64,000 nucleotides of DNA from NCBI GenBank assembly GCA_951406725.2, contig OX597825.1, forward strand, positions 21,452,001-21,516,000, read 5' to 3'. The number at the start of each line of letters is the position of its first letter. Position 1 is the first letter of the stretch. Source of the stretch: Octopus vulgaris. Lineage: Eukaryota. The notes beneath the pieces are model-generated. The model was not told where the DNA came from and did not search any database. It saw nothing but the letters and a program-made list of their open reading frames with translations. Position numbers and translations under genes: made by a program. Shown here piece by piece: positions 1 to 64,000 of this stretch.

Positions 1-221
1 TTCTCGAAGCTCAGAACATATAGCGATAAAAAAATATTTACATGCTATTATTTGTAGCTGTATGTTTTGAGCTTCGAGGACCACTATTCCTACAGAGAAA
101 TGTTTTACGTTCTGTCGAAATTTTAGAAAATTCTTATGACGTCAATATTATGCATGTATGTATGTGTGAATGTATGTGCATGTGTATGTGTGTATTTATG
201 TGCGTATGCATGTATGTTTAC

Positions 222-619
222 TGGCTGTGTGGTAAGTAGCTTGCTTACCAACCACATGGTTCCGGGTTCAGTCCCACTGCGTGGCACCTTGGGCAAGTGT
301 CTTCTACTATAGCCTCGGGCCGATCAAAGCCTTGTGAGTGGATTTGGTAGACGGAAACTGAAAGAAGCCCGTCGTATATATGTATATATATTTGTATGTG
401 TGTGTATATGTTTGTGTGTCTGTTTGTCCCCCTAGCATTGCTTGACAACCGATGCCGGTGTGTTTATATCCCCGTCACTTAGCGGTTCGGCAAAAGCGAC
501 CGATAGAATAAGTACTGGGCTTACAAAGAATAAGTCCCGGGTCGAGTTGCTCGACTAAAGGCGGTGCTCCAGCATGGCCGCAGTCAACTGACTGAAACAA
601 GTAAAGGAGTAAAAGAGTA
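222..619 (+). mobile_element. tRNA-derived SINE family A (about 390 bp, internal TA/TG microsatellite)
   Basis: Head GGCTGTGTGGTAAG...GGTTCAGTCCC (A/B-box-like), body, and a GAAACAAGTAAAAGAGT-type tail; many near-identical copies in the window. Confidence 0.85.
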
Positions 620-621
620 TA

Positions 622-652
<31 letters not shown>

Positions 653-1132
653 CTGCTTGCATGTATGTATATATGTATGTATGTATATATGCATATATGT
701 GTGTGTATATGTATGCAAGCATGCTTTTCGTGTGTCTATGTGTATGTGTGTGTGCGTGCGTGTGTGTGTGTATGCGTATGCAAGGTCAGATTAAGCATGC
801 TAATTAAGACCTCTGTACATTTGAAATGAACAAAAGACCGCAGAGAAAAATACACAAGAGATTAATGCATTATTTATAATATAATTAACATTATTTATAA
901 TCTAATTACGGCAGATATACATAAATAAATAAAACAAACAAAACAACGTTGTAAGTCCTTCAAAATAAATAATACAAAAACAACAACGACGATGACAACA
1001 ACAAAAACACAAAAACACAAAAACAAACAATTCTTGAAATTGTTTAGGATTTCTATTTTTACCATTTTTAATCTGAGTCAACGACATTCTTTCTTTTCCG
1101 TCTCTGCGTGTAGGTGTATCAAAATGAAGATA

Positions 1133-1227
<95 letters not shown>

Positions 1228-1438
1228 TTATTTATATGTCTGCCTGTCTATCTATCTATCCGTCTGTCTGTTTATCTATCCGTCTGTCTGTGTGTCTATC
1301 TTCATACATACACTATACACACGCACACATGCATAATATATGTATGTGATGCGTCACACATACACTTGTATTCAGGTTATATATAACACACACACAGACA
1401 CACACACACAAAACACAGGGACATACATAACTATATAC

Positions 1439-1476
<38 letters not shown>

Positions 1477-1547
1477 ACGTCTATCTCTCTATTATCTATC
1501 TACGCATAGATATACATATATAGGCATATATACATACATACAGGTGT

Positions 1548-1606
<59 letters not shown>

Positions 1607-1621
1607 CATACATATGTATAC

Positions 1622-1663
<42 letters not shown>

Positions 1664-2391
1664 ATATATATGTATATGTGTACATGCATACACACACACA
1701 CACACACACACATACGCTCGCGTGCGCACATATGTACCTGAAATTTTGGTGTATCTGTTTGTTTATTCTTTATTGTCGGGCTGCAGACATTTCTCACCGT
1801 CCTTTATTTAAACTAGTAAAGAAAGTTAAATATAGATAAATTGAATGATGTTACAAATAAAACGGTACGTGCATAAATACACAGAAGCGTACATAAATAA
1901 ACGTTATGAGTACAGAGGCTAGTTTTAAAACATACATAGCTATACAGGTACAATGTTTCACGCAGGTATATAAACGTACATGTATAGAAATCATTCGCCG
2001 TTTTCGACGATGATTATCCGGTTTATTATTATTTTTTTTGTTTTTGCACGTAACGATCGACGTGTTAAATTAGTAGATAAGAAGCTCTCCAATCTAGTTA
2101 CACGTGTAATTGTATCGTAATTCTACGATCGAATTTGCATAACAAAATGTGTGGTATACGAGGAGCTTACATCAAATTTACTTTTAAGCAATTTCACTAA
2201 CAGGACTCTATGGTGAAAGATATTCAAATAAAATGCCACTCAAGGCAATCGGGCTCAGAATCTCATAATTAGGAAGTGAACTGCTTAATCAGCCATGTGT
2301 AATGTCTGAAGTTATTCGATGACCACTAAACTTATTGCATGGATTGAATAAATAGCACACGTTCACTGAAATGTGCGTAACATTGACTTCT

Positions 2392-2458
<67 letters not shown>

Positions 2459-2459
<1 letters not shown>

Positions 2460-2531
2460 AAGGAAAAAAGCAACAAGAATGGATCAAAATATCGGTACAA
2501 TATTTGATCCATTCTTGTTGCTTTTTTCCTA
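2459..2531. repeat. short fold-back (about 28-bp arms) next to (TA)n
   Basis: aggaaaaaagcaacaagaatggatcaaa ... tttgatccattcttgttgcttttttcct. Confidence 0.8.
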
Positions 2532-2649
2532 TTTGTAATCACCCCACTTGTCGTATGGTTTACACCATATAGATTTCCGGTGCATCCTAGTTAAGGACCA
2601 TATACATGTGAATTCATTAGAACTCACTTGAATCTCAATTACTTAAACC

Positions 2650-2704
<55 letters not shown>

Positions 2705-2778
2705 GGAAAATGTGTTGTTGAAAATGCACCTAAATTTCAAAAACTCGTAAATGTTTAAAATACATTTATTTACATATA

Positions 2779-2820
2779 TACCAAACTAGTTTCAACTATA
2801 TTTTCTGCTTATCAATGGTA
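2779..2820 (-). ncRNA. type-I hammerhead-like motif, U3-A8 core variant (weak stem II)
   Basis: Minus strand: TACCA-TTGATAA-gcagaaaatatagtt-GAA-ACTAGT-T-TGGTA; stem I 5 bp, palindromic stem III. Confidence 0.5.
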
Positions 2821-3615
2821 AAAGTTTAAAATTAGAAAAACAACTTTAAAAGTTTCAATGTCGACAAATTAAAATGTTTCAACGTTGATAAATTAACATG
2901 TTCAGAAAAGATGGTATAAGTTTGAATGTTACTAGCAGTCAATAAAATTAAAACTGTATATCAATTTGTTTGAATGTACAAAGTTCAGTAATATTTGTCG
3001 TGGTCGACTAGTCATACTGAAAAAACAAGCGAGAAATGAAAATAGTAAAAAAATGGGAATTTGGTTTACAGGTTCTCTGATCCTCTTCTAATAGATGCTT
3101 TCGCTTGTAGTGATATGTTTTGGGGTCAGACGAATTTATAATTTTTTTCCCGCGAGCGGTTCTGATTTTTGATTAGTTAGAATACTGGTGACGTTTTTTT
3201 TCCGTGGTGAAGTTTGTCGTTCTGCTTGGTTGGTTTCCCTGTGGATACGGTCATAAGTCTGTTGGCTGGTTCTCTTAAAGGGTCATTTCGTTGTATTCAC
3301 TGAAGTTCGGTTTTGATTGGTTTTATATATATATATAAAGTAAAGAAAGTATCAAAATAGTGATAGAGCATTTAATAAAAAATTATTATCTGCAAAAATC
3401 AAACATTTAGTCCCTTACAGCTGTTTCAGTTCAGCCTAAAAAATTAAATAACAATTATTAAAATCATTATATTGGGTAAAATCTGTTCAGAAAGGAAGAA
3501 AAAAGTTATACTGTTAGCTTTTTAATGTGTTGTATCTTAAAATCATTGCAGCAGACTGAGAATTTCGCTCTTTGTGCTAACGATTCTGCCAGCTCGCCGA
3601 CTTCTTAATGTTAAT

Positions 3616-3671
<56 letters not shown>

Positions 3672-3982
3672 CAATAATAATACTCTTGTGTTTTCTCCGT
3701 TACAATAGGAATGAGAAAGGAAAGGGTGATAGATAAATAAGGAAGGAAGGGGTAATGGAAAACTTGCAGTGGGAGCGTTCCAACTCTGTGTCAGTATATG
3801 TGTGTGTATGTAAAAGGGAGGTATATGAATGTTTGTGTGTGTGTTTTTGTGGAATGGAAGTGGGACGGTGAACATTCAACGCCGAAAAGAAAAATCAAAC
3901 GGCGTTTCAACTATAAAATGCTACAACTAGCTGTCATCTTCGATGGCACGGGGCCAACTAGTAATAATAATTATTTTTCCAG

Positions 3983-4390
3983 TTTTTCGACTAAGGACGA
4001 ATTAGATTAAGCTGATGTGTGTGGAATAAGGCTTTACTTTCACACAGGCCAACTTAATTTAATTCGTCCTTAGTCGAAAGACACCTGTTGTTATATCTTC
4101 TTATTTGTATTTGTGTAACATTCTCCGTTTTTTTCCGTCCTTGTTTTCGTATACATTCGCTGCTTTCTTCCAAGGAATCTAATGTTCTTAGCTTAGTTTT
4201 TCCTTGGAGCTGGCCAGATTGGGGCAATCTCGAGTATAACCAGCCGAAATTGCAAAGAAAATCTGGAACTCGACTGAGGAAAGAAAACTCCGATTGACCC
4301 GTCGTTGTTTTCTTTGCATCGTCAATCTGGATGTTTTGTTGTCCCTATCTTGTATCACCTAACTGTCTGGATGTTTTGCGTTCTTCTCCC
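3983..4390. mobile_element. TE fragment with an internal hairpin (3983-4080)
   Basis: ttcgactaaggacgaatta ... taattcgtccttagtcgaa inverted repeat; the segment ends in a TG/TA tract. Confidence 0.45.
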
Positions 4391-4392
4391 AT

Positions 4393-4454
<62 letters not shown>

Positions 4455-4459
4455 GTATG

Positions 4460-4490
<31 letters not shown>

Positions 4491-4507
4491 GTATATATAT
4501 GTATATA

Positions 4508-4581
<74 letters not shown>

Positions 4582-4715
4582 ATTATATATATATTATTTG
4601 TGGGTTAACAAAAATATCTATCCACAAATGTTCTGTTGAGAGTCATTGTCACTCTTCTATATTAACGTGTCTCTCTCTCTCTGTTTCTTTCTCTCTCACC
4701 CTCTCTCTCTTTATA

Positions 4716-4776
<61 letters not shown>

Positions 4777-4809
4777 GTTATAAAAATGTTTTTTTCTTTT
4801 CTTATTCAG

Positions 4810-4848
4810 TAATTTCAAATGAACCATTTTGGAAACATGACAAAGCAG
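4810..4848 (+). CDS. chrd: chordin micro-exon (linker before CHRD1): (x)[12 protein letters not shown]
   Basis: Strong acceptor tttttcttttcttattcag and donor gtatgt; 39 nt, phase 1/1, joins in frame (G+AG=E) to the next exon. No domain homology supports it independently. Confidence 0.6.
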
Positions 4849-5559
4849 GTATGTTGAACTTTTCACTTTTTATCTAAACAAGAGAATACGTTTTGTAATG
4901 TACCATCCAACTTGATCTCTTGTACTTATTTTACTACTGAATAAGACCGATGGTGTCTTTCTTCGTCGCGTAGCGGACGAATAGATTACATAAATAAACT
5001 ATGTAAATATTTTTATAATTTATTTAGAATAAATCCTGTCATTTAAAGCATCGCAAGTGTTGCAAGTTAGAAACCCAAAATATTCTCGACTTTTGTATAC
5101 TGAGTAAAGAAAACTGAAAGCTAAATAGAATATAAACAGATACAATTGAATAGATACGTGGAATTGTTGAATAAGAAGAACTTTACAATGTTTCGAATAA
5201 AAACGTTAGTTTTTGTTTGTATGAAGTAGTTTCGTCACAGAGCAACTCGGATTTAGAAGAGGGGAAGGTACTTGAGAAACGTTGCTGACGGCCCAGTTTC
5301 AATTTCCGGTTGAATATATTTTAAACATTTTAAGCATAAATTCTTTGGGTATGATTTGAATGTTTTAACTCTTATTTAATTTCGTCCCACAAACCATTGT
5401 GTGTACCTTTACGTTGTTATTTAATTTACTAGTAAAAGTAGTCAAATCATCCGTAAATTAAATGCTACCCTCTTGAAAATGAAGTAGATATCTCATTGAA
5501 TAATGTGTGCAGGATACGATATCTTAATGTATCCGTCTTCACTTGGGCCCTCACTTTCT

Positions 5560-5725
5560 GAGAGTGCGGTATGTCTTGGCCGTTTTGTGTTCAAATTCTT
5601 CCGAGGTCGACTTTGCCCTTCAGCCTTCCGGGGTCGATAAAATAGGTACCAATTGATCACAGGGATCGATGTAATCGACTTACCCCTCCCTTGAAATTTC
5701 TGGCCTTGTGCCAAAATATGAAACT
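5560..5725 (+). mobile_element. SINE family B, degenerate
   Basis: gttcaaattcttccgaggtcgactttgccc...ggggtcgataa...gtacc core shared with other family B copies. Confidence 0.7.
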
Positions 5726-5964
5726 AATATTTGGTGGTATAAAAGTCGCACTTGCTTAGTATACGAACCTCAATTTCAGCTGCCCATATTCAGGCAAAAA
5801 TAGCTCTTAGTGAAATAAAGTTTATAGGAGGACCAACTTCGCATATAAGGGTGAGGGTGAGGCATTTTTTTTAGCAAAATGTGCGTCTAATACGAATATT
5901 TTAAGCCTGATAGATTCTATCCCACTCAAAATCTAACCATATATATTAGTACGTACTGTCTCGA

Positions 5965-6190
5965 GCCATTGGGCTCATAGAGCTGGTTACACGGTTTCTA
6001 TGGCGTTAAAGTGACCGAGATCACAACGTCCCTCCTGAACGGGAGGCCTTTGCGTTGCAGGTTTTCTCAGTTACTACTGAATGGAGAGGAGCAACGTGAA
6101 ATGAAGTGTCTTGCTCAAGAACACAATGCATCTCCCGCTCCGGAAATCGAAGTGCCACACCTTAAACTCTAGGCGATGCACCTTCACTAA
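5965..6190 (-). mobile_element. SINE family C, degenerate
   Basis: Shares gagcaacgtgaaatgaagtgtcttgctcaag with the copy at 16325-16640. Confidence 0.6.
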
Positions 6191-6546
6191 CATAAAAATT
6201 GGAGTCGAATAAATAGGTTCAGGTGTGGCTATGTGCTTCAGTCTCACTGCGTGACACCTTGAGCAAGTTTCTTCTCCTATATCCTTGGGACGACGAAAGC
6301 CTTGTGAGTGGATTTGGTTGACGGAAACTGAAACCTACCCCCTCCTCGAACTCTCTGGTCTTGTGCCAAAATTTGAAAGCAATGTAAACATTTATTAATT
6401 CTGTTATTTCTCTATACAAGCATTCAGCACTCATATCGTAAGATCGAGTCTTCATAACGGCATTATCCCAGTTTGTGAGGAAAACTTTCCAATCGAGAGA
6501 TAACAATAGTTTCACCGAATTTAAAATTTAAAATTTTATATTTCAG

Positions 6547-6664
6547 AGTTCACAGCCCTTCTGGTTGGGTCCACCATCAGTAAACCAGTCCACACCAATA
6601 ATGTGGCAATAGCAGATATTAGGGTCTATGACTCCACACTCTATTATTCTATTCGACACACAAG
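6547..6664 (+). CDS. chrd: chordin exon, start of CHRD1: EFTALLVGSTISKPVHTNNVAIADIRVYDSTLYYSIRHTR
   Basis: ttttatatttcag / gtaaat; 118 nt, phase 1/2; resembles chordin DFVALLTG...SLRFSISYRR. Confidence 0.88.
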
Positions 6665-6868
6665 GTAAATATAGCAACGATTTAATGTTCATCCTACACA
6701 TTTCTTTTAACATACGTGCAGACATGGCTGTGAGGATAAGAGGCTCGCTGTGTAACTTCGTGGCTTCGAGTTCGGTTCCACTCGGGCAAGTATCTTCTAC
6801 TATAGCTCCGAACTGACCAATACCTTGAGGGAATTTGGCAGAGGGAAAATGTGGAAGCCCATCGTACA

Positions 6869-6921
<53 letters not shown>

Positions 6922-6982
6922 AGATATATCTATTTGTCTGTATGTGTATTTGTCTGTCTTCTCATCTATCTATGTATCTTTG

Positions 6983-7057
<75 letters not shown>

Positions 7058-7213
7058 GCGTGTACGTATGTGTATGCTCTTATGCATGTGTGTGATGTTA
7101 CAACGAGAGATGACTAACCTTAAACACACTTCATGAGAAAATGTTTGTTGGTGCCCTAACAGCCAACAGCCCAAATAGCTCTGAGATCACGTTAAGAACG
7201 AATAATTCAAATG

Positions 7214-7318
<105 letters not shown>

Positions 7319-7388
7319 CGTGTGTACTATTGCCCATATTAAATGATTAAAATAACATTAATCGTGGTTAAACTTTATTTATTGCTAG

Positions 7389-7476
7389 ACTAAAACAGCT
7401 GGAGAAGTTGCTATTCGTTCTGGATCAAGGAAATATTATACATCAAATACATATTACAGCACCATTACAATCTAAG
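7389..7476 (+). CDS. chrd: chordin exon (CHRD1): LKQLEKLLFVLDQGNIIHQIHITAPLQSK
   Basis: ttattgctag / gtaagc; 88 nt, phase 2/0, bridges the flanking exons in frame. Confidence 0.82.
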
Positions 7477-7625
7477 GTAAGCTTGGCATTCTCTCTCTCT
7501 CTCTCTTTCTCTCCCTCCCCCTCTCTCTCTGTACATGTGTGTGTATATAACGCACGCACTTAATTATGGCTTGTATATAGGTATTAAGTTTGTATGCATG
7601 TATGTTTATGCCTATATATATGCAT

Positions 7626-7679
<54 letters not shown>

Positions 7680-7715
7680 AATTATACGTAATACTATAAT
7701 ACTAGATAAAACTAC

Positions 7716-7758
<43 letters not shown>

Positions 7759-7964
7759 GTTGTCTGGGAAATTTTCTTATTGTAGAGAAATAGCTAGATT
7801 TGGCTGCTATTTCTAAATTTCGGCATGTGGTGAAGCAAATTTTTTGCTGAACCCTAATTATAATTATACTCATAATTAAAAAATTTTTTATGTACATACA
7901 TATACATATATATATATACACACATACATACATATATATATATATATATTTATATTCATATATA

Positions 7965-8200
7965 TATATTTATTTCTTGATTGCCCACAGGGGGCTAAAG
8001 ATAGAGGGGACAAACAAGGACAGACAATGGGTTTCAATCGATTACATCGACCCCAGTGCGTAACAGGTACTTATTTAATTGGCCCCGAAAAGATGAAAGG
8101 CAAAGTCGACCTCAGCGGAATTTGAACTCGGAACGTAACGCTTGACAATATACCACTTAGCATTTCGCCCGGCGTGCTAACGATTCTGCCAGCTCGCCGC
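7965..8200 (-). mobile_element. SINE family B, near full length
   Basis: Reverse complement begins GGCGGCGAGCTGGCAGAATCGTTAGCACGCCGGGCG and ends with AATCAAGAAAT. Confidence 0.85.
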
Positions 8201-8509
8201 CCTACATGCTTATATGCTCTTACTAAGGGTCTTCTGTAATCCGTCTAGCACCGAAAAGGAAGTTACAACTGAGCCATACCATTAATCACTGTACACCTTC
8301 ACGAATATGTATGTATGTATGTCAGTGTGTCCGTACGTATGTTTGTGCGCATGCATGAAGGCTTGTGTGTGTGTGTGTGTGTGTGTGTTTAAGTGTGGGA
8401 AATTTTATTTCCGAAAGTTTCGTTGTCCGTGTCCTTTAGTCCGGTAAATCAATAATTTAAGATATTCCAGATGTAATCGTTCTATTTTTTATTATCATTT
8501 TTCATTAGC

Positions 8510-9085
<576 letters not shown>

Positions 9086-10047
9086 AAAAAAAAGAGCGAG
9101 AATACCTAGGACTACATTAACCAATAGGAACGCGGCGCACATATCTTTGCAATACTATACCATCCTATCATATTTTTCTGGCAGAATCGTTAGGAAGTCG
9201 GTTGAGCTTCTTACCGACATTTCTTTCAGCTTATTTTGCGTTCTGAGTTCAAACCCTGCCGAGGTCAACTTTGAACTATTATCCTTTCGGTCTCGAAAAA
9301 AACATACCAGTGAAGCACAGGGTTCGACGTAATCGAAACGTTCTCTCCACTCAAATATTGATGGGTTTGAATACCGGCTGACAACCGGTGTTGGTTTTTT
9401 TTACGTACCTATAACTTAACGGTTCGACAAAAATTGACTGATAGAATACGACTTAAAAATAATAAGTACTGAGATCGATCCGTTATACTCTTGGGGGTGG
9501 TGCCCCACTATGACCGAAGTTCTGTGAGAGAAACATAGCAGAAGGTAAAAGATAGCATTTATTTGTTCGGCGTAGATTAACTACAGCGAATAAAAGCGAA
9601 GTCTGAAGAAAAGGTTCAACAACGAACGAAATAATAGTTTTATGACGCCTGCGACTATCCCCATTGGAATCTGAGGTTTCATGTCTAATGAAGAAATCAT
9701 AACAGTGTGACAAGAGCAAACTGCTTAAAGAGGTGTGGATTGTTGGATACTAGGAGGAAAAGGGGACAGAAAGGTGTGTAATTTTGGCTATTTTGAAGGA
9801 GCGGCTGGCGGTGGTAGCAAGGTTGTATCACGCAGCAGGGGTCCAGCTGCCGATAGTCTGGTTGCATATCAACTTCCCAAGATTATTTAACATTCTTTCT
9901 TCCGATATTTCATTTGACATTTCACTCAGCTTATTATGGAGTATATGGATACACGAATAAAAACATAGCATACACGGAGAACCACTAACTCGCAAAACAT
10001 TCATTATATATGTATGTATATATATGTGTGTGTATATATATATATAT

Positions 10048-10089
<42 letters not shown>

Positions 10090-10090
10090 C

Positions 10091-10386
10091 AATTGCAGCG
10101 TGGAAGGTGTTTGTAAGCCATTTAAGAAACACACAAAAGCCGTTCGATTCACTTCAACATTTAAGTTTAATTTGTCAAAATATTTTCGTCGCTTTAAGAC
10201 CGCGACCTGTTCACTGACAAAAATCCATGCTGCAAATCCGAGATGCAGCACGGATTTTTGTCAGTGAACAGGTCGTGGATTTTAGCGACGAAAATATTTT
10301 GACAAATTAAACTTAAATGTTGAAGTGAATCGAACGGCTATTGTGTGTTTCTTAAATGGCTTACAAACACCTTCCACGCTGCAATT
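10091..10386. repeat. near-perfect palindrome (about 143-bp arms, 9-nt loop); each arm carries a hammerhead-like motif
   Basis: aattgcagcgtggaagg...atgctgca [aatccgaga] tgcagcac...ccttccacgctgcaatt; (TA)n lies directly upstream and about 60 bp downstream. Confidence 0.95.
10171..10221 (-). ncRNA. type-I hammerhead-like motif, G3-C8 core variant (mirror copy 10257-10306 on +)
   Basis: TTTGTCA-GTGAACA-G-GTCGC-ggtcttaaa-GCGAC-GAA-AATATT-T-TGACAAA; stem I 7 bp, stem II 5 bp, palindromic stem III. Confidence 0.65.
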
Positions 10387-10444
10387 ATTTTCGTTCCAGC
10401 ACGCGATCTCAGATCAAATCACTTGCTATGCGAGTACATCTCCG

Positions 10445-10547
<103 letters not shown>

Positions 10548-10551
10548 TATG

Positions 10552-10940
10552 CGCAGGCATTGCTGTGTGGTAAGGAATTTGCTTCCCAACCACATGGCTC
10601 TGGGTTCAATCTCACTGCGTGGGACCTCGGGCAGGTCTTTTTCTATAGCCACGATCCGACTCGTGAGTGGATTTGGTAGATAGAAATTGAAAGAAGTCTA
10701 TCGTATATATGTATTTATGTGTGTGCGTGCGTGTGCGTATGTGTTTGTTCTATAATCACCGTTTGACAAGCCATGTTGGTATGTTTCTATCCCCGTAACT
10801 TAGCGGTTCGGCAAAAGTGTTCGATAGAGTAAGTACCGGGCTTAAAAATGTACTGCGGTGGATTCATTTGGCTAAATGTTTTCCAAGGCGGTGCTCCAGC
10901 ATGGCCACAGTCTAATACTGAAACAAGTAAAAAATAAAAA
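10552..10940 (+). mobile_element. SINE family A
   Basis: Diverged full-length copy. Confidence 0.8.
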
Positions 10941-11733
10941 ATATATATATAAGTGTGTGTATGTGTGTGTGGATGTGTGCGCGCGTACACAGACACACGC
11001 GCACACAGACACGCAGCCTCTAAACAGCTACATTCGTTATTTCCAAGTTGTCGCGTTATAGCAACGTTATCGCCATGTTATAAAGCAATGTTGAGTTTTC
11101 GCGTAAACTTGCTTAATATGTCACACTGTTTTCACATTAACAAGGACTTAAAACAGTTTAGAACCTATTTAAAACCCAGCAATTTATTGATATTTTACGA
11201 TTGAAATCGCACCATTACAATTTCTCATTAAATCTCATGCATTGTAGGTGTTTTTTTCTTTGTTTTCTGTTCACAATTTCTTTTATTTAATAATTTTTAT
11301 TTCCCTTATTGCTGTTCTTGATGTTCTCTTTCTTTTCTGTATATCCTCTCGTTACTGTTTTCTCTTTCATGCTGTTTATCACCCTGTCTATGTCTGTCTG
11401 TCTGTCTGTCTGTCTTTCAATCTCTGCCCACGTGTGTGTATGCGCGTGTGTGTAAATGCTTAAGAAAGCGTGTATATACATATGCATGGGCCAAGTAGAT
11501 GCTTGTTAATAAAAAAAAATTAAACAAATATGAACGCACTCATTTTATTACGGCAGGTAGATTAAGTCATACACACACGCACTCACAAGGATACCTGTCT
11601 GTCTGTCCGTCCGTCCGTCTGTTTATCTATCTATCTATCTACCTATCTATCTATCTATCTATATACCCGTATATCTGTGTGTGATCAAATATTCATATAT
11701 ACACACACACATATATATATATATATGTATGTA

Positions 11734-12118
11734 TCTCTCTATATATAAACGGCAGTTTGTCTGTGCGTGTTTCTGTGTGTCTGTTTGCTTGTACCCTCAC
11801 CCTGACCACGGCTTCCAACCGATTCGGATGAAACTTGACACACACATAGCCCAATGTCATAATTCAAAACTAACGCAGCCAAAATTTTGAAAAGTTCCCC
11901 CAGTTCTGAAAAAAATCGATAAATTCGACATGGGGTCGAGAATCAGAAACACGAACCACAAACTGTCTAGGGGACGCAACTCCATCCTTTTTTAACTCTC
12001 AAAAAAAATTTACCATCATTTTTTTCCATTTGTTTGCTATTTTTTGGCTATAACTCTCTAAAAATGCTTTATAGTTATTTCCCTTACAAACCTGAGCAAC
12101 GCCGGGCGATACTGCTAG
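11734..12118 (+). mobile_element. non-autonomous Helitron
   Basis: Inserted between A and T; 5' TCTCTCTATATATAAA; subterminal GC-rich hairpin-like cctgagcaacgccggg; 3' CTAG; no TSD. Confidence 0.8.
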
Positions 12119-12210
12119 TAATAAAATAAAAAGAGTAGAAATTGATGTTAATCAATTAAAACTAGTGCCTTAGCATTTTTAAAAATCCGAAGATTAAAAA
12201 TTATGTTACA

Positions 12211-12450
12211 TACAAAATTAAGAGGAATGACCACTAAAGTGGACACCCTGTATGCTAAACATAGACGTCAAATCGCTATTACCACGAAGAATGTGTTCTC
12301 AAGAAAAAAATCTCCGCAAAACGCCAAAATGTAAAAATGTACATTTTTACATTTTTTCTTGAGAACACATTCTTCGTGGAAATGGCGATTGGACGTCTAT
12401 GTTTAGCATACAGTATGTCCACTTTAGTGGTCATTCCTCTTAATTTTGTA
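12211..12450. repeat. fold-back of a dispersed repeat (about 95-bp arms)
   Basis: tacaaaattaagaggaatgaccactaaagtggaca...tgtccactttagtggtcattcctcttaattttgta; related sequence at about 15005-15180 (+); 12125-12214 recurs at about 50080-50180 (-). Confidence 0.85.
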
Positions 12451-12628
12451 TATATTTATATATATATATATATAAACACAAAGGAATTATTTTGGTTTGA
12501 AAACCCCACTAGAATGGGAGAAAGCGCTAATGATCTAAGTGATATGATATATATGTAAAAAATGTAATATATAAATAAATATCTGTAAATATAAACCATC
12601 CGATCTTCTGATTACTTCATTTCTTCTA

Positions 12629-12666
<38 letters not shown>

Positions 12667-12736
12667 TGCAAATAAATTCCAACTACGAGGACAATGAATC
12701 GCCAACTAAATAACTAGAATAATAATGATGATGATG

Positions 12737-12797
<61 letters not shown>

Positions 12798-12875
12798 TAA
12801 TAATAATGATATTCCTTAAACGTTGTTTCACATCTTTTTCAGGTGTGTTGGGGCAAATGTACCTCTTTACCACAG

Positions 12876-13017
12876 GTATGCGGTGTGTGGAGGAAAGTAC
12901 CTGTCCTGTATCAGCAGTACCTGTGGGACAAACGTGTGTCGATCGTCTTGACGACAGCGCCTCATCCAGACGGCGAAGTCAAAGGCCGAGTTATAACAAC
13001 CAATGATAAACATAAAG
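12876..13017 (+). CDS. chrd: chordin exon (end of CHRD1): VCGVWRKVPVLYQQYLWDKRVSIVLTTAPHPDGEVKGRVITTNDKHK
   Basis: ctctttaccacag / gtgagc; 142 nt, phase 0/1; hallmark VCGVWR.VP and HP.GEV.G. An alternative in-frame start exists at 12843. Confidence 0.93.
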
Positions 13018-13390
13018 GTGAGCAATAGCTTCTTATATGTTGTGCTTTTGCCTGAATTTGTTGTCTAAAGTTTTCTATTGCTTAAATTGATTCTTCGTCT
13101 TTTTATGCTTTATTTCACACGATATATCTGTAATTGCTGCTGCTGTTTTTGTTGCTTTTATCTGGAGTTTCTTACACTTATAAAGCTTTCGGATACAGTG
13201 GGCAAGTGGTGATTTTTACTCTATAAATGTTTGAAGAATTAAGTATCAAAAAGCTAAAAACAAAGCCAAGAATAGCAATAAATAACTCATTAAAGAAAAG
13301 GTGGAAAGTATTACTACATACATAGAGAGAGCATAGAGACATATATACGTATATTTATATATATATCCCATTTACACATGTATTCATATA

Positions 13391-13433
<43 letters not shown>

Positions 13434-13544
13434 GTATACATGTACACAAACATGTACATATGTATATGTGAATACTTATATATGTATGTGTGTATGTATG
13501 TATGTATGTATGTATGTATGTATGTATGTATGTGTGTAGGTATG

Positions 13545-13575
<31 letters not shown>

Positions 13576-13589
13576 GTATGTATGTATGT

Positions 13590-13979
13590 AAAGCTGGACT
13601 CAAGAGTCGTCTTCGTAGTCATAAAACGAGACAGATGAGTGACAACCTGGCCACTGGTGGTGGTGTAACACACCATACTAATCATATTTGTCGGGCATGT
13701 GGAAGAGAGTGTAATTCGGCAGGAGGACTTAAACAACATGCAAAGGTACACGAAGCCCAGTTACAACTACAGCCGGCTATTACCAGTAAAGGTTTTAGTT
13801 GCCAATTTTGTACAAGACATTGTAGATCTTTAGCTGGGCTAAAATGTCACATTCGATCACAGCACCAGTAACAGTTAAGCTTCGTGCAATGGCCATACTC
13901 GATAACGAGGGGGCAGCCATAATGTATGTATGTATGTATGTATGTATGTATGTATGTATGTATGTATGTATGTATGTAT
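13590..13979 (+). mobile_element. 3' end of an RTE-like LINE with tandem C2H2-type knuckles and a (TATG)n tail
   Basis: Encodes KAGLKSRLRSH...CRACGRECNSAGGLKQHAKVH...CQFCTRHCRSLAGLKCHIRSQH*, then a short 3' UTR and (TATG)n; 5'-truncated at another TATG tract. The CxxCxRxCxSxxGLxxHxRxH motif is typical of LINE ORF2 C-termini. Confidence 0.65.
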
Positions 13980-14599
13980 ACTTGAACTCAAAATGACGCT
14001 GTTGTAAAGTGTACTTCTTAATCATTCAGCCATAGCTATTAATATTTTTGTCACCATATTTATATGAATCTATCTCTATTTTCCGTATACCGCCTCTCAC
14101 TGTTTTTATTTTCGCTGACCCATGTCATCCATCTTTAAATATAAAAAAAAAGTAGACGCTCTCTGTATAGTCATATCGTCATTGTCTCTCAGGCTGTATG
14201 CTTGTCTCACTCAATCATTTTCTTCTTATGGTCGTATGTCTATCTCTGTATATTTCGTCTGGAAACTTCAGCTAAGTAACCGTATAATTGCAAAGAAGAC
14301 AGCTCTCAGCAACATGAATGAAATAATGAGATGACGATTGTATGAGAAGTAATGACTCTGTTGGACTCAGTTGGAATTAGGAGCTTGGTGTGAACTAATA
14401 AATGAAAAAAAAAGGGGAAATAGAGGAATGTGGAGAAGATAGATAGAAGTAGACAGGTGAAAAAAAATGAAAGAAGGAAAGTGTGGGAGGAAGAAGGAGA
14501 AAAAATGTTTTGGAGCTAAAGAAAATAGAAAAGGGGTGAAAAAAAGAATCTGCAAGAAACAGGTAAAATATATGAATAAAAATATGAAAAAGGTGAAAA

Positions 14600-14860
14600 A
14601 AAACGATGAGAATGAAGAAGAAGAAGAAGAAGAAGAAGAAGAAGAAGAAGAAGAAGAAGAAGAGAAAAAAGAAGAAGAAGACGAAGAAGAAGAAAAAGAA
14701 GAAAAAGAAGTTGAACAAGAAGAAGTTGAAGAAGAAGAAGTTGAAGAAGAAGAAGAGAAAAGAAGTAGAAGAAGAAGAAGAAGAAGAAAAGAAGTAGAAG
14801 AGGAAGAAGAAGTAGAAAACGGTGAGGTGGACCACAAACACGAAGAAGAGGAAGCTGGAT
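14600..14860. repeat. (GAA)n-rich low-complexity tract
   Basis: Direct reading; produces spurious poly-E/K/F ORFs. Confidence 0.95.
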
Positions 14861-15355
14861 GAAAAAGATGAGAGAACGGTGAAGATGAAATAATAAGCGT
14901 ATTAAATAATATTGTTAAATAATATTAACTTCAGCCAGTGGTCAGCATACTTAAAAATCGTCCGAGGATCGTGAATTCTATCTAAATATAAACAATATGA
15001 GAGACCATAATGTGGATCCCCTGTATGCTAAATATAGACGTCAAAGTGTCTTACATGGAAATCGGTGTTCTCAAATTAGCAAGACGCAAGATGTTTACGG
15101 GGTAGACAAATGAAAAGAAATAAACATTTCTAATTTGAGAACGCAGATTTCGTGGAAAGACGGTAGAGATGAAAAAGAAAACGAAGAAGGTGAAAGAAAA
15201 GCAGTGAAGTAAACTCTGAAGATGCAGATGAAAACGGAGTTGTTGTCTACGGTGCGGGTGTGCTGACACAGTTTATATTTAAGAGATGAAGAATTATGGA
15301 CATTATTTACATTATTTACATTTGACGGATATTTGTCCTCATCTTGTTTGTTGTT

Positions 15356-15401
15356 AACACAACGTTTCGGCTGGTATACCCTCCAGCCTTCTTCAGGTGT
15401 C
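15356..15401 (-). ncRNA. minimal type-I hammerhead ribozyme, canonical C3-G8 core, in a repeat at about 15285-15450
   Basis: GACAC-CTGAAGA-A-GGCTGG-agggtata-CCAGCC-GAA-ACGT-T-GTGTT; a second copy of the repeat at about 53600-53750 (+) has a core deletion. Confidence 0.75.
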
Positions 15402-15457
15402 TTGGGGAAATTTCGAACCTGGGTTCTCATTCCTAAGGTATTCTTCGATGTTATTAT

Positions 15458-15539
<82 letters not shown>

Positions 15540-15645
15540 AGTCTGTTTGTCTGTCTGTCTGTTTGTCTGCCTGTCTATCTGTCTGTCTGTCTATCTACCT
15601 ATCTATCTACCTCTCTTTCTCTCTCTCTCTGTCTGTGTGTCTGTG

Positions 15646-15694
<49 letters not shown>

Positions 15695-15712
15695 GTTTTA
15701 TTATTGTTTCAG

Positions 15713-15853
15713 AAACTTTCACGACAGTGTTATGGTCCCAGTCTATGAAAGGCGAAGGGGGCCGGGCCAATTTCTTCATTGATCCTATTGGATATACAAT
15801 ATATTACAACATCACATTAGCGCGACCTTTCACAGGCATCAACAAACTGGCAC
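15713..15853 (+). CDS. chrd: chordin exon (start of CHRD2): [47 protein letters not shown]
   Basis: ttattgtttcag / gtaagt; 141 nt, phase 1/1; resembles ETFSAIL...GVGG. Confidence 0.88.
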
Positions 15854-16015
15854 GTAAGTAGCGGATTAATCTCTTCTTACTTTCATTGCTCTCGAATTTT
15901 CCCCCTATCGTTTCCATTTATGTAACCTTTGTGGCAACCAATTAGAATAATCACTTATATAGGGTGGACCAAAAACTCGTCCCCCTTATCCTTCGCCCTG
16001 ATGGAATATAAAAGC

Positions 16016-16049
<34 letters not shown>

Positions 16050-16080
16050 GTCATCATCGTCATCATCGTCATCGTCATCG

Positions 16081-16113
<33 letters not shown>

Positions 16114-16324
16114 ATGTGGAGCAGCTTTAGTCTGTTGATCATTAAGAAATTGGATGAAGATTTCAGCTTCGTACATGACCGTGGTGCGTTCCAGATGGAA
16201 ACGAAATTATCATTTTCCGCATGTGTGTGTGTGTGTGCATGTGTGCGTGTGTATGTGTGTGTGTGTGTGCGTGTGTGTGTGTGTGTTTATGCATACAGGC
16301 ATATAACAACTGGCTTTCCGTCGG

Positions 16325-16640
16325 TTTCGACGATGTGGGTCCCGTTTGATCTGATCGACGGAATAGCCAGTTTATGAAATTAACGTGCAAGTGGCTGAGC
16401 ACTCCACAGTCATGTGTACCCTTAACGTAGTTCTCAGAGAGATTCAACGTGACACAGAATATGACAAGGCTGGCCCTTTGAAATACAGGTACTACTCATT
16501 ATTGCCGGATGAGTGGCCTGGAGCAACGTGAAAGGAAGTGTCTCGCTCGAAGACTGAACGCGCTGCCGGGAATTGAACTCACGACCTTACGACCTTACGA
16601 CCATGAACCGATTTCCTTAACCACTAAGCCACGCGCAATA
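16325..16640 (-). mobile_element. SINE family C (tRNA-like head)
   Basis: Reverse complement begins gcgcgtggcttagtggttaagg...gagttcaattcccggc. Confidence 0.7.
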
Positions 16641-16700
16641 CATTTTACAAATATTGTTGATAATATTCGTTAATACCCGTTGTGTTTCATACATTTACAG

Positions 16701-16774
16701 TTAACCAAGAGCGGATTACAGTCAGTGTGCTTTACAACAGAAAAACTATATTTATGGACTGGGTTTACGAAGCG
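16701..16774 (+). CDS. chrd: chordin exon (CHRD2): LNQERITVSVLYNRKTIFMDWVYEA
   Basis: catacatttacag / gtaaga; 74 nt, phase 1/0, exactly the phase change needed between its neighbours. Confidence 0.78.
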
Positions 16775-17097
16775 GTAAGATATTTGCCTTTCTATGTGCT
16801 GCTCCGGTCTACGCCTGGTGTCGATTATCAGACAACAAAACACACGTACACACACGCACACACACGCACACACACACATATACAGAGAAAGAGAAAGAGA
16901 GAGAGAGAGAGGGGGAAGAGGGAGGGATTGATAATTATAATCCTGGTTATGGCCTAGTTTCATGTTTTATGATATGTGTTACATAACACGGTATGAATTG
17001 CATAACGTTGTATGAGTTATGGAATAAATGATATCGTCCATTCACTGAAACAATTGTAATATCAATATACCTTTTCTCTCTCCTCATTTAAATCATT

Positions 17098-17185
<88 letters not shown>

Positions 17186-17739
17186 GTAATCCATTGATAG
17201 AATTTATAAATATTTTTATGCACTGTTACGCCCGTTTCGACAATCAAATGTTTCTTATGATCATAGTCCGTAGTCCCGGGATGATTACAGTACAATCCGT
17301 TTTATCCATGGACATCGGGTGGATCATCAGCATAGCTTTGTGCAACCTCCTGAAACTGCTATTGCCAGCTGCTATCATTTCGCTGTAGCCGGCGTAATAA
17401 AATAGAGGCTTTTATACGCATATTCAAAAACGCTTCCCGTAGCAAATTTAAAGGATATGTATATATATGTCCAGGAATCGAAACCACAATCTTACGATCA
17501 TGATGCTGACACTCTAGCCACTAAGCCACTCGCCTCCACACAGTTTCAGGTTCCACACAATTTCAGTTTCCGATTAGTAATTTAATCACAAAGCACTGGT
17601 CGGTCCGGGGCAATAGTAGAAGACACAGGCTGCTCCAGGTGCAACGTGGTGGAACTGAACCCAAAATCGCATGCCTGCAAAGCGAGTTTCTTAACTTCAC
17701 TGACATCATGCCTTAAAGAAAAATGGCAATAAATAAAAA

Positions 17740-17995
17740 TCTGAACGTGCAGGAAATAGAGAAAGAAAAATCACTCGTTGGGGAAGTGAAAACTTCAAAG
17801 TTGAGATTAAAGGTTTCTTGATTGCTGCACAACATGAAAAGCTTCTGATCAGAAACTGCCAAAGGCGTGTAACACAGCAGAATATATTATATAACTGCAA
17901 AAGATGTGGGAGTGTGGAAGAAACAATTAAATGCATTGTCTCTGGCTGTTTAGTCTTTACTGAGACGAAATACAGCTTAAGGCATAACAGAGGTG
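17740..17995 (+). mobile_element. R4/Dong-like (RLE) LINE fragment, zinc-knuckle region
   Basis: GFLIAAQHEKLLIRN...CKRCGSVEETIKCIVSGC...YSLRHN resembles AAQDQAL.T.N...CR.C....ET..HIVSGC......Y..RHN. Confidence 0.65.
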
Positions 17996-18402
17996 TTTTA
18001 AACGTAGAGCGGATAAGGTTTTTTGCGAATGAAAAAGCAGCCATATTGTGTGGGATATGTGAAGTCGTTATAGACAGGAGGACCAAGGTAAATGTTCGGT
18101 CCACCGTGAAAGGAGTTGTCTGTTCATCGATGTATCAGTTCCAACATGGCAAATGTAATTCTTTCTACTGTAAGTACAAGGCCTGAAATTTTGTGGGGGA
18201 AGGGAAAATCGATTACCAGTGCTGAAATATTTGTTGTTTAATCGACCCCAAAGAGTGTAAGGTGAAGTCGTCCTTGTTGGTGTTTGAACTCAGAACGCGA
18301 CTAATACAATGCAAAATTAAACGGCAAACTTGTAAGAAACACCTACAATTACCGATATTTTTGCTTCTCTTTATTTATTTGTCGCTTTTCATATATTTAA
18401 AG

Positions 18403-18544
18403 GATGGCATTATTAATGGATTATGGATGAAGTTAAAGAAACGAACTCTCAGACAACTAACTCGAGGAAAACTAGTCATTAAAGTTAATACTCAAACCAC
18501 TAAACCGTTTAGTGGAAGAATTCTACCAAGAATAACATGTGGAG
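18403..18544 (+). CDS. chrd: chordin exon (end of CHRD2): DGIINGLWMKLKKRTLRQLTRGKLVIKVNTQTTKPFSGRILPRITCG
   Basis: cttttcatatatttaaag / gtgagt; 142 nt, phase 0/1; resembles GEL.MAL...ISGHIAARKSC. Confidence 0.88.
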
Positions 18545-18675
18545 GTGAGTTCTATTTAATCGTATTTTTCAACGTCTCTTTGATTTCATTGACATTTGAA
18601 AGTAGAAGATTATAAACCATAAGTTGATATCCCTATGAGAACAGTTGCGATTCTCTAAGTTCTTGCTTGGTTGAT

Positions 18676-18773
<98 letters not shown>

Positions 18774-18903
18774 AATCTATCTATCTAACTATCTGTCTGT
18801 CTGTCTGTCTGTCTACCTATCTATTTAGTAACTATTTTTATAGATAATATAGTATACTCTTTTACATGTTTCAGTAATTTGACTGCGGCCGTGGTGGAGC
18901 GCC

Positions 18904-18941
<38 letters not shown>

Positions 18942-18978
18942 TTACACACCACTGTATGTATGTATATATACATATGTA

Positions 18979-19009
<31 letters not shown>

Positions 19010-19044
19010 ATATGTATATATGTATGTATGTATATATACATATG

Positions 19045-19079
<35 letters not shown>

Positions 19080-19172
19080 ATATGTATATATGTATGTATA
19101 TATGTATATATATATATGTATATATGTATATATATATATGTATATATGTATATATATATATATGTATATATG

Positions 19173-19218
<46 letters not shown>

Positions 19219-19734
19219 TATATTATATATATTATATTATATTACCTTATTCACGAAATCTTTGACGATACTCCTTAATCATATTATATATACGCGAACG
19301 TAAGCGAGCCAGCACTGTTTAACTTAAACCGATAAAATGTTAATAAAGAAACATATAAATCAAAATTCTAATACGAAGCGTTCTGATTGATGAAAAATTG
19401 ATAAGTAAGTGATACTATTCGAAGCACTAAATGTCATGGCGTGGACTCTGAATTAGTGATTACAACCATGTAATATGGTTAATAGTCACTGTTTTCAAAT
19501 TAGTCAATCAGTATTCTGAAGTTGATTGAATTCATAATAGTAATGAACTGCGTTCATATTAGCTATTCAGAATATTTCTATAAGTTGTACCTAATGAAAT
19601 GAATTTTTGGGGTGACCCTTAAAAAGTTCACTCACCTATATATTTGTAATTATTTTAAAATGCGCATATACATACATACATGCACAAACGCACATACACG
19701 CGTATGTATGTATGTATGTATGTATGTATGTATG

Positions 19735-19769
<35 letters not shown>

Positions 19770-19778
19770 ATACATATG

Positions 19779-19810
<32 letters not shown>

Positions 19811-19825
19811 CATTTATATATCGAG

Positions 19826-19869
<44 letters not shown>

Positions 19870-20541
19870 GTATGCGTGGATGGGTTGTGTGTATATATAT
19901 ATAGATATATATGTACCTACTTTTATGGATATAAACACATAAACACACATACGCATATATACACAGATATATAAGCACACGTATTTATACACACACTTAA
20001 ATATACATATCTTGATGTATACGTATGTACGTGCGTTTGTGTGTGTGTCTGTGTCTGTGTGTGTATGTGTGTGTGTGTGTGTTTGTGAATACACGTCTAT
20101 ATTTGTATATATACATCAATAGATAGACATATGAAGCCCGTATACATACATTTTTACGAACATACACATATACACAGACACACAAGCACACACGCACACA
20201 CACACACGCACACACATGTCTGCACACCTCTGATTAAAATCTCATTTGTCACTTCTGAAGGTGAGATTCCCCCTCCTCCTCCTCCTCCTCCTGCTCTTCC
20301 TCCTTCAATCTACCCTCCTTACTCACCCTGCCCTTCTCTTTCACCGACTGTTAAACACAACGTTACCTTATTCACGAAATCTTTGACCATACTCCTTAAT
20401 CATACGTTATATTATCCCGCCAATTTTCTGATACTTATACGCTTCGTTTAACGTGATTTCTCTTTTATTTTTATTTTTATTTTTCTTACTTTTAGTTATG
20501 TCGTATTTATACATGTGCGCACACGCAGACATACTTATATG

Positions 20542-20572
<31 letters not shown>

Positions 20573-20692
20573 GCACAAATACACGCGCATACTAACATTT
20601 ATGAGTTGTAGTTTGCAGGTTTTTCACTTACATATTTATAAATTAAATATATCTATAATATATATAATATTCCTATATATGTAATATGTATA

Positions 20693-20746
<54 letters not shown>

Positions 20747-20770
20747 CATATATATATGTATATATATATG

Positions 20771-20883
<113 letters not shown>

Positions 20884-20888
20884 CATAC

Positions 20889-21270
20889 GTGTGGTTAGTA
20901 GCTTGCTTACCAACCATATGGTTCCGGGTTCATTCCCACTGCGTGGCACCTTGTGCAAGTGTTTCTACTATAGCCTCGGGCCGACCAAAGCCTTGTGAAT
21001 GGATTTGGTAAACGGAAACTGAAAGAAGCCCCTCGTATATATGTATGTATATGTATTTGTGTGTATATGTTTGTGATTCTGTGTTTGTCCCCCCAACATC
21101 TCTTGACAACCGATGGGGATGTATTTACGTCCTCGTAACTTAGCAGTTCGGCAAAAGAAACCGATAGAATAAGTACTAGGCTTACAAAGAATAAGTCCTG
21201 GGGTCGATTTGCTCGACTAAAGACGGCGCTCCAGCATGGTTGCAGTCAAATGACTAAAACAAGTAAAAGG
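20889..21270 (+). mobile_element. SINE family A
   Basis: Near full-length copy. Confidence 0.85.
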
Positions 21271-21283
21271 GTATATATATATG

Positions 21284-21325
<42 letters not shown>

Positions 21326-21332
<7 letters not shown>

Positions 21333-21641
21333 CGAGACAAAACCACTATTTTAAAACCAAACAAGGAAAGACTTAAACAATACATAAAATTTTAATATAA
21401 ATTAAATAAACCGCCACTACAAATGTTTCATGTCTGCTACCGACAATCTTCAGGTGGATTTTCGATCTTCTAATCAGTATCAAATTTTGATACTGATTAG
21501 AAGATCGAAAATCCATAAGATTGTCGGTAGCAGACATGAAACATTTGTAGTGGCGGTTTATTTAATTTATATTAAAATTTTATGTATTGTTTAAGTCTTT
21601 CCTTGTTTGGTTTTAAAATAGTGGTTTTGTCTCGAATTATA
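21326..21641. repeat. near-perfect palindrome (about 155-bp arms) carrying a hammerhead in one arm
   Basis: taattcgagacaaaaccactatt...cagtatcaaa|ttttgatactg...aatagtggttttgtctcgaatta; a related non-palindromic copy lies at about 46320-46549. Confidence 0.95.
21414..21457 (-). ncRNA. type-I hammerhead motif, canonical core
   Basis: CCAC-CTGAAGA-T-TGTC-ggtagca-GACA-T-GAA-ACAttTGT-A-GTGG; the mirror arm has lost part of the core (ccataaga). Confidence 0.65.
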
Positions 21642-21725
21642 TTATATAATTTTTTACTATAAAATTGGATTTAACCCTAAATCTGATTTTTCCCTGTAAT
21701 TTTGGATTCATTCCCTAATATTTAT

Positions 21726-21761
<36 letters not shown>

Positions 21762-21868
21762 ATTTAGAAAAAGCAAAACAAACGGAACGATTAACAAAAC
21801 ATAACAAACAGAAAATTCGTATCTTATTCCTAATCAGTCAACGTCCAGGAGATCATTACAATTTCGCG

Positions 21869-21926
<58 letters not shown>

Positions 21927-22036
21927 GATGAATATGTTACTTAAGTTGAGGCACTAGAATTTAGTATGGTAATTATCCATACAATTTAAAATAAACTGAT
22001 TAAAATTAAAATAAGCAACAAGGATATCCAGAGGTA

Positions 22037-22125
22037 ATGCAGTACGATCATTTTATGCGACTCCATTTAATTGAACAATGCAATCATTACATCAATATAA
22101 AATGCAGAGCAATCTTCAGCTGCAT
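22037..22125 (-). ncRNA. degenerate hammerhead with a long stem II
   Basis: ATGCAG-CTGAAGA-ttgc...gca-t-AAAATGATCGT-A-CTGCAT; GAAA mutated to AAAA. The flank at 21923-22030 recurs inverted at about 34487-34595. Confidence 0.45.
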
Positions 22126-22703
22126 AAAAACAAAGAATCTAATAAAATTTGAAGGACACATTAGTATAATTTTAGTTAAAATCCCCAAGAAGATAAGTAG
22201 ATAGGCAAAGAACATGTTTTATCAACAACATCACAGTTGTAACTGAAATTTTTCAAAGAAGACACTGCTTTTCACTGATTATTTCTGTTATTTAGTTTTA
22301 GTTACGTGAGGAGGGGGCATTTTTAATTTTATAGACTAGTTTATCAAATCTGAGAGATACTGAGAGACAGCTGGTACTACCCTCTGTCTTCTCTCAGTTC
22401 AAATTCCTCCGAGGTCGTCTTTACATTGCATCCTCTCGGGGTCGATAAAATAAGTACCAGTTTAACACTGGACTTGATGCAATCGACTTATCCTCTCCCC
22501 GCCAAAATGGCTGCCCTTGTTGCAAATTTTGAAGCCATTATTATTATTATTATTATTATAATTATTCTGTTATTATTATTTTTTATTATTATTATTTTAT
22601 TATTATTGGCATCAAGTCTCACCCAGAGACCTCAAGAGACAACAGGTTGGAAGTTCATGTTGTTATGCCTAGTGTGCCATATATTTTATTATTATTATTA
22701 TTA

Positions 22704-22821
<118 letters not shown>

Positions 22822-22841
22822 CATTATGATTGTTGTTATTA

Positions 22842-22881
<40 letters not shown>

Positions 22882-23427
22882 GCTTATCATCATTGTCGGT
22901 TGTTGTCTGTTAGTGTGTTTTTAGAAACTGCAGGGTGAAGCTCAAAAACATGTCCATCAAATACGTGCAGCGTTTCCTTCCTTTTATGCTATGGACATGT
23001 ATTCCATGTACGATTTTATTTAAATAAACAGAAGCACATCGTAAAATGTCTACCTTGCCTTGAAAGCATTATTTACAATATGAAAAATTCTGCACCATAT
23101 GCACAATAATCTATCACACATACCTCTATACATTGACTTCGAGTGCAAATCATGTCTAAAGACAGCGGCAGAAGAAACGTTCAACAAAAATAATAATAAC
23201 GGCAAAGTTGTTTTTAAACCTATAGCTCTAACAACTACAATGAAATCGAACAAAAGAAGCAAATATTTTTGCTGTTGGCCGACAGTGTTAAGAATTCATC
23301 GTAAATATCTCCATCATCAATGTCAATGTGGTTGTTCTTTTTATCTGTTTCAATGAAGTCTTACTATAGACAAGCAAAATGTTTCCTACACACACACACA
23401 CACGCGTGTGCACGTATGTACATACTT

Positions 23428-23473
<46 letters not shown>

Positions 23474-23588
23474 GCAGACCTGAACATATGCATGTATATA
23501 CAATATGAGTGTATACCTATATATACATACGTAAACATTCATTCATCCATCCATCCATACATTCATACATATATAAATATATGTGTGC

Positions 23589-23629
<41 letters not shown>

Positions 23630-23741
23630 TGTATAATGTGTCTGTATGTATGTACACACTTATATATACGTACATACATATATGTATGTATATATACAAG
23701 TATTTATATATTATTTATATTATTTTATGTACACACACACA

Positions 23742-23784
<43 letters not shown>

Positions 23785-23882
23785 ATAAAACGGTAAGATA
23801 ACAAAAGAAAGAAAGAGACCTCAATATTATGTAAATAGAGGAAATTTATCTATACAATATGTTACATTACTCGGTAGTCAAG

Positions 23883-23957
<75 letters not shown>

Positions 23958-24344
23958 TGTGTTTGTATATATACATTCATATATATTTTATATATGTATA
24001 TACATATGTATAGATGCATACAAACATACATATATATATACATGATATATATGTATATGTCCATGATATATATATATATACATACATACAGCCTTCAGGT
24101 TGTAAACATTCTTAACATCAAAGTCTCGTGCTCTGATGCACAGAATATTGAAGAAACTCTACCTATAGCGATCATTGTGTATTCCATTTGGGTGTTGCGG
24201 AGAGACGTGATTAGAGGACATTCCTTTCTTTTCACACACCCCGCCACCCTGTTTTAATGTATGCATGAATGTAAGCAAATTTGCATACTTACATTTAAGA
24301 CATGCAGGTATACGTGCATTGTAAATACATGTGTATATGTTTGT

Positions 24345-24752
24345 TGGAGTGGCTGTGTGGTAAGTAGCTTGCTTACGAACCACATGGTTCCGGGTTCAGT
24401 TCTACTGCGTGGCAACTTGGGCAAGTGTCTGCTACTATAGCCTCGGGACGACCAAAGCCTTGTGAGTGGATTTGGCAGGCGGAAACTGAAGGAAGCCCGT
24501 CGTATATATGTATGTATATATATGCATGTATGTGTGTGTATATGTTTGTGTGTCTGTGTTTGTCTCCCCAACATCTCTTGACAACCGATGCTGGTGTGTT
24601 TACGTCCCCGTAACTTAGCGGTTTGGCAACAGAGACTGATAGAATGTGTACTAGGCTTACAAAGAATAAGTCCTGGGGTCGATTTGCTCGACTAAAGGCG
24701 GTGCTCCAGCATGGCCACAGTCAAATTACTGAAACAAATAAAAGAGTAAAAG
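24345..24752 (+). mobile_element. SINE family A
   Basis: Full-length copy. Confidence 0.85.
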
Positions 24753-24795
24753 AATATCTATCTATCTATCTATATATATATATACATATATATAC

Positions 24796-24868
<73 letters not shown>

Positions 24869-25074
24869 CTGTTACATGTATGTAATCATACACACGCGCA
24901 TATACACACATACACATGGTTGTGGGTTTGAAATATCATCTGGACACCGGCTGTCATAAGTTAACATGTAGGGAGGTGTTTGTTAATAAGCATGTTCACA
25001 CCCCAGTTAGCTTCAACAGAAAACCTGTATATATGATACATACCTATTATGTAGAACGTTCCCTTCCTCCTACA

Positions 25075-25158
<84 letters not shown>

Positions 25159-25205
25159 CATTATTATCATCGTTATTATTATTGTTATTATTATAATTAT
25201 TTTTA

Positions 25206-25267
<62 letters not shown>

Positions 25268-25279
25268 ATTATTATTATT

Positions 25280-25660
25280 TTTGCCAGAATCGCTAGCACG
25301 CCGGGCGAAGTGCTTAGCGTCATTTCGTCCGTCATTACGTTCTGAGTTCAAATTCCGCCGAGGTCGACTTGGCTTTTCATCCTTTCGGGGTTGATAAATT
25401 AGATACCAGCGAAACACTGGAGTCGATGTAATCGACTGGTCCATTGCCCCGATATTTTAGGCCTTCTGTCTGTATTTTTGGTAAAATCGTTAGCATGTCG
25501 GGCAAAATGCTTAGCAGCCTTTCATCTGTCATTACGCTCCGAGGTCGGCTTTTCTTTTCATTCTTTCGGGTCGATAAAATAAGTACCAGTTGAGATTGGG
25601 GTCTATGTATTTGACTTATCACTTACCCCCAAATGTGTGACCTTGTGCCTAAGTGAAACT
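25280..25660 (+). mobile_element. two tandem SINE family B copies
   Basis: Two successive gaatcg(c/t)tagca...ccgaggtcg...gataaa..aagtaccag-type units. Confidence 0.75.
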
Positions 25661-26099
25661 GGGATAAAATATACAAAGCGTAGTATACCCATCATGACTA
25701 CCCATTTGATAAGGGTACACTAGGCACATGCATCACAACCATATGTGCAAGACATGGTGATCTCATATCAAGATAAACAGCTCATGACCTTGCAGGTGGG
25801 GGTCTCAGTTAGAATTTTCTTCTGGTCGAGTAACCCATCCTGCTCAAAAGGTCCCTGAATAAGGGTTGTTTAAGGATGTTGAACGAGCCACCCGTGTTGC
25901 CAAAGGTGAATTATCCAAACCTCTAAGAATTCCTTTCAACACCCGCTACGATGCTCCCCCACTACTTCTGCTCGTGATCAGAGATGCACATATCGTCAGC
26001 CACTAAGGGACATGCTCAACTTGTTAAGGTCAGAATATTTGCTTTATTTTTGCTATCCATTGATATTCCGTAACACTGGTTTAGCTTCTTGAGTCACAA

Positions 26100-26640
26100 T
26101 CTTCAACTCTATATTGCAAGTTTGCATAGATTCATGCCCGCTTTGTTGATACAAAATTGTTTTATGAAGTTACTTCATCAACAGAGTAATGTCTGGTATT
26201 CTTTTGTGAAATAGGCTTTCTTTCAGCTCGTATCCTTCACGGAGATGCATTATGAGTAGTCGATAAAACGTGATATCTACTTGGCCTCTGCCGGCAATTC
26301 TCCGAAAGTAGACAGATTTGTAGTTTGTACAACATGCTTTCATTTTGTAGAGACCTAGCTGAGAGTATGAACACTGATAGACCGCTAGAGTCTTCCAGTT
26401 TGAAGAGTATGGATAGTTACCAATGTGTGAAAGCCTATACAAGCACGGATATTACAAACAACAGGGTATGTCAAAGATGCGGTAGGGCAAATAAAACTGT
26501 CAGACGAGCGTTCAAGTGTTCGCCACTCATCTGTCTGTAGGATTACGTCGAACAATTGATGCGCCGTGTGGGAAAGATTAAATTGTCCATCGGGCTTAAT
26601 CGTAAAGATCATTCTGTTGCTTTCTCTTAACAAGGAAGAT
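26100..26640 (-). mobile_element. decayed Penelope-like element 3' end (GIY-YIG-like) with a degenerate hammerhead at 26106-26187
   Basis: Minus-strand frames give SFICPTASLTYPVVC...QTGRL*RSISVH...LKESLFHKR, resembling PLE endonuclease F.C....L.Y.I.C...GQT.R.L..R..EH...KE..FI. It ends in ACTCTG-TTGATGA...-A-TAGAGT. Confidence 0.45.
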
Positions 26641-27159
26641 CGTATACAGCGTTTTTGTACCTGGTGGCTACAACAAAAGTGTTAGTGTGATGAACGAGGT
26701 TGAATTGTTTGAGGTCAGCTTGTTTATTTTCCCTCTTTACAAACGAAGCCGTTATTGTCTTCTTCCAGTACCACTTGAAGAAAAAGGTGAGTGTGAGAGA
26801 AAGAAACGCCTGACCTTGGGTAAATTTTATGAAAGGGGAATAAGAGAGGCGAATTCATTGTGACTGGTTGGCTCAAAACTCGGGGTATTTTCTTTTTTTA
26901 CTGAATGGCATTAAGGAGAAAGCACTCGCCTTTATCTTCAGATCAATCGGTGTTTTCAAGATGCCCCGATATGTCGTATGTAGTCAGGCACCTTTTAAGG
27001 TTATTGTTATATTTTAAGTATTTTAATGGAACAGATAGATATGTTTTATTTCCCTGATTTCTCTCACGATGTAGTGTTTTTATATTTGTATTTTTTGTCT
27101 TTGTAACGTTCCTTTTATTTTGCTTTTGTGGAAAAATTCCATTATTATTGTTGTTGTTG

Positions 27160-27223
<64 letters not shown>

Positions 27224-27224
27224 G

Positions 27225-27630
27225 ACGGTGAGTCGGCAGAATCGTTAGAACGCCGGACAAAATGTCTAGCGGCATATCATCCGTCTTTACGTTCTGAGTT
27301 CAAATCCCGCCGATGCTTATTGGCCTTTCACCTTTTGGGGGTCGATGAAACGAGTATTAGCTTAGTACTGGTGGGGTCAACGTAATCAAATATTCCGTTC
27401 TCACAAAATATCACACCTTGTGCTTATAGTAGAAAGAATTATAATCCTGGCAGAATATTTAGCATGTCGGACAAAATGTTAAACAGCATTTCGTCCGTCT
27501 TTACGTTCTGAGTTCAGCTTTGCCTTTCATCCTTTCAGGGTCGATAAAATAAGTACCGGTTGAGCATTGGAGTTGATGTAATCGACTCGTCTCCTACACC
27601 AACTTTTTCTAGCCTTGAACCTATAGTAGA

Positions 27631-27640
<10 letters not shown>
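27225..27640 (+). mobile_element. two tandem SINE family B copies
   Basis: gacggtgagtcggcagaatcgttag... followed by a second, partial unit. Confidence 0.75.
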
Positions 27641-27679
<39 letters not shown>

Positions 27680-27769
27680 GACTTCGCACAGTATATTATA
27701 CTGTGAGGTTGTTGATTAAAGATATTATGTCTACCGGGGGGGGGGGGGTCAGTACTGTTTGTCAAGTCA

Positions 27770-28090
27770 CAACAAGGACCTCAGACAGACAGTACTTTAC
27801 GCAATATGTGTGCAGTTCCAAGTAATGCCGACTTTTATTAGACATCTAGATTGTAGGGTATCTCTAAGGTTTTTCAGATTGGGTGGTATTGAACCCAGTA
27901 CTCCGATGACAATAGGGATGATCTCTATGTTTGTCACATCTTAGCGATCTCAATTCTCAGTTCTCCATATTCATCAACCTTTTCTCTTTCTTTCATGATG
28001 ATATGTTGATCTCCTGGCATTGCCATCTCAATTATTAGGTACTCATGTTTGTCTCACCTAAAGGTTACTATATCCGGCCTTCGGTGCTCT
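27770..28090 (-). mobile_element. R4/Dong-like LINE restriction-like endonuclease fragment
   Basis: EHRRPDIVT...LIIEMAMPGDQHIIMKEREKVDEYGELRIEIAKM...IPIVIGVLGSIP: PD-(D/E)xK-type RLE signature, with stops and frameshifts. Confidence 0.75.
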
Positions 28091-28159
28091 AAGGGTTAAT
28101 AGGAGAAAGGGTTAATAGTAGAAAGGGTTAATATTAGAAAGAATTAATAGGCAAAATAA

Positions 28160-29230
28160 GGCAACGAGCTGGCAATATCCTTGGCATGCCGCAATAAGTG
28201 CTTGGTGGTATTTCGTTCGTCTTGACGTTCTGAGTTCAAATGCCGCCGAGGTTGACTTTGTCTTTCACCTTTACGGAGGTCGATAAGTACCAGCAGTACC
28301 AGTTGAACACTGAGGTCAAGGTAATGGACTTATACCCTTTCCGAATATTGCTGACCTTGTGGTAAAGTTTGAAATCATTATTAGGTGGGTTAAATAAGTA
28401 CCAGTTGAGTACTGGGGTCGATGTAATCGGCTAGCTCCCTCCCACCAAATTTCAGCCCTCGTGCCTATAGTACAATGGATTTGTTATTCGGCAGAATCGT
28501 TAGGGAATCGGAAAAAGATTGCCTTAAGTATATTTAGTCGTGCCACATTACGTACTGGGTTCAAATCCCGCTGATGTCAACTTTGCCCTTCTTCCATTCG
28601 GGGCCGATAAAATATAGAATCCGTCCAGTACTGAGGCCGATGTAATCGCTGACCCAGGACCGAAATTGGAAAGGATTATTATTATCACTGTTAAAGGAGG
28701 TGAGCCGGTAGAATCGGATTGCTTAGCGGTATTTCGCCCGTCGCTATGTTCTGAGTTCAAATTCCGCCGAGGTCGACTTTGCCTCTCATCCTGTCGGGGT
28801 CGATAAATAAAGTACCAGTTTCGCACTGGAGTCGATGTAATCGACTTAATCCCTTTGTCTGTCCATGTTTGTCCCCCATCTATGTTTAGCCACTTGTGGG
28901 CAATAAAGAAGTATGTTCTGAGTTCAAATTCCGCCGAGGTCGACTTTGCCTCTCATCCTTTTGGGGTCGATAAATTAAGTACCAGTTTCGCACTGGGGTC
29001 GATGTAATCGAGTTAATCCCTTTGTCTGTCCATGTTTGTCCCCTCTATGTTTAGCCCCTTGTGGGCAATAAAGAAATATGTTCTGAGTTCAAATTCCACC
29101 GAGGTCGACTTTTGCCTCTCATCCTTTCGGGTTCGATAAATTAAGTACCAGTTAAAAACTGGGGTCGATGCAATCGACTGGTCCCTTCCCCAAGAATTTC
29201 AGGCCTTGTGCAAACAGCCTCAAGGATTAT
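28160..29230 (+). mobile_element. cluster of SINE family B pieces, including three tandem units of about 166 bp (28745, 28912, 29077)
   Basis: tatgttctgagttcaaattcc.ccgaggtcgac repeats at periods of 167 and 165 bp. Confidence 0.85.
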
Positions 29231-29846
29231 TATTATCGTTGCAAACATCATCATCATCATCATTATCGTTGTCGTCGTCGTGGTTACAGTTGTAATTTTA
29301 CGGTCGAATGAATGGTAAAAATATACACCGGACTGATGTATAAAAGGAGTGGAGTAAAAAAAAATTTTAAAAGGGGAACGATGGAGTTATGAATAATGCT
29401 GATGATGATGATGCTGCTAACTTTGAGGACGAAGGTGATGTTGATGGTGACAGTGGAGATGTTGTTATTGTTGTTGTTGTTGGCGGCGGTGGTGTAGTAG
29501 TCAGCAGTAAATTAATAAAAAACATATCTCATTGTTCAATCTTCCCTGTATATTAATCAATCATTTGACGCCTGGACAGAATCACTTAAAAAGCAGCTGT
29601 GTTTAGATCTGATGGAACGTAAGGACAAAAAAAACAAAAACAAAACAAAAAAAAACAAAAACAAAAAAACAAAGAAAGAGAGGGGGAGAAATGAGTATGT
29701 TTTTTTTTTCACTTATATTCTTTTAAGAGTTTCAGTAACTGGAGTACGGCCATACTGGGGCGTGACATACACGTCAAAGAATTTCTTTTATATGTCATAT
29801 CAACCGCAGTATTTATTTAAATAAAGACGCGGGCTACGGACGTATG

Positions 29847-29985
<139 letters not shown>

Positions 29986-29994
29986 ACATATACT

Positions 29995-30385
29995 ATTTTA
30001 CTCTTATAATCGTTTCAGTCATTTGATTACGGCCATGCCGGAGCACCGCCTTTAGTCGAATAACTAGACCCCAGGACTTATTCTTTGTAGGCCTAGTACT
30101 TATTCTATTGGTTTCTTTTGCCGAACCGCTAAGTTACGGGGATGTAAACACCAACATCGGTTGTCAAGCGATGTTGGAGGCACAAACACAGACACACAAG
30201 TATATACATACATATATAAACATATATATATACGACAGGTTTCTTTCAGTTTCTGTCTACCAAATCCAATTACAAGGCTTTGGTCAGCCTGAGGTTATAG
30301 TAGAAGACACTTCCTCAAGGTGCCACGCTGTGGGACTGAACCCGGAACCATGTGGTTAGGAAGTGAGCTTCTTACCACACCCCCA
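29995..30385 (-). mobile_element. SINE family A
   Basis: Reverse-complement copy. Confidence 0.85.
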
Positions 30386-31037
30386 CTACTTTAATAATAT
30401 ATGTGTGCGTGCGTGCGTGTGTGTGTGTGTGTGTGAGCGCGCGCGCGTGTGTGTGTGCGTGCGTGTGTGTGTGTGTTTGTGCGTGCGTGCGTGTGTGTGT
30501 GTGTTTGTGTGTGCGCGCGCGTGTGTGTGTGTGTGTGTGTGTGTGTGTAACAACTAAACCCTACCCCAAGTTACTGGAGAAAGGGGTTAGTGATCTGGGA
30601 ACAGTAGAATGCTTGGTTACTAGTTCCCACCGAATCACCGGTCCACAGTCCTTTACACATCAAGAATGAATGACACACGATGGGTTCTAATTCGGTGCAA
30701 ACGACTTAGTTCTCCCGAAACCACTTCAAAAGTATAGCATAACTTCTCTTGGTGCTTACACGCTTCATCGACACACATCGGTGGATAATACATACACCCA
30801 CACTCAAAGATACACACACACACACAACCACCCGTCCAAACAAACACACACACACACACACACACAAATACTAATATAAACGCATAGTTGAATGCACATT
30901 TACACATGTATACTTATTCGTTCATATTTCTATACATAAATATACAGTATTTCGAATGTTGCGTTCATATTGAAGGAATAGATTAAGTCCTTTAATCAAT
31001 TTTTTCCTTTAATATACATAAATATTTATATGTACAT

Positions 31038-31600
31038 ACTAGCAAACGCACCCGTCCTTTGGACGGTTTAAGTTGCTCTGGTGGTAATTTTTTCCACCAA
31101 ATAATTCAACTACCGAGAACGTTTATGAGTAGCACGGCAATCTGCTTCCGATTAATCTAGGAACGGAAAATCAAATTGAAGGCTGGTTATTGTGGAGGTC
31201 ATTGCACTTTAATGATCACAGAACATATAAGTTTGCAAGCAATGCAAAGTAGAGCTACTGAAGTGTTTTGGGAGTAGATTACGGATAATGACTACGAGAT
31301 ATAGTTGTTTTACATGAAAGCGAAATTTCTTGTCACAAACAGTCACATAAATGGTGTAATGAAATTGAAGGAAGATGTTGAAAATTCCCTGCTGCAAGTT
31401 TATTTTTTTCAACAGCAAAGGGAGCTATTTTTTTTTCGAAGAGATAAGCTAACAAAAGCCCCTTTATTCTGTATTCCCACATAGCCTGTGTATAAACTAA
31501 CAGCGAATGCTGCATAAAGTTCAATTGGTATGGAGCTTTCTGAAAGATACGTATAGCTTTCACTAGTGGAAGCAAAACTCTTATTTAAAGGTTGATTCTT
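31038..31600 (-). mobile_element. Helitron 3' end remnant
   Basis: Minus strand: hairpin CCGTCC-aaa-GGACGG, about 10 nt, then CTAG|T. Upstream VVIIRNLLPK weakly resembles the Helitron helicase motif IMLLRNL.P. Confidence 0.5.
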
Positions 31601-31839
31601 TGGGACGAATCATATGTGATTGTTTAAAAAAAGACTAGAATGACAATGCTAAAACGTATTTAAAATAATGGACTACAGTCAATTATCATAATGGATGGGT
31701 AAATAAGCATCTTCAAAGTGAAACAATGCATTGGTAGGTAAACAAAAGTGTCAACAAATAGAAGAGCGAGAAGGGGACATAACCTTTCAAGTAACTCAGA
31801 ATAGGTAAAGGTAAGCTTGCCAAAGTTTAATGTAGCTTA

Positions 31840-32650
31840 AATATGGAGATTAAGATTGTTTGGCATTGGATATTCATCGCGTATGATGTGGGTTGTTCCT
31901 AGCAGGGCTATTTTTGGATAATGTGTAGTGTTGAGGATCCAGGTATAGTTTCTACGTAGTTTGTTCATGTTTTTTTTTGTCATTCCCAATGCTCCGGTTA
32001 TTATTGGTATCGTTTTTACACATCTTGAATACTTCAATTTCGAGGTCTTTCTACTTTGATAATTTCTCCACTTTTTTCTCTTTTTGGACAATATTTTAGT
32101 CAGTAGGAACTGCAATGTCTACAAGTAAGCAAGTGTTTTTTCCCAGTCCTTGATTATTTCTTTCCTTCTCGAGCCATCCCTGGCTCATAAGGGCCGATTT
32201 CCCGGTGTTCTTGGCGTATAGGTTCCCCACCTGGTCGGGACGCCGGTCCGTCGCAGGTGAGCTGCAAGATGCAGGGGGAAAGAGTGAGAGAAAGTTGTGG
32301 CGAAAGATTCAGCAGAAGTTCGCCATTACCTTCTGCCGGAGTCGCGTGGAGGTTAGGTGTTTCGCTCATAAACACACACATCATCTGGTCTGAGATTCGA
32401 ACCTGCGATCCCTCGACCACGAGTCCGCTACTCTAACCACTAGGCCACGCGCCCCCTCTCCTTGATTATTATGTCTGGGTTATTAGCTTTTATTTCTTTG
32501 TCGGTTTGAACTGGGATATCCCAGATGATTGTGGTCTTGTCGTTGTCTTGTACCTTGTTTGGTACATGTTTATACCACCTATTGTCAGTTTTAATGTTGT
32601 AATGTTGGCATATTGTTCAGTGGATGTAAGCGCTTACTCAGTCGTGTCTA
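31840..32650 (-). mobile_element. R4/Dong-like RLE LINE fragment interrupted by a SINE
   Basis: DIPVQTDKEIKANNPDIIIK|...KTIPIITGALGM...KIALLGTTHIIR. Confidence 0.75.
32159..32458 (-). mobile_element. tRNA-derived SINE family D with a 12-bp TSD
   Basis: Head (minus) gcgcgtggcctagtggttagagtagcggactcgtggtcgagggatcgcaggttcgaatctc; TSD tccttgattatt at 32147-32158 and 32459-32470. Confidence 0.9.
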
Positions 32651-32666
32651 TATATATTCAGATTAC

Positions 32667-32740
<74 letters not shown>

Positions 32741-34222
32741 GCTCGACATCATTATTATAATTTCTATTTCATCCTTTTGAAATCGATAAAATGTTACCTG
32801 TTTAGAATCAGAGTCGATGGTATTAACTAGCACCGTTTCCCAAATATCACAAAAGTTATTCAAAAGAAGTGTATTCGGCCAATGGAATGCACGTTTGAAA
32901 GCAAGAATACTTAGTGTTTCGGATTCAGACACACAACGACTTGCCCCTGTAAATTCCAGGATGTCTGAAAAGAGGGCGAGAATGAAAATGATATCAAGCC
33001 CGCAGCTTGTTCTCTAGTTAGCTTTTATGGTGGGTGACCGTTTTAAAACCAGAAGTGAACATGAAATACATAAGACCTATGGTGGCACACAATAGGCCCC
33101 CAGCAAAACTATGTACCGGGGCCCCTAAATATGTAACCATTGGATACAGACATTAGCACTGGGCCCCCTAAAACAATGGGTGCCCATGCATCTGCTCAGC
33201 GTACCCAAACCTCAAGATGGCGCTGGTGGTACATCAGTACTGAAAAAATAATTAATTTTTAATTTTCACAAATTAATGATTACGTAATTTATGTTGAATA
33301 CTTTTCGCTATGAGAAGCTGAAACCAAATTTTTTTCATATAACATTTTAAAGACTTCGTACCGTTGGAGAACGGCCTTAAATCTAAGGTGAACGAAATTT
33401 CGCCAGGAGGTTGGGCCTCAGACTTATTAAAAATACATAAATTATACATGCCATGACTTTTGCGAGAGTTTCGTCATTGGGTGAATGAACGTGATGTTGT
33501 TACAAAATAAATTATGGTAAATTAGGCCTTGTTTTCTAGGCAGCTGTACCTAATTTTGATATTACGTTTAATAAACAGATCTCGTTTGTATAAATATTTT
33601 TGTAGGGATTGTTTTATCGCTGACAATGAATCGAAATATGAATTAAAAGCATAGTAACTCTAGAATGCGATTTCAGTTGTTGGCCCGCGACCATGCTGGA
33701 TGGCTGTCCTTAATGATTTAATCGATCCTCTCGACCCAAGTGTTCTGTACTAAATTTATCGCTGTCTAAAAATCGAACCGCTTGGTATATAGAACAGGGA
33801 ATACAATAATGAAAATAATACCAATAGTTTTCAGGTAAATTTAAAAATGCCCACATAGACTTAACACTTAAATAAATATACTTATGACTAGTTTCTGTAG
33901 AATTACTGAATATGAAACGTTATCAATCAGTGGTCGAGTTCAAAATGCGACAAAAAAGCGTCAATTTAATTGGGAAAATAAGTTCGAGAAGGTCTTGGAA
34001 TTCAAATAGATTTAGCAATTGTTGCTATTCAACGTACGGAAATCTTTGATATAAACGTCCTAAACGTTGGAACACACACATTGATGTTTTTGTTAGTGGT
34101 GTTGCTAAGAAAAATTGTTCCATATATGCAACTTATGGGGATTTAACTAAACCAACACCAATTGTCAAGCGGTGATGGGAGACAAACACAAACGCACATT
34201 CACACATGCTCGCACACACATG

Positions 34223-34255
<33 letters not shown>

Positions 34256-34442
34256 ATACGACAGGTTTCCACACAGTTTCCTTCTACCCAGTTCACTCAC
34301 AAGGTATAGGTCGACCCCGAACTGAACCCTGAACCACGAAATTGCAAAACGAGCTTCTTAATCGTACAGCCATACCTGCGCCAATATATATATATATATA
34401 TATATATACAGCCATACCTACGCCAATACATACATACATACA

Positions 34443-34478
<36 letters not shown>

Positions 34479-34974
34479 TATATAATCAAAATATCCTTGC
34501 TGCTTATTTTGATTTTAATCACCTTACTTTGAAATTGTATGGATAATACCGTACTAAATTCTGGTGCCTCCACTTAAATACCATATTCATCTGAATCTCT
34601 CTCTCTCTCTCTCTCTGTACATATATATATATATATACATATCATTTATATATATGTATATACATATTATTTTTTTATATATATGTGTATGTGTGTGTAT
34701 ATATAAGTACGTACAAATGTGTACATATGCACACACACACAAATGCTTGTATATATGTAGACACGTACACACACACATATATACGACAGGCATCTTTCAG
34801 TTTCCGTCTATCAAATCCACTCACAAGGTTTTGCTTGGCCCAAGACTATAGTAGAAGGCACTTGTTGAAGTTGATACACAGTGGAACTGAACCCGGAACC
34901 TTGTGGTTGGAAAGCAAACTTTCTTAGTGCACAGTCTCACCTACACCTATAGATACATACATACACACACACAG

Positions 34975-35018
<44 letters not shown>

Positions 35019-35159
35019 TCATATATATATATTGCTTGTGTATTTGGGGGTGTGGTTGTGTATGTATGTATATCCGTGTGTATCAGTTTTTATTGACAGT
35101 CCTGCTTCCAATCTTTCGTGTGCCAACCCTGCCCACCCCTCCCACTTTCACTATTCTCC

Positions 35160-36720
35160 AACTTCAACGAAACTACTACTACGTCTACCCACCAATATTA
35201 CCGCCATGAAATTTCATCATCATCATTATCATCATCATCGTCATCATCATAATCATCATCATCATCATCATTGTCGTCGTCGTCATCATCATCACAGTCA
35301 TCCTCCTCCTCCTCCCCATCATCGCCGCTATTGCTATCACACACATACGCACACACATCTACAAGCAAGGATATTATGTGGGTCTGTGTGCGTGTGTGTG
35401 CATGTTTGTGTGTGTGTGTGTGTGAGTTTTCACTCTCTGGTCTCTCAATGTCCTGAAGACATGATATTCTGCTGTTTTCTCTTTCTTTGTTCCCTACTTT
35501 CTTTCTCTTTCCTTCTGCCCCCACTCGCCACCCGCCTCCCCCACCATCAAATCTTACCATGCACGTGGCCGGAAGTGTGTAAACTGATATTCACCATTGA
35601 TCTGTCTAGCTGAGAATTACCGCCGCCACGCACCACCACCACCACCACCACCACCACCACCAAAACCACCACCACCAGCGCCATCACCATCACTACAACT
35701 ACAACTACCACTACTATAAACATCAGTTCCACCTCCTCCGTTACCAACCTGCTACCAACACCAGCACCAGCACCAGCACCACTACCAACACCAACACCCC
35801 ACCACCAGAGCTTCAATTATCTTTACTATCGTCGACCACATTATCCACTACCGACAACATCATCACCGTCTTTGCACTAACACCACCTCTCATACCACCA
35901 CAGCTCTCACTATTCACATGCCTCCACCACCACCACCAACAACAACAACAACTACACTACCACCATCACCACCACCATTTTCGTCGAGCCAGCCACCATG
36001 AAAATTCATCATCGTCATTGTCGTCGTCGTTGTCGTCGTCGTTGTCGTCGTCATCATCATCATCCTCATGTTCAGACTGCTACTGTTACCACCAGCACTA
36101 CAGCCAGCACTACAACCGACACCTTACCACTGTTATCAGTACTGCTACCACTTCCAACTATAACGTAAATTCCATTACAAGCGCCACCACCACCACTTAT
36201 ACGGCCACCAACATCATCACCAACATGATCATTACGACGACGAAAACGACGACGATGATCACCCCATCCCCCAAACACATCTCCACCACGGCCAACACCA
36301 CCAATACCACTCCTATCACCAGCACCACCAACAACAATAGCACGATTATCTATAACAATATCACTACTGCTACCACCAGCACCATCTCCACCACCACCAC
36401 CACCACCACCACCACCACCACTAACAGCACCACCACCGCCGCCGCCACTCTCACCAATTGCAACAAGAACAACAAAAGTTGTAGTAAAATTTTCACAATT
36501 ATTTGTAATACCGCCATCATCACCGCTACCACTTTCACCACCACCACCACCACCACCACCACCACCACCTCACCACCACTATTATCATTACTATTAGTAT
36601 CACCACCGAAAACAAAAACAAAAACAAAAAGAAAGCCCACAACAAAAAACACAAACAAGAACAAGAACAGCAAAAACAACAAACAACAAACAACAACACT
36701 ATCACTAGCATAACCAGACC
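35160..36720. repeat. CAC/CAT/CAA trinucleotide-rich low-complexity block
   Basis: Mosaic of decayed trinucleotide repeats. Confidence 0.9.
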
Positions 36721-37641
36721 ACAGCACACACCAACACGCACACACCACCCGACTTCACACATCGATTCACATACAATATACCTCGTCATATTCACAGTTC
36801 TGTGACCAAAGGAAAAATCTGGTAAAAAAGAAAAAACATAAAATTAAAAAGAAAAACAGGCAAATAGTAGAAAGAAAATAAATAAACAAAAGCGAGAAGC
36901 TTGAGGAAAGAAAAACGAAAGGAAGGCAAAGGGGAGTCGGGGAGGCTTGGGGCAAAACAACAGCATCCACACAGAAGGTATTTGTGGTGATGTGAGGTCA
37001 ACGGGGAAAGAGATTTGTTGGGTAGGAGATGACTTAATTGACCTCGCCTTTCTTTGTTTCTTATTTCACACTCATACTCAGGCACGCAATTTATATACAT
37101 ACATACGTACATGATAAATACATATATACATACATACATACATACATACATACATACATACATACATACATACATACATACATACATACATACATACATA
37201 CATGTATACATGCCTACATACATGCATGCGTATTCGTAAAATATATGAGATGGCGAATATTTTCAGAAATTTCGCCACCAGTGGCCTAGCGTGTATTAAT
37301 AGTCAATAGACAACATATTCTCAATATAAAATAGTGTACATTTAAACACAAGAGAAAACTACCTTTAACAGGTAATTTTTACACGCTAGAAGAAGCAGTC
37401 AAAACGAAAATTGCTCTTAAATGTGGTTTGGGTCTTGTGTTTAAATGTACAGTATTTTATGCATGCATGCATATATAGATACATACATACATGCAAATAC
37501 ACATACACACACACACACACACACATTGACTTGTATAGATATATGCGGATATATATATACATATGTATGTATATATGTGTGTGTGAATGTGATATATATG
37601 TAAACACCCAGAAGTAGCCATCTATCTATCAATCTATCTAT

Positions 37642-37712
<71 letters not shown>

Positions 37713-37762
37713 CCTATCTATCTATCTATCTATCTATCTATCCACCTGTCTACTCATCTATC

Positions 37763-37791
<29 letters not shown>

Positions 37792-37799
<8 letters not shown>

Positions 37800-37937
37800 A
37801 AAAAGGGACAGGCAAAACAGGTTGCTTGACCGCATACCGAAAAAATAGAAATAGCAGTCAAGAATGCTTATTTCTATCAAAGTTGGACTCAAAGTTGGAC
37901 TCCGGGCATGACAGACCCTGTCCCTTTTTCTTATATA
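37792..37937. mobile_element. short element with 21-bp inverted termini next to (TA)n
   Basis: tatataagaaaaagggacagg ... cctgtccctttttcttatata. Confidence 0.6.
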
Positions 37938-38828
37938 CAATATATATACTGAACTTTACAGAAGTTCCTGCCGGTAATCGGCTATATTTACATACCGAAT
38001 TCTACCAGTAAATAATTGGGTTTTTTTTAAAAGCCTTTATAGAAATTATTTACTCTTATCTTTATGTATATATATATATATATTTAACGCATTTAAGTTA
38101 GTTTTATCGCAATAATATTCTATCATTATAATATTGTAAAACGGTAAAAATTGTAAATAATAAAACGTGGAAACCAGACTATGTGGGAATTCCATTGATT
38201 AATATTTTCTTCTATACACAATCATATAAACTCGGATCTATATATATATGTGTGTGTGTGTATATGTGTGTGTGCGCGCGTATGAATACTACACACTGGT
38301 GTATAGGTCTAAAACAAGGTGGAAAAATAGTAACCGAATACCAAAGAAACAGAAGTGATTTTTACCTCAGTTTCACGTAACCGATCATCAGACAGTCTGA
38401 CGGCCACAATTTAGGAAGGTTATCTACATAGACAACGATCACACTAAAGTCTGAGTTTTCAAATATTTTATTGATCTGCATCGATGAATTTACAAATGTT
38501 CTTTTAATAAATTAATGGATCAAAGTTTAGTGAACATAACTGTTAGGATCTTCTGTACGTAACAAGTTAGCTAATGTAATGAAGGTAGTGTAAAGAAATT
38601 AATCAGTGCATATAATTAATGTTTTACAGTACACTACATGTAAAGCTTTAATAAATATAGTAGTATATTATGGTTGCAACCGAAATAATCTGTCCTTGCT
38701 AGCCATTAATATGTATGTATTAGCTGCCAGGAATGTTTAATATGTAAATTGATCTATCCAATAGTGTTAAACTGCTAAACTTGGCGGGTATTTAAACAAT
38801 GAGTTCGTGGATAGTTGATAAGTTGGAT

Positions 38829-38872
38829 GTGGTGCTAATGAAAGGGCAATATTCCCTGAAACATGTATATAC
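38829..38872 (+). ncRNA. degenerate hammerhead (G5A)
   Basis: gtg-CTAATGA-A-AGGG-caatatt-CCCT-GAA-ACATGT-A-tat; another partial core at 38366-38396 (-): CTGATGA-TCG-gtta-CGT-GAAAC. Confidence 0.45.
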
Positions 38873-39532
38873 TCTACCTATTTTTTTCAATCACATTGTT
38901 TACATAGATGTATTCGTTTACGAAACGTCATAACTTTCAGTGCTACTTCTAAATTCTACTGAAAATCTGTACTGCTTAAAGAAAACTAAGACACAGTATT
39001 TACTTGTAGGGTGATAGATTTAAACCATCGCCCGGTTTCACACTTTGGACCACCATTAGTTGAATCCATTCTGTCGCAAACATTCGGTCCTGGCTTCAGA
39101 TCTGAAGATATATACCTCCTTCTTCTTGTCCGAGACAACAGGAGGAAGAAGAAATATCAGGGATCATGACACTGCCTCTCTGCCTGATAAAGGGAGAAAT
39201 AATTAAATATTTACGTCCAACAAAAAAATTTCCAGTTACAAGTAGAAATAGGGTGTCTTTAATCGATCAAGTCTTTGAAATTAGATTGTGAGTCTAAATA
39301 AATTTTCAGGAATATAATTCCTATCCCATTTTAGATTCATTAATTATTACCATTTACTATAAAAAATAGAGTTTTCTCTATTTTTTTAAATAGCATAATT
39401 AGTTATATAAATATATAGATGATTAGGAACTTAAAATTACAGAATTATTTAAGCAGTAAATTTTTATACTGTATATGTTGCTGTTCCTTGTGCATTGCTT
39501 AAACTTCGTATATTGTTATAATAATGTTTTAG

Positions 39533-39642
39533 CTTTTCAGGCAGTGCTCTCTAGCAGCGAAGTCACACCAGGGAAGAGGTTTGTTCCTGGAATCGGTACT
39601 GCAATATTTCATCTTCGACAAAATGGTAAATTAGATTACAAG
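39533..39642 (+). CDS. chrd: chordin exon (start of CHRD3): AFQAVLSSSEVTPGKRFVPGIGTAIFHLRQNGKLDYK
   Basis: aatgttttag / gtttgt; 110 nt, phase 1/0; resembles LQSVL...GSASLTL..NGSLIYQ. Follows a 21-kb intron. Confidence 0.9.
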
Positions 39643-39679
39643 GTTTGTAAGATTTTTACATGACTAAATTATAAATTTT

Positions 39680-40360
39680 ACTTTAAATGTCCAAGGTAGC
39701 AAGATCGGGGACTGGTGCGATTTGACAAAGTGTGATCCGCTCCACATTCCACAAATGGCCAAAACCTCTGACCGGCAAACCCACAAGTACTTTATGCTTA
39801 GCTGTACTACAACAGTTGTACTGATAAAGAGAACTGATTCCTTAGTTCGTGTTAACCAAGAATTCGTTTTAACCAAGTCTCACTCCCGGTACGGTAAATA
39901 GCGACGGAATTTAAAGAAGGTCTCTGTAGAAGTTCCGCGTTCGGAACTCGTACTCTTCATATTCGTTAACGAGGATCGACTGAAGGACAATTCTGGTGCC
40001 AGAAGTCACGATAATTCCACCTCCTGTAGAATATTAATATACAATGTAAATTTGCCGGACATGTCCACCTGGGAGGTGTTTATCCATTAGAGAAATGTTT
40101 ACGAAACAACCACCTCAAGAAGAAACTGCCCAATCAATAGATTTTCTGTACAACACTGCTTGTTTTGCAAAACTTAGATAAGTCTAGAGTAGTTGAAATT
40201 ATGTTTTTTTAAAACCTTCGATCTAGTATTCGGTACTTGGGTATCTATCGCCGATGATTCACAATTGAAAATGAGATTACGTGAATCGCATGATACAACA
40301 GTCCCATTCGTCAGTCCTGGCGAAATTCCGTAAACCGATATAGACTGTGCTTTTTGGCAC
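39680..40360 (+). mobile_element. highly decayed LINE reverse-transcriptase fragment
   Basis: VSVEVPRSELVLFIFVNE resembles the RT motif VTSGVPQGSVLGP.LF.I..ND; boundaries approximate. Confidence 0.4.
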
Positions 40361-40375
40361 ATAAAATCTATACGA

Positions 40376-40455
40376 CGTTCTTACCAGGACAACTACCGCA
40401 ATCTACAGCGTTGTTACCAGGACAACTACCGCAGTCTACGGCGTTCTTACCAGCA
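40376..40455. repeat. 33-bp minisatellite, about 2.4 copies
   Basis: cgttcttaccaggacaactaccgcaatctacag repeated. Confidence 0.85.
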
Positions 40456-40556
40456 ATTCCAAGCTGGATGTGCAAATTGTATATATATCTTTTTTCCTTA
40501 TAACTATTTACAGTCATAGAAAAGCGATCATGTTGGGGCACAGCTTTGAAGTATTT

Positions 40557-40869
40557 CGTCTCCCTTTTCAAGCGTAGCCAGGCTCATGGGCCCAGTTTCC
40601 CGATTTCTGTGGCGTATGTGTCCCCACTCCCCCAGCTAGACGGGACGCCAGTCCATCGCAGCGTTACTAAAGAAACAGGAAGAGAGAGTAAGAGAAAGTT
40701 GTGGCGAAAGAGTACGACAGGGGTTCACCATCACCCCCCTGCCGGAGCCTCGTAGAGCTTTTAGGTGTTTTCGCTCAAGAAACACACACAACTCCCGGTC
40801 TGGGAATCGAAACCGCGATCCTCCGACCGCGAGTCCGCTGCCCTAACTACTGGGCCATTGTGCCTCCAC
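40557..40869 (-). mobile_element. SINE family D-related with a 13-bp TSD, nested in an old family A copy
   Basis: TSD ctttgaagtattt at 40544-40556 and 40870-40882; tRNA-like head on the minus strand. Confidence 0.85.
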
Positions 40870-41106
40870 CTTTGAAGTATTTACTTGACCAAATTCATAC
40901 TGGTATTTATTATAAATCTAGAACCCATTGCATTAGTTTTCTTGCTGAGACACTAAGTTTAAGGAACGTGAACACGTAAACACTCTTCATCAGGTAGTTG
41001 GTGATAAATACAAATACAAATACACAAACAAAGATAGAAATGTATGCGCACTCATACACACACACACATGCACACACATATATATTCTCCTTTATTTCTT
41101 TGATAG

Positions 41107-41277
41107 ATTGGCGTAAACGGTATGACCAGACGTGTCCAACATATTAGTCTGGAACGAGGTACGGGCTCTAGTGGAAGCGGAAGCGGTACAAGAACCCGGC
41201 ATCGGAAAAGGAAGCGATCAGATCGAAACCTGATGAAACACTTCCAGTTGACCCACTATGATGGGTTTGATGGGTGG
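41107..41277 (+). CDS. chrd: chordin exon (CHRD3): IGVNGMTRRVQHISLERGTGSSGSGSGTRTRHRKRKRSDRNLMKHFQLTHYDGFDGW
   Basis: ctttatttctttgatag / gtaagt; 171 nt, phase 0/0; the start resembles VQVVG...VAMTLE. Confidence 0.85.
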
Positions 41278-41655
41278 GTAAGTTTAATTGTGCACCCGTG
41301 ACTGATTCTCTTTCTTTGGAAGACAATGTCATTCCTGACAACAGACACGGGCATTTTCTTTCTTTCTCTCTCGTTCTTTCACTCTTTCTGCCTTCGTTTC
41401 TTTCTTCATTTCTTTCTTACGTTCTTACTTTCTTACTTTCTTTCTTTCTTTCTTTCTTTCTTTCATTCTTTTATCTTTCTTTCTTTTCGTTATTTTTCCT
41501 TTTTGTCCCTGTTTCATTCATTCATTCATTATTTCTTTGCTTCTATCTTTTCACTTTCCTTCCTTCCTTCCTTCTTTTTCTTCCTTCCTTCTTGCCTTCT
41601 TTCCTTCCATCAGTCTATTCTAAATATTACAATTTTCTCAACCACATTTTTTGTT

Positions 41656-41799
<144 letters not shown>

Positions 41800-41804
41800 C
41801 CTTC

Positions 41805-41976
<172 letters not shown>

Positions 41977-42117
41977 CTGTCTGTCTGTCTGTCTGTCTCT
42001 CTATGTGTGTATGTATGTATGTGTGTATGTATGTATGTGTGTATGTATGTATGTGTGTAACTGCTTGTCGATCTGTCGGCTTTCTGTTCATCTATTAATG
42101 TGTGTGTATACATATAA

Positions 42118-42171
<54 letters not shown>

Positions 42172-42230
42172 CATATATGAATATGTATATATGTATATGT
42201 ATGTACGTGTGTATCTATGTGTGTATATGC

Positions 42231-42272
<42 letters not shown>

Positions 42273-42619
42273 ATGAATGTATGTATATATATAGAAACAC
42301 ACATCTATGTATACACACACATGTATTTACACAAAAATTCTTTCCTATACACTACGCCATTATTGTTTTTCCTCGAACTTAAAATCACCATTTATCTCCA
42401 ACCACCATATCTATTTCTTCACCCTTCTCGTCCTCTCATCGCCCCTCTTTGCTTTACCCTTTCAAATATCTGCAACATCAATTTTTATGAATTATACAAA
42501 TATTTATTTTTCTTCAGCATCGTACAATCGGTGATCATGAGTAAATACACGATACATACATGCATGCATACATACATACATAAATACATACATACATACA
42601 TATACATATATGCATAGTA

Positions 42620-42652
<33 letters not shown>

Positions 42653-42659
<7 letters not shown>

Positions 42660-43046
42660 GAAAGAAGGTTTGAAAATGCAACTTAAAAGATAATTGTAGT
42701 ACTCTGTGTCAACCAATATTCTGTGCATGTTTGAATATACAGATACAATACCAATACCAATATCAATTCCTTCTGGAAACTATCTTAAGCATGTCCTTGG
42801 GAATGATTATTTATATAGTAATCTTTTGTGCCCAATATTTTAAGGAACTTGTTGAACTTTTTTATGTCCTTAACATGTCCCTGTTACCAAAGACTGTATA
42901 TATGTAATGTAGCAATTTGCAACAACCAATAATTAACGCAACCAAACTTCTACATGTTACTTTTGACCATCTTTTTCCAAAGAGTGAAACCGGTAAAGTA
43001 AATAAACATCTTTTAAATTGCATTTTCAAACCTTCTTTCGTATATA
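42653..43046. mobile_element. element with about 38-bp terminal inverted repeats between (TA)n tracts
   Basis: tatatacgaaagaaggtttgaaaatgcaacttaaaagat ... atcttttaaattgcattttcaaaccttctttcgtatata. Confidence 0.7.
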
Positions 43047-43081
43047 ATTCCACTCGTGCGGTACCCTACAACTCCACTTTG

Positions 43082-43119
<38 letters not shown>

Positions 43120-43212
43120 GTGTGTGATATAATTCTAATATAATTATAATATAATATACTGTAATAATATAAACAGGCTCTTTGACTGGATTGAATACTC
43201 TTCAAATTCATA

Positions 43213-43850
43213 GGCACATGTGTGGCTGTGAAGTAAGGCGTTTGCCTCCCCACCGCATTGTTCCGGGTTCGCTTCCACTGCATGGTACATTGGGCAAATA
43301 TCTTTTACTATAGCTTCGGGCCGAGCAAAGCCTTGTTAATGGATTTGGTTGACGGAAACTGAAAGAAGCCTGCCGTGTGTATTTATATGTACACACACAG
43401 ACACATACATACACACACGTATGTATGAAATTCTGTGTGTGCGTGTGCGCGTGCGTTTTTGTGTGTTTGCACGCGCGCGTATGCCTCCGTTTGTATCCCA
43501 TCACCCCTTGGCAACCGGTGTCGGTGTGATTATGTCCCCGAATCTTTGCTGCTCGAGAAAAGAGACTGGTAAGATAAGTATCAAGTTGTCGATTCGTTCG
43601 AATGAAATTCTTGAAGGCAGTGCTGCAGCATGGCCAAAGCCTCATGACTGAAACAAGTGACAGATAAAAGATGCACACACACACACACACACACGCACAC
43701 ATATATATATATACGACGGGCTTCTTTCAGTTTTTCTCAACCACATCCACTCACGAGGGTTTGGTCGGACCGAGGCTTTAGCAGAAGACACTTGCCCAAA
43801 GTGTCACGCCATGGGACTGAACCCGGAGCCATGCGGTTGGGAAGCAACCA
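43213..43850. mobile_element. SINE family A (+) followed by an inverted partial copy (-)
   Basis: Full diverged copy at 43213-43670; reverse 5' half at 43712-43850. Confidence 0.75.
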
Positions 43851-44056
43851 CGGTTACGTGGTCCAGATATCAGCATATATTTATCAGCGTACCCACTGTC
43901 ATCACGAGCATTTGCATGTCATCATATCCACCACCGCCGTCATGATCGTTATCATCATCATAATCATCATCATCATCATCATCATTATTATTTTTATAAT
44001 TATTATTCTTACTGTTATTATTATTATTATTAATATTATTATTATTATTATTATCG

Positions 44057-44100
<44 letters not shown>

Positions 44101-44183
44101 TGCTATAAAGAAGTTTGTTTTTATCTTTATGGTTGCTTTAATTATTGTAGTAACAGAAACACAAACCTGAACAGAACCACGCA

Positions 44184-44227
<44 letters not shown>

Positions 44228-44951
44228 CTATCCGTCTGTCTCATATTTACATCTACGTGCGCAAACACCCGTACGCACACTCACAATTCTACGTGTCACA
44301 CTATCATTTTATTCACACGCCATCATTATTCGTCACCGCGAATTATCGCAAGAAAATCTTGTTGAAATATTCCAATAATATTTATTTAATATTCTGTTTA
44401 TTTATTTATACATTTTACATCGATAAAACCCACTAGAGTTCAATAAAACCTTCAAGAGAGCGAAACAATAATAGTTTTTATCAAATTGCTGCTATTCATT
44501 GAATTTGAAGTGTTTATTTTATGCTTGAAAACTAAAAACTACAGGTATTAGAAAATAGGTTTGTTGATTGTTTGGTGGAATTGTTAAAGGATAAATAAAA
44601 CCGCTAAGCAGGCATGAAGCAATTAAGATAAAGTTTGAGAAATAAAACATTTGATTTATGATAAAGGAAGTCCTGTGCAAACAACACAGGCGGATATAAT
44701 TGTCAGCGTTGCTGAAAAACAATTTACAACAAGATTTGCTGTCGCTAATAACGCCAGATAAAGCAGATTTCTACTGAATCGTTATAATTATGAGTGCGGA
44801 GTTCGGGTGGAAAGAAAATTACAAAACTACACGTACATGTACACACACACACTTACATACCCACAGAAGTGGGATTCCGCACAGTGTCTGTCAACTAAAT
44901 TCGAAGTCTAATCTTCAATGTACATATATATATACATATATATATATACAT

Positions 44952-45123
44952 AGGCGCAGGAGTGGCTGTGTGGTAATTAGCTTGCTAACCAACCACATGG
45001 TTCCGGGTTCAGTCCCACTGCGTGGCATCTTGGGCAAGTGTCTTCTGCTATAGCCCCGGGCCGACCAATGCCTTGTGAGTGGATTTGGTAGACGGAAACT
45101 GAAAGAAGCCTGTCGTATATATG

Positions 45124-45158
<35 letters not shown>

Positions 45159-45390
45159 TTGTGTATGTCCCCCTAGCATTGCTTGACAACCGATGCTGGT
45201 GTGTTTACGTCCCTGTCACTTAGCAGTTCGGCAAAAAGAGACCAATAGAATAAGTACTGGGCTTACAAAGAATAAGTCCTGGGCTTACAAAGAATAAGTC
45301 CTGGGGTCGATTTGCTCGACTAAAAGGCGATGCTCCAGCATGGCCACAGTCAAATGACTGAAACAAGTAAAAAGAGAAAAAGAGAAAGAT
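44952..45390 (+). mobile_element. SINE family A
   Basis: Full copy with an internal duplication of gggcttacaaagaataagtcct. Confidence 0.88.
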
Positions 45391-45649
45391 ATACTGACAA
45401 TAATTAAGCCCGGAAATAACCGAATGAGCGATTCTTACTCTCTAGACTACGGGAATAGACTAAACTGAATGTTTAGTAAGAGGATTTCTCGGATGCATGT
45501 TTCTGAGTGATTACAGCCCCTGTGAGCATATTTGTATACAATTATGTGCTTTTGCTATAACAGTACAGCATATTAGCTCTTATTTCTAGCGGCGTAGGCG
45601 TATTGATACCCATAGACGTATTTAGTGAGAACTATACTTTTCCTTTACG

Positions 45650-45875
45650 GTAGCAGAATCGTTAGCACGTTGGGCGAAATGCTTAGCGGTATTTCGTCTG
45701 CCGTTACGTTGTGAGTTCAAATTCCGCCGAGGTCGACTTTGCCTTTCATCCTTTCGGGGTCGATAAATTAAGTACCAGTTAAGCACTGGGGTCGATATAA
45801 TCGACTTAATACCTATGTCTGTCCATGTTTGTCCCCTCTATTTTCAGCCCCTTGTGGGTAATAAAGAAATAGGTA
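45650..45875 (+). mobile_element. SINE family B
   Basis: gcagaatcgttagcacg...gtgggtaataaagaaat. Confidence 0.85.
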
Positions 45876-46157
45876 ACATGCTAAGACATAGGGAATGACT
45901 ATTTATATAATATATATATAAACATATTATATAAATCAGTTTAAGAAGAGACAATATATAGATAATCATCCTATATATATAGATATGATTTACATCAACA
46001 TAATAAATCCATACAGCACAATAAATTCACAATGTATTTATTATGTTAATGTGAATCATATCTATACGATGATTGTCTAAACCAAGATATATTCTTAAAC
46101 CAAGTTATATGATGTCTAGCGTCTCGGGTTCGACCTGAGCACTTTCAAGTAATTATA

Positions 46158-46193
<36 letters not shown>

Positions 46194-46545
46194 CATGTAT
46201 AGTTAAATACAGAAATACACACACACACATACACATATGTGTGCGTGTGTGTACATACTTACATGCATACGTACATACATATATATATACATATACATAT
46301 ATATATACATATATATATATATAATAAAATATTAGGGAATAAATCCAAACTTACAAGGAAAAATCAGATTTAGGATTGAATCCAATTTTATAGTAAAATA
46401 TTATATTATATTAAATTAGAGATAAAACCACTATTAGGCAAATCATACAATGAAAAACTTAAGCCAATACATAAGATTAATTAATTTATATCTTAGATTT
46501 ATATCAAAATTATTAAAAAAAGATAATTAGTATAACACTACGATC

Positions 46546-46579
<34 letters not shown>

Positions 46580-46797
46580 GTGCCCAACGTATTTGAGCAT
46601 CATAGTATCTGGTAGTCATGTATAAGAGAAATGGACTGACTTAGTGAAACAAATCAATTCAGAAAGGATTTATATGTTAAAAAAATTATGGCTACAGGAG
46701 TTCATCTTTTAACAAATTTGTCCTTTATAATATATCTTCTTATCTATATCTTCTCTACATTAGACACTGTTTGTTTTAATATATCACTTCTTTGCAG

Positions 46798-46954
46798 GCC
46801 AATGGAACGTACAGAAAGCCGAAGTTAAAAGACATTCATCTCTTGCTGGATGAGAAGTTGTTTATTAAAGTATCAACAAACAGACGGCGGAATTCAGCCC
46901 TTCGCGGTCATATCATTGAAACTCCATATCACGAACGTAGCCATCTTTTCACAG
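46798..46954 (+). CDS. chrd: chordin exon (end of CHRD3): ANGTYRKPKLKDIHLLLDEKLFIKVSTNRRRNSALRGHIIETPYHERSHLFT
   Basis: cacttctttgcag / gtactt; 157 nt, phase 0/1; resembles HMLLQNELFLNV.T....GELRGH...PY. Confidence 0.92.
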
Positions 46955-47301
46955 GTACTTACTTTCTTCCTTCTGTTTCTTTTGTCTCCTTCTTTCTATC
47001 TTTCTCTTTTAAATATATGTATATATATATATTCGTTATGTGCGACAGTATTTGTTTAAAATAGCAATCTGAGTACCATGCTGAAAACAAGTACATATAG
47101 ACACTACACTACACACACACACACACACACATACACACACACACACACACACACCACACATACACAATGCATGTGCTTTGCTTGTTCGCCGGTTCGGTGC
47201 AGAATTTTGCGTGGAGAGAACGACTCTGTCGAAGATCTGGGAGTTAAGTCACTTGAAAATTGTAGAAAGGCAAGATACTGCCGCCCCTAATCCCATTCAG
47301 G

Positions 47302-47350
47302 AGTGATAAATACCGATATTTCGCCATGTTTTTGGTTTATCAACATCACT
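47302..47350 (-). ncRNA. type-I hammerhead motif, U3-A8 core variant
   Basis: AGTGATG-TTGATAA-A-CCA-aaaaca-TGG-C-GAA-ATATCGGTAT-T-TATCACT; stem I 7 bp, near-palindromic stem III. Confidence 0.65.
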
Positions 47351-47379
47351 ACATATACATACATACATACATACATACA

Positions 47380-47449
<70 letters not shown>

Positions 47450-47458
<9 letters not shown>

Positions 47459-47475
47459 AACGCATATATATGTAT

Positions 47476-47522
<47 letters not shown>

Positions 47523-47545
47523 AACGCATATATATGTATATATAT

Positions 47546-47577
<32 letters not shown>

Positions 47578-47589
47578 CACGAACGCATA

Positions 47590-47646
<57 letters not shown>

Positions 47647-47654
47647 AACGCATA

Positions 47655-47728
<74 letters not shown>

Positions 47729-47730
47729 AA
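47450..47730. repeat. compound minisatellite [tcacgaacgcatatatatg(TA)n] x4
   Basis: Four copies of the spacer separated by TA runs. Confidence 0.85.
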
Positions 47731-47964
47731 TCGTCACCGATGTAGGAAAACAGCGAATAAGCATTCACTGATTTAGTAGATAGGAGTCCGGCTGAATGAA
47801 AATCGTTTACATGCAACGAAAGTATTATTAGATTAAAATAGCAATTTGAGTACCGTTCTTAATTTTAGTACTTCGTATTTTGAGTAAGATCAAATACGAT
47901 GAGAAAATGTCTCTATGGTACACGTTTCCTTTGTTAGCACATTTTTTTAGCAAGTTATTTCGTA

Positions 47965-48143
47965 TAGGAGGAGTGGCTGTGTGGCGCAGGAGTGGCTGTG
48001 TGGTAAGTAGCTTGCTAACCAACCACATGGTTCCGAGTTCAGTCTCACTGCGTGGCAGCATGGACAAGTGTTTTTTACTATAGCCTCGGGCCGACCAAAG
48101 CCGTGTGAGTGGATTTGGTAGACGGAAACTGAAAGAAGCCCGT

Positions 48144-48192
<49 letters not shown>

Positions 48193-48395
48193 TTGTGTGT
48201 CTGTGTTTGTCCCCCTAGCATTGCTTGACAACCAATGCTGGTGTGTTTATGTCTCCGTCACTTAGCGGTTCGGCAAAAAAACCCGATAAAATAAGTACTA
48301 GGCTTAGAAAGAATAAGTCCCGGGGTCGATTTGCTCAACTAAAGGCGGTGCTCCAGCATGGCCGCAGTCAAATGACTGAAACAAGTAAAAGAGTA
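47965..48395 (+). mobile_element. SINE family A (duplicated head)
   Basis: ggagtggctgtgtgg occurs twice at the 5' end. Confidence 0.88.
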
Positions 48396-49357
48396 AGGAG
48401 GGTAACAGCATTATAGCAAAACGGCTTGAAAAGGAGCAACTTAGAAAAAAGGTAAGAAAGAAGGGTAATGAATGAACCCCAAATCTCAGATAAAGAAACA
48501 GTTTGACACGCTGAATGGCAAAAGGAAATGAAGAAAACAAATAAATAAACATATAAGAAAAATAAAAACATGGCCAGACGGGTGTATCTGTTGTGGTTTC
48601 TCGTTAAACGTCCTGAAATGTGAATAAAGATTGAACCTACTATCTCAAGTTACCTCTATTTTGCCTTTAGAAGAAGGCAGCTTTTAGTAAAAGCCGGCTC
48701 AACTGACGATAGTAGCAACACGGGAATCTGATATTCTATTATTTTGGTGGAGATCAAAGGAAAAAAATAAAGAGGAGAGACAGAATACGAATACGTTGCC
48801 GGGAATGTGATAAGGAAAATTAGCATATATATAAAGGAAAACGAGGGAATGAGAGAAAGAAAAAAGAATTTGTGGTAAGTATACCCAGGGGTGATTGCGA
48901 CATGGAAACTTAATCGTAGACTGGGCGCTAGCATACATAATTAAGTATAGGAAATCAATTCAATTAAGCAAAATTTCTACTTAGAACAATCGGTTTATAA
49001 AGCGATTAATTCTGGTTTAACTTGTATCTTTAATTTAATAAAGTTGATTAAATATGGAGTACTGTAGGAAGTTAGAATAACCTCAAGCAGTTCCAAAAGA
49101 GTTAACAATTACAAATCTATCTTTAAATTGTAAATTTAAAAGAGAACAATAGATCTGTTTGGTGATTGTTTGAAAAGCAGATTTTAATCATCTCACGGGC
49201 CATTTTAATCGACAGTAATAAATAAATTCATTAAAATAAAAATTCAACATTGTGTATGGCGAGCAAAAATTCGAAATATACAATTTAACAACGCACATTT
49301 TACATGGAACTCCGAGTTAATGTCGAGCTGCCGTCATGAGAATAAATTTCAACTATC

Positions 49358-49577
49358 ATAACACTTTAGGCATTAAAGTGGCTATATCTGGCCCAAATAT
49401 TCTTCCAGTTTTGTGTTCAAGCCAACCAGATCTGGCCTCTTAGCCCTACCTAACAATGCCATTCTAAAAATATACAACTATATGATCGAAATCTCAAAGC
49501 TATGACATAACGCAAGATTAATCGAAAACAATGAAAATAAATAAGCATTGCATGATCTGAAAGTTAAAGGCTTAATT
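49358..49577. mobile_element. decayed piggyBac-like MITE
   Basis: Ends taacactttag ... ttaaaggcttaa resemble TTAA-CCCTTT...AAAGGG-TTAA. Confidence 0.35.
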
Positions 49578-49946
49578 TAACAAGATATTGGATATAGATT
49601 CAGGTGAGGCAGTTATATTTATTATGATTACTTCACTCGGAGTTTATCTACTCAGAAACAGGTTAACGCCGAGCAGGATTTCGTAGACCACTTACACGGT
49701 ATTTGAGCTACAAACAATAAAGATACTTGTTATTTCCTACAATAATGAAGTCATGAAGAAAACTGAATAGTGAGACGCGAACTCGCCTAAGTTCACACAC
49801 ACACACACACACAGACACACATGCACACACACGTATATGTATGTATTATATATGTATGCATATGTATTTATATATATATATATGTGTATATATATATGTT
49901 TATATATGCATATATATATGTATGTATATAGACATATTCATGTATG

Positions 49947-49981
<35 letters not shown>

Positions 49982-49984
49982 ATG

Positions 49985-50063
<79 letters not shown>

Positions 50064-50294
50064 AAAATTTAGAGGATTTGTATGTAACAACAATTTTTAA
50101 TCTTCGGATTTATTTTAATATGCTAAGCCACTGATTTTAAGTGATTAATATCAATTTCCAACCTTATTATTCAATTTTATATATATATATATATATATAA
50201 ATTAAATATAAATTATAAATTACAAAGTGGGACAAGAACGCATATATATATATAAACGCATATGTCAGTGCGTGTGTATATATACAAATACACC

Positions 50295-50354
<60 letters not shown>

Positions 50355-51178
50355 CACCTATTTATAAATATACGTATGCATGTATGTATTTATGTATGAA
50401 TATATGTGTGTGTGTTTGTGTGCGTATGTGTATTTGCTGCGCACAAGCGCGTATGCAATGTAGGTATTAATACAAGAACAGGAGTTCTCGTTTTAATGAC
50501 TTAATTGTACGTCTATTTCACGTAAATTGAAACATTCCTTTACTAACGGGAGAATTCCGCGCGAAAGGAACCTCCCTCTAAATGCATTACCTCCCAGTAA
50601 TAAATGAAAGAGAAAAAAGGGGTGTGTAAGTTTCATCAGTCCCTTCAGCAACATGATAGATAAAGGGTAGAGATTGAGACAGAGAATGTGATAGCCAGAT
50701 AGAAAGAAGTGGATATAGTGTTTTGGAGAAAGAATGATGAGAGCTGTGCATGAAAGATCTAGAGAGATAGTGGAAGACAGTGAGCGTGAGTGATTGTGTG
50801 AGAAGCAGTGGTAGGGAGAACGATGTAATGAGGACGACCGGTGGTTTATGTTCTTTTGAATGATTTAACATTAAAGATTGGCTGTTGGAGCATTGGCCAT
50901 AACAGCATAGATGATATATATGTGTGTGTGAGTGTGTGTGTATGTGTGTGTGTGTGTTTGTGTGTGCTTTTGTGAGTGGATGTATATATACATATATGTG
51001 CGTGTGTATACGTGTATATATATGTGTGTGTGTTTACATTCATCTGTTTATATTACATATATACATATATATCTATATATACATCTACTATATATATTTA
51101 TGTGTGTATGTATGTATCTATCTATATATACATATATATATATATATATACATACATACTCATATATATATATATATG

Positions 51179-51248
<70 letters not shown>

Positions 51249-51258
51249 TACATACATA

Positions 51259-51318
<60 letters not shown>

Positions 51319-52144
51319 CATACATACATACAGAGTCATATATATTTATATGTATGTATGTATGTATGTATGTATCTATTATATATGAAATAGAGGTAAA
51401 GAGGTCCGTGCGTACGCACCTGTCTCCTTTTGTGATGTATTTATCGAGAAGTCTCGGCATTAGGATATAAGCAATTGTGTAGCTGTGCGTTACTGCACGC
51501 ACCTGTATGTACCAATGCATCCCTGCCTGTGGATAATGCATGCATGTGTTCAGGTGAATGCATTCGGTTCTCAGGCCACTTATTGACGTGAAACTAGATA
51601 TACATCATCCGCCAGAACAATTGTTATATTTAGCTACGACGAGACTAGGGATTAATTCAGTTTGAATTATTCAATCGCTCAGTATGAAGTTTTAACAGGA
51701 GACGAGCGGCCGAACAGCAAATTTAAAAGCTATACACTAAGGAGTCTAAGTGTATTGAATGTAAAGGAAAAAAACATAAAGCTAAGTAAATGTAAAATTA
51801 AATCAAGAACTGCCTGAGGTTGGTGAAAATTGATGTCAGCATGTGAGAGGAAGTTAGGTATCTTAACAGATTTCTTGGCGGTTAATGATCTATGAGAAAC
51901 CTCTCAGGTGATATTGTAATGAACTGGGCCACTCTTGGATAAAGTAGATTTCTTCTATCGGCGTTTGATTAGGCATTCCTGAAGTATTTTGAGAATGGTT
52001 ATGAATGTTTCGTTGTGGTGGTATGGCATTCAAATAATTCTAACAAAATACAGAAGTTTGTTTGCGTCGTTAGACCATTTATTTATTTATAAGCACTCAG
52101 CTTCAAATAAGTCACAGGAATTGTTGCTAAAATATACAGTAGAC

Positions 52145-52557
52145 CGGGCGCAGCTGTGTGATAAGACGCTTGCTTCCCGATCACATGGGTTTTGGCTCAG
52201 ACCCACTGCGTGGCACCTTGGGCAGGTGTCTTTTACTATAGCCTCAGGTCAACCAAAGCCTTGTGAGTAGATTCTCAGAAAAAACTGAAAGAAGCCCGTT
52301 GTATATATGTATATATATATATGTGTGTGTGTGTATGTGTTTGTGTGTCTGTGTTTGTCTCCCTAGCATTGCTTGACAACCGATGCTGGTGTGTTTACGT
52401 CCCCGTCACTTAGCTGTTCGGCAAAAAGAGACCGATAGAATAAGTACTGGGCTTACAAAGAATAAGTCCCGGGGTCGATTTGCTCGACTAAAGGCGGTGC
52501 TCCAGCATGGCCGCAGTCAAATGACTGAAACAAGTAAAAAAGTAAAAGAGTAAAGAG

Positions 52558-52598
<41 letters not shown>

Positions 52599-52885
52599 TA
52601 TATATATATATATATATATTACTCTTTATATATATATATATATATATATTACTCTTTACTCTTTTACTTTTTTACTTGTTTCAGTCATTTGAATGCGGCC
52701 ATGCTGGAGCACCGCCTTTAGTCTAGCAAATCGACCCCGGGACTTATTCTTTGTAAGCCCAGTACTTATTCTATCGGTCCCTTTTGCCGAACCGCTAAGT
52801 GACGGGGACGTAAACACACCAGCATCGGTTGTCAAGCAATGCTAAGGAGACAAACACAGACACACAAACACATACACACACATAT
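52145..52885. mobile_element. tail-to-tail inverted pair of SINE family A
   Basis: + copy at 52145-52560; - partial copy at 52655-52885, nearly identical. Confidence 0.9.
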
Positions 52886-52950
52886 ATTTGTGTGTGTGTG
52901 TGTGTGAGAGTACAGTATTTAATATTCCATATGTGTCATTTTTGTTGCAG

Positions 52951-53186
52951 GATTTCCGTTCGTCATTCGAGCGCGTGATAATGGTATTTTCAAATCCAGT
53001 GGTGCAGCTTACGCATGGTTGGCTCTTGACTCCGGCTGCCAGTTTCACTACCAAATATTGCTTGATGATATGGCTGTATCACAAGACCACAAGGCCAGTG
53101 CTTACCTTGCTAAATATGGCAGCCATGTTAACTCCCCACTCAATCCAGGATTTACAAGAATGATTGGGAAATTCCATAGCAGTATT
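52951..53186 (+). CDS. chrd: chordin exon (CHRD4): GFPFVIRARDNGIFKSSGAAYAWLALDSGCQFHYQILLDDMAVSQDHKASAYLAKYGSHVNSPLNPGFTRMIGKFHSSI
   Basis: catttttgttgcag / gtaagt; 236 nt, phase 1/0; resembles [21 protein letters not shown]. Confidence 0.92.
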
Positions 53187-53523
53187 GTAAGTAAGATCAT
53201 TCTTTTAGGACAGAAAATCTACCCCCGGATTTCTTTGTCTCTGTTTCTGTTTCTTTCGCTCTTTCGCTCTCCCCCCACCCGTCTTCCACTTTTCTTTCAC
53301 ACATTGAGACGTATGGTGGATGTAACCAACTGAGGATTATCACCACGTTAACCCTAAGTTCTATATTAAAATATAGGTATTAGATTTATAAACCCTATTA
53401 GATTTATAAAAACAAAATATTAGATTTATAAGCCCTGAAATTCACTCCATAATTGCCCACGGGCATATGGCGTAGTGGTTAACCCCAAGATTCTGAGTTC
53501 GGTTTCAAGTAGTGATAATAGTG

Positions 53524-53575
<52 letters not shown>

Positions 53576-53917
53576 TAATAATGATAATGATGATAATAAC
53601 TTCGAAAAATACCTTAGGAATGAGAACCCAGGTTCGAAATTTCCTCAAGAAGAAGGCTGGAGGGTATATCAGCCGAAACGTTGTGTTAGCAACAAAAACA
53701 ACCAAGATGAGGACAAATATCCACCGAATGTAAATAATGTAAATAATGTTAACCCACAATTAATAAGTGGGTTCTTGAGGCAGTCGAATAATTCGGGAAT
53801 CCTCTAAAGGAATAAACCATGTTGATGTTTGTAGAAACAATACAATGCACGGCTTTTGTCTGAGAAGTCACTGAACTATCGGTATTTTGCTGTATAGTCC
53901 CTATGGTGTGTGCGTAT

Positions 53918-53965
<48 letters not shown>

Positions 53966-54571
53966 TCGTACACCTGAATACAGTTGATTGAACAGAATAA
54001 AGTGATGAATCAGTCTGGTCTTTAGCAATAAACACCAATTATAACATTAGATATGTTTTGATTATATTAGACCTACTTTATTCTTTTAAAGTATAACAGT
54101 AACTCAGTGTTAACATACGAAATTCCTATGATATCTTCAGTCAAAAACGAATAAATAGTGTTAGATTATGCTTGACTGAAGTCATACAAGACCTAAACAT
54201 GTACGTGGTTGACACTGTAATGCTAAAGATCACACTCGCTCTGCTTTTACTTTATTGCTTAGTGAAGGGATATGCCTTTAATGTTAAAATTATTTATTTA
54301 TACATTTGTTGATTTTATAATATTTAGCAAACCCTATGTCATAATTAATGCTGATACATTGAGAAAAGGTATATTAATTGCAGTATTCGCCCGGTGATAA
54401 TATATTCTATGGACGTACTGTGATATTATTGTTGGATGAATATCGCAGTTAACTTGACTTTCGCGATGTATCTGCATTACGTATGATACGTAGTTAGCTA
54501 TTTTGATCTAATACTGCTTCTATTGAATGTAACAGAGTTTTCTTTTAACGTCTGTTTGTTTGTTTCCTCAG

Positions 54572-54685
54572 ATTTCCGGCAGTATTACAACTTTATCAGA
54601 TGATCTTCTAAAAGCTTTAGACGTTGGCAATGCAACATTGAGAATTTTAACTGGTAAACATCCGATGGGGATATTGGAAGCTAGC
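54572..54685 (+). CDS. chrd: chordin exon (end of CHRD4): ISGSITTLSDDLLKALDVGNATLRILTGKHPMGILEAS
   Basis: gtttgtttcctcag / gtaagt; 114 nt, phase 0/0; resembles QGVVKDL..ELL.HL.KG.ASL.I.T...P.GEL. Confidence 0.9.
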
Positions 54686-54907
54686 GTAAGTATGAGATTG
54701 ATGTGGCGTTATGTGTTATACAACCTAAGGACATGGATATCATAAATAATATATTTCGATATTATGCTGAACAAAATCAAGTGATATATATATGGCTGCA
54801 TTCCAGAGAGATAAGAATGTTTAGCAAATACCTTGACATTCACGCATACAAAGTTGTGTTTAAAAGTTCCTGACTTGGAGTAAAAGGAAATACAGAGGAT
54901 CAGTTAA

Positions 54908-55129
54908 CCTTTTCAATACCCACCCGGCTGAAACCGCCCCTGGCTCTGTAGTACAAATGTCATGTTTACATAAGTTTTGAATTAAAATCTTCCACCAAAC
55001 CTTAGTCACAATTTATGTTCCTAACACTAGCTTAATGATAATGAACTTATTTTATTTAAATTCTTTGTTATATTTAAAATAATTGAAAGGAACACAGAGC
55101 ATCTCAAAATAAATACGGTAACAAAAGGG
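54908..55129. mobile_element. piggyBac-like MITE with TTAA TSD
   Basis: TTAA|CCTTTTCAATACC ... GGTAACAAAAGGG|TTAA. Confidence 0.7.
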
Positions 55130-55958
55130 TTAATTATGAATTTATACAACATGTTCCCCTTTCAGAATACACACTTATTGAGCAGTCCTTCAATTTTTGT
55201 AAGCCCTGTAAAAGAACTCGGAAGGCTGGATTTCCAACCAGGCTTTCGCGATAGCCACCAAACCAAGATATTTTTAGCACCCCATCGTGCAATATATATA
55301 TGTGCGTGTGTGTGTGTGCCTGTACGTATCATATGCATTTGCGTTTAGGTAGTGATGCACAACACTCCGCCACACATACATACATGGTATTCATTGCCTT
55401 GTACGACACAGAAATGTATTAAAAATATGTGGACACTTGTTCTGTATAGCAAACTTTGTCGTCTCTCTTAATGGCGTGTCAACTTGGAGAAATGCTTGGA
55501 TGCTTGAGATTATCTCCCTTTCTAATAATGAGCTATTCTTAATTGTCATTCTGTAAGTATGCCACATCTACAGGCAAAGATAATTTTAATAAATGAAGTG
55601 TTTATGTTGTTTCATATTTGAAATATATTTATTTGTCTACGTTGTTTAAATATATGACACTGGTCACTCTGAGTTATATGTTTTAGCTCATACGTACGCG
55701 CGCGCACACATACTCACCCACACACATACACACGCACACACAATGACAGTATTAATCAACTCTGCATGACGATGAGTTTCGTGGGCGCGGAGAAGATGTC
55801 CGTGTCATCAGATGCAAAAAAAAGAGTGAGAGATTTTAAGACAAATTCAGAATGTCTCCTACGCCTCTATTGGCCAGCTCTCATCACGTGGCCTTAATAT
55901 GGAAATGACTCGAACAGTTATTAGAAATATAAGCAACTCCAACAAAATATGTAGAGCG

Positions 55959-56130
55959 CAGGGGCGTAGCTAGGGTAAATGGCGCCCAGGGCAAGCATCA
56001 AAATTGACCCCACGCAACTAAAAAATGGAAACTCGCATAGAAATGGCTTCATTAGAAAATGATGTTGGCCAAAATTGCACCCCCTCAAAGTGGCGCCCAG
56101 GGCATGTGCCCTGCTTGCCTCACCCCTGGT
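55959..56130. mobile_element. non-autonomous DNA-transposon-like fragment
   Basis: Starts CAGGGGCGTAGCTAGGG with repeated tggcgcccaggg; interrupted by the following SINE. Confidence 0.45.
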
Positions 56131-56132
56131 AT

Positions 56133-56410
56133 GTGGAGGCACATGGCCTAGTGGTTAGAGCAGCGGACTCGCGGTCGAGAGATAGCGTGTTTGAATCTCA
56201 GACCGGGCGATGTGTGTGTTTATGAGCGAAACTCCTAAGCTCCACGCGGCTCCGGCAGAAGGTAATGGCGAACTTCTGCTGACTCTTTCGCCACAATTTT
56301 CTCTCACTCTTTCCTCCTGCATCTAGCGTCCCGTCTAGGTGGGGAACCTATACGCCAAGGAAACCGGGAAAGCGGCCCTAATGAGCCAGGTATGACTCGA
56401 GAAGGAACAA
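56133..56410 (+). mobile_element. SINE family D
   Basis: gtggaggcacatggcctagtggttagagcagcggactcgcggtcg...; homologous to 32159-32458. Confidence 0.85.
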
Positions 56411-56477
56411 ACACCTTCTTTGGAAAACTAGTATCTCTCCCTCATTCTCTCTGTACATCCCCCACACACACACACAT

Positions 56478-56606
<129 letters not shown>

Positions 56607-56620
56607 TTAATATAATGCAG

Positions 56621-56806
56621 GTTTCAACGCCAAACAATTGCTGGAAGCTAACGCCAGATGTAAGTGGAATCGATACATTTTTAGTCGGAGTCACTGATCA
56701 TGATTTCCAGAAGCGGACGCAATGTCAATTTGAAAACAGATTTTATGAAGATGGAGAGACTTGGGCACCAAAAGATGTTAACTCTTGCAAGACATGTGGT
56801 TGCGAG
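56621..56806 (+). CDS. chrd: chordin exon (linker and first half of VWC/CR2): VSTPNNCWKLTPDVSGIDTFLVGVTDHDFQKRTQCQFENRFYEDGETWAPKDVNSCKTCGCE
   Basis: taatgcag / gtaaga; 186 nt, phase 0/0; VWC pattern C.FE......G..W.P....C..C.C. Confidence 0.92.
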
Positions 56807-57144
56807 GTAAGACACACTCGACATTATATGCTTTTCTCCCCTTCTTAATTTGAGTTAATTTTGATTGGTCACTTAATCAGTAGCAATGTTATAAAGAAAA
56901 GCGTCCTGATTTGTTCATCATTCTCTAAATCTTAAGATCTTGCAGATATTTATAGTCTTAGATAAAGTGATCAATTGGGGTGTGTGAATTAAGGATTTTG
57001 TGTTCTCTCCACAAGTTCAGCCATACTTTGGTCCGGACGAGTTATTTACGTATGTATGTACGTACGTATGTATGTATGTATGTATGTATGTATGTATGTA
57101 TGTATGTATGTATGTATGTATGTATGTATGTATGTATGTATGTA

Positions 57145-57350
57145 TGTCCGTGTTTCTGTGTTTGTCCTCCCACCACCACACGTTGTTGGTGTGTTTATGT
57201 CCCTGCAGACTAGCGGTTCGGCAAAAGACACCGATAGAATATGTACTAGGTTTACAAAGAAAAAGTCCTAGGTGTCGATTTGTTCTACTAAAGGCAGTGC
57301 TCCAGCATGGCCGCAGTCAAATGACTGATACAAATAAAAGAATAAACGAA
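57145..57350 (+). mobile_element. SINE family A, 3' half
   Basis: Begins at the internal microsatellite. Confidence 0.75.
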
Positions 57351-57357
57351 TAAATCA

Positions 57358-57398
<41 letters not shown>

Positions 57399-57709
57399 TG
57401 TATGTATATATATATTCTCATACACACAGACATATTGTGAGTGTGTGTGGGATGTGTGTATGTGTGCGAATATTTCACTGCTATAAACCGGCGGAGCATT
57501 TTATGGGCATTATGGAGTGGAAACAGTAGCCAATCGTTGATCATAGCCTCCATGTATTTGTTTGTTACAGGTCCCATTGCCCTTTAATCTGGACCCAGTT
57601 TCTTATCCCTTACGATATACAATGACTGGTGTTTAGCAATCTGATATTAAGTACATCTCACATTTCGTTAACCCTTCCTTGCAGTTAATATAATATGCTT
57701 TCTTTTCAG

Positions 57710-57803
57710 CGTGGTCAAGTGCGTTGCCAGTGGGTACTTTGTCCGCAGTTGTCCTGTAATAACCCCGTCCACATTGAAGGGCAGTGCTGTCCCGTATGTC
57801 CTG
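57710..57803 (+). CDS. chrd: chordin exon (second half of VWC/CR2): [31 protein letters not shown]
   Basis: gctttcttttcag / gtcagt; 94 nt, phase 0/1; canonical VWC ending CCPVCP. Confidence 0.93.
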
Positions 57804-57867
57804 GTCAGTAATCCACTCTATTATTCTATCAATTTTTTTACCCTTTTCTCTGTCTGCTTCTCGCTGC

Positions 57868-57954
<87 letters not shown>

Positions 57955-57999
57955 GTCTGTCTGTTCGTCTGTCTGTCTATCTGTCTGTCTGCCTGCCTG

Positions 58000-58065
<66 letters not shown>

Positions 58066-58147
58066 CATCTATCTATCTATCTATCTATCTAGCTAGCTAG
58101 CTAGCTAGCTAGCTAGCTATCTGTCTTTCTGTCTGTCTATCTGTCTG

Positions 58148-58276
<129 letters not shown>

Positions 58277-58471
58277 TATCTATCTATCTGTCTGTCTGTC
58301 TGTCTGTCTGTTCGTCTGTTCGTCTGTCTGTCTACCTACGTGTGGACATATGGCTAGGTGTGTGCGTGTGTATATGCGTATGCACTTTCGTGCGTGTACG
58401 CATGCATGCCACCTTTTGTGTTTGTGTGTTTGTATGTGTGTTTGTGTGTTTGTATGTGTGCGTGTGTGTAT

Positions 58472-58510
<39 letters not shown>

Positions 58511-59369
58511 AATGGGGAAATAGTTGAAATTCACCCGTGTAATATCTGGTATTGATTTTCTTATATCAACCATCTCCACTGACTTAAATACATATAAAAT
58601 ATCTATAATGATGTCGACATCAAAAGGAAAAAAACAAAAAAAAAAACAACAAGAAATGCAAGAAGAAAGAAAACACGCCTAACACGAATAAAAACACAAA
58701 CGAGCCCCAATCAAAAACAACAACAAACAACAACAACGGGCAATTACAACAACAACAACAACAACAACAAGAACAAATATCACGAATATCACAACAGCAG
58801 CAATAACAACAACAAAACTTCAGAGAAGTGTGTATAGCGTGTAGTTTCAATGGTGGGAAAAAAAAAATGCCGTGCTATTATGTCATAAAACAGGTGATTC
58901 TGAAATGCCGTGACTGGTTTTGATATAAAGTTTTGAGGCGTTTTATTAACTGCTATTTCGTTGCTTGATTAATTTTTATAGCTTTCACCGTCCCACCCAG
59001 TTCATCGTGGCTATGTTTTACACGGCAATGGACAGACTGATGGTGATGGTGAGGCTGGTATTAAGGATTTCTTTACATTGGTATATCATCTCATTGATTG
59101 AACTAAAAGTCAAGACATGACAGGTACTCATTTTATCAATGACCGTGTAATAAAATGCAAGACTATCTCGAAAGGAATTGAACTCAGACGGCCAGAAGAG
59201 GAAAGCTAATACCTTAACTGTCGTGTCCTTCTTTTTGTGTTTTAATTGGTGGGTCTGGAGGAAGGAGCACGGCCCATGACGAGAATTTATTCGCAGCTGT
59301 GCGCTTCTGCGCTTGTGAGCTTGTGCGGGCGCAAACACGTTTTACTGCTACGATCATATTCTTTTATTA

Positions 59370-59593
59370 ATTTACTCTTTTACTTGTTTCAGTCATTTGA
59401 CTGCGGCCATGCTGGAACACTTCCTTTAGTCGAACAAATCGACCCCCAGGACTTATTCTTTGCAAGCCTAGCACATATTTTATCGGTCCCTTTTGCCGAA
59501 CTGCTATGTTACGGGGAATATAAACACACCAGCATCGGTTGTCAGGCGATGGCTTGGAGCGGGGACTAACACAGACACACACACACACACACA

Positions 59594-59630
<37 letters not shown>

Positions 59631-59797
59631 ACACACACACATACGACGGTCTTCTTTCAGTTTCCGTCTGCCAAATCCACTCTCAAGGCTTTGGTCGGGC
59701 GGAAGCTATAGTGGAAGACCCTTGCCGAAGGTGCCACGCAGTGGGACTGAACCCAGAACCATGTTGTTGGTAAGCAAGCATCTTAACACACAGCCAC

Positions 59798-59870
<73 letters not shown>

Positions 59871-60030
59871 TATATACGACGTGCTTCTTTCAGTTTCCGT
59901 CTACCAAATCCACTCACAAGGCTTTAGTCGGGCGGAGGCTCTAGTGGAAGACACTTGCCGAAGGTGCCACGCAGTGGGACTGAACCCAGAACCATGTTGT
60001 TGGTAAGCAAGCAACTTAACACACAGCCAC

Positions 60031-60095
<65 letters not shown>

Positions 60096-60250
60096 GACGG
60101 GCTTCTTTCAGTTTCCGTCTACCAAATCCACTCACAAGGCTTTGGCCGGGGCGAGGCTATATTAGAAGAAAATTGCCCAAAGTGCCACGCATTGACACTG
60201 AACCCGGAACCATGTGCTTGGGAAGCAGACTTCTTACCACACAGCCACAA
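59370..60250 (-). mobile_element. SINE family A with its 5' half present three times in tandem
   Basis: tacgac...ctttcagtttccgtct...acacagccac at about 59642, 59875 and 60093, separated by (TA)n. Confidence 0.85.
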
Positions 60251-60556
60251 GTGAAAAAAAAAAAAAAAATTGCACGCACAAGATTTTCTAAGTGAAGTAG
60301 AATTTTTAGTTCTAACTTTTTATTTAATCTTTTACCTGTCTCAGTCATTGCACTGCGGTCATATTGGAGAACCTCTTTGAAGGTTTTAGTCGAACAGATC
60401 GACACCAGTACTTATTTGATAAATCCGGTATTTATTCTATACTCGTGTGCAGCAGAAACATATGATCGCTAATAAACATGTATCTGCGCAGGTTGCTCAG
60501 CAAGAAATTACAGAATCTCTTTCTTCGTTTTTCTCGGACTCGAGAAATTAACTGCC

Positions 60557-60639
<83 letters not shown>

Positions 60640-60747
60640 GTCTATCTTTATCTATCTATCTATCTATCTATCTGTCTAATTCTCTATCTATCTGTCTATC
60701 TTTATCTATCTATCTATCTCTCTAATTCTCTATCTATCTGTCTATCT

Positions 60748-60825
<78 letters not shown>

Positions 60826-61796
60826 GTCTGTCTGTCTATCCATCTACTTCTCTGTGTATCCTTCTACCTGTCTGTCTGTCTGTCCGTCTATCCATCAAAC
60901 CGTCTGTCTATCTGTCTGTCTATCTATCTATCACTCTTCCTTTCTTTCTTTCTTTCTTTCTCTCTTTCTTTCTTTCATTCTTTCTTTCTTTCTTTCTCTG
61001 TCTATCTGTCTGTCTTTCTCTCTACTTATCTGTCTATCTATCTATCTATCGTTCATTTTTCCATACCGTTTCACCACAATCGAGACCGCCGCGGTCACCA
61101 TCACCACCACCATCACCACAACCACCACCACTACCACCACCACCACCGCCAACACCACCACCACCACCACCACCACCACCACCACCGTTGCCACCCACCC
61201 ATCGACACCACCCCTCCTACCCGAGCTATATCACCTTACTATTGCACCTAGACACACCTGCCGTCTGACTCTTCATCCCAGGACCTATTCACCCCTAACA
61301 TCTGAAGCAACAAACAGTTTCTTTTATTAACCACCCACCCACCCACCCCCAAACCACCCATACTCTTACAACCCTGCCACCCACTACTGAAAAAAAGTAA
61401 AAGAAATAAAAAAAAAAAGCCTCCTCAAAAATCCAAAAACAATTTTAGTAATAAATGAATAAAAATAACAACACGGAATCATCCGAAACATCAGTAACAA
61501 CAACAGCAACAACAACAATAACAATAATAATAATAACAACAACAACGACAACAGAAACAATATCTCCGACGTTGGGAACAGAAACGGCATCAACAATAAG
61601 AACAATAGAAAAAAACCCCAAAATAATAAACAATGATACCAATAAAAATGTGTTAGTGTGTATGTGTGTGATTGTGTGTATGTGTGTATGTGTATGTGTG
61701 TATGTAATTTTAAATATATAGGTATATACACACATGCACGTACAACAGGGGCGAAATATACAGAATAAAACGCGCACACACACACACACATATACT

Positions 61797-62143
61797 TATT
61801 GACAGTGAGTTCGAAGTTTCGACAAGCCAACCCAAGCTATCATATATATATATATATATATATCAAATGTGAGAATAAAATTCTTTTCGAAAAAAAAATA
61901 TTTTCTCGAAAAAAATGTTATCAATGGCCAGCATATTAAAAAATACCTTTAACGGTTAAATTTATAAACAATTCATAAATGAGGGCAAAGGAAAAAAAAT
62001 TCTAATGCCAAATATGCCGAAAAATTGGACATAATGTCCATTAACCATATAATTTATATATAGACATATATACATACATAAACACACGCACACACATATA
62101 TATGATAGCTCGGCTGGTCGATACTTCGAAGTCACTGTCAATA
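61797..62143. repeat. about 48-bp inverted repeats, each a hammerhead 3' half, enclosing another fragment
   Basis: Consensus of the two arms: gtcGAA-ACTTCGAAGT-C-ACTGT. Confidence 0.6.
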
Positions 62144-62248
62144 TTATATTTGTTGAAGAATGTACACTACCAAAAATTTTGAGTAATCTTTTAGCTTAGT
62201 GTAAGATTGTTTTTATTGAAACATAAAAATAAACATTGATACACACGC

Positions 62249-62319
<71 letters not shown>

Positions 62320-63321
62320 AGTGTGTAAGTATGTATATATGTGTGTATATACATGCATGTATATACACATGTATATTTGTCATCGATAGGAGAATTACAA
62401 AAGCCTAGAGTTTTGTGCTAAGCACTGATCAAGTTATATACTACTTATATAGGAAATTCTCTTTGTGGAGTTGTAAGTTAACGTCTACATCGTATTATCA
62501 ATTTTGATGAAACTTGACAGGTGAATAGAACTCATGTCTGGAAACCTCATGTCATACTCAGATTGTTGAAAAAATATCGAAAATAGGGCCTCTGGAAGGG
62601 ATCCTGATATATATCTAATAATTTCTTTTAACAGCCAAGGGAAATAAGCCATTCGCCCCGTGAAGGGATCCTTATATATAGCCAAGTGAAATAACCCATT
62701 CATTTTCCTAAATTATTTGGTATAAATCAAATTGAGCATGCTTATTTCTTAGTATTTGAACTGTTAGTGTTATTTTCGTAATTTATCCAGTACAACCAAT
62801 AAACAAGTAAATAGTATTTCCCTAAACAATAGATTCACTTATTTCGGTGAGTCACTTATTCATGAATATAACAGCACTAGCGCCACCAAGGGTAATATTC
62901 TCTGGGAATGCACAAAAGCCCTTTTTAGAGTTATTTACTTTGAATTGTTATTATCTCACATCTGATTAGCCTGTTATTACGTAACATGCTTCCCGATTTT
63001 AGTATACATACGTTATTAGTATTTCCTCCTGAGCTCTATATACTTGGGAAACGCATTAAATCCAATCTTGTTTGAGATTCGAGTTCAAGAGTATAGCGAC
63101 TCTTGAACACAAATTACGTGCTGCATTGGAATACTCCTATATTCCACACTTTCAGAATCGTAATACGCACACACACCCATGCACACACGCACGCACGCGC
63201 GAACACACACACACTATCTCTCTCACTGTCTACTTCTCTTTACCTCTCACCTCACCACAATTATTAATGCACATCTATTTGTGCATGTATATTTCTACAA
63301 ATATGTATGTATACACAGATG

Positions 63322-63515
63322 CATCATCATCATCATCATCATCATCGTTTAGCGTCCGTTTTCCATGCTAGCATGGGTTGGACGGTTCTACTGGGGTCTG
63401 TGAAGCCAGAAGGCTTCATCAGGCCCAGTCAGATCAGGCAGTGTTTCTACGGCTGGATGCCCTTCCTAACGCCAACCACTCGGTGAGTGTAGTGGGTGCT
63501 TTTTACGTGCCACCC
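63322..63515 (-). mobile_element. 3' part of a LINE-tailed SINE ending in (GAT)n
   Basis: Minus strand: ggttggcgttaggaagggcatccagcc ... catggaaaacggacgctaaacgatgatgatg. Confidence 0.6.
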
Positions 63516-63782
63516 GCATATACACATAAAAGCATTCCTACACACACAATTATTTATATTTGCCTACATATGTACAGATCTTTGCAAGTGGTTGTATAAA
63601 TCCAGATGCACACCTTTAAATATATAAAATATCTTTAGTTTTGGACGTATTTACCAATATTTGCACGTGTGTGTGTGTGTATGTGTGTGTGCATGTATAT
63701 CAAGACGTGCAGCCGTTAATCCAGTTACAATTCTGTCTCCCATTTGTTTTTTTTTTCTCCATCTGTTTTCTTCCCTCATTCC

Positions 63783-63816
63783 TTTCTGAAGAAGAGCATA
63801 GGCTCAAAACGTCAAA
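63783..63816 (+). ncRNA. degenerate minimal hammerhead (G12A)
   Basis: TTT-CTGAAGA-A-GAGC-atag-GCTC-AAAACGT-C-AAA. Confidence 0.45.
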
Positions 63817-64000
63817 AACTCTTTTAATTTTCCTGAGCGTCAAAATAATATACCTTCTATGTTGTTCCCTCACCTGTTTTTGTCTTTGTTTTTCGTTTCT
63901 TTGGAACAATTTGGAAATGCGTATGTATATATGTATGCATATATATGTATATATGGAAAACAAGATATTTTATTCCACATGGGTAGAAGTATATTTTTCC

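What the first reader, a model, noticed from the sequence alone, without database searches (positions are those of the whole stretch)
10091..10386. Long palindrome holding a rare G3-C8 hammerhead on both strands
Both arms keep GUGAACA, a 7-bp stem I, a 5-bp stem II and an AAUAUU stem III. The + arm is sense to chordin pre-mRNA, but the 143-bp hairpin would sequester it. Inference: a head-to-head (inverted) PLE terminal-repeat insertion; the fold-back may silence the ribozyme and create dsRNA.
Basis: partly seen in the sequence, partly recalled or inferred. Interest (0 to 1): 0.72.

Follow-up and report, generated by a model that had tools for sequence, protein, structure and literature searches.

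The report
Head-to-head Penelope stump, swapped-core hammerhead
This palindrome is two short front-end copies of an abundant jumping gene (a Penelope-like retrotransposon) joined head to head in a likely intron, each with a predicted, untested self-cutting RNA whose core base pair is swapped, and the copies' ends likely record the enzyme copying RNA back to its capped start from both DNA strands at once.

Summary
The palindrome and both hammerhead motifs are real. The unit is longer than reported (10091-10446): the right arm carries a ~59-nt tail. It belongs to a Penelope-like retrotransposon family with an RT + GIY-YIG parent. G3-C8 is not rare here: the family core has 7,674 genomic matches, 96 of the first 100 being G3-C8. 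Sister families keep C3-G8 in the same fold, and stems and the 3-8 pair covary. Head-to-head pairs are common (16 of 28 sampled loci), and 51 of 55 pairs have exactly one tail. Copies pile up at one 5' base, often with an extra G (825 G versus 126 A), and none of 46 tail-selected arms starts at the predicted cut. Each arm here is 99.3% like other loci but 94.6% like its partner. Best reading: both DNA strands primed at two fixed RNA sites, uncleaved RNA copied to the cap, cDNA ends joined. The architecture is known. I found G3-C8 in print only as a lab mutant, but a key paper was unavailable. Cleavage and dsRNA are untested. The scan reported this family before on other DNA.

The parts
10091..10234 (-). 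Left arm: tail-less copy of the element's 5' end (about +5 to +147), long loop-2 variant
   Evidence: 99.3% identical to L111
10171..10221 (-). Predicted minimal type I hammerhead of the left arm (G3 at 10214, U17 at 10178)
10222..10240 (.). Head-to-head junction: a stuttered form of the recurrent TCC|GAGATG junction; G at 10240 is absent from the parent element's sequence (likely cap-derived)
   Evidence: 100 exact copies genome-wide, this one included; cap origin inferred
10241..10386 (+). Right arm: starts at the family's dominant 5' base (+1, inferred transcription start), short loop-2 variant
   Evidence: 99.3% identical to L002 and L003
10257..10306 (+). Predicted minimal type I hammerhead of the right arm: G3-C8 core, palindromic AAUAUU stem III, predicted cut between 10299 and 10300
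10356..10446 (+). First ~30 codons of the parent's RT/GIY-YIG ORF (ATG at 10356)
   Evidence: the same frame runs on into the ORF in L098
10387..10446 (+). ~59-nt tail, present on one arm only
10004..10090 (.). Left (TA)n-rich flank (target site; a TSD cannot be read)
10447..10545 (.). Right (TA)n flank
12843..13017 (+). Nearest downstream exon of the likely host gene, CHRD-like
   Evidence: AG/GT ends; Atlas first hit CHRD cluster, score 0.92; no Pfam hit

Best explanation
The palindrome is one insertion made of two head-to-head copies of the 5' end of a Penelope-like retrotransposon RNA, likely formed when the element's enzyme primed both target DNA strands at two fixed RNA sites and the two cDNAs, likely copied from uncleaved RNA back to its capped start, were joined end to end. 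Shown: family membership, the parent ORF, one-sided tails, the sharp shared 5' end with an extra G, recurrent junctions, and that this copy's arms match different variants. Inferred: that the 5' end is a capped transcription start; that one arm starts at about +147 and the other at about +206; that junctions form by annealing over the imperfect palindrome at the RNA's 5' end; that this copy used two different RNAs. The hammerhead is the element's ordinary terminal-repeat ribozyme with the 3-8 pair flipped. It is probably kept by selection in source elements and predicted to need a dimer. In this intronic copy it is predicted to be buried in the hairpin, a passenger.
For: Parent: arm and tail run into an ORF; L092 holds a stop-free frame of 1025 codons with DKSG, YVDD, CxxxCxxC and YIGET motifs, Pfam GIY-YIG above cutoff, RT-type Atlas neighbours at 0.97-0.98. 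Pairs: 51 of 55 pairs in the three sets not chosen on the tail have exactly one tail (p = 1e-11 against 0.5). Arm 3' ends fall at +142-151 or at the tail end. Of 2,051 copies of the +1 14-mer, 825 are preceded by G, 126 by A, 659 by the parent's own upstream sequence; upstream of the G nothing is conserved in 30 loci. In the tail-selected set 23 of 46 arms start at +1..+7 and none within +55..+62 around the cut at +58 (my count). 13 of 72 pairs share the annealed junction; 100 exact copies genome-wide. 18 of 24 pairs outside (TA)n have an 11-14-bp duplicated flank (no chance control). Two RT start sites, extension on both strands and use of uncleaved RNA were shown in vitro for an anole PLE (PMC11167929).
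Against: No RNA end, cap or cleavage was observed; the listed runs were contigs and none was on record as RNA. The extra G could be a non-templated RT addition, and in some copies it can be read as part of the partner arm or the target duplication (L139, L149). The +1 position overlaps a good branch point/3' splice site (ACTAAC...YAG), so the end may relate to splicing. 51 of 72 junctions are of other kinds and 8 have spacers. Most pairs have concordant arms (1-4 discordant of ~55 per site, against 14-28 expected at random), which a single template or fold-back also explains. Samples are small, partly top-scoring hits, and contain at least one duplicated locus (L112/L114).
Confidence: 0.72

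Rival explanations
1. Same element, but the palindrome forms by fold-back self-priming of one cDNA or of an antisense template (the model of PMC3846280).
For: A short imperfect palindrome lies at the junction; arms agree at diagnostic sites in most pairs; intra-pair difference 2.3% against 4.3% between pairs (56 pairs).
Against: Fold-back gives identical arms, but this copy's arms are each 99.3% like other loci and 94.6% like each other; loop-2 type differs in 5 of 34 pairs. The extra G at a fixed 5' base fits a sense, capped template. The one-tail rule needs two start sites.
Confidence: 0.15
2. The G3-C8 motif is a catalytically dead relic; the fold is kept for another job (protein binding or RNA pairing) or by descent alone. 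This can hold together with the best explanation.
For: No arm starts at the cut site. PLE minimal hammerheads cleave weakly (PMC4209133). The C3G/G8C double mutant only partly rescues, and cleavage is dispensable for insertion in vitro (PMC11167929). The minimum-energy fold pairs G3 with U17. The G3-C8 switch may be one ancestral event.
Against: The other core positions match those of the C3-G8 sister families, and both sides of the pair changed: 25 C-G and 14 G-C of 41 distinct rows, 2 unpaired (core letters were partly fixed by my search patterns).
Confidence: 0.35
3. It is a MITE (non-autonomous DNA transposon) with long terminal inverted repeats.
For: Palindromic, high copy number, TA flanks.
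Against: Arms vary in length at the centre, ends are asymmetric, 12 of 28 sampled loci are single arms, duplicated flanks are 11-14 bp, and the sequence is the 5' end of an RT gene.
Confidence: 0.02
4. This copy was co-opted to regulate the chordin-like host gene through dsRNA, editing or conditional cleavage.
For: Likely intronic, + arm sense; a very stable hairpin is predicted.
Against: It is one young copy among thousands, with nothing that sets it apart; no conservation or expression evidence was obtained.
Confidence: 0.04

Closest known systems
EN+ Penelope-like elements with inverted pLTR and one-sided tail (PMC3846280, passages and Discussion read; PMC8557442, passages read)
   Same: Head-to-head inverted 5'-truncated copy, tail on one end only, pLTR holding the first codons of the ORF, (TA)n targets, RT followed by a CX2-5CxxC linker and GIY-YIG (Neptune/Nematis type).
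   Different: The tail is ~59 nt, not 30-40 bp; most sampled insertions are only 150-350-bp stumps; duplicated flanks are ~12 bp; a fixed 5' end with an extra G was not in the passages I read.
Minimal type I hammerheads of metazoan PLEs (PMC4209133; results, discussion and a term search of 2 of 3 supplements seen)
   Same: No real stem III, palindromic 15.2-16.2, an extra base between A9 and G10.1, G10.1-C11.1, UH cleavage triplet, located in the pLTR.
   Different: The core pair is G3-C8 (C3-G8 and U3-A8 are reported there); the extra base is G where their consensus has H; stem I is 7 bp.
Anolis Poseidon PAc in vitro (PMC11167929; main text read)
   Same: Two RT start sites inside the ORF start that define the tail, extension on both strands, AT-rich targets, uncleaved RNA as template; the C3G/G8C double mutant is partly active.
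   Different: Different clade; there G3-C8 is engineered, here it is the natural majority form; joining of two cDNAs was not examined there.
LINE-1 twin priming (recalled; only search listings seen)
   Same: Both target strands prime cDNA and the ends join by microhomology.
   Different: L1 gives an inversion of non-overlapping parts; here both primers copy the same 5' stretch, giving a palindrome.

Membership tests
EN+ Penelope-like element | Single ORF with RT and C-terminal GIY-YIG endonuclease | tested here: met
   L092, 1025 stop-free codons; GIY-YIG 25.4 bits above cutoff 22.6; YVDD and DKSG; Atlas RT neighbours. Pfam RVT_1 itself did not hit L092; L092's own N-terminus is rearranged.
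EN+ Penelope-like element | The finding's sequence is part of that element's pLTR/ORF start | tested here: met
   It follows the ORF's 3' region in L092-L095 and L098 and runs into the ORF in L098.
EN+ Penelope-like element | Inverted 5'-truncated copy with one-sided tail | tested here: met
   51 of 55 pairs.
Neptune/Nematis-type PLE | CX2-5CxxC linker between RT and EN | tested here: met
   CQSNCAVC at residue 896; definition from PMC8557442.
Neptune/Nematis-type PLE | Phylogenetic placement in Neptune versus Nematis | not tested
   No named reference set was fetched and no tree was built.
Minimal type I hammerhead | Core nucleotides with a 3-8 base pair | tested here: met
   U4 G5 A6 A9 G12 A13 A14 A15.1 U16.1 U17 present; the pair is G3-C8 rather than C3-G8.
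Minimal type I hammerhead | Stems I and II with covariation; palindromic stem III | tested here: met
   82.9% of 615 cells paired, 8 of 15 pairs change on both sides, slid controls 31-46%. Changes are few independent events between families; outer stem I is weak in sisters; search patterns fixed part of stem II.
Minimal type I hammerhead | Self-cleavage (as a dimer) | not testable with these tools
   Needs a bench assay; no genomic 5' ends at the cut.
Rfam hammerhead families | Match to a covariance model | tested here: not met
MITE | Fixed symmetric termini, short TSD, no retroelement parent | tested here: not met
Non-LTR retrozyme | Tandem head-to-tail units each with a hammerhead | tested here: not met
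   Sampled loci are singles or head-to-head pairs; definition from bioRxiv 10.64898/2026.07.22.740005 (part 1 of 5 read).

The most novel reading that the evidence does not exclude
Thousands of these stumps record the unresolved Penelope mechanism: a dimeric enzyme primes both strands at two fixed RNA sites, copies to the cap and anneals the two cDNA ends, sometimes from two different RNAs held together through the hammerhead's palindromic stem III; and G3-C8 is a natural, working third core pair that standard ribozyme searches miss.
Probability: 0.3. Interest if true: 0.7.

Novelty: new variant of a known kind. Interest (0 to 1): 0.4.

Why it matters
This copy is ordinary; the family is useful. 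How Penelope-like elements make head-to-head repeats and one-sided tails is stated as open (PMC8557442, PMC11167929), and this family gives thousands of short, young products with countable rules: one tail per pair, a fixed 5' end with an extra G, a recurrent junction, and some mixed-template arms. A natural G3-C8 core at this copy number would widen hammerhead search descriptors, which missed it here. It would also add an estimated few thousand long hairpins to a genome as possible dsRNA sources.

Tried and rejected
Rfam: no hammerhead hit. Sequencing runs: no RNA holder listed on record. Laid contigs show no start sites, no splice joint in the pLTR and no piece spanning this locus, so expression, editing and presence in other individuals stay open; a 9927-10576 joint with a 22-base side is too weak to use. 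Spliced-leader or shared first exon before the extra G: rejected, no conserved upstream bases in 30 loci. A conserved upstream ORF over the hammerhead: a 19-codon frame exists in this variant, but the 1-base-shorter variant breaks it (read). CHRD family search of the genome found nothing and Pfam missed the 12843 exon, so 'chordin' rests on the Atlas hit and weak VWC hits. One search used a mis-registered structure string and is discarded; one search is the valid count. The hammerhead-covering sample cannot test for cleavage products (they would lack the core), so only the tail-selected set was used for that. Lunse et al. (PMC5785218), the paper most likely to list natural G3-C8 variants, was not held. 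Searches for G3-C8 in print found it only as an engineered change (PMC3884650, PMC11167929; passages and main text respectively); PMC3088659 section 8 lists natural U3-A8 only; supplement 1 of PMC4209133 could not be searched. A search on twin priming or extra G in PLEs gave no relevant listing.

Full report
Observation. The window holds a long inverted repeat at 10088-10389. The arms are 94.6% alike and fold into one hairpin far below all 100 shuffles (z = -32). Each arm carries GUGAACA, one extra G, a 5-bp stem II, GAA, the palindrome AAUAUU, U17 and a 7-bp stem I. Rfam does not recognise the motif.

Family. A DNA search with one arm gave 1,394 candidates; the 40 scored were 97-100% identical. 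A 19-base pattern open at core positions 3, 7 and 8 has 7,674 matches (control 0). Of the first 100 listed, 96 are G3-C8, none is C3-G8 and four are single changes (my count). So G3-C8 is the family's normal state. The host looks like an octopus-type cephalopod; this is recalled from the flanking SINE and matches earlier scan notes, and I did not verify it.

Parent. L005/L061 leads upstream from the arm through a ~1-kb repeat-rich terminal region to the end of an ORF. Searching that fragment found longer copies. L092 has 1025 stop-free codons with DKSG, YVDD, a CxxxCxxC linker and YIGET. It scores above the Pfam GIY-YIG cutoff and has RT-type Atlas neighbours. In L098 the arm and tail run straight into this ORF, whose ATG corresponds to window 10356. 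This is the layout described for endonuclease-positive Penelope-like elements, with the Neptune/Nematis-type linker (PMC8557442, passages; PMC3846280, passages and Discussion).

Shape of insertions. Four sets of 30 loci were examined, with 7 dropped as repeats of the same locus. In the set taken by position on contig 1, 16 of 28 loci are head-to-head pairs (95% interval 39-73%), which scales to roughly 4,000 palindromes. In the three sets not chosen on the tail, 51 of 55 pairs have exactly one tailed arm; one near-duplicate pair (L112/L114) is counted twice there, and in L003 and L011 the tailed partner is only the tail fragment. Arm 3' ends fall at +142-151 or at the tail end. Of 72 pairs, 48 lie in (TA)n, and 18 of the other 24 have an 11-14-bp duplicated flank (no chance control), so a pair is one event.

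The 5' end. The 14-mer at +1 occurs 2,051 times: 659 in the parent's own upstream context, 825 after G, 126 after A, the other 441 after C or T. The parent has C or T there. Upstream of the G nothing is shared among 30 loci. I infer a capped RNA start copied to its end. Against this: the G can sometimes be assigned to the partner arm or the target duplication, RTs can add untemplated bases (recalled), and +1 overlaps a plausible 3' splice site. In the tail-selected set, 23 of 46 arms start at +1..+7 and none near the predicted cut at +58 (my count). Templates were therefore mostly uncleaved, as for the anole element in vitro (PMC11167929, main text read).

Junction and templates. The RNA's 5' end is an imperfect palindrome, and two cDNA ends annealed across it would give TCC|GAGATG. 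That junction class is seen in 13 of 72 pairs and the exact form 100 times genome-wide, including this copy in a stuttered form; 51 pairs have other junctions and 8 have spacers. Arms usually share diagnostic variants: 0 of 30, and 1-4 of 55-56, are discordant at five sites, against 13-28 expected at random. Loop 2 is discordant in 7-9 of 48-50 or 5 of 34 by a stricter pattern. This copy is one of the mixed ones: the left arm is 99.3% identical to L111 and the right arm 99.3% to L002/L003, while they are 94.6% alike. That argues against an assembly artefact and against fold-back here. Later gene conversion is not excluded.

Is it a hammerhead? A canonical C3-G8 pattern with the same stem II start has 1,734 matches (control 5), in several sister families with their own stem I and stem III. 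One such family sits beside an ORF 52-63% identical to the parent. In an alignment of 43 motifs (2 window arms, 15 family copies, 26 of the 30 sister loci; four sisters left out, three of them short or with a truncated 3' side), 82.9% of cells pair, 8 of 15 pairs change on both sides, and the 3-8 pair is C-G in 25 and G-C in 14 of 41 distinct rows. These are few independent events, my patterns fixed part of the core and stem II, and outer stem I is poor in the sisters. All 17 G3-family rows have U17, whereas 23 of 26 sister rows have C17. This fits avoiding a G3-C17 trap (suggested by a passage in PMC3884650), which is inference. Activity is untested. Published minimal PLE hammerheads cleave weakly and as dimers (PMC4209133), and the engineered swap is partly active (PMC11167929). 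I found no natural G3-C8 in print, but PMC5785218 and one supplement of PMC4209133 could not be seen.

Host context. A VWC-like exon lies ~25 kb upstream (L130 4503-4629; E = 0.014), a CHRD-like exon at 12843-13017 and VWC exons near 56.7 and 57.7 kb, all on +. An intron of a chordin-like gene is likely, though a genome-wide CHRD search found nothing. Nothing marks this copy as functional, and read data were uninformative.

Earlier scan notes describe the same family on other DNA, including two-template pairs and two start sites. I read them after reaching these readings, and they are not independent support.

Verdict. Real feature, known architecture, variant core. Interest 0.4: an ordinary copy of a family that makes two open questions testable, namely how Penelope palindromes form and whether G3-C8 is a working natural core.

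Noticed in passing
window 12207-12454: A second, unrelated palindrome with 103-bp arms (94%) and a 42-bp centre next to (TA)n; no hammerhead core pattern found in it. MITE-like or another retroelement stump.
   Followed up: partly
L061 9313-9336; L093 7399-7422: A strong branch point and 3' splice site (ACTAAC...TTTCTYAG) ends on the family's +1/+2 bases; no spliced copy was seen.
   Followed up: partly
L092 2342-8265; L094 1660-6387; L061 5803-9480: Kilobase-scale versions of the same head-to-head structure that include the ORF; L061's copy has an internal RT-to-EN deletion and a mariner-like insertion.
   Followed up: partly
L167-L196: Several sister hammerhead families with C3-G8; L171 has this family's GUCA/UGAC stem I and U17 but the canonical core, a candidate closest relative before the flip.
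   Followed up: partly
L099: An older pair with tails on both arms and a G3/G8 mismatch, the only two-tailed pair among 73.
   Followed up: no
window 13598-13921: A 3' fragment of a LINE-like element with two C2H2 zinc-finger-like motifs between (TATG)n runs (family label recalled).
   Followed up: no
window 8503-9093, 10546-10939: Copies of a common SINE-like repeat flank the insertion (label recalled).
   Followed up: no
window 12843-57808: Only one CHRD-like exon was picked up by my simple exon scan in a gene with several VWC exons; the gene model is incomplete.
   Followed up: partly
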